A DNA stretch of 64,000 nt from Lepidodermella squamata (taxonomy: Eukaryota > Animalia > Gastrotricha). Location of the stretch: positions 1,736,001 through 1,800,000 of the forward strand of contig JBLDXI010000024.1 of NCBI GenBank assembly GCA_047495785.1, in the 5' to 3' direction. Under the pieces are notes generated by a model, which was not told the DNA's origin, ran no database searches, and saw nothing but the letters and a program-made list of their open reading frames with translations. This document shows, piece after piece, positions 1 to 64,000 of this stretch (the stretch's first letter is position 1; every line of letters begins with the position of its first letter). Position numbers and translations under genes: made by a program.

Positions 1-1601
1 TGGCAGGCAAATTTGTCTTCAAAATTTAAGCATTAAAAACATTAACCGGCTGTCTTCACATGACATTAATTCTAATAATAAAGAACATAGGGTGGAAAAA
101 CAGGAAAATTAGTGACGAAACTGAACAAGTGGAAAAAGGAAGGGGCGGTGTAAATAACAGAATAGGAAGTATATAAGAAAAATGCAGCATTTTCCTTACA
201 GTTGAAGATGCGTATTCATGCGTATAAAAATCGGCTGTGCTAACGGAAAAAGGGGCGAGCATGCGGTTTATATTGTAACTAATAAAACGTGCCTGTAGTA
301 ACAACATGCAGCGATCTTCGTTGTTATTTGGATGTGCGAACGGATGCAAATAAAAAAATTACAACCAGCGCCCTATTAGTATTATTATTATCAAGCATTA
401 CGGGAACTCGCTGCCTTTTTCATGTTAGGTTTTTTCGCATTTTTTATTACCGCTATACACACTCAAAGAACACCCTACACAAAACAACAATCATCAGGGG
501 GTTTATATCGCTAGCATTATTTGGACAGGCGTTGCTAGCTCGGCACGTGGCTCGTGCACCCTGTAATAATAATATTAATTTGGTGTTCATTAGCCACATC
601 TACGTGAATACACCCTGAATAGGAGGCGAACACGGGGCATTTCACGGGCCTAAGAGAGCCCGCGCGCGCTCGCGTCAGCTGTTGCCGTGCTCAGCGGCTG
701 CGACTCGAGCCGAAAAGACACGCTGATCGTAATAATTCCGAAATAGTAGTAATACTACACCATAAAAATGCGGACAAGCTGTGCTGGCATTTTTTGATAT
801 TATACGTACATCACACCCACACCAGAAAATAAAAACAGCGCATTTCGTCGACACTCTCGGGCAGCTGCGATGATTAGGATCGCACAAAATATGTTCGAAA
901 TAATAATTATAACAGAATCACCAGCCAAAAAAATGCGGCTCACCTTATTTTGTAGGAAACTACGCTTTCCAGTCACGCGCTAATTAAGCAATTTTTTACA
1001 CCCAGAATCGCTTCCTTTTCTCCCTAGATTTTCTTGTTAGTAGTGTTAATAAAGTAGTTCACCACACAAACGATGTAAAACAAATTGAATTTCAGTTATC
1101 CGTTTTTTATATCATTTTTACTCTTCAAAACAAGAGTCGTCATCATTATCATCGCAACCGAATTTCCGAACATCGAATGACAACGATGTTAATTTTGTTT
1201 ACAACACTATTATCAAGATATTCGGGGTTAGTTGTGTACACATTCAAGTAGAAAAAAACCGTTAACAACCAGCTTTCACATTATTTTTAACAATAAGCGT
1301 TTGCAACACACATGAACGATGAAAAACGCGACACAAAAAAACGAGAACTGACCAGCCATGGAAATTTTGTACATATTTACACATTCATAATCAGCTATTA
1401 TTTACAAGTTTCGTTCCTTTCGCTGTTTCGTCGAAAGAGTGATATAATAACTAGCTGATCTTCAGTCGAAAACGAGGAGGTATTCTTCGGGTCAATATTT
1501 CCACGCATTTAATTTAATATTAACTTTTCTTTCGGTTGATAGTAAAAATATATTTAATATTAGTCTGCCGATGTCTCTTTTAAGAGCCACTACCACTACT
1601 C

Positions 1602-1641
1602 TCGACTGATGAGTGACGTCAAGAGTTCCGAAATGTTTCGA
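1602..1641 (+). ncRNA. Possible degenerate minimal type I hammerhead ribozyme motif
   Basis: TCGA-CTGATGA-GTGAC/loop/GTTCC-GAAA-TG-TT-TCGA: both core boxes present, 4-bp stem I, stem II with one mismatch. Confidence 0.3.
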
Positions 1642-2314
1642 AAAAAAAACGATTTCATATGCACGTCTAATTTTTAGGGAGAGAAAATCGAAATATAATT
1701 GCCATGATTAAGTAAACTCACGAGCGATCGATACATGCTCCTGTAAAGCTGCATTCATTTTTTCAAGATAGTTTTTTTGATGAAAACCAATGATGTCAGT
1801 ATTGGCGAGTATACATGAACAGTGAAACATTAAAGGAAACATAACTAGCTTTGCTTGTAAATATATATATAACTTTCAACGCAATAAGTAATACAAAAGT
1901 ACCCGAAGAAACAGAAGAAAGAGATTTGTTAGTGTTAGTTTAAACATATCTACCGATAGTTTTGAAGCTTTCCAATTCTGTAGAAAACATTGTCTGATTT
2001 TTTTCGTGCTAACAATCGTGGTTCAACACAATTATGGGTTTCATTTTCCAAGTCAAAAAATATATGTGAGCAAGAAATTTTGTTTCAGTAATATATAGGT
2101 ATATCAAACTTGTGCGCGCGTGAAGTGACATGATGAAGACCTCGGGACACACACACAATGACTAACAGATCAGCTTAATAAGAGAGGAAATCCGGAAGTA
2201 CAAAATCTTAAAAAATCCACCCTAATTTTTCCTAACATTTTTCGGCTCTTATTAAATCGATCTGGGGCTATTAAACCGAGAAGGATTAAGTTATATAAGT
2301 AAGGATCAGATTTG

Positions 2315-5300
2315 TCACTCCTCGTCGTCGCCTTCATCGGTCGACGTGCCGGAATGCTCGACAGACGAAGCTTGCACGAGTGGCTGCGTCGACGAAGTAG
2401 CGGATGAATACTTGGTTAAATGCGCGCCGAATTCACCGTACCGCGGCGGGTCGATAACAGTCGTGTAAGGGCAGGGCTGAGCTTCTTGATTGCGATGCAT
2501 TTCTCTCAACTGATTTTGAACGCCTAGTATTGTCTTTTTCACATGCAACGCGCTGTTTCGCACGGTTGGATCTCGGTCCCATAGCTCGACGACTAACCGG
2601 CCGAGGGTTGTGAGGATTCTTTTGTGAGCGGGGCAACAATCTGGTCGGGGTTCAACAAACCGGGGCGGAATGACGGGACGTTCTTGCCGACGACACACGG
2701 CCTCCAACATGTCTTCGTCGGACGGATCTGAGGGGACGAGATTAGAGTAGGGCAAGGCATACTCGTCAGCAGGCGATTCGCTGTGGATGTTGCACCGCGT
2801 CAGGATTTCCCAGAGCACGAGGCCGAAGGCGTACAGATCAGCAGCTATGTACGAATCGAAAGAACTGGCGTGGAATGAGCCGTCGAGAAGTTCCGGCGCC
2901 ATGTATCGCCGCGTTCCGACACGCAGGTTAAATGGAATATCCAAGCTTTGAGTCGACGCGGTGTATTTTACAGCGAGACCTTGAATAAACACAGAAAACA
3001 AAGCACGTCAGCGTCGGCAATTCAAGTATTCATTAAAACAACAAGATTAGTGGTCGTAAATTGAATAATAAGGATTATGATTGATAACACTGAGTCTTGT
3101 GTTAATAACACTGAGAAGCCAGACTATATCACACCTCGCGAGTAACTAAGTAGGAACCAACCTTTACGCCTCTGGCCTTCAACTCGTTACATAAATTGCA
3201 CTCGTATAAATTTTGAAAAACATTAACGGCTATTTCAGAGAAGCAAGTTTTTCACAGATAAAACAAGCTAGGCCATTTGCGCGGTGTTTGTCACGGCCAG
3301 ACGCAATAAAATAATCCGTTAAAAAATGTTGTCCAAGCTAAAAATCTCCTCAGTTGTAGTTTTTATCTTATCTTAATTGTCTGGCAATTTTTTTGCCAGA
3401 CTTGTCTCAGAACAGACATCCGTTGTAGAGTGGGTGGCTCTTATTTCGGTCTGGCCTCAAATTATTCGGACAATTGAGGGTCGCTGACACATCTTGAACC
3501 AGGCTGAATTTGGTGTCATTCTCAAGTTCATGGGCTGATGACGAATTTCGATAGTTCAGCCGAAAAAGTCAAATTTAAGCTTGCTTACGTGAGTTTCATG
3601 AACATATAAACGAACATGAGCAACGATATTCGTCATGGAGGGCTTTCGAATGACACAAAATTTGGCTGGGTTGAAGTTAACCTTGATGCGACCGAAAAAA
3701 CCCCAAATTAGAGCCACCCATTGTATGTTGTATGACTAAAATTTTCAAAATTATCAACATCTCTTGCTTCATTTAAAGCAGTCAGTGTGTTTCAGCTTTC
3801 ATCCATGTTGCGAAGTGAGATAATACTCCTCTCAAAATAGCTATTTCCAATATATATTTATTTTCCAATAATATTTAATTTTAAATTAGCCACCTTAAAA
3901 ATTCAAATTTTCGTCCATTTTTTCTTCCTAGAGACGAATCTTTATATTAAAAACTGCGGAAGAATTTTCTGACGTTGTGTTATATTGACCAGGAGTCCTC
4001 CTTCACTTCTACATATAATTTCTAAACGGTCTTTCGATGTAATCTGAGTAAGTTTTTTTACAGATACTTTTCATTTTTTCAATCCTCTATTTTCTTCCAT
4101 TTAACAGTTTTATTGTATATTTATGTGTAAAATGGTAAAGCAGGCTTACCAAAGTCAGCAATGCAGGCCGAGAGATGACTCGTAACTAGAATGTTTTTCG
4201 ATTTGAGGTCGCGATGAGCAATCGCGGGTTTGCCCTGATTGCCTGGAATTTCCATGTGCAAATGAGCGACTCCAGCTGCAACACCCATGGCGAGGCGGAG
4301 GGCGATCCGCAACGATACGGTTTCCATGGTCAGGAAATCGAACAGCGAGCCGCGGGCGTGGAATGACGTGACTAACCATAATTGCGTAGTGAGACCCGTA
4401 TCTAAGAAATAACAACAACGCAAATATGTAATTACGCCGCATTTAAATAGCCAACGTATTTTTTATCACTTCTGCGTTTTCCTCAAAAAAATTCAATTGC
4501 GTTTCGCACTTCCTCGAATATTTGTTGAAAATTCATATCGCAATCAGGTTTTTAGCTCTCTGTTATTATGAGCACCGCACAAGGATCAAATTTCACGCGC
4601 ACGCCCACTTGACTTTCACAGCTTGCCAATTCAACAAGACACACGTTCGTTTTTTATGCCTTCATGGACAGTTTCAAAGTTTAATGGCGCACTTTTTGCG
4701 ACGATTTCTGCCATAAAAGTTCACGATGGCCATAAAATTTCTGCACGGTAGCCCCTTCACTTTTGAACTCTAATTGGCTATCCTTACGAAAAAAATGCAC
4801 GTAATCCTCATATTATGTGGCCTTTTACAGAAGCGTTGGGAAAATAAGCCGGCCGCAAAAATCTAACTGGCCGGGGTTGCGCGAGATGTGAGAAATAACA
4901 CAACGTGTGTTAAGAACGCTCATAGTTCATCAAGCGGCCGATGTTATTTTCAGTTTGCGCTACACGAAGATGAAAAAACAACAAGGTTGAAGCCTACCAC
5001 GGCAACGTCCATTTCAATTAACATACAATTTCATACTCGAGAATCTCCATCTTAAAACAAGCACAATGATTTTCCTTCACGTACATTCAAGGTTGGAAAA
5101 ATCCGAAAAAATGAGATCAATCAGACAGAAAATGGCGGTATTTATAGATTTCGAGGACAACTGAGATAATCCACCTCAATTTCCTGATTTATAAAACTCG
5201 ATTGAAAGTGACACAGCGATCAATTTTGTTAATCTACCCGTCTCTTACTTTCCTTTTTGAAGAGATTACTTTCGAGATCCGTGGTATAGTTACTTAGTAG

Positions 5301-6922
5301 TTGAAGTATCGAATATCGCAATAACCAACGTGCATCTCAAATTATCTTACGCATGCGTAATGCCAAGGTTGGCGCGAGTGCGATGAAAACACGCAGGTAA
5401 TTAAAATTTAATGAGAGAACACTCACCTTTCGAGTCAGCGGCGACAAACGTAAGCACGTTCTTGTGCCGCATCGTAAGAGCATTGTATATTTCGATTTCA
5501 CGAGCCCACGACTGCTGCTCGCGAGACGGAAAGACTTTAACAGCCACACGGCCGCCAACCCATGACCCGGAATACACCTCGCCATACCGGCCTTTACCCA
5601 CCAGCTGACCGAGTTGTATCTGCCTAGCCACGGTTCGAGTGCCGAGTAAGGGTCGCCCGGACCCGGAACCCGATGTTGAAAATTCGGCGTTGAACTGCGA
5701 ATTATTTAGCTGTTGACTGCGATTATTTCCGGTCGAGTTGGTGGTCGGGGGTAGTAGCGATTCACCGGTTTGCATCGTGCTCGAATTTTCGAGGGTGGTC
5801 GGAGATAACCGGCCGTTACCATTCGAGCCGATCACCACATTCGGGTAACGACCGCCGTTACCGAAAATCCTCGGCAGCCTGCGATTCGACCCGATAGGCC
5901 GGCCTGGTTTATAAATAGGACCAGTACCGTTACTGAACGAAATCGACTCGCCGTTTTGAGTGCCGCCGTGATTGAACAACATTTGACTATCAGGCTGGTG
6001 AGAAATACTGGTTGTAACCGTACCGGGCGTGGTTGAACCATGTGAAGGGCGCCGGCGGGAGAAGGCCGACGAAAACGCGACCAGCCAGCCGTTCCGCCTG
6101 GCTGACATTGAATTCTGCGTTGTTGGTGTACTAGACATTGACCGGTTATTCATTTCAGACTCCTGACGCCGGCATGTCCGGTCGTACTCGAGTTTATATT
6201 TCACAATACGGTTCCAAGAAAACAGAGCGAAAAATGATATCGCGACAAAGACAACGCAGATTATGATTATCGTTAAAATCATTGAAAAATGGTTCGAAGA
6301 CGTAGCGATTGCCGCGCAAAATTTGTCGATCTGAATCGGCTCGGTGCCGTGCCATTTTTCTTTGATTTTCAACACCATATCCGCATCACACATTTGCTGC
6401 TGAATTTCAGCTATTGTCTTATTGTTGCAAAAATCACTAGTCGCGCAGCAATACTGGAAAGTATGAATCGGGCCGAGATGGCTGTTATGAGCTGAGAATG
6501 GCGCATCTTCGTTGCAGTGCATATTCAACGGGGCGAACATTGGCTGTTCACAGTGCGGATTGATAGACCATTCCAGCGTGTTGACCTCTATCATAATTTC
6601 GACGAGACAAAACCCGTCATGGGCGTCGTGCCTCAAATCGCAGTACTGCTGCTTCGAATTCACATATTTCGGATCGCCCGTCGCGTTCAGATTATTACAT
6701 GCCGGCAAATGAGGCGGTGGCTGTTGATTTCCCCAGTCGCAGAAACATCGATTTACTGTGAATAAAACGAAAAAAAAGGAAAATGCAAACAACATAAAAA
6801 ACACTCATTTAAGACGAAAAATATGCAATACCTTTAGTAATAGAGCAGTTTACGTTATAAACCAGGAAGAACAGAACAAAGAACAGCCCGGAGCGCAGCA
6901 ACCGTTCAGCTAGTGACGGCAT
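2315..6922 (-). CDS. TGF-beta family type I receptor Ser/Thr kinase, most similar to the ALK4/5/7 (activin/TGF-beta, Babo) class; 4 exons (6922-6832, 6755-5427, 4401-4150, 2979-2315)
   Basis: Signal peptide exon [21 protein letters not shown]; Cys-box CCATSDFCN; TM helix; GS box STSGSGSG; [35 protein letters not shown]45 loop [16 protein letters not shown] and [16 protein letters not shown] resemble ALK5. All introns are GT-AG and phase-consistent. Confidence 0.93.
3428..3723. mobile_element. Palindromic MITE (Tc1/mariner-like, TA-flanked) in receptor intron 3
   Basis: Imperfect TIRs tagagtgggtggctcttattt / aaattagagccacccattgta, plus an internal inverted pair (aatttggtgtcattc / gaatgacacaaaattt). 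Confidence 0.6.
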
Positions 6923-7199
6923 TGGGCGATCGTGTGATGGCGGTTTTTCGATAGCCAAGAGGCATTTACCGGTAATAAGTCGTCATTAAGCTAAAAATCG
7001 AAAGGCTAATTCCTAAACACGATGAAAACAATAAAAATTAATGAATTATTAATCCAGACAACTACGAGCAAGCGATCAATTGCAACTGCGATCGAATCCC
7101 CATGAGCATCATTAGTCAATACGACGGTTTGTAACCAAATCAACCAGTAAAATCAATAACAAGGCATTTAAAATAATATCGGTATCAATATCATCACAT

Positions 7200-7979
7200 T
7201 CAAAGTGTTGATGTGGCAAGAGTAGACCAAATAGTAGTGGCTGCGAATGTTAGAAATAAAAGGCCACCAGCAAATGTTAACGTTCTAACAGAAATAAAAC
7301 GAGCCGCGGTTCTGCCGGCTACTACTGCAAGCATGGTACACACGCAATGCGCGACAAATCCACCGAAAAACACGCTAACCATCTCATTGCTTTGAGATGC
7401 GAGAATGAGGGTACTAATTTGGCTGCGATCGCCCCATTCCGCGACAAATGTGAGCGCGAATGATTCGACCAGAGCCGGAGAAAAGCATTTTCGCATTCTG
7501 TCCAAAAATCTAGCCATCATGCCCCGAATTCCTGTCCCTTCCTCCTTTGATAGTAAGCTCTCATTGTCCATTTCACTCGCGATGGATTCATCCGACATTT
7601 TGCATGCCTCTTGTATTGATTGAACTCCGACGACTCCGAATAACACGGCACCGAGATATTGCGTAACATTACGCGGAATGACTGAAGTAGCATAGCCTAA
7701 CAGGCATGATAAAAAATGCATAAGGCCTAAACTAAACGCCGCTCCGGCGAATACTAGCAAGCGAGGATAACGCGCGGCAAGCATTGCTGCAATGATGAAA
7801 GTTTTGTCACCAAGCTCATTCAGAATAATCATCGAGAATGTCGACATGAATGTAACAGCGAAAGAGCTTTGTCCATCCTCATCTCCCGACATTAGGTTTT
7901 CTGCGGTCGCATCAACTGCAGCAGTAGCCTCCGGCGCTAACACCGCGGCACGGCCGACAGGAAGAAAGTTCATGCGCAT
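7200..7979 (-). CDS. TMEM165: GDT1/TMEM165 (UPF0016) Golgi Ca2+/Mn2+ antiporter, single coding exon
   Basis: Both family motifs ELGDKTF and EWGDRSQ; hydrophobic helices. Start may be ATG 7979 or 7973. Confidence 0.92.
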   Translation of the reverse strand: MRMNFLPVGRAAVLAPEATAAVDATAENLMSGDEDGQSSFAVTFMSTFSMIILNELGDKTFIIAAMLAARYPRLLVFAGAAFSLGLMHFLSCLLGYATSVIPRNVTQYLGAVLFGVVGVQSIQEACKMSDESIASEMDNESLLSKEEGTGIRGMMARFLDRMRKCFSPALVESFALTFVAEWGDRSQISTLILASQSNEMVSVFFGGFVAHCVCTMLAVVAGRTAARFISVRTLTFAGGLLFLTFAATTIWSTLATSTL

Positions 7980-10229
7980 TGCCAAATTGCGAAAATGGGA
8001 GGAATAAAGTTTAACTCAGAGCATGTAGCGAAGACCCTTTTGTAAGTCTGTTCACTGATCTATCAAAAATTTTCGACCGGATGATTATTATTAGAAATAT
8101 AAATATGCAATGGAACAATTCTCCAAAGTCAAGCACAAAATGAGAGGCTCCAAGCATAAGGATGGCTGATGGCCCCCGATTATCACATCAATAACAGCCA
8201 GCTAAACAAAAATTCTAGTGGCGTAGGATGCAATATTGCTTATTGTCTATAACGTAAGAGTAAAAAGCTGCAGAATAAAAACACTTGGAATCTAGCGTTG
8301 AAACCTCAACTCTTATCAGAAGCACACTGTTTGCGACCACTGGCAATGATACGGAATAAAAAGCGCATAATTAACTACAAGATTAAGTATACAAATTAAT
8401 AATAAAAATAGGGAAGCGGCTTCACTTTTTAATCCGATAGAATGAATGGATGTTTGATCTGCGTTATTAGCTGATGAAAGATGAAAGTATGAATATTTCC
8501 AAACGTAGCTGGAGGAGCGCCACTTCTCGACTTAGTCGGGATACATGCGTGCGGTTATTAGAGAACGTAATATGATACAACCGGATAAAACAGCTAATAA
8601 ATATCTTCAGAACCAAGTGCTGCTCTTCAATAATGGCTAGGAAACTCCCAAATCTACTACAGATGGCGCAGGAGTTTCTAATCGGACAAGCAAACGCTGA
8701 GTAGCAATACAGAAGCCACTGGACTGATTGTATCAATTTAGAACAAGTTTCCTACTAAAAAATGCCTTCCAAAGGCTGCACTCAGGCGATTCGATGGGCG
8801 ATAGGCGATGTTGCGCATTCGCTACCTTTTACCATGCAGGATCATGTCGCTTGAAATTAACGTTCAAGATGTCACACATATGTTACTTACACTCGACTGT
8901 TAACAAGTGGCTATTCGAAAAATATTCAATCGGCAATCGGAAACGTCTATCGTTAATTCTTAATTCTCATGGTTGGTTAAATGAATAAAAGCATCCACTC
9001 GATTACTGCCCTCAACATCGATAAGGATTCCTTATTCTTACGAAGAAAACACACGAAGAAACACAGGAAGAAAACAAGAAGACGTTTCTTATTCGACAAC
9101 TCTGCCATAAATTCTATAACGTTAAGTTAAAGTGATTTAAGAACTACAAATTCTTATCAGAGAGTGAAATATATATTGATAGCTAAATAATAGAAGGTGA
9201 GAGCTTTTTACTGTTTAATGAAATCCCGAGCGAGAATTCAGTTGAACAGTAATCTGTGATCTGCGGTTACTCAAACACATCTAAATAGTGAACTGGAACA
9301 ATAGATCACGGCTGATCACGCCTGTATCTCACGGCAAGGCATACTGAGATAAAGACAGCAGGCAGATACCGCCTTTGCAATAGAACAGCAAGTCAAAGAG
9401 TTATTACGCTCTGCACTAAATTTGGCCCCATCCGTCGAAGAGGAAACCACGTGCTGACGTTTTCAGAACGTTAAGGTGTAGTTTAGTTCCTAGCTGCTTA
9501 CGAGGTCCCTAACCCGGCAATACATTCACTGCTGATGTTCTCTACAGGGAGCAGGCATAAAAATGCGTTTCCGCTAACTCGGCAAAGCCTAATAACGCTG
9601 CTGTAAAAAGACACTTACAAACTGCAAAAAGACGGCTGATAAAAACAAAAGAATGATAGCTATTTCGTGTATCGTTTACGGGTTGTACGTGTACGTTTTA
9701 CGCAACCTGTGGCTGGAGCGATGAACTTCTTCCGCAAACCACATAATCGCCCCTTTTCCCGTCGTTCAATAGCCAACTTTTAGTAACCCTCTATTTCCAA
9801 ATAATATCAACACCCAATCAATGCAACATAAAAATTGTTTTTAAATAACTCAATAAATTCAAGTGTTTGATAAGAATGTTTTGATATGAAAACCAAATGA
9901 CAAAAAATCACCTTGGCAACGATGATAATTCATTAAACGCATAGGCGAGACCCTCTCGTACACAGTAGCGCGTGGCCAAAGAAGATCTCCAACTCTAAAT
10001 GTCATATTTTGCCCTAATTCATGCAATAGTTGGCGTTGCTAGCTATCTCAATATAATTATTCTTGGAAAATGCTTTATTTTGGAGAAAGCCGACCCCGTT
10101 GTTATCAAATCGTGTTGGTCGATTTCGATCTGTTACTTTATAGTCGATTTTTGCGCATGAGTTTATGCAATCCTTCCATCATATCTAAATTATGCAGTTT
10201 AGAGTTTTGTAAGAACCTTGATTTGTGTG

Positions 10230-13200
10230 ATGGAAAGTCAAGATGGTAAAGTGGAGCAGCCTGAGTTGGCGCCCGCCGAGCCTTCGACTGATGACATTTC
10301 CGTTGGTGAAGCTGGTGCTTCAGATTTAGCAAACGCCACTGGTAGTGACGAAAATACCCAAGATGCCTCAAAAGAAGATACCAAAGACAGCCAGGATAAT
10401 GCCGCTGAATCAAATCCGGCTGACACTGTTCTGCCGTCTTCCGAGGAAAACAAGAATGAAATGGCTGACAACGAGGCGCAGCTAACAACAGACATTTCCC
10501 AAGGTACCAACGATCAAATTTCTGCTGAAGCTTCACAGGGAGAAAAAGAAGCGACTGAAGTACAAGATGGAGCCGGGCGTGAGGGGAGCATGGCGTCTTC
10601 CAGCAGAGCCGAGCTAGCGATAGATACCGCTACGCCTCATCCCGAGGACGGCATTGAAGGCGAAAGTGAAAGTCGTGTTTTGGGCCGAGAATCTTCAGAA
10701 ATGGAGATCGCTGGAGCTTTGGATAATAGAATAACTCCACAAGAAGAGCCTACTGTGATAGGTATATATCATTAATTAAGGCGAGAACCTTGTAGATGTT
10801 GATTTCTTATCAGATAAGGTCGACGTGAGACCTCCAGCGGAAATTTCAGATGAAAATGACGGACAGCTCGATCCAGGTATTACCCCATCAAAGTGTTTGG
10901 ATGCATTCGCTTATTATTTTCTGAATTCAGACGATGGGCGACTCTCTCCGGCTACGAAAGTTAATATTCGGCGTTCCTCCCTAAAGAAGGGTGCAATCGT
11001 GACTTCGGAGGCCGCTAAGGTCACCTAACCATTTGTAATTTATTTATCTTAGAATAACGCCAGATGTATTTTAGGGAGGCAAAGGAAAGTCTATCCAATT
11101 CAAAGAGGACGATAACAGAGATGGTCTGGAAGCTTCCTCAACCAAAGTGTAAGTTGATGCTTTATTTCTTAATTAATCGTCTATCAGTAAACCCTTGTTT
11201 AGTCCTGAAAACAGCGCACTAGGCTCAGTTCAGCATCACCCATTCGAAGAAAATATTGTCGAAGAGGAAGTCGACAATCTTCATGCTTTGGTATGTACCT
11301 GTTACAGTGGCACTCTTTTCCTACTCATGCAAATGTTTCAGAGTCTTGTTTGGGGATTTGGCATTACTCCTACATTGCCAGTTATCAATCTCACTTCTTC
11401 CGATCAAACTAAAATGTTCTATACCTGCTCGCATATCGGAATACTATACGACTACGTCAATCATCGCCAGCAGTTGCTCCAAGCTCACGTAACTATTAGT
11501 CTTAAATTTACTAATTAAAATTATATAATTAAACTCATTGCATAAAGCGAAACCCGATCAGCTGCAGCGCTGCTAGTGTCAACAGGAGATGGCTTGTAAC
11601 CGCTGACAAAGGGCCTCATAACACAATTGTTGTCTGGGACTCTCATTCAGGGTAAGTAATCCAGCATCTATAGGTTCCTATGGAAAAACTAATTTTGATC
11701 GTTAGGGTGCCTGTGAGGACTATTTTAGACCCTCATCCAAATGATGGCACTGCGGCAGTTGCGATATCCCACGACAATAAATTTATTGCTTCTCTGTCAG
11801 CCGGTCGGCCTCAAGTTTTGGCTATTTGGGACTGGTTGGACGAAACTGTTAATGTCATTGTTGCTGCCCGTTTAGATGTAAGAATATTCGATTTTTTTTC
11901 ATTTCACGTCAAATTGCCTGATTTTTTTCAGCTCAATCATTATGAACAAACGTGGCTCACATTCAAGCCAAATGATCCATTCCAGCTTCTGTCAAATAGC
12001 GATGGTCAAGTTTTGTTCTACGAATGGAATAAAGCAAAACAAACGATTGCTTACTATGCTCCTGTTGTCGATGAAACAATGATAAGCCGCGCTTTGGGAA
12101 AATTCACGAAAACCGAGTACATGAGAGGCGACAAAGAGCAGCGAGCTTTAACAGCTACAACTACAGGCAATTTGATTGTTTGGGAACTTGTTGAAGGCTC
12201 AACGATTCGAGGGCCAGGGTTCACCAAAATTACAATCGCACCGAATTCACTGGCGAACAAAAGGGTGACGAAAATTCTGAAAGTCACCGATAAATGCGTT
12301 GATGTTCTCACAACCATTAATGGTTATGTTGTTTGTGGCGATTCGTCCGGAATTGTTAAATTTCTCGAAAACGACCTAAAAATGCGAAATTGGTTCTATG
12401 ATTTGAATATCGGGCCAATCAAGTCTGTTTCATTCGATTTCGAGCCGAAATTTTCGTTCGAGCCAAGCGAAGGTGGAGCTGGCGCCAAGCAATACACGAG
12501 AGACGCAACTATACCGGCGCATATTTTCCCAATACCAAGCTTCATAGCTTCATCTTCAAGTGGAAATATTGCCCGGTTCAACGCGCCAACTTCTGAAACT
12601 AAAATTTTGCTGAAAATGCAAGACTCACGCGTACATGCGATTGCGGCCCATCCTAGTTTGCCTCTATTGGCAATTTGCGGCTATAATGGCTTCATTCAAA
12701 TGGTCGATTACCGAAGGAAACGTGTTCTTTACTCTACTATGATCGATATCTCATCAGGGGTCGCCGTTCGTTGTTGTACCTTCGACCCATTTGGTGACAT
12801 CCTAGCCCTTGGCTTGACAAATGGAGAAGTATTACTGCTAATTGCGAGTTCACTCCGTCCAGCTATTGAACGGCCTTTAGTCAGCTCTGCTGTCGCTATT
12901 TTACACATCGCCTTTTCGCACGATTGCAAGTACCTGGCTACAGCTGACCAACAGTATACGACCACCTTATTTTGCCAAGGATTTTCTCAGTCTGACCCAT
13001 CGAAGGAAAATTGGATTTATTACGGCCGTTATCGGGCTCATTACAAACCTATTCAAGACCTGCTTTTCGGCATAAATATCGATTCGGGCCGTCCCAGGTT
13101 GTTAACCCTGGGCGTCGATCGGTTTTTGGTCGAGTACGATTTGGACGAAAGCAGCGAGGACAACTTGGTTTTGCTGCGACGCGATCGCATCGAGCAATCT

Positions 13201-15301
13201 GCAATTCCGATGTGTATCGCTCTGTACCCTCAAGGAATCTCCAAGGAAAGCTTCATTCTAACTGCAAATTCTCAATTCAAACTGAAACTTTACAACTCAA
13301 CAACGAAAAAATGCCGTTACACCTATCTGGGACCCGCGTATGGTTCGCCGCTTCAAAAGTAAAATTAATGGCTTTAATTAGTCCAAAAAATGATGATTAA
13401 TTTTTCTAGGATTGTTCCGTTACCAGCTCAAGTTGGCGAGCAGCCTAATAGGAGATATTTGGCCTATATAACAAAGGACATGCTTGGCCTTAGCATTATG
13501 CCCCTCGATGGGAATCCGCATAAATCAGTTTCTCTACTGGCCCATCCTCGGCAAATTGTCGATTTTTGCACCAGTTACGACGGCCAGCACATTTTTACGT
13601 GCGGTGGCCCTGATCCTGTGGTCCATATGTGGCGAGTCAATGTCCTGCCCTTGGACGCTCAGGCTCAATTGGCGGGTGGCGATACCATTGAGCCGTTCTA
13701 TCGACTGCTGGAAGGCGGCCGGCAGGGACCGTTTGTTCGGGAAATGGAAGACTTCTTCTATTATCTTCAAATCAAAAGGTTAGCCTCGTTTACTTATTTC
13801 ATGAGACATGTACCTATCTTATTTTATTCGAAAACCCAAAATATGACCTCTTAAAACCGCCGACATTAGAGTTTACTCGAAATCAAGTTCCACCGGATTT
13901 TTGCAAATGAAGAAAATTCTCAAGGATCGCGGTAAATAATCCTGAGCTCGACTTTTTTAAAAGCAAATTACCATTAGGTTCAGGGATATTACAGCGTGTC
14001 CCATAAGTTGCGCAACCATTTTTTTAATTAGGCAACTTTTTGTTAGGAAATTCAACAATTAGGTAATCAATTTAGTTGAATTTCCTTCAAAAAATTGAAC
14101 CTTCCGACAGAATATTCCCAGCCGCGATTTAACCGAAGAAATAACATACTTGATTACTATTCTCGTGTTTTTTGTTTTTGATTGGAATTTTCCGGCCATG
14201 AGATGTCGTCCTTCATTTTGGAGTTTCTGAACCCTTCTCCGTGTATTTTTTTGTTCCGTTACTTATGGGACTCGCTGTATTGATTTGGAAAGAAGCTTTC
14301 AAAGTCTTGACCCTTCTTTAAGTTTAGAAAATTTATTGTAAAAATGATCCAGTCTGCTCTCATGTCAGTTGTTCCCAGTCAAATTTTTGGTTTTCTCATT
14401 AACTCAGACATTTGTCTGAGGAACAGCGTTTTTCTCATAAAGTTATATTCCGATTTTCGTGGAAAAATGTCTAATTAAATTGGATATATTTCAGACAAAT
14501 TTAGTCCAGAGTCCAAATTTATAATTTAATTTTAAATCAATTATTTTCCAGCCAAGGAATTGATGACATGTCTGCGCGAACGGTTGGCGATACAATCCCA
14601 TTGGATGAAGTCCCAAATTTGATGCGAGCCCTTGGCTTCTACCCAACCGAGCAAGAAATTGAAAACATGATCGATGAGGTCAAATACAGTAAATGCGTTG
14701 ATACCCCGGATATGGCCCTAGTCGATCGCATCAACCTGGACGATTTCCTACGTCGTAAGTTATATTTAGAAAAATCTTAAGCTGGATATATTTTTAGATT
14801 AATCTCCTTGCAGTTTATATTAATCATCGGCCTGCTTTTGGTCTGGATCCAGAGCAAATAATGTGGTCCTTTAAAACCCTATCGTCTAGCGGTATAGCCG
14901 GAAATCCGGAAGATTACGACGCGCTGAGCAGAGGCGAACTTTTCGCTCTCGTTCAAAACAAAGGCGAACACATGACTGAATACGAATTAGGCGACGTGCT
15001 CGTTTCACTGCTCGGCTATAACGTCGAGGACGAGTGCGGCGAGAAAGTTGGCCTCGATACTGAAACTATCAGCCAGCTGATTGATGAGAGCCTACCTGAA
15101 ATGATGTCATCCTCGCATTTCGTCTCAAATCTCATGGGGCTGGGGGTTCAACCAACCGGAACCAACGTCACGGCTGAGCTGCCGTCCAAGCTCGAACACA
15201 CGACTTCAGTCATGCCGCGGCGGGGTCTTACTACAGAGCAGACCCTATTATCAGAACTCACGATACCAGAACTTGCAACAAGCGCGACAATGACTGATTG
15301 A
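10230..15301 (+). CDS. CFAP251: Cilia- and flagella-associated protein 251 (WDR66); acidic N-terminus, WD40 repeats, EF-hand-like C-terminus; multi-exon
   Basis: Motifs RLLTLGVDRFLVEYDL, RIEQSAIP, LPLDGNPHKS-type segment, MEDFFYYLQI, NLMRALGFYPTEQEIENMIDEVKYS, YINHRPAFG, GEHMTEYEL across spliced ORFs. Confidence 0.88.
13992..14277. mobile_element. Tc1/mariner-type MITE in CFAP251 intron
   Basis: 17-bp TIRs cagcgtgtcccataagt / acttatgggactcgctg (1 mismatch), each flanked by TA. Confidence 0.8.
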
Positions 15302-15394
15302 AATATGATAACAAGATTGAAATTTTATTTAATTTTAAATGAAAAAATGATATTAACGCAACTGTGTTCAATTAATAAAATTTACGGCTAGATA

Positions 15395-15785
15395 TTATGC
15401 CGCCATATTTTCGCACATTTTGCAAAATTCTGACATGGTGTTGAGGCGTGGGCCGCCGGTTTTCATCGATAGCCCCCCACCCGTGCGCCAGCTGACAGCT
15501 CGACGTTGTTGAACCTTCATGCCGTAGGTGCGAATGTTAGGCGCGTTTAAAATATCTGATTCATCGCTCATGCACTTTTGGCATATCGCTGCGATTTTCT
15601 CCGGATCCAGCGCGGGACTTCCTGTGCGGACTTCAACTTTTGCGGGGCTTTGAACTAAATACAAATGGATAATACAAAAACGTACACCCAGTGCTATAAT
15701 TTAGGTACTCACGTCGGAAGCATGAGGTCAGGTAAACTGTTGAAGCAATAACAACAAAACAGACCAAGATGAATGAACGGTACAT
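15395..15785 (-). CDS. Orphan secreted twin-CxxC protein A (~110 aa); exons 15785-15713 and 15654-15395
   Basis: Signal peptide MYRSFILVCFVVIASTVYLTSCFR, phase-1 GTGAGT..TTTAG intron, ICQKC...RR...FCKMC. Confidence 0.7.
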
Positions 15786-16057
15786 TTTTTAGACTAAAAA
15801 TTTGTGAAATTGTTTATTATGAGTTATTTGCCCAATTAATTCGATTTTATATCGTACTCATTACAGACCTTAAGCCTCCGCGAAAAACCTAGGATTTACC
15901 AGCCTATAGCCTCTCCAGGGATTCCTCCCGGCTCACTCAGGGGGGGCCTATCCTATTATCATTATATAAAAGAAGCCAAAAAAAAACAAAATATCGTCAC
16001 AAAATATTTATTTGCGTAGGATTTAAAAATTTCATCTCAACGATAAAAAATTAATTA

Positions 16058-16643
16058 TCAAGTAATCAAAATTTGGCTATTAGTTAGCTTCCGCGGCCGT
16101 CTATTGCCGTGAGCCAGGCGGCAGACTTTGCACATATCATTAGTCTGCGGGTCCAGTAAATAGCGCGCCATTTTTTTCGAGCTCCCACGCCGTAAAGTTG
16201 TCGCAGCGTCGGCTGGCAGCGCAACATTTAAAGCTGTCAGCATTTTAATATCGCCGCCGTTGAGCATCAGCCGAGGCAGTCGACGCTGCTCGCGGTACGT
16301 TGCCTCAGCCATTTGATAGCACGAATAGCATAGAACAGTGGATCGGATGTTTCTTGTCAGCTCGTCTTCACCTGATTGTTCGGTAAAAAAATCGATGTTA
16401 TCACCTCCTTAAATTATTCAAGGATAAATTTCGCACGTAGGCGTTTGTAACGGACTACCCAGATGATGAAATTTGATATCAACCTTCCCTGGTGGTTTTT
16501 TGTAATCCGATAGGCTAACTTAGTTCAACAGATATTTTGAACTTTCTGTTGACTGATTGCAATTATTTACCTGTCGTGAGTTGAGCCGAAATATTAAAAA
16601 CCGAGATTGAAACAGCGAAAATAGCTAATTTTACCAGGGTCAT
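16058..16643 (-). CDS. Orphan secreted twin-CxxC protein B (~160 aa); probable exons 16643-16571, 16518-16460, 16407-16058
   Basis: Signal peptide MTLVKLAIFAVSISVFNISAQ; PPGKVDIK; LCYSC...RR...RR..KK...MCKVC. Middle exon boundaries are less certain. Confidence 0.65.
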
Positions 16644-18898
16644 ATGACTTGAGTTTTAATAAAATTTGCAAAAAAAATAAAAATAGACCGAACTTTACAG
16701 CCTAGGTACCTGGGATAGGATGGGTACACAATAAAAGATTTATTGTAGGCAGTTTCTTGCTACTATACTACTTCGCCTACATTTTGCGCTCATTGCGCCG
16801 CGTGGTACAAAAAGCAGCGCCTAGATAATTAAGGTGTATATTTTCATGTCAGTGATCGATTTTGTCGGTTCTCTGACTCGCAGAATCATATGGCCTAATA
16901 ACCTAATAGCAGACAGTTGACAAATAATGAAGTGACGGCAAACAAGACGTCAGTGATGTGTCATTATTATAATCTGATCCACTCGGTTAACCTGTAAAAT
17001 TCAAGTTTGCCCCATACATTTTTTAAAACTGTAAACACTTCAGAAGTCCTTTCCTATTCGAGTCAGCCGTCACATGCATGAGACGTTAGTACGTATGTGG
17101 TCACATATTATAAGTCTCGTGATTAATAAAAAGCAGACGCCTATCCCACTGTGTCCTCGCAATGACAATTTAAAATCTGGCTGGATGTAACGGACTTGAG
17201 CGTAGATGGCCGGTTTTGTTCATGATCATTGGTGAGACGCGGACAACGTAAATTAAGCGGCAAAGCTACGACCCATCATTCTGGCCTGAAGTCATTTTGA
17301 TGTACATGTCGAGTTGCGTATTGACCCGATTTACCTGCTCATAGGCATTGTCGAATTTCACATGGATGAATTTAGCTCACAGACTGTGACAGGTTGGCGA
17401 GTGACTAATTGCTCAGTTCGATGGACATTGAATGATGTGATAGCATTGCTAGACAAAAAATCACGGCATGCTTTGCGCTAATTAAATCGGCGGGTGATTC
17501 AGCCAAAAATTTTGAACAGATGATAATAGAAGTTCCGTGAATTTTTAATCAGTCCGTGTTTAATTGCATTACCTCAGCGACTGCAAACACAGATGTCCTA
17601 GACAGTTGTTGTAGCGTGATTTTTGAGAATTTTACAAAGGCGGTTATAATAAATAACTAATAGTTGTATCCAATATCAGTCCGGTAACTGCTGCAATGTA
17701 ATTCAGAACATCAGCAAGCTTGAAAAGTGACAATTTATTTCATTGAATAGCAAGCTGTCTTGTTTAGTTGGTCGCACCCTAGACTTGATTGAGCCATAAA
17801 AAATTCATGACCTTAAAGCGAGAAACTAAGAGAAAAAAATTGAGTACTTTTTTCAGGAAGTTTTCAGCTAATGTTCGGATGCGCCGCACAGTCTCGCCGT
17901 TGCGGAAGCTTTTTATCCAACACGCAGGAGGATAATACCTGGAGACGTCTGGTGTATTCAAATGTCAAACTTGGTCAAATACTTTCGACGACCACATCGG
18001 TCCGGTTTGACAAGGAAGCGTGGATTTTTCGCAGAAAGTTTGAGCGTGATTGAAATTTGAAAAAAGCGACAAAGCGATGAGAAAAGTGTTTTTATTATTT
18101 TTTTCGGCATTTTTCAATTTGAAAATTCTTTCAATGATCGACCCTCCATAATAGCAATAGAACAGATAAGTAAAATGGTTGAATACGGCCATTTTCTCAC
18201 ATAATAGAATAAAAAGCAAATCGATAGAAAAGTCTCCGGGTTGTTTTAAAAAGAGTTTTGGTCTCGTCGCCATGAAAAAGCGGTCACAATTGAAGAGACG
18301 ACGGTAGCGTAATACGATAATAAATACTTTACAGGTAGAAAATTTCAAATGAGGGGAATTTCAACAATGACATCTTGTATTACATATACATGGCGACGAG
18401 AAGTTGTCTTTTTGGCGAGATATAATCCAGAGATTGTGATAAGATGGCAAAGTATTCATTTTTTTACATGTATATAATATAATAAAAAGGAGACGACAAT
18501 TTTCGCCGAAATTGCATCGTTCACCATATATCGTAAAGACACAGAAATTCAAAAGAAAAAGTGTTCATATCTATTCAAATGTTTTCAATTTTTTTGATGA
18601 AAGCAAATATAAATTTATAGCTGTAGAATAGATCATCAGACCACTTGACAAAAAGTTGACTTGGACAATTTTTTTTAAATAACATCTGTTATTCTTTCGA
18701 ATAGCTCGAAATAATTTTAGAGCTTGAAGGTAGGCACAATAGGAAATAAATACATAATGTTGACAAAAAAGTTGATTCGATATACATTTAAATAATCATA
18801 TAGCATTTTATAATAACTATCTATCTCAGTAGAATGCAAATGCAGAGGACAACAACTGTCTTTCGAATAGGGCGGGTAGATAGGGGTTCACATATGGG

Positions 18899-20088
18899 TC
18901 AAACGTCATGGCAAAAAGTGCGGTATAGATGCGCGTGTTTTCGCTCTTCGCGCCGGTTCGCCGACGCCTGGCGCCGCCTTGATTTTGAACTACTTGCGGA
19001 CAATTTCCCCGTCCGCCTGCCGGAGTGCGGCCGCGCTGTTGTCGCTGAAGAGTGGTGGTGTAGCTGCGTCTTCAGCCATTGGCACATTTTACGCACTGTG
19101 TCGTCGATCGTCATGGCGTTGCAAAAGTTCTCGCCATTACAGCAGTATTCGTAAATGTAGGGCGCCCGCGATGAAGATTTAGGGTCGACTTCGACGAACG
19201 TCCCAGCGGTACCAACGCCGTCGCAGCTCGAAACCGGCAGTTTTCTGTCGATACAGCCGCGGAAAATGTCGGCGGTTCCGTTCGTGCCGTCTGGGACGTC
19301 CAGCGTCAAGAACAGCGAGCATGAACCGTCGTTGCTTTGGCAGTAAGGCAGCGCGTCTTCCTCGTTTTCAAAGCCTGAAAACAGCGCCTCGTCCGAAGGC
19401 ATGTGGCATTGCGAAAATCGACCCGGCATATTAATGTCACAAGCACATTTCAAGGCATCTGGGAAAAAAATATTTAATTAAAAATTTATTGCTTAAATAT
19501 TTTACAAATTACTTGAAGACGGTTTGCTGACTAACCGGTCCCTGGATGAAGGCTTCTTGTTATCCAATAGACCAGTCATCGCGACCTTAATGGTATTATC
19601 AACAGGGACCTCAATGCCACATAGGCGTTTAATTTCCGAATCTGCCATGTTGTTTTCGCCGAGGTTTTTCTTCAGCCAGACGCACAGCTTATCAATAAGT
19701 TGCGACTCGGTAACGTTGTTGCAGTAGTCCGAGCCTGTGCAGCAATAGTCGTACGCAAACGAGTTGGGCCCGACTCGTTTCACGTTGAAGAAGTCGCGCT
19801 TGTTCTTCGACAGCGATTTGTAGCAGTCGAAATCGACCGAGCAAGTTCGCAGCATGAACGAGCCGCAACTTTCGACGGGCACCAGCGACATCGAACAGCT
19901 ATCGGCCGAACACTCACCGCGCGGCCCCGACGCGCCGTTGCACTCCGTCCAATCATCCTTACACTTAATCGCACCTGATAAATTGAAATAAAATATATCG
20001 TGGCTGTTTTTTGGAGAAAAAAAGCGCTCACCTTGTGCGGTTGCCAAAAAAGCAATGACGAAAGTTGAGACCAGCAAATGCCGCTGCA
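18899..20088 (-). CDS. Secreted protein with two tandem activin/TGF-beta type I receptor ectodomain-like (three-finger) domains, no TM or kinase; exons 20088-20032, 19974-19513, 19458-18899
   Basis: Signal peptide MQRHLLVSTFVIAFLATAQG; two phase-1 GT-AG introns join ORFs 19502..20095 and 18899..19453 in frame; Cys boxes YCCTGSDYCN and YCCNGENFCN; basic C-terminal segment. Confidence 0.8.
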
Positions 20089-21531
20089 TTGTCACCAGAG
20101 CGTATTAAGGTGGATAAAATAACAGTCCTATTAATGGCGAATAAATGGGCGCTGATGAGTCAAATGATGGGAGTTCACTTCTTGGTGTAACCCCCATAAA
20201 CGGCCGTTATTGGTGGAGCAGGTGACGCAACGTTGCGCGTATTGGGTTACGTCTTTGGTTTATTATAATATATAATATATTTGCCAATATTTACCGTTAC
20301 GATGTTCGGTGTAACGGTTGCGCAAGTTAACAATCTAGTCAAAGACAAGTAGTCGGGATTTTTATGGCGCGTGTTATAATTTTACTTGGAATAAATAATG
20401 AGCGCAGTAGCAGATAATTACCTATATGTACTGAAACCGCAGTGAACAATCAGCGCAACTCAGGTGATTACTGTTATAACACTGATGGGTTGTGATAGGT
20501 CGGCGCGCTTGCTGATTACTCGTCTCCGCCTCGCGTCTGTGTGTGCATCCTCTCAGAAGTTGCTCAGCCGCTACCTCAGCTCTATTATCTGCTACTGAAA
20601 TCGATGCCTATGAAATTGCTTGAATGCAGCTAACAACCGCTTGCCGCCCACATGAGCCGGGCGTCTAGGATCAAAAGCGCAATAAATCCGCGCCTCATGA
20701 CAATTGAAGTGCTAGAACGATCTCGTTTTGTCAAATAAAAATAATAATGATTATCACAGCGACTGGCGGTGACTGATGTCAAACAATCAACACCCCCGAC
20801 TGAATAAAAGTTGCGCACTCTAGGGAAAAACAATCATCTCAAACAATCTCACTTGGCTGATGGCGGTCGCTTTGGTTTTGGCTTGTCTGGCGCTCTCAGC
20901 TGCGGCACTTCAAAACTTCATAATGTTTCATTCATGGATGCTAGCGTACTCTTTAAACAGAGACAATTTTTAATTGTTTAATCCCTCGATTTATTCATAT
21001 CATTAACAATGCTTATACATCTTTGCAAGATAGCCTGGACCCCACATAGCGACGACACCGCGAATCGTGGGCACAAAAACCGTCGCTAGTGGGAGCAAAT
21101 GTGTTTTTTATTGAATTTTGTTCGCTCACATAGCCATACCATGGTGATTTTTTGGATTAGATCTGCTGACGTAAATTATGGCGCCTGCTTCCGACCAATT
21201 TTACAGCAAAAAACATGTAAGTTTGATCAATGAAAATAGGCGCGTTCAAGGCACATGAAATTAGTATAAAAACAATAACAATCGAATCAATCCATACAAC
21301 TCTCCGCGGTACGACTCGTGATATTCAGGTAAAAATAACTCTCCAGGGTTTACATAATTAATCACGCGGTTTGATTGATTCACAATCTCTAGAGACGTAG
21401 ATATCGATTATCTATTCACAGATATATTTCTCAATTAGATAAAAGGGTTTTGCACACGCAGCAGCATGTTTACATCGATAATATTGGAAAAACAAAACAA
21501 TTTCTGAGACTATCAATTGTTCAAGAATCGT

Positions 21532-22190
21532 TTATTGAGGTGCCGTTGAGCTGAACATTGATCCGAAGGGCGAGGATGATGACCCTGAGGCCGGCGGAGG
21601 GGGCTGCGAGGGACCTAGCTGTGATGGATCGTTAATTTGAGTCGGATCAACGGGCCGAAATGATTCTGAGGAGTAGCGAGTGAATAGAATGCCGAGACCT
21701 TCGATTAATGCTAGCAGGACACCGCCGATCACAGCAGAGCCGACCATAGCGGGAACGCCACTTCGTACAGCGACAAGACCGCCGGTGACGAAGCCGGAAA
21801 TAATTGCGTTCCATGGATCCTCCTTTTTCCGAAGATATACCAGCGTGCAATCAACAGCCGAGAATGACAATCCCCAAATTGCGAAATTACCACCGGTGAT
21901 AGGCGCTTTCTCCCTAATGAATCTTAGAGAACCCAACATTCTGCGATATGGTCCCTAAATAAAAAACACAAGAATGATATTTCTCCTCAAAGCTTAGGGG
22001 AGAACTTACACTTGGAGCATTTTTATATCCCTTATAAGCATGGAATATTGAGCCACCGATGGCTCCCATGGCAAAGGCACCGCCAGTATCGTCGACAATA
22101 CGCCAAGGACTACATAACACATGAAATCGTTACTCGGAAACTTCAAGTAATTTTTTCAAAATACCAAGGTTCTCGAGCATATTCTTCCAT
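21532..22190 (-). CDS. TIMM17: Mitochondrial inner membrane translocase Tim17; exons 22190-22165, 22109-22010, 21954-21532
   Basis: [56 protein letters not shown]. Confidence 0.96.
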
Positions 22191-23501
22191 GGGAACACAG
22201 AAGTTTAATTCCTAAACAAATCGGAGATATGATAATCAAGAAATCAAGCGTAGTTAGTTTAGAGTAATTCAACTATTGAGGTAAATAGTTAACAGCGAAG
22301 ATGACTGGCAACAATAGAAGAATCGAAAACCGCGATGAGAATTCATGCTGAATGTCAATAATATTTAAAATGTTCATCTCAGGGTTCCAGCAAGTCCAAA
22401 GGTCAAAGGTATTTACCAAATTTTTCGCAAAGCGAATTTAATTGAACACCAACAGTTATGCATCAAGTCTCCTGAATAAATTATTAAACGACAATTTCAA
22501 ATTACGCTTCGGCATTAATAAGTCAATAAATCAACACAGAAATTCCAACCATATTATAGTATTGACGAAATTTCAGGCGTCGACAGTAATAACGCGTGCG
22601 ATTACTCACACTCCCAGTGGAATATGACATAAGACATTATCAAGATGTCTGATGTAATCATTACGCAAATTATTGGACAACAAAATTAGTTAGATATGCC
22701 AGGAGCCAGTGTCTGTCAAGATACCTAACCACCCAAGTTCAGAGAAACAAACGCTTCTTCGACCTTCTCTTTTCCACTGAAAGCCACCCACCATAGCTTC
22801 AAATTTTAAAGCCACCCAGGCATGAACCGAGCAAATGTTGCGAATCGTATCACGTCACAGCAAGATAGGCCAGCAAGCATTGGCCAAAGAGGATAGGTTG
22901 CAGGTTGCAGGGAGTTCTGCGGCGTCAACGGCAGGTCAAAAGCTGGTGGCTCGGGCGCGGGCGTTTCAAAAAAAGAAAAACACGCGGTACTTTAAAAATT
23001 AAGACTTCATTTTGTGATATATTTGTTTAAAATTTCATTATTTTTCGCCAAAAAAAATTTCAGTTCAAAAAGCTCAGCTGGAAATTTCAAATCCAATCAT
23101 TCGCAGCTCGACTCGGACCACCTGTATGCGACTTTATTTGGCTGAAAGATACGTACCTGAAGGTTTAGTGGGATGCGGGTTGCGGGTCTATTATCGTGCT
23201 AGGTGCGTAATGCGTGGTATTAGCCTTACAATGAGCAAAAAATTAACTACGCGAGTTTGAAGTCTGGCCCGCTAATTTTAGGTCAACGATCAGCGCAAAC
23301 AGCTATTCGAAAGCTGCCGAGGAGAGTAGGATGAATTTCCCCGTTAACCCCAAGCCAGAAGTCTTCTCTTAACTCATCAAACCGATTGCTATCAATTTCT
23401 TGAACCTCGAACCTCGGATATGTTTGTTTGCAGAAATGTAGAAATATTAGTATTGCCTTTATCAGATCGTTCATGTTAAACGCTCATCAAGATCGTCTAA
23501 A

Positions 23502-25074
23502 ATGAACTGGACAAATCATTTCGGAGGTGTCGAGAAACTCATGACGGGGGAGTCTGGTAGAAAGGCGAAAGCTTGCTTTGTTCAACGACCTAATCGTAAC
23601 ATTTTGGGATTTAAGCCGTCAAAGTTGCCGATGCGAACCAAAGCTGGAGCGAATGACCCTCCTGTGAGCCAAGATATTCGAGCTTTAGCTAGAATGAGCA
23701 GATTAGGCTGCAGGCTCAAGCCAACTTCGGCTGATCATCTAGAATCACCCAGAAACGTGCCGAACCGAAGTGCGCCTGTTTATGTACATCTGCCAGATTC
23801 ATCCAAGAGAAACGCTATTCTGGAAACGGAAGACGAGGAGGAACTGATTCCAGTTGAAGAATTTTCGTCATCTTCGGTACTTTCGTCACAGTCAACTTCA
23901 CGTAGTGTGCTCCGGCCCCATAGGATTTCCAACTTTTCATTCGGTTCAGCACTTCCTCCAATCGCCGAAAATTCGGATTTCAGCCCGCGTTCAACGAGTG
24001 ATAACCATAGCGCAACAGGACAAAACTTTGAACCTTCCACATCTCGATCATGGAACTTGAATGACCAGTTTCACGAGCCATCGCAGTCGCATTTCGCCCC
24101 AGTTCATGCATCCCGGGCCCGTTTTTCTAGTGATGAAATTTCAGAATCAAGTAGCGATGGCTATTTGACTGAGGTGGACTTTTTAAATAACCCGAGGTTT
24201 TATACCTACATTATTTGAATCTCACAGGCTGTCTCATATTCAGCTTTGCGACAGAAATTTTCGCATCGACCTAGCGTGCAACCGCGAAACCCTGACGGCC
24301 ATAGGGAAAGTCAGCGCCTTGAGAACCAACGAGCTTTTACAAAGTAATCCGTCGTATTACTTCGTCAATCTGATCAGTTATATTTTTTCAGTTTCAATCA
24401 ATGGAATTCTCAACCGATGTACAAGATAGAGGGCAACTCGGGACATCACGCGCTTGTTAATCAGTTTTCCAGAAATGATATGAACGGTAAGATAAATACT
24501 TCTCTGATCTTGCGTGGATCTATTTTAGTAATTAGAGCGTGAATCAACGGAAAAATCGCGGTTAGTCGAATCGTCAACAAAGGTGGTACAAAACGAAGTG
24601 GCTCCTGGCATGGCGCCAAAGAGATTTTCGTTTCTGTTCAGCAACTCACGTGAAGATCACACCTCGCCTTCGGCTGCAGTATCGATGATTTCTGAATATT
24701 CCCCCGAATCATCAATGAGTAGCACCAGCAATTTGCGCCATGATGCTCAGCCACCATCACCTCCTGGCACAAATCCCTTTGCTGATTTTTTTGACCAAAT
24801 AAAATCTACTGCACATCAAAATGTCAGCGGTTCATCGGTTTTCAGAACTCCGCCACGTCCTGCAAGAGATCTACCGGCAACTCCTCGGTCATCATCGGCT
24901 TTTTCTACACCTGAGTTAATCCGTAGCACTGAAAGTACGGAAAGGAAACAATTTTCGGAAAAATTCGTGCAAACCGAAGATCTTTTGCCGACGATCAACT
25001 TTTCATCATTACCTCATCCTGCAGTTGTTTGCATTCTTGACGAACTTATTTCAGTAATTGACGCTTCAGCATAG
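23502..25074 (+). CDS. Ser/Pro-rich low-complexity protein, multi-exon; N-terminus weakly resembles REDIC1/C12orf40
   Basis: Long ORFs 23502-24218 and 24583-25074 linked by short exons with GT-AG sites; starts MNWTNHFGG...RKAKACF. 3' end uncertain. Confidence 0.55.
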
Positions 25075-25266
25075 TTGTTATTGTTGCTCAGAACTAGTTA
25101 TATTTTATCTTTCCACTTAGAGAACGATGAAAAATGAACTCCTTAGTGCCATTAAAAAATATTGTTCCAATAAAATGTATCACGTTTATTTATGCTGCTT
25201 CATTGTTATAAAATTTGATCACGTAAAACAAATTTGATGATAAAATGGTACAAAAATGCATTCACT

Positions 25267-26461
25267 TCACCAATACATATCAGAAATTGATTGCACACGT
25301 TTCATCAGTTTCGCAATACCCTGCATTCGGAAAATGACATCACTTGTATCATTGAGTCTCGCACCGAAGTCGATGCTGTTAGAATCTCGCAAGATGAGAC
25401 CAGTAGGCTGAATGACAACCGGATTTGAAATATCAGACATTTCCATGAAGGACTGAAGTAATTCGGTTAGATGTGTAAGCGGGTCGCCAACGTACACCAA
25501 TCGGTTGCGATCGATATCGACAACAAGGAGCGAGAGATGATTGGAAGCCTTCGAGGGCATCTGTAATCGATGGAAATTTTTGAAAAAATAAAATACAAAA
25601 AATTCAAAACGAACAGGAATTTGAGAAAGTCCGACGAAATACCGCAGGTTGTATTGCACGAACAGTGAACCGCCAATAGAAGCCGCCTCCATGCATTGGC
25701 TCGAATTCGAAATGGAACAATTGATTCCAAGTCCGTAATCGCACGAATGAACCCACATTTGCTGTTCTGTTGTTTTGCGAAGCACGGACCCATTTTCAGA
25801 GAAGGAAAGCCATAGTTTGTCACCGGATGTGAAACTAGCTATTTGCGAAATTTCAACAATTTGACTCTTACTTATTTCTTTCCAGCCTCTGTCAAATCTT
25901 CGAACGAGGGCAAGCGATTTCTCACATTTATCACCCAGTTTTTCTGCGGTTTGAACTGCAAGTCGAGACGCGTCATCAACGGTAAACAACGCAGGGCCCG
26001 ATTTAGCTCGGAAAATCGAGGCTTGATGCATGACATTAGTGACAAGAGGGCGAATGACACACAGACTTGAGAAGACATTGAGTTTTCTAATTTTAACCTC
26101 GCCCGGACTCAGCACACGTCCGTTCTTGAAAAAAATAGAAGGAATCATTGACATTTTTTAATTAAATCATGTTGTTTACCATCGTGAAATAGATCGTTTG
26201 GACGTTGTCAACTTCAAGAGCACGATTGTCGTCACTGATAGCCCAATTAGCTGCGACAGCGGCAAGAGCGCAAGAAATGATGACTTTTCGGTAGTCCGAA
26301 AATAGCACCGACAACAAAGCGCTTCGTCGCTTTTCGATCAGAATCGCACCAAGTCGATTGGCTCTCAGTGGCGTATCGGCTAATTTGAAAGTACTAAAAC
26401 CCGACCAGGTAGGTTCGATGTCTTCTTCGCGCTGAGGAGGCGGCGGAGACGCGTACAACAT
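25267..26461 (-). CDS. Uncharacterised globular protein (~360 aa), probably 3 exons
   Basis: ORFs 26162-26461 and 25267-26154 joinable by an ATG|GTAAAC...TTTCAAG intron; second short intron near 25561-25614; no family recognised. Confidence 0.6.
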
Positions 26462-26958
26462 GTTGTTAGTTTCGTGGTGAAATTTGAAATGAAATTATCG
26501 AGTCCACTGAACTCGGCCATTGCCATTATACCCAATGACGCAATGCAACCATGTGATTCATTGGATCATTCGTCACCAATTGGGCTCTTATGACAGCGCA
26601 GTGCGTGACTGAATAAGCTGGGAAATATTAAAAACTAAACAAAAAGAAATCGAGTTATCTTGCGCAGTTCATTTTCAATTCAGTAGTTCGAGTGAAAAAT
26701 GAAAAATGGTTTACAAAAAACTGCCAAAATAACACGTCAACAATGGCACAACAGCTTTGGGTTTGATTCTATTTTTTGGCGATGCTTCGATAACTTCGAT
26801 AGTGGATGCAGAACTTGAATCGAACATCCAACACGAAAAAGTCAAAAATGAAAAAATCCAGCTTAAGATTTTTGATTTTTCAAAATTGATCGACGAGTTT
26901 TGATCCAAAATTGATCCAAACATCACATTACTCTCAAATTTGAACGTGGGACAGAAAT

Positions 26959-28281
26959 TCATTCGGAGTTATTAGGTTCTAGGTCAGAAAATCGGAGATA
27001 GTCTTTCGTCAACTGGTCGATTGAAAGAAGCTGAATCGCGGCATCTCGCTGATCCAAGCCAAACGGTAGCATTTGATTGACTCGACGGCGGGCAAGTGAC
27101 TTTAGCGTCAACGGCAATCGGTTTAGAACGAGCTTGTAAAACCCAGTGTTTAAGGAGGCACGCAACTCGCCTTGTATAACAAAAATTGGGACATAATCAC
27201 AGCTTTCAAGCAACAAGTCGACAAGAGTTTCCGGGTTTGAATAGATTCCAAGCGCTAAAAGTCGCCCCTGTTCGGTCCATTTCGAAATGTCGATAAATCG
27301 ATTGATCATCCTGATCAAGCTCCAGTAGCTATTACGACACCCGGCTTGCATTAAAGGAAGGATAGCGTTTTTCACGAGTAAAACCGTGCTATCGCGACCA
27401 AGCTTCGCTCTTTTAGCCTTCAGGCAATCGTGAACAGCCAAAAGCAGGGGATTTTGATCGGGCAATTTGATTGCACTGTTCCGCAAATACGATGAAGCCG
27501 CCTTAATAACGATTTTCAAAGCATCGCATGTCGCTAAATCAGCGAGAAAAGAGGCAAAAATTCGCGTGAAAGTTCCGTCAGCTTCGAAACGAATAGAATC
27601 ACCGGAGCTTAACAAGGCCGATAAAATGTTACTAGCCGCCGCTATTTCTGGTTCAACCCGGCTTTTACGCTTCAACTCTCGGAATTGGAAACAGGCGTAA
27701 GAAATGGGGTGAAAATTGGTCGCGTTCGAAATCTGTCCGCATTTTGATACCAAAGTCTGGATTAAAATCATTGAGATTTCATCATTTTTCACATTGATCG
27801 CATGTTTCAACAATTCGGCAAGTGAACATAACGGGATTTGATCTTGAACCGCAGGGAAAACTGCCTTAAAATCGTGAATTTGCTGAAGATCGATCGAAAA
27901 ATGAAGCAAAAGCAGAGCGGTGACAGAAAATCCAGTCGAGTGAAATTCCCGGAACAAAATTAACAAATTAGCGAGAAAATTTCGCGTGATTTGAATTCGA
28001 TTTATTCGCCGCTTTTCTTGACTGAAAATCATGTGAAGAGAGTCGTCGTGGGACAAAATTGGCTGAATGCAAAGAGTGAAGCATTTCGAACACAGTTGAG
28101 ACTCTTCGATAGCTACGTCAAAAGTCCAATGCAAATTTATTTCGACGTCGGGATATTTTTCGGCAGCTTTTGAGGCAATTGAGTTAGCCGCCCGGCGCAG
28201 CTCGCCGACAAAAAAATCTGGGTACTGGCAAAACACACAGTTACCTCGACAAATCAATTGATTATGTGCTATTTTAGCCAT
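26959..28281 (-). CDS. Divergent helical-repeat/ankyrin-like SOCS-box protein A, intronless
   Basis: C-terminal SOCS box LPLTLKSLARRRVNQML...AIQLLSIDQLTKDYLRF; N-terminal LICRGNC shared with the neighbour. Confidence 0.75.
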   Translation of the reverse strand: MAKIAHNQLICRGNCVFCQYPDFFVGELRRAANSIASKAAEKYPDVEINLHWTFDVAIEESQLCSKCFTLCIQPILSHDDSLHMIFSQEKRRINRIQITRNFLANLLILFREFHSTGFSVTALLLLHFSIDLQQIHDFKAVFPAVQDQIPLCSLAELLKHAINVKNDEISMILIQTLVSKCGQISNATNFHPISYACFQFRELKRKSRVEPEIAAASNILSALLSSGDSIRFEADGTFTRIFASFLADLATCDALKIVIKAASSYLRNSAIKLPDQNPLLLAVHDCLKAKRAKLGRDSTVLLVKNAILPLMQAGCRNSYWSLIRMINRFIDISKWTEQGRLLALGIYSNPETLVDLLLESCDYVPIFVIQGELRASLNTGFYKLVLNRLPLTLKSLARRRVNQMLPFGLDQRDAAIQLLSIDQLTKDYLRFSDLEPNNSE

Positions 28282-28389
28282 AAAATACCTATAAAAAAAT
28301 CTGGAATAGATCCATCGTTGAACCAATAATATCATTTTATTTATTTTTGTAAAAAATTGAAGTAAAAATCAGTTTTAGGTAGAAAAAGT

Positions 28390-29685
28390 TCAAAGGAATG
28401 CCTCTGGTAACGGCTCCAAATCGCTGAAATCGAGAAAGTCTCGAATTTCCTCGGACAAAGAAAGGCTCTGAATCGCATCATAACGGCCGTGAAGGCCAGG
28501 AGGTAGTCGATTGATCACAGCTTTTCGAGCTAAAAATTCCAAATTCTCCGGCAATCGTTTACGCATCACATTGAAAATTTCCGGGTACGAAAGAGGAATC
28601 GAAGTCTTTTCAGCAATCATTTCATATATCAAATCAGCAAACGCTCGCTCACAGCCCCAAATTTCGTAGCTCAGCGTTTTAAATCTTGCGTCATATTTAG
28701 CGAAATTATTGAATCGATTGATAAGTTTCAGCATGGCTCGATTTGACGTTCGAAGCCCGGATCGAAGAAGTGGTAGAATTGCGAAGGCAATTATTCGAGC
28801 ATTGTCTTGTCGAACTTTCTTGCTATCACGGCTTTTCACGCAATCTCGAAGGCAAATGAGTAAAGGCGATAGGTCGTCATTTATCCGCGTCAAATGAGGC
28901 GAGACAACTGAAATGAAGACATTTGCGACATCGGGGTAGTAAATCGCTAGATTACTCAAACAAGAATTCAGTGCACTCACAACAGGCGGGCTCGACAAAT
29001 TCGACAATCCAAATAAAACCGCGAAAAATGTGTTTTTAAAATGAGAAATCGAGTCTTGATCACTGAATTTTCGAAAACGGGCAAGTTGCAGGGAGGAGGC
29101 AACAATCGGATAGGAGTAAAAATGCTCAGTGTCCGGGTAGAGGCTTTCATTGACCGGAGCTCCAGCTCGAATTAACGCGACCACAACTTTGTCAAGCCGC
29201 CAGTTTATGGCTCGCATCAACAGGTAAGCCAGGGTGCATTTCGGGATAATTCCAGGGCTAATCGTTGTTAAAATCGAGGTAACATTCATGCAATCACGAT
29301 GATACAGGGCAAATTGTAATGCAAGCAGTGAATAAGCGTCGAAGCGGTACCAAAAGTGCCGGAAATGCTCCATTAGGACCGAGTAAATTTCTTGTAAAAA
29401 TTCAGTTTTTCTGATGTTTCGAGGCAAAGGTGAGAGGTGCAATCCGTCGGATAAATTGAAAACCGCCTGGTTGAAAAGTATTTCGCCGCTGAATTTCGAT
29501 TGTTTCGTCGACATCCTCCATGCTAGAAAACTCGATTCTGCAGTCAAGCCAAGCCGTTGAATGACATTAACTGTCTCAGAAACTGATGATAGAGCTTGAT
29601 TCAACTCGTCGGCAAATGCCTGGGGCCGCTGGCCAATTAGACATTCGCCGCGGCAAATTAAATCTCGATGCTCATAATCGCCCAT
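28390..29685 (-). CDS. Divergent ankyrin-like SOCS-box protein B, tandem paralog, intronless
   Basis: LPENLEFLARKAVINRLP...AIQSLSLSEEIRDFLDFSDLE; ankyrin remnant VVVALIRAGAPVN; LICRGEC. Confidence 0.75.
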   Translation of the reverse strand: MGDYEHRDLICRGECLIGQRPQAFADELNQALSSVSETVNVIQRLGLTAESSFLAWRMSTKQSKFSGEILFNQAVFNLSDGLHLSPLPRNIRKTEFLQEIYSVLMEHFRHFWYRFDAYSLLALQFALYHRDCMNVTSILTTISPGIIPKCTLAYLLMRAINWRLDKVVVALIRAGAPVNESLYPDTEHFYSYPIVASSLQLARFRKFSDQDSISHFKNTFFAVLFGLSNLSSPPVVSALNSCLSNLAIYYPDVANVFISVVSPHLTRINDDLSPLLICLRDCVKSRDSKKVRQDNARIIAFAILPLLRSGLRTSNRAMLKLINRFNNFAKYDARFKTLSYEIWGCERAFADLIYEMIAEKTSIPLSYPEIFNVMRKRLPENLEFLARKAVINRLPPGLHGRYDAIQSLSLSEEIRDFLDFSDLEPLPEAFL

Positions 29686-30529
29686 TTTCAGACCTGAAAT
29701 GCTTGATGAAGTAACATACACACAGAGGTCTTGAACGTGGGGTGAGATCAATAAAATCGACCTAAAACATATATTTTAAAGCGAATTTTCGACCGAATGT
29801 GAAAATCTTCATAGAAATGTTATTGCTAATTCAACATTATTTTATTTCCGCATATTTCCAGCAAACTTTTTCAAACAAATAGGTAGCAAAATATGTGTCT
29901 TCGCGGTCAAAGCAATCGAACAAAATTCCTTAGATACTGGCTTCAAAATCAGTGGCTCGGCATTGTCAAGTCATCTCCGAAAAACTTTATTTTGGAAATA
30001 TTCATTTCTGATTCGAAAAAATCTGCTGTAGCAACATGGCCTGGAATTATAAAACAGCAACAAAACCTGAAATCAGCTGAAAAACGATCAAACCATTTCT
30101 GAAATCAAGCTTCTTCGAACTTTTTGTCTTTATATCGGATTTCCATTCAGCAAGTTATAATTAAAATCCTGGAAAAATTATTGCAATTTTCGCTAAGTTG
30201 GAAGCAGCTGAAAATTCATTTCAATGTAAATATTTTATTTTTTCTTGTTCGCGCAGGATATGTTCATCTTCACAGTATTAAAATTATCCGCACAATATAT
30301 AATCAAAATGGACATAAAATCATCAGCTGTTATCATTGCATTGTAAATCCTCGATCAAAATAGCAAGTATTCTTACGAAGTAATACCGATGGAGCCTTTA
30401 CAAGCGTCGAGTATACAACTGAGATGTTTCGACGACAGAAAAAAAACTAAAATTGGTCTGTACAAAGAGTCACCAAATAGACGCGGACAAATTTATAATT
30501 GTGAAAGCATATTTTAAAATTGCAACGGC

Positions 30530-33500
30530 TCAACGGAACAAAAATCCTTCAGAAGGCGGTAAAACAACTGGTTTCGAGCTATCACCGCCCGTGTGATGCG
30601 AATCGTGCGCGTTCCACGCGTGTTGCCACACGGCTAAATCTTTACGCGTCACAATGCCGACGACTTCATTGCGCCGATTTACGACAACCAAATGCCGTAG
30701 ACCGAGGCCGCGGAATAGCCGGAAAACTTTGGGCAAGCTCGCAGTATCCAACACGGCGTAAGGCGCCGGGTTCATAAACGGGCGCAAATCGATAGCTTGA
30801 CTCAATTCGTGAGGGAGCAGGCGCAAATCTGATATTTTGATATGCCGCCCTGTTGATGTTGGGGTAGGGGTATGCCACGACTCTCTCGCCTCTTCCTCGT
30901 CGTCAACTTCACGAATTTCAGGCATCGCGTCTTGAGTATCGGGTGACCCGGCGTGGGTCCTCATTGCACCTTGGAAAAAGCCGCTACCTGGCGACGATGA
31001 GAACAATTGCGATTGAGACTGTTGTCTTCTAATCAACATCGCAGTTGACCTAGATTGATATGCCGGTCGCATAAATTGCCGATTCGCTAAAATTTGGCAC
31101 AACTGGTCGCGGCGTAGTAGCCCGGATAGACCCCCGGTAGACGTCGGCCCAGATGCGTCTTCAACCACCGGAAAACCGTTATGCCGAGTCAGCGTAACAG
31201 CTTCAACAATTCTAGACACAGTTTCGACAACTCGCAGGGTGACTACAGGGTGAGACGCAACAGAAGAAACAGGCACTTCAATACTTTTCGGTGGCGGGTC
31301 AAAACTGAGGAAAGGAATAGCTAGCAGTTCTAGGTACATTTCGTAAATTCCTTCGTTCATCAAATCGCCGATGAATTTAGCGATAACGCAAACAATCATA
31401 ACTGGCAGGCCAAATGCGACATTGCCCGTGCCTTCGGCGACCATGCAAGTCAGGGTTAGGGTCATTCGAGATACCCCTGCCATTTGAGCCGCCGCTCCAA
31501 AAACCGCGTATTTACCCGGATTTATGTCACCCTGAATTGGCGGGTGGTAGTAGTAGAAGAAAGTTCCGAGCAGACGGCCCCAGGCAGCTCCGACCAAGAA
31601 ATTCGGCACGAAAATACCGCTTGGCACCGATATGCCGCAACACCAGCAGGTGAATGTGAAGTAGACGATGAAAAACATGAGCAGTGTGTACCACTCGAAA
31701 ATCTCAGGGTCTTCGCATAGAAACAACGTCCTAGCAGCATGTTCAGGGATCTGTCAAAAGAACAAAAGTAAATCAGTTTTAATTTTACAGCTGTTCCGAA
31801 TGTAGTACTAAATTTGAATTCCCCTACACTATCAAGTTCTCTCAAAATGGCGAAATTCGTAATCCACAACGTTAGTTGGACTTATGACGTTATCCCACAT
31901 TCAGGAGAATAGATTTCCCCATTGCTTAACCTTTACTTCCTTCGACAACCCCAGACAGCTACGAAGCACTCTGAAAAATTACACCTACGTGCGCGTTCCC
32001 GAACCTGGACGAGATAGTCTTTTGCGCCGAGGCAATAATTGAGCTAACGCCTTTCTTATGAATTCGATTTTGATCTGATACTTTTTAGACTGAGTGTGAA
32101 TCGCCGCCGCCGACCGATGACTATGGCAACCAGGTCATGGGATCAGACGGCCGGCAAGTGCCTAACATCGTCTACGTCATAATTCGCCTTGCCCTGCTCA
32201 AAGAAGACAAGGTTGAGGCCGCCGCTGAGTTGCTTTTCTCGAAATTGCCTCCTTTGCTGCGGGAGAAGGACTTCGAAAAGTATATCCGCGGCACATGGAT
32301 TAAGCTGTCTCTCATCTGGGAATGGAATGTGCATGGGCACTGTATTCGAACGAACAACGACGTCGAAGGGTGGCATCGCCGCGTGAACGTGGTCGCTAAC
32401 CATCGTAAACACCTTGCTGTATGGTTTTTTTTATCGAAGCTATTCAACAAGAGGAGGCCGAAGTGGCTGTCAAACTGGCCAAATTCGAAAAGCAGGGTAA
32501 ACCGTTGTGCAAGTCGACGAAGAATCAGTGTTTGAAAAATCAAGCTTTAATAAATGTCGAGAAAGGTTTTAGCGAAAATGTGGGTCACATAGCCGCCTCT
32601 CGGGACCCGTCAAAGCATGAAAAGAAAAATGATTTGCTAATTGAATTTCTTGATAACGTCTCGAATTGTTGAAGAAGAAAAAATATTATAAAATCTGTTT
32701 CAATTTCTATTTTGTTGGAAACCGTGGCGTGGCGCTAAGCTTTGGCGGTCTTATCATTCTATCTTGACCCTGATAATATCATATCTAAGTATTTCATAAG
32801 CTCCACCTTTCTGTTGATAACCTCTCACCCTTATTCTAGACTGATGAGTGGCTAGACCACGTGTTAGGGGGTATATAGGCGGGATGGAATCGATCAATCT
32901 TCGTTATCTATTTCCATCCCTAGCTTGTTATCGATTGTTGCTGCCACTCTGATACTGGTATCATCGTACCACAACAAATTATGGGCCCAGCTAAGCAAAA
33001 AATTCAACAAGCTTTTTCAGGCGAAAGTGACGCTATGGAAACCCACAGTGAACTTCGGATTTCGGAACAGGTGCGACAATAGAGCGTGCCTTTTTCCGAT
33101 TAGCTTCGATAAGCTTCACACACGCCAACGTTCAAGTAGAAAAACTAACCGAAACTAAGTCGGACCAAGGAAGAGTCATTGAAATCCGCCGCCGCTGTGT
33201 CAACCGAGTTAACTGCGAAACATCTAGAATCATGCGATCCACTTGCTACATTGCGAAAGACAAGTTCTCATTTCACAGCCTGCCTGGCCTTATGCGACTA
33301 AAACGGCGCTGACATGGGAACTAATTTGCGGTCGAAATTCACAGAAAAGCAAATGGCTGTCTTCATTAGAGCTCAACAAAGGACACTGCCCCCTTCACGC
33401 GCATGGCGACCATCATCCAGCGCTGGAATGACCTGCCCAAGACCGTGTTTCCAGACATTATTGATCCTCATTTATTCAAAAAATCTGTGAACGACCTAGG

Positions 33501-35597
33501 CCTAGTTTTTTAACATCCGAAAACTGACCGAAAATTCTTCGTAAATAAAAAAAAAAAAATTAGCAAGGCCATGCGGAGGAAGCTCAAGCGCATGATCAAA
33601 AATGAGAATTTCAGCGCCACAGTGGACGAATCGACGTCGGTGAGCTGTAAAGCCTGCTTAACAATTGTTGTTCGATTTGTTTACAAGTCCAAAGCCCGTC
33701 GGTTCTTCCTCGAAATTATTTTTTGAATGTTTTCTAGCTTATCCCAGCAGTTTAAAGATCCCTTTATTCCACACTGGACAATTTTCGATAACGCACAAAG
33801 TATTATCAATGAAAAATAACTTCGCCGTAGCAACTACGCAGAAATTTGGGAGGCGCACGTGTCATCATCACAAGCTCTTTATTTGACCGTGATAAGAGCA
33901 CGACCTCGAGCCCCACCCTCTTGCAGATATCGAGGGAGCACTGTAACCCCAGTGTAATGGAGGGCAAACGAATCGATCAGAAAAAAGACCGAAATCGCTC
34001 AGAATCAGGAGAAATTTAGAGCTGGAACCTAAATTTTCATGGTGCAAATCTTACCTGTAGGAACAAAAGAGAAGCGGCAGAATAAGTGCCTTCCTTGCAT
34101 TGAAGGCGAGCTTTGGGCGAATCTTCACCGCAGTTATTTTGAATTTTCTTGCCAGGAAGCAGCATTTTGTCTTCGTCATTTAAAGGTAGAGGAATGCATG
34201 ATGGCACGAAAAGGAAACAGGCGACAAATGCGATAGTAGATAGGGTAATCACAACAAGAACAGGTTCCATGATGACTGTAAGCTTGTGATGGAGGCTGAA
34301 CAAATAAAACAGTTGAATCTATCAAAAATTTAGCCGATAAATCAACTCACTAATGAAAGCGGAATTTCGCGATTTTTTCGTTGATAAAATTGAATAGAGC
34401 ACCGAAAAGGCCGCCGAAAATTCCGACAATTATAATAAACGGAATTTCAGCAACATCGAAATTCATGTCCAGCACATTGCCAAACGAAAAAACACCGGCA
34501 TTTAGCAAATTCGTTTGCTTGTTCATGAAAGAATTCATTAGAAAAACGGTGAAAGTCGACGTCATTGAGGCGAGTAGCAGCCGTAGGGTTAGACCCTGGT
34601 TCCAGAAAGAGGCACCCTCCTCCAGCGCGAATAGCACCCCGGTAATAGGCGTCCCGAAGGCGGCTGCGATGCCCGCAGCACCACCGGCAGATACGAAATC
34701 GCGTTTATCATGGTCGTTGCGGAAAAGGCGTAAAATCGATGGATCGGGGCATTTTTTGCAACATTTACAACCCTGGTTATTTTCGCCTCGAACCTCTCGC
34801 TTCCTTTTGCTTGTTTTGCAATATTGTTCTTGTAAATTGGATGAGAATTTGAAACGGCCCTCAGCCACCCCAGCAGCTACAATAGCGCCGCAGTGGACCA
34901 TAGGACCCTCCTGGCCCACAGCTAGACCGGACGCGACTGACAACCCAGTTCCGAAAACTTTCACCAACAACGCGTCAAGGTCGAGGAAAGCTTTAACTCG
35001 CACTCCATTAAGGTAGCTTTTGAGTTGCGGAATCCCCGAGCCACCAGCCGCTGGTTGAATGAAGGCAGTCAGGACAGCAGCGGACCCAGCGAAAAGCGAT
35101 GAGAAACCGACCCAGACTAGGAGCGAAGGTACAAGGCTAATGACTGAAAATTCGTCTACTCCATCGCCATATTTGATGAGGGTCGAATTTAAGAAGTCAA
35201 CCTTAACATCTGCGAGAGATTCGATTAGTAAATTAAGGCCCACGGCAATGCCACCAGTTAGCAATCCGACTACGGCGAAAAGTATCCACCGCATGGCCTC
35301 GCGAAGTTGATGGAACCATCGCGTTGTATTCGCTTCTTTTTGGCAGAATTCGATATTTTCGCAGACGTCGTAGTCCAAACTCTCCCAGGCGGCATCAATT
35401 GTGTGCAAATCACCCGCTGATAAATCATCGTCCGACTCGTGATCAGCCGATAGCGATACAGGCTGCGTAAGAAACAGAGAAAATTAATTGAAATTTATGT
35501 AAGAAAAAAACCGAATTACCGCTGAATTATTTATCCCATGGCGATTAATCAAGGGGGTCGTTTCGGTGTCGCTAGTATCGCCGACCCGAAAAGCCAT
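30530..35597 (-). CDS. CLCN7: Lysosomal/endosomal H+/Cl- exchanger, CLC-6/7 class; exons 35597-35520, 35462-34351, 34295-34055, 31750-30530
   Basis: ESLDYD, GSGIP, GQEGPM, KRDFVSAG, GVLFALEEGASFW, SGIFVP, SRMTL, two CBS domains with LFRGLGLRHL; N-terminal dileucine-type signal ETTPLI. Confidence 0.88.
32089..32672 (+). mobile_element. Frameshifted MULE/Mutator-like transposase fragment in CLCN7 intron 3
   Basis: YIRGTWI...WNVHG..RTNNDVEGWHRRVN motif, typical of the MULE transposase C-terminal region; frameshift near 32425. Confidence 0.75.
33230..33559 (+). mobile_element. 3' end of a non-LTR retrotransposon (CR1/L2-like) with poly(A) tail
   Basis: TIIQRWNDLPKTVFPDIIDPHLFKKSV (WN-LP..FK terminal ORF2 motif) at ~33408-33490, followed by AATAAA and an A-tract at 33544-33559. 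Confidence 0.65.
33562..33726 (+). mobile_element. hAT-family transposase fragment
   Basis: Translation NFSATVDESTSVSCKACLTIVVRFV...RFFLEII matches the first catalytic Asp region (FS..DEST..S....L...VRF) of hAT transposases. Confidence 0.7.
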
Positions 35598-35916
35598 CAA
35601 ATCTCATGAAGCAATTCTCAGTGAAACTGTCTAAAAACAAATGACCTATTATTACCTAGTTCACGTGAACCTTCGAGAATTTTCGAAGATAAAAGAAAAG
35701 AAGTGGGATAAAAGAAGCTCCCACGTTTCGCTTGAGATAACTTGTCTTCATATCGAGATAAGAATGTGCCAAACTGCGCGAGATAAGGCCCAGCGTAACC
35801 GCATTTCGTACATCTTTTAATAAATCTAAAAAAGGTTGATTTGGCGATATTAAATTGATTCATCTAACCAAACTCTAACAATGAAATTTCGCTCAAAATG
35901 GCACAAAGAAAGACTA

Positions 35917-37550
35917 TCATTGTGAATTTTCGACCAGCTTTGCCGCGATTCCTTCATTTGTTTCCGGGGGCGGTTCTTTGTCTTCGTTTTCTATACGACC
36001 ATCAGGTCGCGTGTAGTCGAAACTGTGCCGATTCAAAGTCGCCAACCAAGTTATCATTCTGAAAGGAATCGAATCGTACATTTTCACTGATTTACATGGC
36101 TAAAATTACGATTTTTCTGATATTTCTTTGCCGACAATATGTCCAACAATATATTTTTTCTTGAAGGCTTCGAGGTCTTCCTCGACAGTGCTCCAATCCA
36201 ACGGAGCGTGCACTCCATCATTGCCGTATCGCTTGTTATAGTTGTCATAATGTAAGCGATGTAGATAGAGCCCGAGAGCTGGAGCCATTGGGATATCCAC
36301 ACGTGTTGGGCCCCAAGCCTTGCCCAGGGTGTCCATTGAGCAATTACCACGGACGACGCAGATCATCAAAGCCACCATTTTTCTAATTTGGTGAAGCATG
36401 AAACTCTGGCCTTTGATCGAAATCGTGACAAATTCCATCTCAGAATCTGGCGCGGATTCGTCCGATGCAATGAAGGGTTTTGAGCACTCCAGATTCATCA
36501 TGTAGCGGTTAGCGCTTTTGTCTTGAGCTACGCCGAAAAATACCATATCAAGTAGGTTTCTTAAAAGTAACAATAAAACTTACCGCTTAGACCACTTGTG
36601 AAATTGTGGAAATTATGAGTTCCTTTATAGTTTTGAAGGAATGAATTGATAGCATCTAGCTTGGCTTGGTCGATTCGATAACTGGAGCTATGTCCTTCAA
36701 GCTCGAGAATTTCAGTGCACTCTTTGAAGGCATATGTCGGCATCACATAATGGTAAGTCCTGGCGTTGCAATTAGATTTTGAACAGAAAGTACGAGTGAC
36801 ACGCCAAACGCCTGGGTAAAAAACATTTGGGGGGAAATGGGTGGTTCATAAATTGAATGAAAATACCATGAACACGAATTTGTTCAGGTAGACTAGCGTT
36901 GATTGCTTTTGACATAGCTTCCGTGGTAGAAGGCTTTTCGTCTCCTTCCAAGCTTTCTGCCATTTGAATGGATATAAGCTGGCAAGCCGCAGAGACCCCT
37001 TTATCAGTGCGGGCAGCCCGTTGAAACTTTGCAGCCAAACCCGGGGCAGCGAGAACGTCCCCGGCGATGAGTTTAGCTTTCAGCAATGATTCCAAAACAG
37101 CCTCTTCGATAGTAGGATTACCTGGTTGCCTGATTCATTCAGAATAAAACGAGTAAATGCTGACAGATTGATCAAAAACCTTTGCATGCCAAAGTAACCA
37201 GCGCCACAATAGGCCAATAATATGGCAAACTTTTTTCGTTTTTGTCCAAATACCTGGGCTTCCCGGCCGGCGTTCCTATTCTATTGCCAATATTTAATGT
37301 GGTCATAATATTTTATTCCAGAGAAAACAAATCGAACCTCTGGTGTTTGCTTCGCTAGTTTAGCCGGGGGTTCATCATCATTATTTTCAGCAGGAGGTAA
37401 TGGTTTCTTTTCCACCTTGGCAGCACCCTCAATTTCTACATGTGCAGAGGCCATGGCTCTAACCGCCAATCTTCTTGAAAATGAGCGCAAAGAAGTGAGA
37501 AAAGGAAGGCCAGAAAGCAGATCTCGGGTCAGTATCAGCTTCAATACCAT
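35917..37550 (-). CDS. PUS1: tRNA pseudouridine synthase 1 (TruA family), multi-exon
   Basis: YCGAGYFGMQ, RAARTDKGVSA (catalytic Asp), YKGTHNFHNFT, GQSFMLHQIRKM, PMAPALGL, YNKRYGNDGVH. Confidence 0.95.
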
Positions 37551-38139
37551 AAATTCTAAATAAATGATGAGTTGAATTGTCAAAATCGAATTATCATCGA
37601 CTTGTCGGTTTTTTTCAACAAAGAAGAAATGGTTGTTGAGAATTAAGAAAATCCTATTAAATGACACGACGGATTTACCGTGATTAAGTGACTTAGCGTC
37701 GATTCGAGGCATATTATGACTCATCTTCTAAGAAATAATCATGCAGGGAAAGCTGCTACGGATGGCTTGTTCAGCTTGATGAGACATTTTTCAGGTTCTC
37801 TGTCACCACTTGCCTCTCAAAAAAGAAACTCTGCATCCCTCAGTCATCATCCCTGTAGGCCAGGAAGCGAACTCAGGGTTGCAACGTTGCCAATTCCTTA
37901 GTTTTGGATAGAGCTCTTTCAGGTCACTCCAAGGTCACGAGACGGACGAGAGGGTTTTCCCGCCTAAAAGCCTTATTCAAGGTCATCTGCATTTTTTGCA
38001 ATTTAGCAATGATTCATTAAAAAACTGCTGATATTTTGGATTATGTTTTAATAATAATTTGAATTTATAAGTGTTTTCGTGGCAGTTAAAAAGGAGATGG
38101 CAAACAACTTTTTAGAGTTTCCGTTTTACGTTTTACGGA

Positions 38140-38375
38140 TTGTTGACTTGAGTCCTAGTCTTGAATCGACATTTCACATTCAGAGATTGCATTATTGATA
38201 GAATCTCGGACTCACTTGGATTCTCTAGCCAATAAAAGCACATCGGACTGCTCCAAGGCTGTCGGCCGAAGGAGTTTTCGATCGCCAGTTTTCTGAGAAA
38301 ATTGATTGAGGGTCTAGATGGCTCACAAATATTCCCAACATTAGTTGACTACTTTATGCAGATGACAAAAAACAC
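38140..38375 (+). mobile_element. Highly decayed reverse-transcriptase remnant (LINE-like)
   Basis: Ordered remnants VDLS, GLLQG and LLYADDKK resembling the DLSKAFD / G.PQG / YADD motifs, with stops and frameshifts. Confidence 0.35.
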
Positions 38376-39830
38376 GACAACACGAATCGCAACACCCAGT
38401 CACTCAGTACCTTTCTTGTCAACTGTATGCGCCTTTCCACATTAATTAGTCCGAACTTCGCAACAGGACGGACTTTTATTGCTAACTTCTTTATCGCTCA
38501 ACTGCTAATTTCATGTCACGGCTACAAGTAATGTTTGTTACCACGAGGCCTCGTTGCCAGCTTAAAGTCAAAACGGGACGCTTTTTTAGTTGGGCTATTG
38601 TTTAATGTCAAATCGATCAAAATGAAAGTACAGTCTTTTTCGAGGTCTCTTTGTGACTTTCTTGTTGGCCTCACTTCCACTGTTCCGCTGTTAGCAATTT
38701 TCCAGGATGCAAAATTTTTAAAATTTGAGCATGCACGTACATCTTGTATTCCATATGTCCACAAGAAAAATGAAAATTAGTGGCAACAAATGTGTTGATT
38801 AGGTGCCAAGAGTCGCGGCAGGGCTGATTAAAACGCATCGGTAGCTATTAGCTATGCGAGGAAGTAATAAGGAAGAAATATTTTACAGCATGAAGGCTGT
38901 AACATTGACGCTAAAATCTCGCAGGTATATCGGCAAACCGTTCTGTCCAAGATGTCTAGCTGTGTTTAAATTGAATGTGGCTACAAAGTTCAATGTTTCT
39001 CTCGTTTTTGAATGTGTGACCCTTATTCAGTTATTGGCTACCTTATCAAAACGCCTAGGTGTATGTGAACGTAATTACTTTTCTGTTGTGTGCGTGCAGG
39101 AAAGGACCTTGAAAGCGAGAATTCACTAACAGGAAATTGAACACTTCCGAGACTCACCGCCGGATCGGAATTCTGCGATTTCATCGATTAAATCGAATGT
39201 GTATGAGAGTATATTTCTTCGGCTTCAGCTACTCTGTTTCATTTTGTACCTTATGAGAGAAAAGAATACTGACGCGACGAAAGAACTTCAAACAAGGGAA
39301 GGAAAAATACGATTTGTTACCTTTCTAAATGCTTTATTATTACTTTTCACCTCGCTGAGTTAACAATAAAATAACAACGCAGCCCTAATAATGAGTGAGG
39401 CCGCCGAATTGAAATTATATCGTAAATTATATTGTATTTTTATCACCGACAAATCTCGAATGTCAGAAGAGGACGACAATACATTACGAGCATATTTACA
39501 TAAACAAAAAGAGCCAATTCTCAATACAAAAATAATACGCCCGACATTTTTTGTTAATAATTAACCGTTAAATAATTCAAGTGATCGTGCAAAGTAACTA
39601 AGAAAGAAAGATTAATGGCGAAGTGTCAAGCTCCAATACATAAAAAGAGAGACGCCGGGGTGAAAATCACAGATAGTGAGTAGACCATGCGATTAATGAA
39701 TCATGTGATAAAATGAAGAATGATGTCGTGCACCTTGCTCACGTTCTCAATGCAAACGTAACAAGGAACTTATTAGAAAAACTAAAAACTAGCAGTTTTT
39801 ACTCAAAGCATACTTACACCTCGTTACTCT

Positions 39831-42121
39831 CTATTTGCTAATGGCTAATGGAGGAGCTTGCGCTGTCATAGGAGATGCATCAGTACTACCAGCAACAGTA
39901 CCTGGGGTGCTGCAAGGGAAGTTCTGAGTGATTATTTGATGGAAGGCTGCAAACAACTGGGCAACGTCTTTTTTCGACCGTCTCTCACTGAAGTGAGCCG
40001 GACAACTGAGATACATAGCTGATGCAAGAGATGTTTCAGGTGTCGCGACAGAAATGGCGTTTGTATTATTGCTTAGTGTCTCGGCCACACTGCTTGCTCG
40101 GTCTTGCTGATCGTCGAAGGGTGAGAACAAGTTCATGTAAGTCAGTGAAGACAGCAGACGCAGTATCAAATTGTATTCAATCTCTTCGGGAAGAGGAAAC
40201 AGCTTCGAAATGAAGTGGAGCAAATAGTACAAAAGTGAACGTGTTCCCTTGTCAAGACGCTGTGAAAAAAGGCGTGAACACAGAATTGTTAAAACATTAA
40301 ATTAACCTACCAGCAAGCCTGCAGTAGGCTTGTTGTTCAATATTAGGCATATATCTTGAGATGTTAGAACAGGTTCCTTCAAATGATCAAGCCAACTCCA
40401 GAATAAGCTCGCTAGTACTACAGGATTGCTCTCTTTTTCTAGCTCGGAGTAGGCATGAGCACCTTGATTCAGCCTCAACTTGTATTCATCAACTAGTCGC
40501 ACTTCTTCTGCGTCGAGCTCAGATACCAAAAGATACGCCGCTATGTGCATCAACGACACATCCTCCTCGTCCTCCCAATTAGGAGCTTGCTCTGTGACAG
40601 GTGATGGCTTTCCATGATCCAAAATTTCAGGTACAGGAAGTGACATAAGGGTTGACTTATCTCCTGCTTGATCAGCTGCTGGTTCTGATAAAGACAGCCT
40701 CATTAACGCATTTCCCAATTGTATGCTACCGGATGTGGTGAATGCTCTACGATTTATTGCAGCAGGGCGCATCCTCTCGACCACGAATAACAAGTCCGTT
40801 TCTACACCAGCCAACCGCAAAAGAGTCGAGCATATAACATGAATTATGCGAGGTATATGGCGATACCGACGGGCCTCCTCTCCAGAAAGCAGTGAGTTCT
40901 GATGTCGCAAATAGCTTGTAAGGGTGAATTCGCGATGTACGACTACCCTCGGCATTTCTGATCCGTTGTTGTTGGAGTTGGTGAGACCCTTCAGAGAAGT
41001 CGAACTCGAGCTATGACGCAGTTCAGTGATCCCATCAAACGAAGTAGTTGGAAGAGATGCATCGTCACCACTTTTCCCGTTAAGTAGCGATGTACTATGA
41101 GCATGATATGGCTTTGTTTCGTAGAAGGGTACTTCGCCGAACACAACTCTAAGAGGTCTCAGAAATTCCTCGAATTCCCGGATGCAATCCAACTGCGATC
41201 TTGTTTGGATCGAGCGTGGACGATTTTTCCGAACCAGCATAATCGCGTCGACAGCTGAGTATTGTTTGGCATAAATAAGATAGCACGCAATGAAAGTACC
41301 GGTTCGTCCTAATCCTGCGTGGCAGTGGACTGTTGCTTTCCCTTGAGTTAAAGCGAAATCCATCACCTTTACAGTATCCAGCATCCTATAATCAATGTCT
41401 GCAGAATTGTACATATTATTGAGGTATATGCATTCGAACCTGGGCATTGATACTGTTCCGTAGTCATCCCATGGAAAATTATAAAAGAATATCTCGTTTC
41501 TCATGAACTCCGTTGGGCTATAACTGAAACCACTTTCTTGGTCCAACGACGGTCCACAGAACGCATGTTCTCCACTATGCTGGAGATTGAATATTGATTT
41601 AATATTACATCTGAAAATTGGGTAACCTTTAAATGTATCCATCTAAAGAAAGAAACTTTACTGTTGGAATTGTTTGATGATATCGTACTTTTGAACCATT
41701 GGCGTATTAGGCCTCGCCATAGCCAATATATCTTCGGTGACCCTATATCAGAAAATATGAAATGAATCAATATGGCATGGAATCACTAAATGAATGCTAA
41801 CCAGTGAGAGAAGAGACCATTAATGGCCATGTCATTTTTATCCCACGATGATCCCTCATATTTGCACTTGGCTCCTCCGCAGAATAACTATGTAAATGAT
41901 GACAGTGTAAATGCTGTTTTAATGAAATCAGGTCAACTAACCTGACATTGAGTGTCAGATGGAATTGAATGCCTCAACTGCTCACCGAGGTAAGTATATT
42001 TTGGCAAGGCGTCAACGCCAGCACCGCTCGACACGGCCGCGGCGTGCGGCTCGTCATCTGCGAAACGCAACATATTTATTATCATAAGTGAAGATTCAAG
42101 TTTACTTCTGCTAGATTCCAT
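39831..42121 (-). CDS. PTPDC1: Protein tyrosine phosphatase domain-containing 1, multi-exon
   Basis: PKYTYLGEQLRH, CGGAKCKYE, ILAMARP, NLQHSGEHAFCG, FYNFPWDDYG, catalytic HCHAGLGRTG, RPRSIQT, WLDHLKEP. Confidence 0.92.
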
Positions 42122-42605
42122 CACAGTTGAAGTGCTTCCATAGCAATATAACTCGAATTTCGGAGACGAAAGGCTCCCATCGTAGTTAACGTCGTAGGTA
42201 TATGCGAGTCGAAAAAGTTGCGCTTTTTTGCTGGAGCGTGGTCAAAGCCAGAGCTAAGGACGCCTAATTTTGTAAAAAACACAAATCATATTTTTATTAT
42301 TGCCTAAATGAATATTTCAAATAAAAGAATTTATAGGTCATCATCTAAAAAACCCGCTAAACAGTTTTGTTTTTCAGGTTTTTAGCCCAGTTTGCCAAAA
42401 AGCTTTTGGAACGCCCCCTAAGTCCCTAGTTTGGGTTGTTTTTGTGACGAAGACTGTCTCAGGTTTGAATATGCCGGAAATAGTTATAGGTTTTGAGCCC
42501 CAAATTGAGCAATCAGGGTTCTTGGTGCGAAGACTTGTGCTCTAATATAGTGTCTAATGTCTAATGTTGCCTGTTGAAACGTTTTCGGTTAGGTTTTTTG
42601 CACAA

Positions 42606-43160
42606 ATGGGTTTGTTAACTATCATTCGGAAACTGAAGCAAAAAGAGCGTGAAGTTCGTATATTAGTGCTTGGTCTTGACAATGCCGGGAAGACCACTGT
42701 TGTGAAATGTCTCCGAGGGGAAGACATAAACACTATTTCGCCTACTTTGGGATTCAACATCGACACGTTTGATTACAATGGATTTGCTATCAACTTATGG
42801 GACATTGGAGGTCAGCGTTCGCTTAGGCCTTACTGGCGGAACTATTTCGAGTCTACCGATGGCCTTATATGGGTTGTCGACAGCGCAGACAAACGTCGAC
42901 TTCAAGATTGCCGAGCTGAGCTGGAGAAAGTTTTAGTCGAGGAGCGTCTGCTCGGATGTTCTTTGTTGGTTCTTGCTAACAAGCAAGACCTGCCTGGAGC
43001 AATGCCTCATGAAGAAATCAAAGACATATTAGCTCTTGATTCCATCAAATCTCATCATTGGGCAATCTATGGTTGCTCAGCATTTACGGGTGATAATATA
43101 CTTCATTCTATTGACTGGATTGTTACTGACATTTCTCAGCGTCTATTTGATAGTGATTGA
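42606..43160 (+). CDS. ARL2: ADP-ribosylation factor-like GTPase 2, intronless
   Basis: [75 protein letters not shown]. Confidence 0.96.
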
Positions 43161-43248
43161 TATACGAATAACACCACTGCTGCAAATTCCTTATACTATT
43201 TTCCTCTATAATTTTAGGATTCCGTTTTATATGTTGTAATGAGGTGAT

Positions 43249-44442
43249 ATGAACGAAGCCCCGATTTCGCGTCGTTTGCGTCAAGCTGTGAAAGACTCTG
43301 CACCAGAGGAGGTGTTGGCTGGTTTGGTAGACGAAGCTCTCGAATCTTCACAGGATTCGCTATGTGCTGCATTTCTGCGCTCAGCAGTCGACCGGGCAAT
43401 ACGTGGCCACAACCTCATTGCTCTTAGAGTCATACTTCGAAAATGTCGAGATTCACTTCCTAGTGCCCTTCGATTACTCTTTCTTGGTCAGAAATCTCAG
43501 CAGCTGCTTAGTCTTGCCGTTCAAACTGGCAATGTAGAAGCCGTGGAGTTGTTGCTTCATTACGGGGCGAATCCGAACGGAGACGGGAAACAATTTCATT
43601 TTCTGCAATCACCTCTTCGCATCGCAGCTATATCGCCACGTTCCGAGCTGTGTTCTCGCCTCAAAAACGGCATTGACATAGATAGCGAAAACTCTGAAAG
43701 TGATAGCGCTGACGATTCGAGCAACTCTGTATCTTTTGAAATTATTAACATGCTGCTCGCATATGGAGCTGATCCATTGCATCATTGTGCCAATGGCTCA
43801 GGAACGATTCCCATTCATTTCGCGCCTCACCTAGCCATGATTTGTCCGGACGCTGCTGAATTACTGCTAAGATCTACTCCTCCGATTGGGTACGATTGTC
43901 GATTTGACTGGCCACCTGGCACCCCAAATAGCACGGGAATGACCCCACTTTCAATGGCTCTATTCGAGGCGTATCAAGCGCTCAGGCAGGAAAGAAATGT
44001 AAAAACGTTGTGTAAGAGTGTTATTGTTCCTTTGTTACGAGCCGGGGCTACGCTGAACCCTGACCCATTGTCGAACGTGGCTACGTTCAACGACCTTGTC
44101 TACCTAGACTCGGGTGCAAGCGAGGCTTTGCACTACCCGAGGAACTTTTTGTTGCGTCTTGTGCTTGAAGCACGTTGGAAGTCGTCTGTCGATGAGACAG
44201 CTCTAAAAACGCTGAGTGCTGTTGTGTCTCGAACCGGTGATGATGGTGAGAAGTTCAACTCTGTAACTGCAGCGTATGTCCGCGCCTCTTTCCCCCGTCG
44301 ACTCGATCAGCAATGCCGAACTGCTATCTTGAAATTGTTACCTCGAGGTTTCGACGCAAGACAGCGAGCGATCGAAGCATGCGGTTTGCCTCGGTTGTTG
44401 AATGATTATTTAAAGTTCTCAGAATTCGAAATCTATGCCTGA
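43249..44442 (+). CDS. Ankyrin repeat and SOCS-box (ASB-like) protein, intronless
   Basis: Ankyrin repeats LAVQTGNVEAVELLLHYGANPN and MLLAYGADP; SOCS box PRRLDQQCRTAILKLL...LPRLLNDYLKF. Confidence 0.85.
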   Translation: MNEAPISRRLRQAVKDSAPEEVLAGLVDEALESSQDSLCAAFLRSAVDRAIRGHNLIALRVILRKCRDSLPSALRLLFLGQKSQQLLSLAVQTGNVEAVELLLHYGANPNGDGKQFHFLQSPLRIAAISPRSELCSRLKNGIDIDSENSESDSADDSSNSVSFEIINMLLAYGADPLHHCANGSGTIPIHFAPHLAMICPDAAELLLRSTPPIGYDCRFDWPPGTPNSTGMTPLSMALFEAYQALRQERNVKTLCKSVIVPLLRAGATLNPDPLSNVATFNDLVYLDSGASEALHYPRNFLLRLVLEARWKSSVDETALKTLSAVVSRTGDDGEKFNSVTAAYVRASFPRRLDQQCRTAILKLLPRGFDARQRAIEACGLPRLLNDYLKFSEFEIYA

Positions 44443-44802
44443 AAAATCTCTATTGTTGACTCTAAACTTAACGTATTATCCCAGATTTTATTTGGCAAAG
44501 CCGTAACTGCTTTACTTAGTTTTAATTTATGCATTTTATCGAGCCCTCACGTGGTTGTTGAGTTCGAGTTGGTTTTCATTCGGAAAATCTCACGGTATTA
44601 GAGCGACAATCCAAAGCATAATTTTTATCTTTTAAGACCTTTCTTTACGTTGTTGAAACTCATGACTCGAGTGACAAATTTATTATAATAAATTGGTTAG
44701 TGAATTACGCTTTTTGTTATTTTTTTTAGGATTTCATGTAACATTATGAATTTCTGACCAAAATACATTACATCGAAAAACTGAGCTAAAATTCATTGAA
44801 CA

Positions 44803-47560
44803 ATGATTGACTTGGACCAAATTTCTCGCGATCAATACGTGCTGAAGAAATTCTTGCTGCCGCATGTTGGCGCCCTTCGAGTGACAAAAGTCGGCGTCAA
44901 GCATTGTTTACAATTCACGGAAAATGCCCAGAGCCCGAATGCTGCGCCTAAAATGCTTGATCTATCCGAAATGTTCGGTAATTTAGGGATAAAAATTCAC
45001 GAAATGTCAAATTTTGAATTTTGCTGAATATTTCCAGCCGTGACGCATGGTAAATCGTGCGACACTTTGACAGTTTATGGAACATTGAAAGTCACTGATC
45101 ACTGCCACATTCACGAGCACGGATGTTCAGACAGTCCGGACAAGCATTCAACCCGTAACCCGAACAATCACGCCCAAGTTTTGCGGCTAGGTGTCTACCA
45201 GTTCAAGCCGAAATCTTTTGTCCAACAATCAGATAGTGAAGCGTTACTGACAGTCTACGAGCAGCTGGTCCGCGTGATTGATGAGCTAAATAGCGCGAGA
45301 CATATGCCGAAGAAATTGCTGGTATTCGTGAATCCGCATAGTGGCGAAAATTTGAGGGCATGCAGAATTTTCACCAAATACGCCCTTCCTTTATTTAAAT
45401 TGGCGTCGTCTATCGTCTTCAAAGTTATTAGTACGTCACACGGTTTATTTGAATTTGTACGTTATCTTATGAATAATTTTAGTTTTAACGATGCCTGATA
45501 ACCCTCTCAAACTGCATGCCGAGGAAATTGGGAAAAGATGGGCTCTGCCACCTGGTGCTGTTGAGCTGGCTTTTGAACATCCCTATGACTACTGCCTAAA
45601 TCACTCCATCGAAGATTTTGACGGGTGAGAGGTCCTAACTTGAAAAAAATGAAAAATATTTGCAATATTAGAGTTGAGGTTCCAGCGCTAAATTTCGCCG
45701 ATTTTGATTTTTCCATCGGAAAAACTGATTTGTAAAATCGATAAATGAAATCTATATAGGCTCTAATTGCTATTGTATGGTTTTTCAAAAGAGGACTAAA
45801 AACCCGAAACATCCTATTTTTTGAAATTTAGTACTGGAACCCTAAATTTCGGGTATTCACTTGGGTCAGCCTTTTTTAATACATTTTTTGCAATTTTTTG
45901 CAATTTTTTCCAGGGTGATATCTGTTAGTGGCGATGGGACGCTATCTGATGCAGTTTTAGGCATGTTAAGGCGGCAGCACGGTAAAGGAAATCCTATCTT
46001 GCCTACAACTGAGTTCAATCGGCTCGAGAAGCCGATATTCGGAATCATTCCAGCCGGCTCTACCGATTCTATGTCGCTTACTATTCACGGAAACAACGAT
46101 CCATTAACTGCTGTGCTATATATTTTATCTGGTAGGTACCTCAAATTCTACCTTATCACGTCATATAATTTCTCATTTTCTCTTTCAGGGCAACGTGTTG
46201 GAATCGATGTGCAAGCCCTGTTCGATTCCCCTGCTGGTTTCAACCCAGAAAATGCAAATTATTCGATGGAAGATTCTAAATTCTGCCGGTTCTGCTTCAC
46301 GGCGGTAGGCGGTGGTGGTTTCATGCCGAAAGTTATCGAAATGAGCCGAGGACTTCGGCCGGTATTTCGAGCCCAGCGCTTCACAGCCGCAGCTGTGCCC
46401 ATTTTTATGGCGAATAAACCCCACCACATGGCTGTCTACTACAAAGCCTCGAGCGTTCAACCGAAAACGTTTCGAAAATTCTGCGGATCACAGTAAAAAT
46501 TGAATATTTTTCGATATTTCGAAATTGTAACTGTTAATTTTTGATAGTTGCAAGCATTGTGAGGCGTACTCAAACCAAGATCCATGCAATATGGCTTTAG
46601 CTGCTGCTTCTCAGCCATGGACACGAGCTCCTTATTCATCGTTCATGGGCGTGAATATCGGCTCAAATTCCGCGCCGTCGAAGTACCAAGCTGTTGGGAT
46701 ATCGCCCCACGCTCATGTTGGCGACGGGACAGCCGATATGGTGATGAATCGCCACGCTCCAACTATTTTTACCTATCTGGCATTGCAGAGAAAAACTGTC
46801 AGTCTTTCATCGGATATGGTTAGCACAATTTGTCAAATTTTTCGGTTGGATTAGAAGTTAATGTCCCATGAGTAAATGTCCCACAGGAAGGTCTCAGAAA
46901 GTCTCAAATTAGTCTCACGGCCAGAAAATTTCCAAAAACTTGTCAATGAGAATAAAAAAATCCGGAAAAATCTGGGCCATACCGAAAAATTACCGAACCA
47001 GTTCCTATCGGGTTTTTCGGGTTCACACCGGTAAATTTTCTCGGGAAAATCGCGGATGGTGGATGGGAGAAGTTCCCTGTGGTTAAATTTCAGGAAGATA
47101 AATTTCCTACTAGGTTACAAAATTGGAAAATAATTTTGCGAATTATGAAACACGGACGTGATATTGAAAAAAATATTTAGAATTTCTTTGAAACCTTCAA
47201 CCAATTGATTCAGCAAAACGTCAATAATTCTTTGTTATTTTACGGGTTTTTTTGCTATTTTTAACAGTATGAGCTGGTAAAGGAAGGACTTGAAACCGTT
47301 CGAGTTTGGGAATATAGTGTTGAACTCAGCGAAACTGCTGAGCGGTCTCCGGAAGAAGCTAAATCAGACGACAACGAGCCTCGGCTGTTGTGCAGTGCCG
47401 ATGGCGAGTTGTTCAGGTGCCGACGTCTCCACGGAGTGTAAGTCTGGCTTAAGAAAAAAATTAAAATTGATCGTAATTTCGATACATTTTTTCTAGCGTT
47501 CATTGCCGACTTTTTCACATGTTTGGTGCTGGCCGTCCGATCGCTGCCGATATGAAATGA
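44803..47560 (+). CDS. CERK: Ceramide kinase (DAGK catalytic family), multi-exon
   Basis: LLVFVNPHSG, SGDGT, GIIPAGSTD, DPLTAVL, CxxxCxxC (CGSHCKHC after splicing), GISPHAHVGDGTADM, DGE, VHCRLFHMF. Confidence 0.82.
45675..45844. mobile_element. Short MITE in CERK intron
   Basis: Inverted termini ggttccagcgctaaatttc / gaaatttagtactggaacc. Confidence 0.55.
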
Positions 47561-48298
47561 TAGAATTTATACTAACTCAACCCAACCTGCTTTGTAGAAA
47601 AAATAACTGACGCCCAGTATCATGCCATTTCTCATTTTTGTTGCCTATTTGTTGTAAAAAAGAAACATATTATTGGGATCAATTGAAGTGTGGTCAACCG
47701 CAGAAAGCTAATTGCCGCAGATATTGCTAAATATTTTATTTTTCATCTTGGACGAAATATTCTGATTATTGTAAACTATAAAACATCGACCGTATCGTAG
47801 AAGAAATACTTGCTATAATTGTTTGTGGTTGTTATGAAGTGACTCATTGGTTGAATAACGAAATCAAGTTTTAAATAATTAATGAGCCATACTAATTAAT
47901 GTGAAATGCTTGAATATGCAAATATGTGAAGCGGTTAATATTGTCGATAAGAACCAGGTTGATACTGATTCGAGGTGGTTTTTAATGTGTATGACTAAGC
48001 CTCAACAATTTCTTGCATATTTTTATCGGTAAATTATGAATAGATGATTCGATTTTCGATCAAACAACTCCGATAGCCACCGTAGAATTTTCAAATTCTT
48101 TGTTTTTATCATACTTTGTACATGATGATGAGTGTACATTCGGTGAAGCAAATGCTATTATGAATCATTGTCTACGAATCGTAATTTTTTCTAACAAAAA
48201 TTTGGTGAATGCAGACTGATTTTTAATTATTAATACGAAAATAAACAAATGAACGTATTAAATGTGATTTTTTGGTTGAACGGTCGAGCGGTGAATCG

Positions 48299-48547
48299 GT
48301 TCAGGTGAAAATCGGCTAATTTTTACCGTTTATACGCAAAAATGTATTTCTCTCGATTTCTTCGGAAAACCCGAAGAATTACCCGCTAATTGTCCAACTT
48401 TACCTACTCATAAATGTTTTCTATCGCTAAAAATCAGGTAAAAATCACCACATTTTACTAATAAATCTGGCTCACCTTACTCGCCTTTGTACCAAAAATT
48501 CATCGATTTCTGAATTGGCTGATTTTTAATCCTCGAAAAACATGGTT
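48299..48547 (+). repeat. Dispersed repeat, copy 1 (copy 2 at ~54610-54954)
   Basis: Shared blocks ttcaggtgaa, aatt.cccgctaa.tgtccaac, ctttg.accaaaaat, ctgattttt.atcctcgaaaa.catggt. Confidence 0.7.
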
Positions 48548-50710
48548 TTGTCTAAAATTACCCTCCCCTACGGTGTTATGAGCAATTTCTATCCAAGCAT
48601 AATTTAATGTCTACTTTTGGCAGTTTGCTTATGTATTTGGTATTTGGGCTATAATATAAAGGAATGCGAACGTTGAAAATGTAGCCGGGGCTTGAGGATT
48701 CGAAAAATTCATATTGCTGGTACCAATTTGGAACCCGGCCTCTTAAGAAGTTGTAACGAAGCGCAAGAGGCGGCCAGGTGATGGGTACCAGTGATGCAAT
48801 CACGGCACACTTGTTTGCGGAATAAACAAAGACGTGCGAGAGCGGTTTACGGTTTTCGGTATCATCATCACGCCAATTGGGTTACCTTTGAGAAACCGAA
48901 ATAATTATGCACGCCGCGTTTGTTTGCAGTTTCGCAATCCACTTATGCCTAGTAGGTACCGGATCGGTTACCTTGTTATACATTGCCCATGTTACCCACC
49001 TTAACATAGGTATTTTGCACAGCGCAGATGCTTGCTTGACAGCGTGACAGAGAGTCTGAGAAAATGTTTTTAATGCCGGTAAGGTATTAATGTCATGGCA
49101 CCTGGATTACACGACTAATTAAGGGCGGCTTCTGTCAAATTGGTCACTACGCGACAAAGACGAGCAGGAATTTGCGTCGAGTGCCGCGACGTGCATTCCG
49201 CTTCGTTAAAAGTGCGCGTGCTTGGAGCCATCAATTTAGCGGCGCCCCCACTTATCTCCAACTGCGCGGCGGCCTTTGAAGACCACGGTTAATCGGTCGG
49301 AAATCGTGCGGTGATTCGAGTGCCGCAAATACGCTTAAATCCACCGCCCACCTACCGCTCAGGTACACGGGTTTTGTTTTAATGAGAACCCAGGGCTCAC
49401 ACAAATTTTTATTTTTATTTGTACAAACTCGGCCGGCCTTCAAGCACACGTCTTTTTCATAGCGAAAACGTGATAGATGACACGTTTTTGCCTCGCAAAG
49501 GTGTTATTTATTAAAAATATTATGCCTTTTTGTTTGCCTCGTGTGTCGTAAACTCGCTAGATGTAATTATTTTTTCCCGCGCGTGTTAATTGGTGTCATC
49601 ATTCAGCGCGGATTTTTTAATTAATACTATAGGTACGCTTAGGTATAACGCGCGTAGGTAGTATTGTTTTTCGGTGTGAATGCGCGCCGAGATTTTCAGT
49701 CACCTTGTCTTTTCTTGAGTGATGAAACATCTTGCTGCTTGCTGTTGTAAACCAGCCAGGCCCTAGCATACAGCGGCTGTGATATCTCTCGTGCGCATCT
49801 GCTCGTTCGCGTTACGTTAATAACTTGGAGAGTAGTGACGTTCAGTACTCGAGCGCCTTGTTCACTAATGAAAAGGTGGCCGCGTGTGCGCCTCGAGGCC
49901 GGCACCCCGCCGCGCCCTCTCGAGCCTAGACGCTAGGCCGCGCGATATAAAAGCGCGCACCCCATCGCGAAACCGGCCACCAAATACACAACGCCCGCGG
50001 GGACTGTACACTTCAATTTCGAAATTTTCAGCCGCCAAGTTACGCAACGCAATTCGCATTTCCGCCTTAATATTTCCCTCACGCTGTGTCTTCAATTTCC
50101 TTTAGCTGTCATCTTACGATATCTTGCTAATATCGATCTATTTTATTAATAAAAGAAGAGAGAAAGCCCTTGAAAATCATTCACACCCCGCCGCGAATTA
50201 ATTTCGCAACCGGCTTACATTACACTGTGTTTATTAAAAATTTATTTCTTATTCTCACATATTGGTGGTATAGGTGACCGAGTCGTGCGTAAACAAAATC
50301 TCAATTTCAAACACGTCACGACATGTTGAAATTAGGCGTTTTATTGTGTATCTTGCGCATTACTTGCGAATCATCGTTTCGCCTAACTGGTTCGCGTAAA
50401 TAGCGCACACGCGACGCGCCTCGAATCACGTAAAAGACGCAAAATTTGTCCGCCCGTGGATTTGCGCGCGCCGCCTTTGACTCGACCAGCCTCGCCTCGC
50501 CGAGGCGCAGTCGAGCGGCGCAAAGTCCAAGGTCAACAAATGCGCACTAGACAACCCGAGCCTTACCCATTCTCAAATGTCGAGTTTGTAGAGGAGGGTG
50601 TACACAATAACACCTGCTATACACTTACTCATCGACGCTGTAAACATCTGCCCTAAAAATGTTTTGTTTTGTCTCACCCTAGGCTTGTTATTAAACAGCT
50701 ACAACGCAAA

Positions 50711-52138
50711 ATGGTTATCATCAACACCGCGATATTCAGTGTCATCTTCACCGCGGTTATCGTAACGGCTTTTCCTGCCCGGCGCAGTTCGATTACCGAT
50801 AACGCCGATGCTGGTAGTTATCAGTTGATAGAAACCCCGCCTCCAATGGTGCAGGAACTGCAGCAACAACTACAGCAACAGCAATCTAACAACGAACAAA
50901 TCAACGAACAGCTGTACGCGAGTTTGCTCGGCGGCCAGGCCGTGCCTTATTGCCAGGCGATGCAGGGCCTATCGCCCGGGCAGATGCGCATCTGCCAAAC
51001 CTATCCTCAGCTGATGCAATACGTTCGCCTCGGCTACATGGCGGCAGTTCAGGAGTGCATGCGACAAATGTCACACCGAAAATGGAACTGCTCAATCGCT
51101 GTTACCGATGCACCAACCACCACTTACGATTTGGCCAACCTTGAAAACAGTGAGTCTAAAATTTTAAATAATTTTCAAAATTAAATTGAAATAATTAAAT
51201 TTGAAATTTGAAATTTTTAAGCTGGATTTTTTAATAATTTTTCTTTATTTTTTCTAGTTCATTTTTTTGAATCGAACCCGTCCGAACATGGTTCGCCTCA
51301 AAAGCGCCATTCTGGCGACGGAATTGCGGCCGCTGCCCTGTCGAGCGACGCTATTGGTGGCACTCGCGAGTCGGCTTTTGTCAACGCGCTCGCCTCGTCC
51401 GCCATCGCCTACGCCGTGTCACGCGCTTGCCGTGAGAATTCCGGCCTCGCTGCTTGCGGCTGTTCGAACGCGAAACGGCCCAACGACCTGCAACGCACGT
51501 GGCTGTGGGGCGGTTGCGGTGACAACATCGAATTCGGCACGCAATTCGCACAACTTTTCACCGATATCAAGGAGAAAGAACGCAACTATCCTCGCCACTC
51601 GAAACAGCTCGCTAAGGCGCTCATGAACATGCATAACAACGAAGCTGGTCGGAAAGCGGTTGAAAGTCGCGTGAAAGTTTACTGCAAGTGCCACGGCGTA
51701 TCAGCGTCATGCAATTTAAAAACGTGCTGGCATCAATTAGCCGATTTTCGCCTCATCGGTCAAGATTTGCGCGAGCGTTACGATGCGGCTCAAGAGGTTT
51801 CGTTCAACAAGAAGGGCACGAAATTGAACCGGCAATCCGTTGAGTCGACGCGAAGCCGGCGGTTTGTTCGCGCAACTTACGGCAAGGAAGATTTAATTTT
51901 CTTCGAAAATTCCCCCGACTTCTGCGCACCCAAGGGTGAACTCGAATACGGCACCAAAGGCCGGACCTGTCTCAAGGGTGTCCAGGGCCCCGAGAGCTGC
52001 GATTCGCTATGTTGCGGCCGGCCAACTCGGACTGTTGTCAAAACTCGAGAACAACGTTGCAATTGTAAATTTCAATGGTGTTGTCGTATTGATTGCGAAA
52101 TCTGCCGGTCGTCTGAAATTATTCACGTTTGTGATTAA
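50711..52138 (+). CDS. WNT5: Wnt5 ligand; exons 50711-51149 and 51258-52138
   Basis: Signal peptide; GLSPGQMRICQTY, WNCS, GTRESAF, RPNDLQRTWLWGGCGDN, KERNYPRHS, LMNMHNNEAGR, CKCHGVSASC, KTCWHQLADFR, CKFQWCC. Confidence 0.9.
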
Positions 52139-53190
52139 AAATAGAAAAAATCTTCATAAAAAAATGTTAGAAAAAATATACGCAAACGTGATCGATACCG
52201 GATCTTCCTTCTCTGTACCAAAAATTCGAACTGATATTGTGTTAATTCGAAATAATTATTCCGATAATAATGCAATTATTTCTCAACAATTATTTCGACA
52301 ATTTTTCTTCTATATTTTATGATTATTGAATCAATCAATTATTATTGTAAGAATATCATTCAATCACACCTGTAAATTGTAAATAATAACTTTCGCGTCC
52401 TTCGAATTTTTGTGGTAAAAATCGCGATCCTTATTGAATGAAAAATGAAAAGAAAAATCGTTTCTTGCCTCATCGTTGCATTTCAGCTCGAAATTCTTGT
52501 TTTGTTTTACGTCTTTACGTCTTATACCCATCTGCACGTGTGTCGTATAGGTACTAAAATTCAAAATTTTAATAGCTTTCAGTTCATTGCTCAAAATGTT
52601 AGATCAATCAATCAAAATCACTGGCTGACTGGGTTGTGACACGCAGTTGTGAAAGAAAACAAGAATGATGACCATGAATGTGTTTGTCTCGGACCATCTT
52701 TTATATTCAAATTTTAAACGTGCGGATGATAATTATTGAAAAGATTGTTTGTAAAAGCAGAAAGCAATAAAAGCAACTAGAAAATAACAAAATTGTCTTT
52801 TGGGTAAACATTGTATTTTCTTCGAAACTTCGAAACAACGACGTAACAGCGCTCTGTGAAATAGCCGCCGCTATCGAGCTACCTTTCATCAACCAGGTAC
52901 ATCAGCTCTTGGACCATCTGCCATCGCTGCAGACTTATTTCTTCGCGACCGAGATAATTACTACCTGATTCAGTCGCTGTTGGCTCGTCAAAAGCTGAGC
53001 GATAATGAAAGGCTTCTTTACATCTGCGTCACCCATTTGCTTTCGGCCTTTTCGCCGATTTCATTGCATTTCTTCCCACTAACACTAACTAAGTGCTGGT
53101 AACGGGCCGATTGCCGCTATCGAAAGTTCGTTGAAAAATTATGAGGTAATTAACGTTGGACAGGGGTCGAGATGAGAATCAAACAAAGCA

Positions 53191-53262
53191 GCCCTTGTGG
53201 CCTAATGGCAAGGCGTCGGCCTCCTAAGCCGAAGATTGCGGGTTCGAGTCCCGCCGGGGGTG
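53191..53262 (+). tRNA. tRNA-Arg(CCT)
   Basis: Full cloverleaf; anticodon arm TCGGC-CTCCTAA-GCCGA; GGTTCGAGTCC; downstream T-tract. Confidence 0.93.
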
Positions 53263-53780
53263 CAATATTTTTACTAGCTCCTCCGGTTTTATCTCACGCA
53301 GGTTGAAATAATGTGATCCTCAAGCTTCATCCCTTAGGAGGCTACTGAGTCATTCCATTGATAAGATTTACTGATTTTTTCGAAGACCGATATCTCAGCG
53401 CAGAGTGACCGACTTCCAATTTTCCGCAAAAACCGTTACATATTTTGCTGAAGGTAATTGTTTTTTTTTCATTTTCGCTTCTCTTCGAAGGAGAAGCCCA
53501 AGAAATCGCCCGAAGGCTCATTGAATGTTCCCACGCACGGAAATCTTTAGTAAAAGGCGAAAGATTTGTTCGTTTTGCGCGGAAACCAGAGTACTTTGAG
53601 TTGATTTCAATGCTCGTCCCTTTTCAAGGTAGAATTCGCATCTGACAACCAAATAATTACCATATTCACATAAATTGGGGAAAACAAATTTTGCCAGGAA
53701 CAATTTCAAAATTTGAAAAGCGTGAAAATGAACCATTCGATGATGCTTTTAAAAATATTTGTATGCGACGAAAAACTGAT

Positions 53781-53853
53781 CGCCCGATGTGGGGCTCGAA
53801 CCCACGACCCTGGGATTAAGAGTCCCATGCTCTACCGACTGAGCTAACCGGGC
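53781..53853 (-). tRNA. tRNA-Lys(CTT)
   Basis: GCCCGGTTAGCTCAGTCGGTAGAGCATGGGACTCTTAATCCCAGGGTCGTGGGTTCGAGCCCCACATCGGGCG. Confidence 0.96.
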
Positions 53854-54103
53854 TGACTCGATTGCATCGGCCTGAAATGCTCGCTAGTTCCATCTTAATC
53901 AATTACCGCGCTCGCATAATAGGTTCTCGACTGCATTTGGTTTGACCATTAGTTTTAGCATGTGGAAACTGCGTAAAACAGCTGATTATATTACGTGCTC
54001 GCGGTAACTGACCACGCCGAGTTTTATCCATTACGTATATTGCGTGATGGCTACCATTTGCTGGAAGCATGAAGAACCGTTCCCAAAACTGAACCATCTA
54101 AGC

Positions 54104-54176
54104 GGGGTTGTGGCGCAATGGACAACGCGTCTGACTACGGATCAGAAGATTCCAGGTTCGACTCCTGGCAGCCTCG
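54104..54176 (+). tRNA. tRNA-Arg(ACG)
   Basis: Cloverleaf with TCTGA-CTACGGA-TCAGA anticodon arm, GGTTCGACTCC, downstream T-tract. Confidence 0.95.
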
Positions 54177-54609
54177 AATATTTTTTTCCATTTTTTTCAT
54201 TATTTCTGATCTATTAATTTAATTTTTTCAAGTACCAATTCAAATTGGAAATCCTGGGTAATTCTGGTAATTCTGGGGAATTACCCAGAGTAATTCTGGA
54301 TCTTTCAGCTTTGCAGGTGAATAGCTTTGTAACGCCGCTAGATAAAAGCACAGGGTTTGTTGCATAAAATCCCTCGTCTCTTGAGCTTTCGAATGGCGCA
54401 AGTCCAAGGGTGATTCGAGCAATACTTGATTTGAGAAAAAAATATACGCAAGGCAACTGAAACGTCGATTTGCGACCCCACTCATCTCTCAAATAAATAC
54501 TCATTTTGGGACGAAAATTGGCAGGGGTATCCTAAGAGCGCTGCTCTCTTAGTTATTGAAAGAAAAACGAAGATCCAAAGATTGGTTTTTGCAGGGCTTT
54601 CACCTGATG

Positions 54610-54954
54610 TTCAGGTGAATGGGTAATTTTGGACTGCATAAAGGTGCGGTTGAGTGAAAATTATTTTGAAAACCAGAGGATTCATATTTTTCTGTTCATA
54701 TTTTTTCAAAATTTGACCCAAAGCTCAGAAAAACTGAACAGAAACAATGCCATTGCATATGAAAAACGAGCGTATCCAGAATTGCCCGCTAAGTGTCCAA
54801 CATTGGCCAAAACGTATCTCGATCGCCGAAAATCGGGTAAACATCTTAAAATCACCCGATTTTACCGATAAATCGGGGCTCACTTTACACACCTTTGCAC
54901 CAAAAATCATCGACTTCTGGATTAAGACTGATTTTTGATCCTCGAAAACATGGT
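54610..54954 (+). repeat. Dispersed repeat, copy 2 (see 48299-48547)
   Basis: Same conserved blocks in the same order. Confidence 0.7.
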
Positions 54955-54958
54955 ATTA

Positions 54959-55072
54959 CAGGGTGTTCGCGTAATAATACTCTTCTAAAAATAGCTTTGC
55001 TACTTTTGCATTAATTTTAGCTTTTTGTAGCTATTTTTAGCTCACCCAGAGTATCATTACGCGAACGCCCTG
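54959..55072. mobile_element. 114-bp Tc1/mariner-type MITE
   Basis: 24-bp TIRs cagggtgttcgcgtaataatactc / gagtatcattacgcgaacgccctg (2 mismatches), TA on both sides. Confidence 0.8.
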
Positions 55073-55262
55073 TATATAAAATGACCCTTCTCTACAGTAC
55101 CATTGGATTCAAAACACAAACTTGATTCATTTCGAGCAACAAGTCTTTTTTTATTTGATTCTAAATCGTGAAACACAGTCAAACGACATTCGAATACCCG
55201 CTCATTGGGAGCTATTTTTGGTTTTTTAAACAAAAACAAGATAAAAAAATCACGAAACAGCA

Positions 55263-58200
55263 TCACGGAATTATAAAAGTCGAATTGCTAAGCTGGAGAG
55301 ACGGCCCGCTGCCATCAGCGACCATCAACTCGCTAAGCGGCGTGCGATTCGCCGCTGCTACTACCAAATCATTGCCGCCGAATAGACTACTACTAGCTGT
55401 AAAAGACTGCGAGCGAGACAGCGGCGTCGCGTCGAAAGACAAATTCGCCTGCTGCGGCTTACTGCGCTGCCGTTTCGCCAGCAGATCTGACTCCATCTGC
55501 TCGATTTCTTGCCACGTCGCCGAGATGCCGCGCTTTATCTGCTGGGGCACGCTGACAACAGGCGACTGCGATGATCGCTTCGAGTACACGCCGATCTGAA
55601 CGCGTTCGGCCGAGTACAGCCAATCAACAGGTGGTTGGAAGCTGTCCAGCAGCTCTTTGGGTGACTTAGTCATGAATAACAACGAATTGGCGCCGAAAAG
55701 CGTCGAAAAAACGAGGGAAAGCCGCGTTGAAATGCAACTTAATATCGCTCCAGTCCAACTAGTACTTCGCTCGATAAGTAGAGCCATTTCAAACGGGTGA
55801 TCTTCTAAGCTCTTGATAATGAAACTTTGGAAAGATTCGGAATCCGATGCTTGAGGGAGGGCCAAATATTGGCTGAGAAGGCGGCAAGAATCTCTCTCGG
55901 ATACAGCTTCAAACGGTGGATTGGTGTTTGCTGTAGCTGAAATAGCTGCGGCGATCTCGGGCGCGATTTCGACCTTTTCAACGGCTGATTTCACAAAGTC
56001 GATGGCTGCTTTGTACAGCGACAGCGAAACACTCGCAGGCTAAAATATAATAATAAAATGATATTTTTTTGACCGGGAAAATCACGATCAAATAGGATTT
56101 GAAAGGCTATTCCAATTTTTCAGAAAATTTCTTGAACAGGCTTCTTTCACTATCAGCTATATAACTAACCATTTCTTGTTGCTGATTAGGCGACATTTTG
56201 CGGTTGTGAAGGTCAGCTTTGATGGGCGATATCACTTTGCTGGTAAGGAATTCAGAAATGAATTGCACTGCTGAAACAGCTGAGCCGATGCCACTTGAAA
56301 GGCTCGAATCGATGAGGAAATCCAGACATTCGGCCATCTAAAACAAACGCAAAGTCTTTAGTTAACAAATTAGTACCGTCAACTGGGCTGATTTTAGCCA
56401 AATCACTTTAAATCCCTGAAGCTGAATTCGAAAATTATTTTTACTCAAAATTGGACCCCAAGAGGCAATTTGTAAAGAGTAAAGAAATCAAGTTAAAAGG
56501 GAAATTAAAATTCCTAGACACCCGTCAACAATTTTCGGAAATTTTCCCGAACTATACGACTACGTGCCGCGCGCCTAGGCGTGGCTATTGACCAATTAAT
56601 TAAAACTTTCGTCGAAGGTCTCGCGGACCACCTAGCTTTATCGGCGGCCACAAGATCTTCCTTCGACGTGACGGTCTTTTTGGCTGTAACAGCTTCCAAG
56701 GAAGCTAATCTGGTTTAAATACTTCTTGTTAAGTTCAAGAAGTCAAGGAGACAAAGACAGCCTTTGAAAAGACCTATGACGGTGTTATCGCCCGCCTCGA
56801 GCGAGCGAGCATTCAACGACCAGTAAAGCGGCCAGCAACCTGGTGCTTCATCGGACGCTAGCGGTAATGCTAGCCTACAGCCGAGGAAATTCAGGCCACG
56901 GCTAGAAGCGCCAGCGTTTTGGCCTACCTCCACCAACCAGGTGTATCTGGTGTCACCGCACAGAGCACAAGTCGGCCGCCTGCCGCCACGCCAAGTCGTG
57001 CAAAACTGAGGCCACAAGTGCCACCTGCTACCGACATGCATCGCAGCGGTACCATCACCCCATTTTGGCACGTCAAAGTCACCCCAGTTCTCTCGCTCGT
57101 GTTTCCTCGCTTCATCTGCCGAGTTCGCGACAGCGGAGAGCCAAGTCGATGCTTAGGTCGCTTTTAGGAACTGCACTACTTTTGTCCCTGGAACTTCGCC
57201 CCACGTTCACACTACGAATTTCTCGACGATTCCTGAAGACTTGAAGGCTGCTGCTGAGGGCCACCGAATGATCTATGTGCATTCTTTTTCTGTACGTTGT
57301 TCAGTTCAGTTCGACAAATTCGGGTTATTTAAAATTAGATACCCCAGCCTGTGTAACTCCATCGCGCTATTAAACCCATTTTTCCTACCAAGAATCGGGT
57401 ACTTTGGCTGGTCTGTCGGTCCATGTATGTTGATGGACGAGGAACTTGGTCCTTCTGTGATAGTATGCGATATGTATTCAAAGAAAGAGCTTCGATCGTT
57501 GTTCTTACACGTTCCTATCAGCCCGATTTACTAACCAACCAGCCGTCAAATGCCTGAACTCTTTGCCCCTGTGGTTGCCGTACCGAATATTTTCCGTAAG
57601 ACTCTCATTGGCAAGTGCACCTCTTCGACGCTAGTTCTAGCTGTTATCGGTGGCTACAATGGCCTCAGCAGCTTCAGTGTTGCACCTACTGTCGAGAATG
57701 TTGTTGCTTCTGTTGACGAGATGAAAGCACAGTTGCTAGCCGCTGAAGCGCGAACAGACATCAGCAGTTTAATCCCATTCATGATGGAAGATAAAACTCA
57801 AGTTTATGATCCCGGACTACTAAAGGCTACGTTTAGAAAAAATAGATAGCTCGAGGAGGTCATAGTTACGCTCCGCCTCTGAATTCTAACTTCAACTCAA
57901 GTCATGCAAGTCATTCCGCCACCACTGAAAAGAGCTGGACCGAGCTCAAACCCTAGACCCTCCAAGACACCGCGCCTCACTGATGACTGCAATGTTCTCT
58001 CGGGCGTTTGGGGAATGAGTACGAACTTGAACACTCAAAGCTCCACCTTTGCAGAAGAACTCGCCACTTTGCAGAGGTAAGCGATGACAATCCTTAACGC
58101 TACCCATCAGGGTGCAATAAGGCTCAATAAATATTTCAGCCGATCAGTCAGTGGCTGACGAATTCTTTTCAATTGTTGATGTCAAAGGGGAAAAACCGAA

Positions 58201-61200
58201 AGCTCATTTTTATCGAGAAAAATTAATACATAGTGTACCTTGATATTATGGAAAGTTCAGCAAACGTGTTTCACGTCAACTTTGTAAGAAAATGACCTTA
58301 TATTATGAAGATTTAGTGACTACAAACTGCAAACTGCCAAGTCAGTTTTGAGGACACAAGGTTAGATTTGGGGACAGAAACCTAAATTTGAGGATGCGCA
58401 AATTCGAACAACCAAAAATGATTTACCGAATCTGAACACATTGACTTGTGTTTTGAGCGGAAAGACTGCGCATTCGACGTTTGACCCAGGCAAAACACCG
58501 CACTCGTCAATTTGTTGCCAACCAACAGTCGATCAACAGCATTCAAACTCGATTGATTAGCCAACAAATCGTCGAAAATGACCATAGAATTAGCACCAAT
58601 CAACACATTTTTCTCGGTGTTCGAGTAATATCGCAACAAATTCGACCCTTCCACCTTAATTGAACCACTTGAAGCATCAATTGAGGCGAGAATGACAGAA
58701 ACAACACATCGGGATAACGCATTTTTTGGCAGTGACTTAAAAATCGACTCGACATGCCGCAAAATGTATTGATTCTCGCGATACCGTTCCGGGACAAGAA
58801 CGACCAGCTTAAAAATAGCCCAAGCCGGGTAGTTAGTCGGCCCTACGTGCGAAATTAGCCGGTCTAATGATGGAATTTCGAGTTTATCGACCGGTAATTT
58901 CAACGCAGTGGCCAAGGTCGCGGTTTTCAGCTGGAGACCAATCGATTTTTCGGGTGAAAGAGGCGATTGAAACGGAATTTTCACGATTTGACCGTCACTA
59001 AGCACCTTCGAGCTGCATGAAATCAACTCGGAAGCTTCCTTCAAGCTCAAACGAGGCCCGGTTGGGAATGGCCGGTTTGAATGTTCCCGTAACGACAGAA
59101 GTTGTTTGACCTGGTACCGCCACGAGTTGAAATGGTTGCGTAATACAGATTTTCGGCGTATTTTCGCGACTTTCCGCTGACTTTCACCGATTTTCGTCCA
59201 CTTATCGGCCTGTTCCCGCGAAACTTCTCTCGCGACCTCTTCGATGAGACTATCAAGTTGAGACAAGGCATTTTTCACATGAACTTCAGCGACTTCTTGA
59301 CCGATTTCTCGGCATAACGAGTCGCAAACTGCGAAAATTATCGATTGCGTCAATTCTGGCGTCATCGCATTTTTCACAGCCTGGTCGCCTTTTCGATCAT
59401 TGAGCACTGACTGTGCGATTGTACGAGTAAAATCGCCCAAAAAACTGGTCATCAGCTCATCCACAATCCAATCAGCATTCGCCAGCCATTTTTTAAACAT
59501 TAAGGTGGCGCTGAACGCAGCTTCTCGGCATTCATTTTTCACGAAATCCGACACCAATTCGGCGTAAATTTCTTGAGCCAGCGCGATTTGAGCCATCGTT
59601 TTCTCGACCTGGTCTTGTTCGTTCTGCTTCTTAATCTCGGCCTGGTTTGGCCAGGCAACAGCGGCTGGTTTCCCGAACAAACCCTGGTTGTGTTGTGGCT
59701 GTTGAGGCGCTGCGAAATTGCCGAAACTTCGAGCTGGGGCGAAATTTTGAGGTTGCGGCTCTGAGACTGGGTGATGGTGTTGCAGCTGTTGATTGTTATT
59801 TTGAATCGTCTCAAGCAATTCGAGCAGTAACGACCGAAAATGCGGACTTCCAATGAAGTGGCCCTGCGAGTCGAAGCTGGTCGCTGGCTCGTGGAGATCG
59901 GTATTTTCCGGCAAAGGTCCGCCATTAATCAGCTCGGATATCGTTGCATCCTCCTGTTTGCCAGCCATTAAGGTGGGCAGGCGTTTCGGAACTGGCCAAG
60001 CTTCGGGTTGGTAGTAGTTCATTCGGATGAACTCGAATTGACCAGGGGCGGACAGCTGAATTCCGTGCGCTGCAAGGAAGGCTTCGCATTCTTCCGAACT
60101 CTCGAAACACAACGTTGAACACACTTCGTTGACTGGTACCTAAAAAATTAAACATAGGGAGTTTAAATTTGAGCGACTGATAGAGACTAACCGAAACTGG
60201 ACTGCGTTCGTTCGGCGTGTAAGCGTGCAGAACGGTTTTCAGCGCTCGTGATCTGACGAGGGTGAGGTACCTGTGCATGAGACACGCCTCGAAATACGTC
60301 GCCTCATTGCGCAGCATCCGAAAAAACCGCGCATAGTTGTTCGTATTATACGCCGAAAACACGGAGAGGGCAAACTGGACCGGCCGCGAAAATCTCACAG
60401 CCGCAGACACGCGCTCAATTTCCCTAAAAATCAGACAAAAAATAATTTAAATTAAAGAAGACTTTATCAAAATCGGTTAAGCTTACGATAAAATAGCGCC
60501 TTCATCCAATTTCATCAAAATTCGATAGCCCGTGAATTCCGCTTCGTTAATCAACTCTGGCAGTTCGTCGTCGATAGCCGCGTTTTGCGACCGCCTCAAA
60601 TCCGCGTACATCTCCTTTAAGCTCTGCAGGCACTTGGTCAAATTCTGCGAATTCAGCTTCTGATCGAACCCGGCCGTATTAGGCACGCTGACCAGTCTTT
60701 CGGCGCAAAACGCATGAAACCTCGCACATCGTTCCATTAACGAAATTCCAATCGCGGAGACAATGTGCTGCTGGGTGATGTCTTTCCTAATACCTCGAGT
60801 TCTAGTCCACAGAAAATGGTACCAATCTGCCCATTCTTCAAAAGCTGAATCTTCAATATCATCCGCAGTTGGGCAGATAACCTTGAGTAGGTAGGTCATA
60901 GTGTTATCCAACGCCTGAGGGGTTCGCAATTCGTAGGGTAGCGGCTCGCGTTGGTCAGCTGCCGATCGAGCGTACTCTTTCAGGGCCCGTTTATGGTCGA
61001 TTTGGAACGAACCGTCCGCATTTTCGCCACACCGCTCGAACCGGCTGAGGCGGCGCTGGAATTCGCGGTCGTAGCGCTCGCGTTCCGGGCACATGTCTTC
61101 GCATGTTCCGACAAGGGCATGTTCGCGTTTGCTCGTGTTTTCGGCCATTAGGTCGTAGATCACTTTATCGACCCGTTCCAGGACATCGGCTCGTTCTTGG

Positions 61201-62510
61201 GCGGAATGGCCGGATAGCGAGAAGATTGGGGCGACTGAGGCGGGTACGCGAATGTGAGGCGGCACCCAGCTTAACGAGGCGCTGGAAGCCCGGGTCGGGG
61301 CTGGTAACGCCCTAGGTGCCGGCATAGACCTTTGCGCTACAAATAGAAAAAAAATCGAGTTAATTTTAAATGCTCATCTACCATCTGAATAATAATTTAA
61401 CCGAAATCCTGTGCATGTTTGTCTCTCTATCTTTTCTAATCTCATTCAATGGTTAATGTTTTATAGCTCAATAGGTTCTTTCGGCAACTAAAGTACTACT
61501 TTTTAGCTGGTTTCGCCAACAGACGTGTCGACTCAATTGCTGATCTGCTGACGACTGTAGTGATAGTTCAACGGCTGAGTGTGAAAGAGGGTTCAGCAAT
61601 ATGGCGGTCGAAGCCACCTTGAGATGATCATAGTCAAACGCACTTTTCCTGCCACAAAAATTTAACAATTTTTCATCTATTCTATGTTCAGCCTTGCAGT
61701 TTATCACCATAAACGGCCCGGCGCTGGAAAAATTCGAAGATATTGGCCAGGCCCACCCAACCCAATCTCCAACCCAATCCGAGCTAATTATGAATTTGGG
61801 CAAAGTTCTGAAATTTTGGTCAACTAATTTCAAGTTTGATTCCGAATCTGGTCAATTTTGTCACTCAGAAACAGATTAAAAAATAGCTCACCTATGGCAG
61901 CCTTCGGCGCCGCGTTTGCAGCTGGCACAGCTGGAGCCCTAGCTATAGGTTTTGCTGGGGCTGGGGCAACTGCAGTTGATGTCGAAGCGACAGTGGCCGA
62001 TTGTTTCCGCTGCGATTTCCAGTAAATCGTGATTTCAGCCCCATTTCGAAGCCGCGTCCCAGTTTCTTTCGCAACCAGAGCATCTTGATGGTTTTTGAAC
62101 ACAATCGACGCAGATTGTTGGACCGGCAGCAAATTTATCCGTTTAATTGCGCCAAATTTCTCGAAATGTTCCTGCAACTCTTCACGATTATTCATTTCAT
62201 CGGGGATATTCCGGCATATCAAGGTGCAATTAGCCGGAGGAGACTGGGCCTCTGAACTTTCAGTAACCGGTGAGTCGTCGTCCAATTGCGATGAAGTCGA
62301 CTGCCGCTGCAATCTTCGAGCATTTGCCGCGCCGCCGAAAATTTTGTCCAGGAACAATTTCGTGGTTCGAGTTGGCCGTTTGGCGGGTTCTGATGGATTC
62401 GAAGGGCCAGGTTCATTTCGGGCCAGTTGTTGGCTGGTTGAAGCGGCAGGTTGTTCGACTGGTTTGCCAAATAGCATTTTCACGGGAGGCGGGCCCCCGG
62501 AATCAGCCAT
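55263..62510 (-). CDS. MCM3AP: GANP/SAC3 (TREX-2 scaffold, xmas-2 like), multi-exon
   Basis: RRM (LQEHFEKFGAI), LVGTCEDMCPERER, KEYARSAADQ, YELRTPQAL, FLWTRTRGIRKDITQQ, ERCARFH, NNYARFF, CID-like helical region. Confidence 0.9.
56515..58200. mobile_element. Decayed insertion, probably TE-derived, in a GANP intron
   Basis: Coding-like but broken 1.7-kb block inside a ~2-kb intron; minus-strand frameshifted PHD-like remnant WYRCDAC..RWHL..QFC...CALC near 56950-57065. Confidence 0.4.
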
Positions 62511-62783
62511 TGTTTATTTAAAACAAAAGAAAATAAAACTAGAAAAATCATATGAGAAAATGTTAAATTACCACCACGAATTCTTAAATTTGGATTTTGA
62601 AATTTCCCTTATAAAGTCCAGAGTTTCAATTATTTCAATTTTGAAACTATTTTACCTCTTTTATTCTCAGAAACAAACATTTTTATTATTGCTCGGATAT
62701 GCGTGGAAATTTTCATCATGGAATCACTAAAATGAAAAAAGAGAAAGAGAACATGAGATGTCATTGAGACGCGTAGTTAAAAT

Positions 62784-63980
62784 TTAGGCAGATTCATTGG
62801 CACCTGCAGCTGGAGATGGACGGCGCTGCCCTTCCGAAGCACGCAGGCGGTCGAGCATATCTTGAAAAGCGATTTCCATAGCACGGTCGTCGGCGATTTC
62901 GAGTGCAAGACGAGGACCTTTGACGATAGATTGGAAGCCGCGAACGTCGTCTTCGATAACAAAATACCCGCCATCAACAAGATGTTTCACCATCTGATCG
63001 ATAGTCATGCCAGTTTCTTCGCGAATTCTGAGGATTTAAGAATCAAAATTGAAAGAATAAACCAATAAAACTTCATTTCGCGTTTCGTTTCAAAAATCCC
63101 TTTGAAGAAAATATTTGTAATTCAATTAGGAAAAATGCACCTTAAAAAATAAAAGGGTCAAGCTATTCGTACATAACTATGTACGCGAAAATTGCTATTC
63201 GTACATAGTTTTGCGCGATTTTTCAGAGTTATTCAAATGGGTGTGGAAATTCGAGATTTGACAATGATACCATGGAATTTCACAGGGAGATGCAGCAAGG
63301 TGAGGCCTATCTAGTGGTCAAATTTCGTCAGATTATCTTCCAAAGTATTCACGCTAGGGTCGCGAAAAACAAATCAAATAATGCCATTTTGCGAATCTAC
63401 CTTAGGGGGTCCAATGGTGAATTTTTGAGGGGGGATAGGCCTGATGGTCAGCTATCAGCACGCAAAAAATTAGATTGATGGGATGAAAATTGAGCAAGTC
63501 GTTTATCTTAGAAAAAAGCATATCGAAACTATGTACGAATAGCAATTTCTGCGTACATACCTATGTACGAATAGCAATTTTCGCGTACATACTATGTACG
63601 AATAGACATTCCGAAAATAAAATGCGGCATTTCCCCGAAAAAATTATAATTTTAAAGACGAACTCTTGAATAATTTGACTCTCAGCGGCAGTGGTTTTGA
63701 ATTCGGCCAGGTCGATTTTGCCCATTGAATTGTGATTGTTTAAACACGCCGTCAGCATGGCTATTAGTGGAAATTTCGCGAAATCGCATAGTTGAATGTG
63801 ATTAGCATCGTCTTCGGTAAAAACCGGATGAAATTTCGACACAACAACAAATTCATTAGACGTTTCACTCAGTGGTTGTAACTGCAGACCGAAAATGTCT
63901 TCAAGAGCGTCATTAACACTGGTAAACATATCGTTAAACTGGATGTGGGTCCGCGAAGTCTCGACAAGCCGCTGGATATC
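62784..63980 (-). CDS. MAGE-homology/NSE3-like Smc5/6 subunit, 3' part (5' end outside window)
   Basis: FTSVNDALEDIFGLQLQPL...FVVVS and GYF...KGPRLALEI resemble the MAGE winged-helix A and B motifs; GA|GTTCGT...CTCAG|A splice keeps frame. Confidence 0.55.
63155..63612. mobile_element. Foldback-like MITE with modular TIRs
   Basis: Left ctattcgtacata-actatgtacgcgaaaattgctattcgtacatagttt is mirrored at the right end, where the ~33-bp unit occurs one extra time. Confidence 0.75.
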
Positions 63981-64000
63981 TAAAATTCAAAATTAGCCTG

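What the first reader, a model, noticed from the sequence alone, without database searches (positions are those of the whole stretch)
18899..20088. Secreted tandem-ectodomain copy of the neighbouring TGF-beta type I receptor: candidate soluble ligand trap
Seen: hand splicing gives signal peptide + domain 1 + linker + domain 2, with no hydrophobic TM or GPI tail. Both domains end in the same signature as the receptor ectodomain at 6300-6755, Y-C-C-x5-C-N-x2-T-x8-C: receptor [23 protein letters not shown]1 YCCTGSDYCNNVTESQLIDKLC, D2 YCCNGENFCNAMTIDDTVRKMC. Each then has one more Cys (IDKFC, IKRLC, YRTFC). D2 also matches the start (LKCACD vs NRCFCD; YC..DGSC vs YC..DGFC). Each domain is preceded by a phase-1 intron, as in the receptor. 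Known: canonical ALK ectodomains end at CCx4-5CN without this extra Cys pair; TGF-beta ligands are dimers with two type I sites; BAMBI is a kinase-less decoy but is membrane-anchored with one domain. Inference: local duplication of the receptor ectodomain exon produced a bivalent soluble antagonist or ligand shuttle, which I do not recognise as described.
Basis: partly seen in the sequence, partly recalled or inferred. Interest (0 to 1): 0.88.

Follow-up and report, generated by a model that had tools for sequence, protein, structure and literature searches.

The report
Secreted twin copy of receptor's outer domain
A small freshwater animal has an expressed, conserved gene for a secreted protein made of two copies of the ligand-binding outer part of the TGF-beta type I receptor gene lying 12 kb away. 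It looks like a natural version of the two-headed "ligand traps" that drug designers build, but nobody has tested whether it binds a ligand.

Summary
A three-exon minus-strand gene (20089-18899) encodes a 359-aa protein: signal peptide, 12-Cys domain D1, 39-residue linker, 12-Cys domain D2, basic tail. It has no membrane span and no kinase. An RNA-type contig skips both predicted introns exactly and runs unspliced about 750 nt past the stop.

D1, D2 and the ectodomain of the neighbouring 778-aa type I receptor find one another in profile searches (E 2e-5 to 8e-3 at proteome scale). They share a lineage-specific extension after CC-x5-CN with an extra Cys pair. They group together against 29 canonical type I ectodomains.

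A profile search of 1.84 billion proteins finds only three clusters. These are the D1, D2 and receptor counterparts in one related animal, where D1 and D2 are again one gene, all 24 Cys are kept, and gene order is kept.

D2 keeps type-I hallmarks (LKCxCD start, DG-x-C). Its model matches ALK1, ALK3, BMPR1B and AMHR2 ectodomains best, weakly, and no Ly6 protein ranks above them.

Ligand binding and antagonism are inferred only. Verdict: a real, conserved gene and a new variant of the decoy/soluble-receptor theme. No earlier scan report on this gene was shown to me.

The parts
20032..20089 (-). Exon 1: start codon and signal peptide (MQRHLLVSTFVIAFLATAQ-G). It ends in phase 1.
   Evidence: The RNA-type contig covers the last ~35 nt and joins them to exon 2. 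The first 23 nt are not covered by that contig.
19975..20031 (-). Intron 1: 57 nt, GT..AG, phase 1. It is absent in the related animal.
   Evidence: Skipped in the X2 contig. In L001 the signal peptide and D1 are contiguous.
19513..19974 (-). Exon 2: 462 nt, a symmetric phase 1-1 exon. It holds domain D1 (12 Cys, residues 21-138) and the 39-residue linker.
   Evidence: pN is 0.25 in the core against 0.50 in the linker.
19459..19512 (-). Intron 2: 54 nt, GT..AG, phase 1, lying between D1 and D2.
   Evidence: Skipped exactly in the X2 contig with 255 nt on the shorter side. The related animal has a 61-nt phase-1 intron at the same place.
18899..19458 (-). Exon 3 coding part. It holds domain D2 (residues 176-299: LKCACD start, DG-x-C, CC-x5-CN, C11), a basic tail (net +11), the terminal YRTFCHDV with C12, and the stop at 18899-18901.
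   Evidence: The AF2 model has pLDDT 80.5.
18149..18898 (-). 3' untranslated stretch, continuous with exon 3 in the RNA-type contig. There is no further splice.
   Evidence: record 9, 18149-19458.
5427..6755 (-). Neighbouring type I receptor, exon 2. It holds the 12-Cys ectodomain with the same extension (about 6304-6755), the TM, a long juxtamembrane region, the GS motif and the start of the kinase.
   Evidence: (TGF_beta_GS 5e-6).
2315..6922 (-). Whole receptor gene. Exons are 6922-6832, 6755-5427, 4401-4150 and 2979-2315, giving 778 aa. All introns are GT..AG and phase 1.
   Evidence: The GS and kinase N-lobe are 60-63% identical to 'TGF-beta receptor type-1-like' proteins of many invertebrates.

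Best explanation
Shown: this is an expressed, selectively maintained gene for a secreted protein. The protein consists of two tandem ectodomains that are paralogues of the ectodomain of the adjacent, lineage-specific TGF-beta type I receptor. They share its unusual extension after the three-finger core: a helix carrying an 11th Cys and a later 12th Cys. The protein has no membrane anchor and no kinase.

Inferred: it binds, outside the cell, the same TGF-beta-family ligand(s), or ligand-type II receptor complexes, that the neighbouring receptor binds. Ligands are dimers with two type I sites. The two heads are joined by a flexible, non-conserved linker of 27-39 residues, so they could engage both sites at once. 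That would give avidity that a single type I ectodomain lacks. The protein would then compete with the signalling receptor, acting as a decoy or trap, or it would hold and move ligand as a shuttle. The strongly basic tail, conserved in charge but not in sequence, may tether it to sulphated matrix.
For: Gene model and expression:
- The spliced RNA-type contig matches the predicted introns exactly and has no downstream exon.
- The signal peptide is the only hydrophobic stretch.

Homology to the neighbouring receptor:
- Profile searches hit in both directions at Z=20000. The D profile finds the receptor at 2.3e-5 and 1.2e-3. The receptor profile finds D1 at 7e-5 and 2.4e-4 and D2 at 3.7e-4 and 7.6e-3. 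Shuffles reach at most 9.6 bits against 24.7.
- hhalign gives 93% probability for D against the receptor.
- The six domains form one group, 96/90 support, against 29 canonical type I ectodomains.
- A profile search of 1.84e9 representatives finds only the three counterpart clusters.

Type I receptor character:
- D2 starts LKCACD, like the canonical LKCxCD, and has C-x-S-N-D-G-S-C, like TCxTDGxC.
- hhalign gives 78% probability, P 1.7e-5, for D against canonical type I ectodomains.
- The D2 model core matches AMHR2 (Z 5.3), ALK1 (5.1), ALK3 (4.9) and BMPR1B (4.8). No Ly6 protein is in the top 50. The meaningful Foldseek rows are all type I ectodomains.

Conservation:
- The related animal has the same D1-intron-D2 gene at 52% identity, with all 24 Cys kept and gene order kept.
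- pN is 0.23-0.25 in the cores against 0.50-0.58 in linker and tail, with synonymous sites saturated.
- Tail charge is +11 here and +16 in the relative.

Precedent for the mechanism:
- Engineered single-chain bivalent traps, two ectodomains joined by disordered linkers, neutralise ligands potently through avidity (PMC12597760).
Against: - No binding, ligand or signalling data of any kind.
- Pfam Activin_recp does not match D1, D2 or even the receptor's own ectodomain. A canonical type I profile scores them at E 0.08 or worse.
- Similarity between D and the receptor is concentrated in the C-terminal ~27 residues.
- D1 has lost the C-x-C start, and its model is poor (pLDDT 61).
- The D2 model was built with canonical type I sequences in its alignment, which may bias its matches.
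- The receptor's kinase is of the TGF-beta/activin type. From my own knowledge, type I ectodomains of that class usually bind ligand weakly without type II.
- The rest of this genome could not be searched for further members.
Confidence: 0.5

Rival explanations
1. The domains are receptor-derived but the protein is not a ligand trap. It has acquired another partner. Possible partners are the receptor's own ectodomain, a type II receptor or a co-receptor, or matrix through the basic tail. It would then act as a secreted co-factor, agonist or presenter, or in an unrelated pathway.
For: - The finger regions, which make ligand contacts in canonical type I receptors, are the most diverged parts. 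Only the C-terminal motif and extension are strongly shared.
- D1 has re-arranged its cysteines and lacks C-x-C.
- The basic tail is conserved in charge only.
Against: - Both cores are under strong constraint.
- D2 keeps the type I hallmarks.
- Linkage with the receptor has persisted across two species.
- None of this excludes the rival.
Confidence: 0.25
2. It is an ordinary member of the Ly6/uPAR three-finger superfamily, like secreted two-domain Ly6 proteins. The resemblance to the receptor would be convergent or reflect only the shared superfamily motif CC-x-CN. Its target would be unrelated, for example an ion channel.
For: - Unchecked scan notes say this genome holds many Ly6/three-finger genes.
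- No Pfam receptor-domain hit.
- Language-model neighbours include Ly6 and toxin families at 0.75-0.79.
- A quiver-like cluster appears among weak structure matches.
Against: - No Pfam Ly6, toxin or QVR hit either.
- D2 starts C-x-C, not C-x-x-C.
- Profile hits to the receptor are significant in both directions.
- The extra-Cys extension is shared with two receptor kinases.
- The profile found no other protein in 1.84e9, including contigs of the relative.
- There is no GPI signal.
- Receptor ectodomains rank above Ly6 in every search.
Confidence: 0.12
3. It is a decaying duplicate or an annotation artefact with no function.
For: The 5' end of the mRNA, the first 23 nt of the CDS, is not covered by the RNA contig.
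Against: - Correct splicing and moderate depth in the RNA run.
- An intact ORF in two species, with 24 of 24 Cys kept at 52% identity and saturated synonymous sites.
Confidence: 0.03

Closest known systems
Ectodomain of TGF-beta family type I receptors (ALK1-7; Pfam Activin_recp, three-finger toxin fold)
   Same: - D2 has all ten canonical Cys, including the type-I-specific C-x-C start (LKCxCD), the DG-x-C motif and CC-x5-CN.
- The best structural matches are ALK1, ALK3 and BMPR1B.
- The nearest relative is a bona fide GS-domain receptor kinase next door.
   Different: - No TM, GS or kinase part, and two domains in tandem.
- An added C-terminal extension with a sixth Cys pair.
- Too diverged for the Pfam model.
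- D1 lacks the C-x-C start.
BAMBI (kinase-less pseudoreceptor of the type I family)
   Same: A separate gene encoding a type I-like ectodomain without a kinase. BAMBI is known to damp signalling (my own knowledge). A weak structural match appears.
   Different: BAMBI is membrane-anchored and has a single domain. It acts by joining receptor complexes at the cell surface. The protein here is soluble and has two domains. There is no Pfam BAMBI hit.
Engineered single-chain bivalent receptor traps (e.g. T22d35, two TbetaRII ectodomains joined by disordered linker; PMC12597760)
   Same: The same architecture: ectodomain, flexible linker, ectodomain, secreted. Bivalency gives avidity for dimeric ligands.
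   Different: Those are man-made and mostly use type II ectodomains. This one is a natural gene, uses type I-derived domains that have diverged from each other, and carries a basic tail.
Soluble receptor isoforms made by alternative splicing or shedding (e.g. soluble ALK7, TbetaRII, betaglycan; my own knowledge, not checked here)
   Same: A kinase-less soluble ectodomain that can sequester ligand.
   Different: Those come from the receptor gene itself and are monovalent. Here a dedicated, separately transcribed gene has been conserved across species.
Multi-domain Ly6/uPAR proteins (uPAR, C4.4A, snake PLI-gamma; my own knowledge)
   Same: Tandem three-finger domains; some are secreted.
   Different: - A different N-terminal Cys spacing.
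- No GPI signal.
- No Pfam Ly6 hit.
- A specific sequence relation to a receptor kinase's ectodomain.

Membership tests
TGF-beta type I receptor ectodomain (Activin_recp, PF01064) | Match to the Pfam model at its gathering score | tested here: not met
   D1 and D2 have no hit even at E 10. The neighbouring receptor's own ectodomain also has no hit at E 0.1. A profile of 56 canonical ectodomains gives E 0.08-200.
TGF-beta type I receptor ectodomain (Activin_recp, PF01064) | Ten-Cys pattern with N-terminal C-x-C, DG-x-C in finger 1/2, and CC-x4-5-C-N at the end | tested here: met
   D2 and the receptor align Cys for Cys with 29 canonical sequences, and D2 starts LKCACD like the canonical LKCxCD. 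D1 meets this only partly: it has no C-x-C and one Cys is relocated.
TGF-beta type I receptor ectodomain (Activin_recp, PF01064) | Profile-profile homology to canonical type I ectodomains | tested here: inconclusive
   hhalign gives 78% probability, P 1.7e-5, over 61 columns for D against canonical ectodomains. The receptor against canonical gives 84%, P 7e-6.
TGF-beta type I receptor ectodomain (Activin_recp, PF01064) | Three-finger fold closest to solved receptor ectodomains | tested here: inconclusive
   The D2 model has pLDDT 80.5. VIA gives Z 5.3 for AMHR2, 5.1 for ALK1, 4.9 for ALK3 and 4.8 for BMPR1B over residues 1-124, with no Ly6 in the top 50. Foldseek E is only 0.4. The alignment used for folding held canonical sequences. 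The D1 model is too poor to use.
TGF-beta type I receptor ectodomain (Activin_recp, PF01064) | Binds a TGF-beta-family ligand | not testable with these tools
   No multimer prediction or assay is available.
TGF-beta type I receptor kinase (whole protein) | TM segment, GS motif and Ser/Thr kinase domain | tested here: not met
   There is no hydrophobic stretch after the signal peptide. The transcript ends without further exons. The neighbour has all three parts.
Lineage-specific extended ectodomain shared with the neighbouring receptor | Y-x-Y-CC-x5-CN, then C11 about 12 residues on, and C12 in an I/Y-x-x-[FLI]-C context | tested here: met
   Present in D1, D2 and the receptor in both species. 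Profile E-values in both directions are 2e-5 to 8e-3 at Z=20000. Only these three clusters exist among 1.84e9 proteins. The six domains are monophyletic at 96/90.
Ly6/uPAR (LU domain) | Match to UPAR_LY6, Toxin_TOLIP, QVR or CD59 Pfam models | tested here: not met
   No hit at E 10.
Ly6/uPAR (LU domain) | C-terminal GPI-attachment signal (most members) and an L-x-C-x-x-C start | tested here: not met
   The C-terminus HLYRTFCHDV is hydrophilic. The starts are C-x-C in D2 and C-x6-C in D1.
BAMBI | Single type I-like ectodomain plus TM plus a short kinase-less tail, with a Pfam BAMBI match | tested here: not met
   No TM and no Pfam hit. There is only a weak structural resemblance.

The most novel reading that the evidence does not exclude
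This would be the first natural single-chain bivalent type I receptor trap. It is a dedicated secreted gene, born from the ligand-binding exon of a type I receptor and duplicated in tandem. It would use avidity for the two type I sites of a dimeric ligand, and a matrix-binding basic tail, to shape the range of a lineage-specific TGF-beta-like signalling system. Unchecked scan notes report clusters of minimal TGF-beta-like ligands in this genome.
Probability: 0.35. Interest if true: 0.75.

Novelty: new variant of a known kind. Interest (0 to 1): 0.62.

Why it matters
Extracellular control of TGF-beta/BMP signals is known to use unrelated binders such as noggin, chordin and follistatin. It also uses the membrane pseudoreceptor BAMBI and shed or spliced single ectodomains.

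A conserved gene that strings two type I receptor ectodomains into one secreted chain would be a different evolutionary solution. It is the same solution that protein engineers reached for therapeutic ligand traps. It would show that receptor-exon duplication can create soluble antagonists.

It also gives a directly testable entry into TGF-beta signalling in Gastrotricha, a phylum with almost no molecular data. The shared helical, disulphide-stapled extension is a structural novelty of this receptor subfamily.

Tried and rejected
- Pfam scans of D1, D2 and the receptor exon gave no ectodomain family.
- A profile of the three domains against PDB sequences gave no hit at E 10.
- My first choice of donor for intron 2 (19535) broke the frame. 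The phase-1 donor at 19512 is the right one, and RNA confirmed it.
- The search for homologous proteins with D2 found only P0001. The full 359-aa protein could not be used as a query, because a spliced protein has no reference and I did not type it.
- Recent gene conversion as the source of the shared motif is rejected. Nucleotide identity is 0.47-0.54 and third-position identity 0.38-0.45.
- The second helix of the D2 tail in the model is not trusted, because the relative has three prolines there.
- The D1 model (pLDDT 61) was not searched against structure libraries.
- dN/dS could not be given as a ratio because synonymous sites are saturated.
- The second receptor paralogue of the relative is not detected by the D or receptor profiles. 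The extra Cys pair is therefore shared only as a pattern there.
- Paper searches for gastrotrich TGF-beta signalling, Activin_recp-only secreted proteins and natural decoys found nothing relevant.
- The organism's name rests only on an earlier scan note.

Full report
**What is in the sequence.**
The feature is a minus-strand gene.
- Exon 1 (20089-20032) encodes a typical signal peptide and ends in phase 1.
- A 57-nt GT..AG intron follows.
- Exon 2 (19974-19513) is 462 nt and symmetric, phase 1-1. It encodes domain D1 and a linker.
- A 54-nt GT..AG phase-1 intron follows.
- Exon 3 (19458-18899) encodes D2, a basic tail and the stop.

My first guess for the second donor broke the frame. The phase-1 donor CAA|GTAATT restores it.

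The product has 359 aa and 24 Cys, twelve in each domain. Its only hydrophobic stretch is N-terminal, and its C-terminus (HLYRTFCHDV) is hydrophilic. It therefore has no TM segment and no GPI signal.

**Expression and transcript structure.**
Run X2 covers only genic stretches of 16800-21800, so it behaves as a transcriptome. Its 1805-nt contig has 4 differences from the window and depth 74.7. It lies on 18149-19458, skips exactly 19459-19512, lies on 19513-19971, and skips the 57-nt intron into exon 1.

A DNA run (X1) covers everything and shows no joints. The three-exon model is therefore confirmed. The first 23 nt of the CDS are not covered by the contig.

**The neighbouring receptor.**
Exons 6922-6832, 6755-5427, 4401-4150 and 2979-2315 give one 778-aa ORF with GT..AG introns, all phase 1. 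It has:
- a signal peptide,
- a 12-Cys ectodomain,
- a TM segment,
- a long juxtamembrane region,
- an SGSGSG GS motif (Pfam TGF_beta_GS, 5e-6),
- a complete kinase.

Its GS and N-lobe region is 60-63% identical to proteins named 'TGF-beta receptor type-1-like' in molluscs, chelicerates and others. It is a genuine type I receptor. Even so, its ectodomain is too diverged for Pfam Activin_recp.

**Are D1 and D2 related to it?**
- CC-x5-CN occurs only three times in the six-frame translation of the window, in D1, D2 and the receptor. tblastn inside the window gives D1-D2 1e-7, D1-receptor 2.5e-4 and D2-receptor 2e-3.
- I built profiles from the window sequences plus the counterparts in the relative and scored them at proteome scale (Z=20000). 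The D profile finds the two receptor ectodomains at 2.3e-5 and 1.2e-3. The receptor profile finds D1 at 7e-5 and 2.4e-4 and D2 at 3.7e-4 and 7.6e-3. Two thousand shuffled receptor ectodomains reach at most 9.6 bits, against 24.7.
- hhalign gives 93% probability for D against the receptor.
- All six domains share Y-x-Y-CC-x5-CN. All but the relative's receptor then have a Thr three residues after the Asn. An 11th Cys follows about 12 residues after the Asn, and a 12th sits in the context I/Y-x-x-[FLI]-C. Canonical type I ectodomains lack these two Cys.
- In a maximum-likelihood tree with 29 canonical type I ectodomains, the six form one group with 96/90 support. Within it, D2 sits with the receptor (98/76) and D1 outside. 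Long branches make that inner order unsafe.
- Nucleotide identity in the shared motif is only 0.47-0.54. The likeness is therefore old and held at the protein level, not recent gene conversion.

**Receptor-type or Ly6-type?**
D2 begins LKCACD. Invertebrate TGF-beta type I receptors begin LKCxCD. D2 also has C-x-S-N-D-G-S-C-S-L-F, where they have TCxTDGxCF. All ten canonical Cys align.

hhalign of D against a 56-sequence canonical alignment gives 78% probability (P 1.7e-5, 61 columns). The receptor gives 84%. No Pfam Ly6, toxin, QVR or BAMBI model matches.

The AF2 model of D2 has pLDDT 80.5 and pTM 0.74. It shows a three-finger sheet (residues 1-112) followed by a helix that carries C11.
- Foldseek E-values are weak (0.4 or worse), but the sensible rows are all type I ectodomains: ALK1, BMPR1A, BMPR1B and ALK5.
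- An independent all-against-all alignment gives Z 5.3 for AMHR2, 5.1 for ALK1, 4.9 for ALK3 and 4.8 for BMPR1B over residues 1-124. No Ly6 protein is in the top 50.

Language-model neighbours of D1, D2 and the receptor ectodomain are nearly the same list, headed by a TGF-beta type II receptor ectodomain cluster at 0.86-0.88. These are leads only.

Caveats:
- The folding alignment contained canonical sequences.
- The D1 model is poor (pLDDT 61).
- D1 has lost the C-x-C start.
- I had no Ly6 sequences for a direct profile comparison.

**Distribution and conservation.**
A profile of the three domains, searched against 1.84 billion representative proteins, found three clusters and nothing else. 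They are ORF fragments from metagenome contigs of one related animal, and they correspond to D2, D1 and the receptor.

In that animal D1 and D2 are again one gene:
- ATG at L001:9385,
- a 61-nt phase-1 intron at the same place between the domains,
- a 339-aa product.

The signal-peptide intron is absent there. The proteins are 52% identical and all 24 Cys are conserved. Gene order is also kept: the tandem gene, a WD40 gene, the receptor, a second receptor, then cyclase genes.

Synonymous sites are saturated (pS about 0.9). The non-synonymous proportion is 0.23-0.25 in the two cores, against 0.50-0.58 in signal, linker and tail. The linker varies in length (39 against 27 residues) and in sequence. 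The tail between C11 and C12 of D2 keeps its charge (+11 and +16, pI about 12) but not its sequence. The long second helix in the model is doubtful, because the relative has three prolines there.

**A wider family trait.**
In the relative, a second type I receptor lies just beyond the first (L003:11800-13977). It has a GS motif and a kinase. Its ectodomain starts HCFC and ends KCC-x4-CN, followed by two further Cys before the TM. The extra Cys pair is thus a trait of a local receptor subfamily.

That ectodomain is not detected by the D or receptor profiles. D1 and D2 are therefore much closer to the first receptor than its own paralogue is.

**How it most likely works.**
Shown: a secreted, expressed, constrained protein with two receptor-derived ectodomains joined by a flexible linker.

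Inferred: it binds what the receptor binds. TGF-beta-family ligands are dimers with two type I sites (established knowledge). Engineered proteins that join two receptor ectodomains by disordered linkers neutralise ligands far better than single ectodomains, through avidity (PMC12597760).

The natural protein has this architecture. I therefore favour a bivalent extracellular decoy or shuttle, with the basic tail possibly tethering it to sulphated matrix. I put this at about 0.5.

Three points keep that figure low:
- There is a complete lack of binding data.
- The finger regions are strongly diverged.
- The receptor's kinase is of the TGF-beta/activin class, whose type I ectodomains usually need type II for ligand binding (my own knowledge).

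In the last case the protein might compete at ligand-type II complexes rather than bind free ligand.

**Context from the scan (unchecked).**
- Earlier notes suggest the genome is that of a gastrotrich, probably Lepidodermella squamata.
- It is said to hold many Ly6-type genes.
- It is also said to hold clusters of minimal TGF-beta-like ligands and another type I receptor.
- These are leads for candidate ligands and for the Ly6 rival. I tested none of them.
- No earlier report on this gene itself was shown to me.

**Novelty.**
Paper searches found no description of a natural secreted tandem type I ectodomain protein, and nothing on TGF-beta receptors in gastrotrichs.

Kinase-less decoys (BAMBI) and soluble ectodomains are known kinds, so I rate this a new variant of a known kind. 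It would be notable if the trap function is confirmed.

Noticed in passing
L003:11800-13977 (related animal); expected just left of the window's start: A second TGF-beta type I receptor paralogue lies in tandem with the first. It has an SGSGSG GS motif and a full kinase. Its ectodomain starts HCFC and ends KCC-x4-CN, followed by the same extra Cys pair before the TM. It is too diverged for the D or receptor profiles to detect.
   Followed up: partly
window 19975-20031 versus L001:9385-9450: Intron presence differs between the species. The 57-nt phase-1 intron between the signal peptide and D1 exists in the window species and is absent in the relative. All introns of this gene and of the receptor are phase 1, and the D1 exon is a symmetric 1-1 exon, which suits exon duplication.
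   Followed up: partly
window 20975-21800: This stretch has much higher depth in the RNA-type run X2 (300-980, against 75 for the tandem gene). It is a strongly expressed neighbouring gene that I did not identify.
   Followed up: no
window 7200-7985 (-): A GDT1/TMEM165-type cation antiporter gene (Pfam GDT1, 4e-42) sits between the receptor and the WD40 gene. In the relative's loci no called gene in that interval carries a GDT1 hit, so this may be a difference in gene order.
   Followed up: no
window 11680-15300 (+): A large WD40/EML-like beta-propeller gene, followed by an ORF (14568-14780) that looks EF-hand-like by eye. I guess a cilia- or flagella-associated protein. It is convergent with the tandem-ectodomain gene, and its position is kept in the relative.
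   Followed up: no
window 19100-19468, runs X3 and X4: A metagenomic run (X3) and another run (X4) hold short contigs that are 95-99% alike to exon 3. One contig extends ten bases past the exon 3 boundary into intron 2 and then diverges. These are probably DNA of a close strain or species in environmental samples.
   Followed up: no
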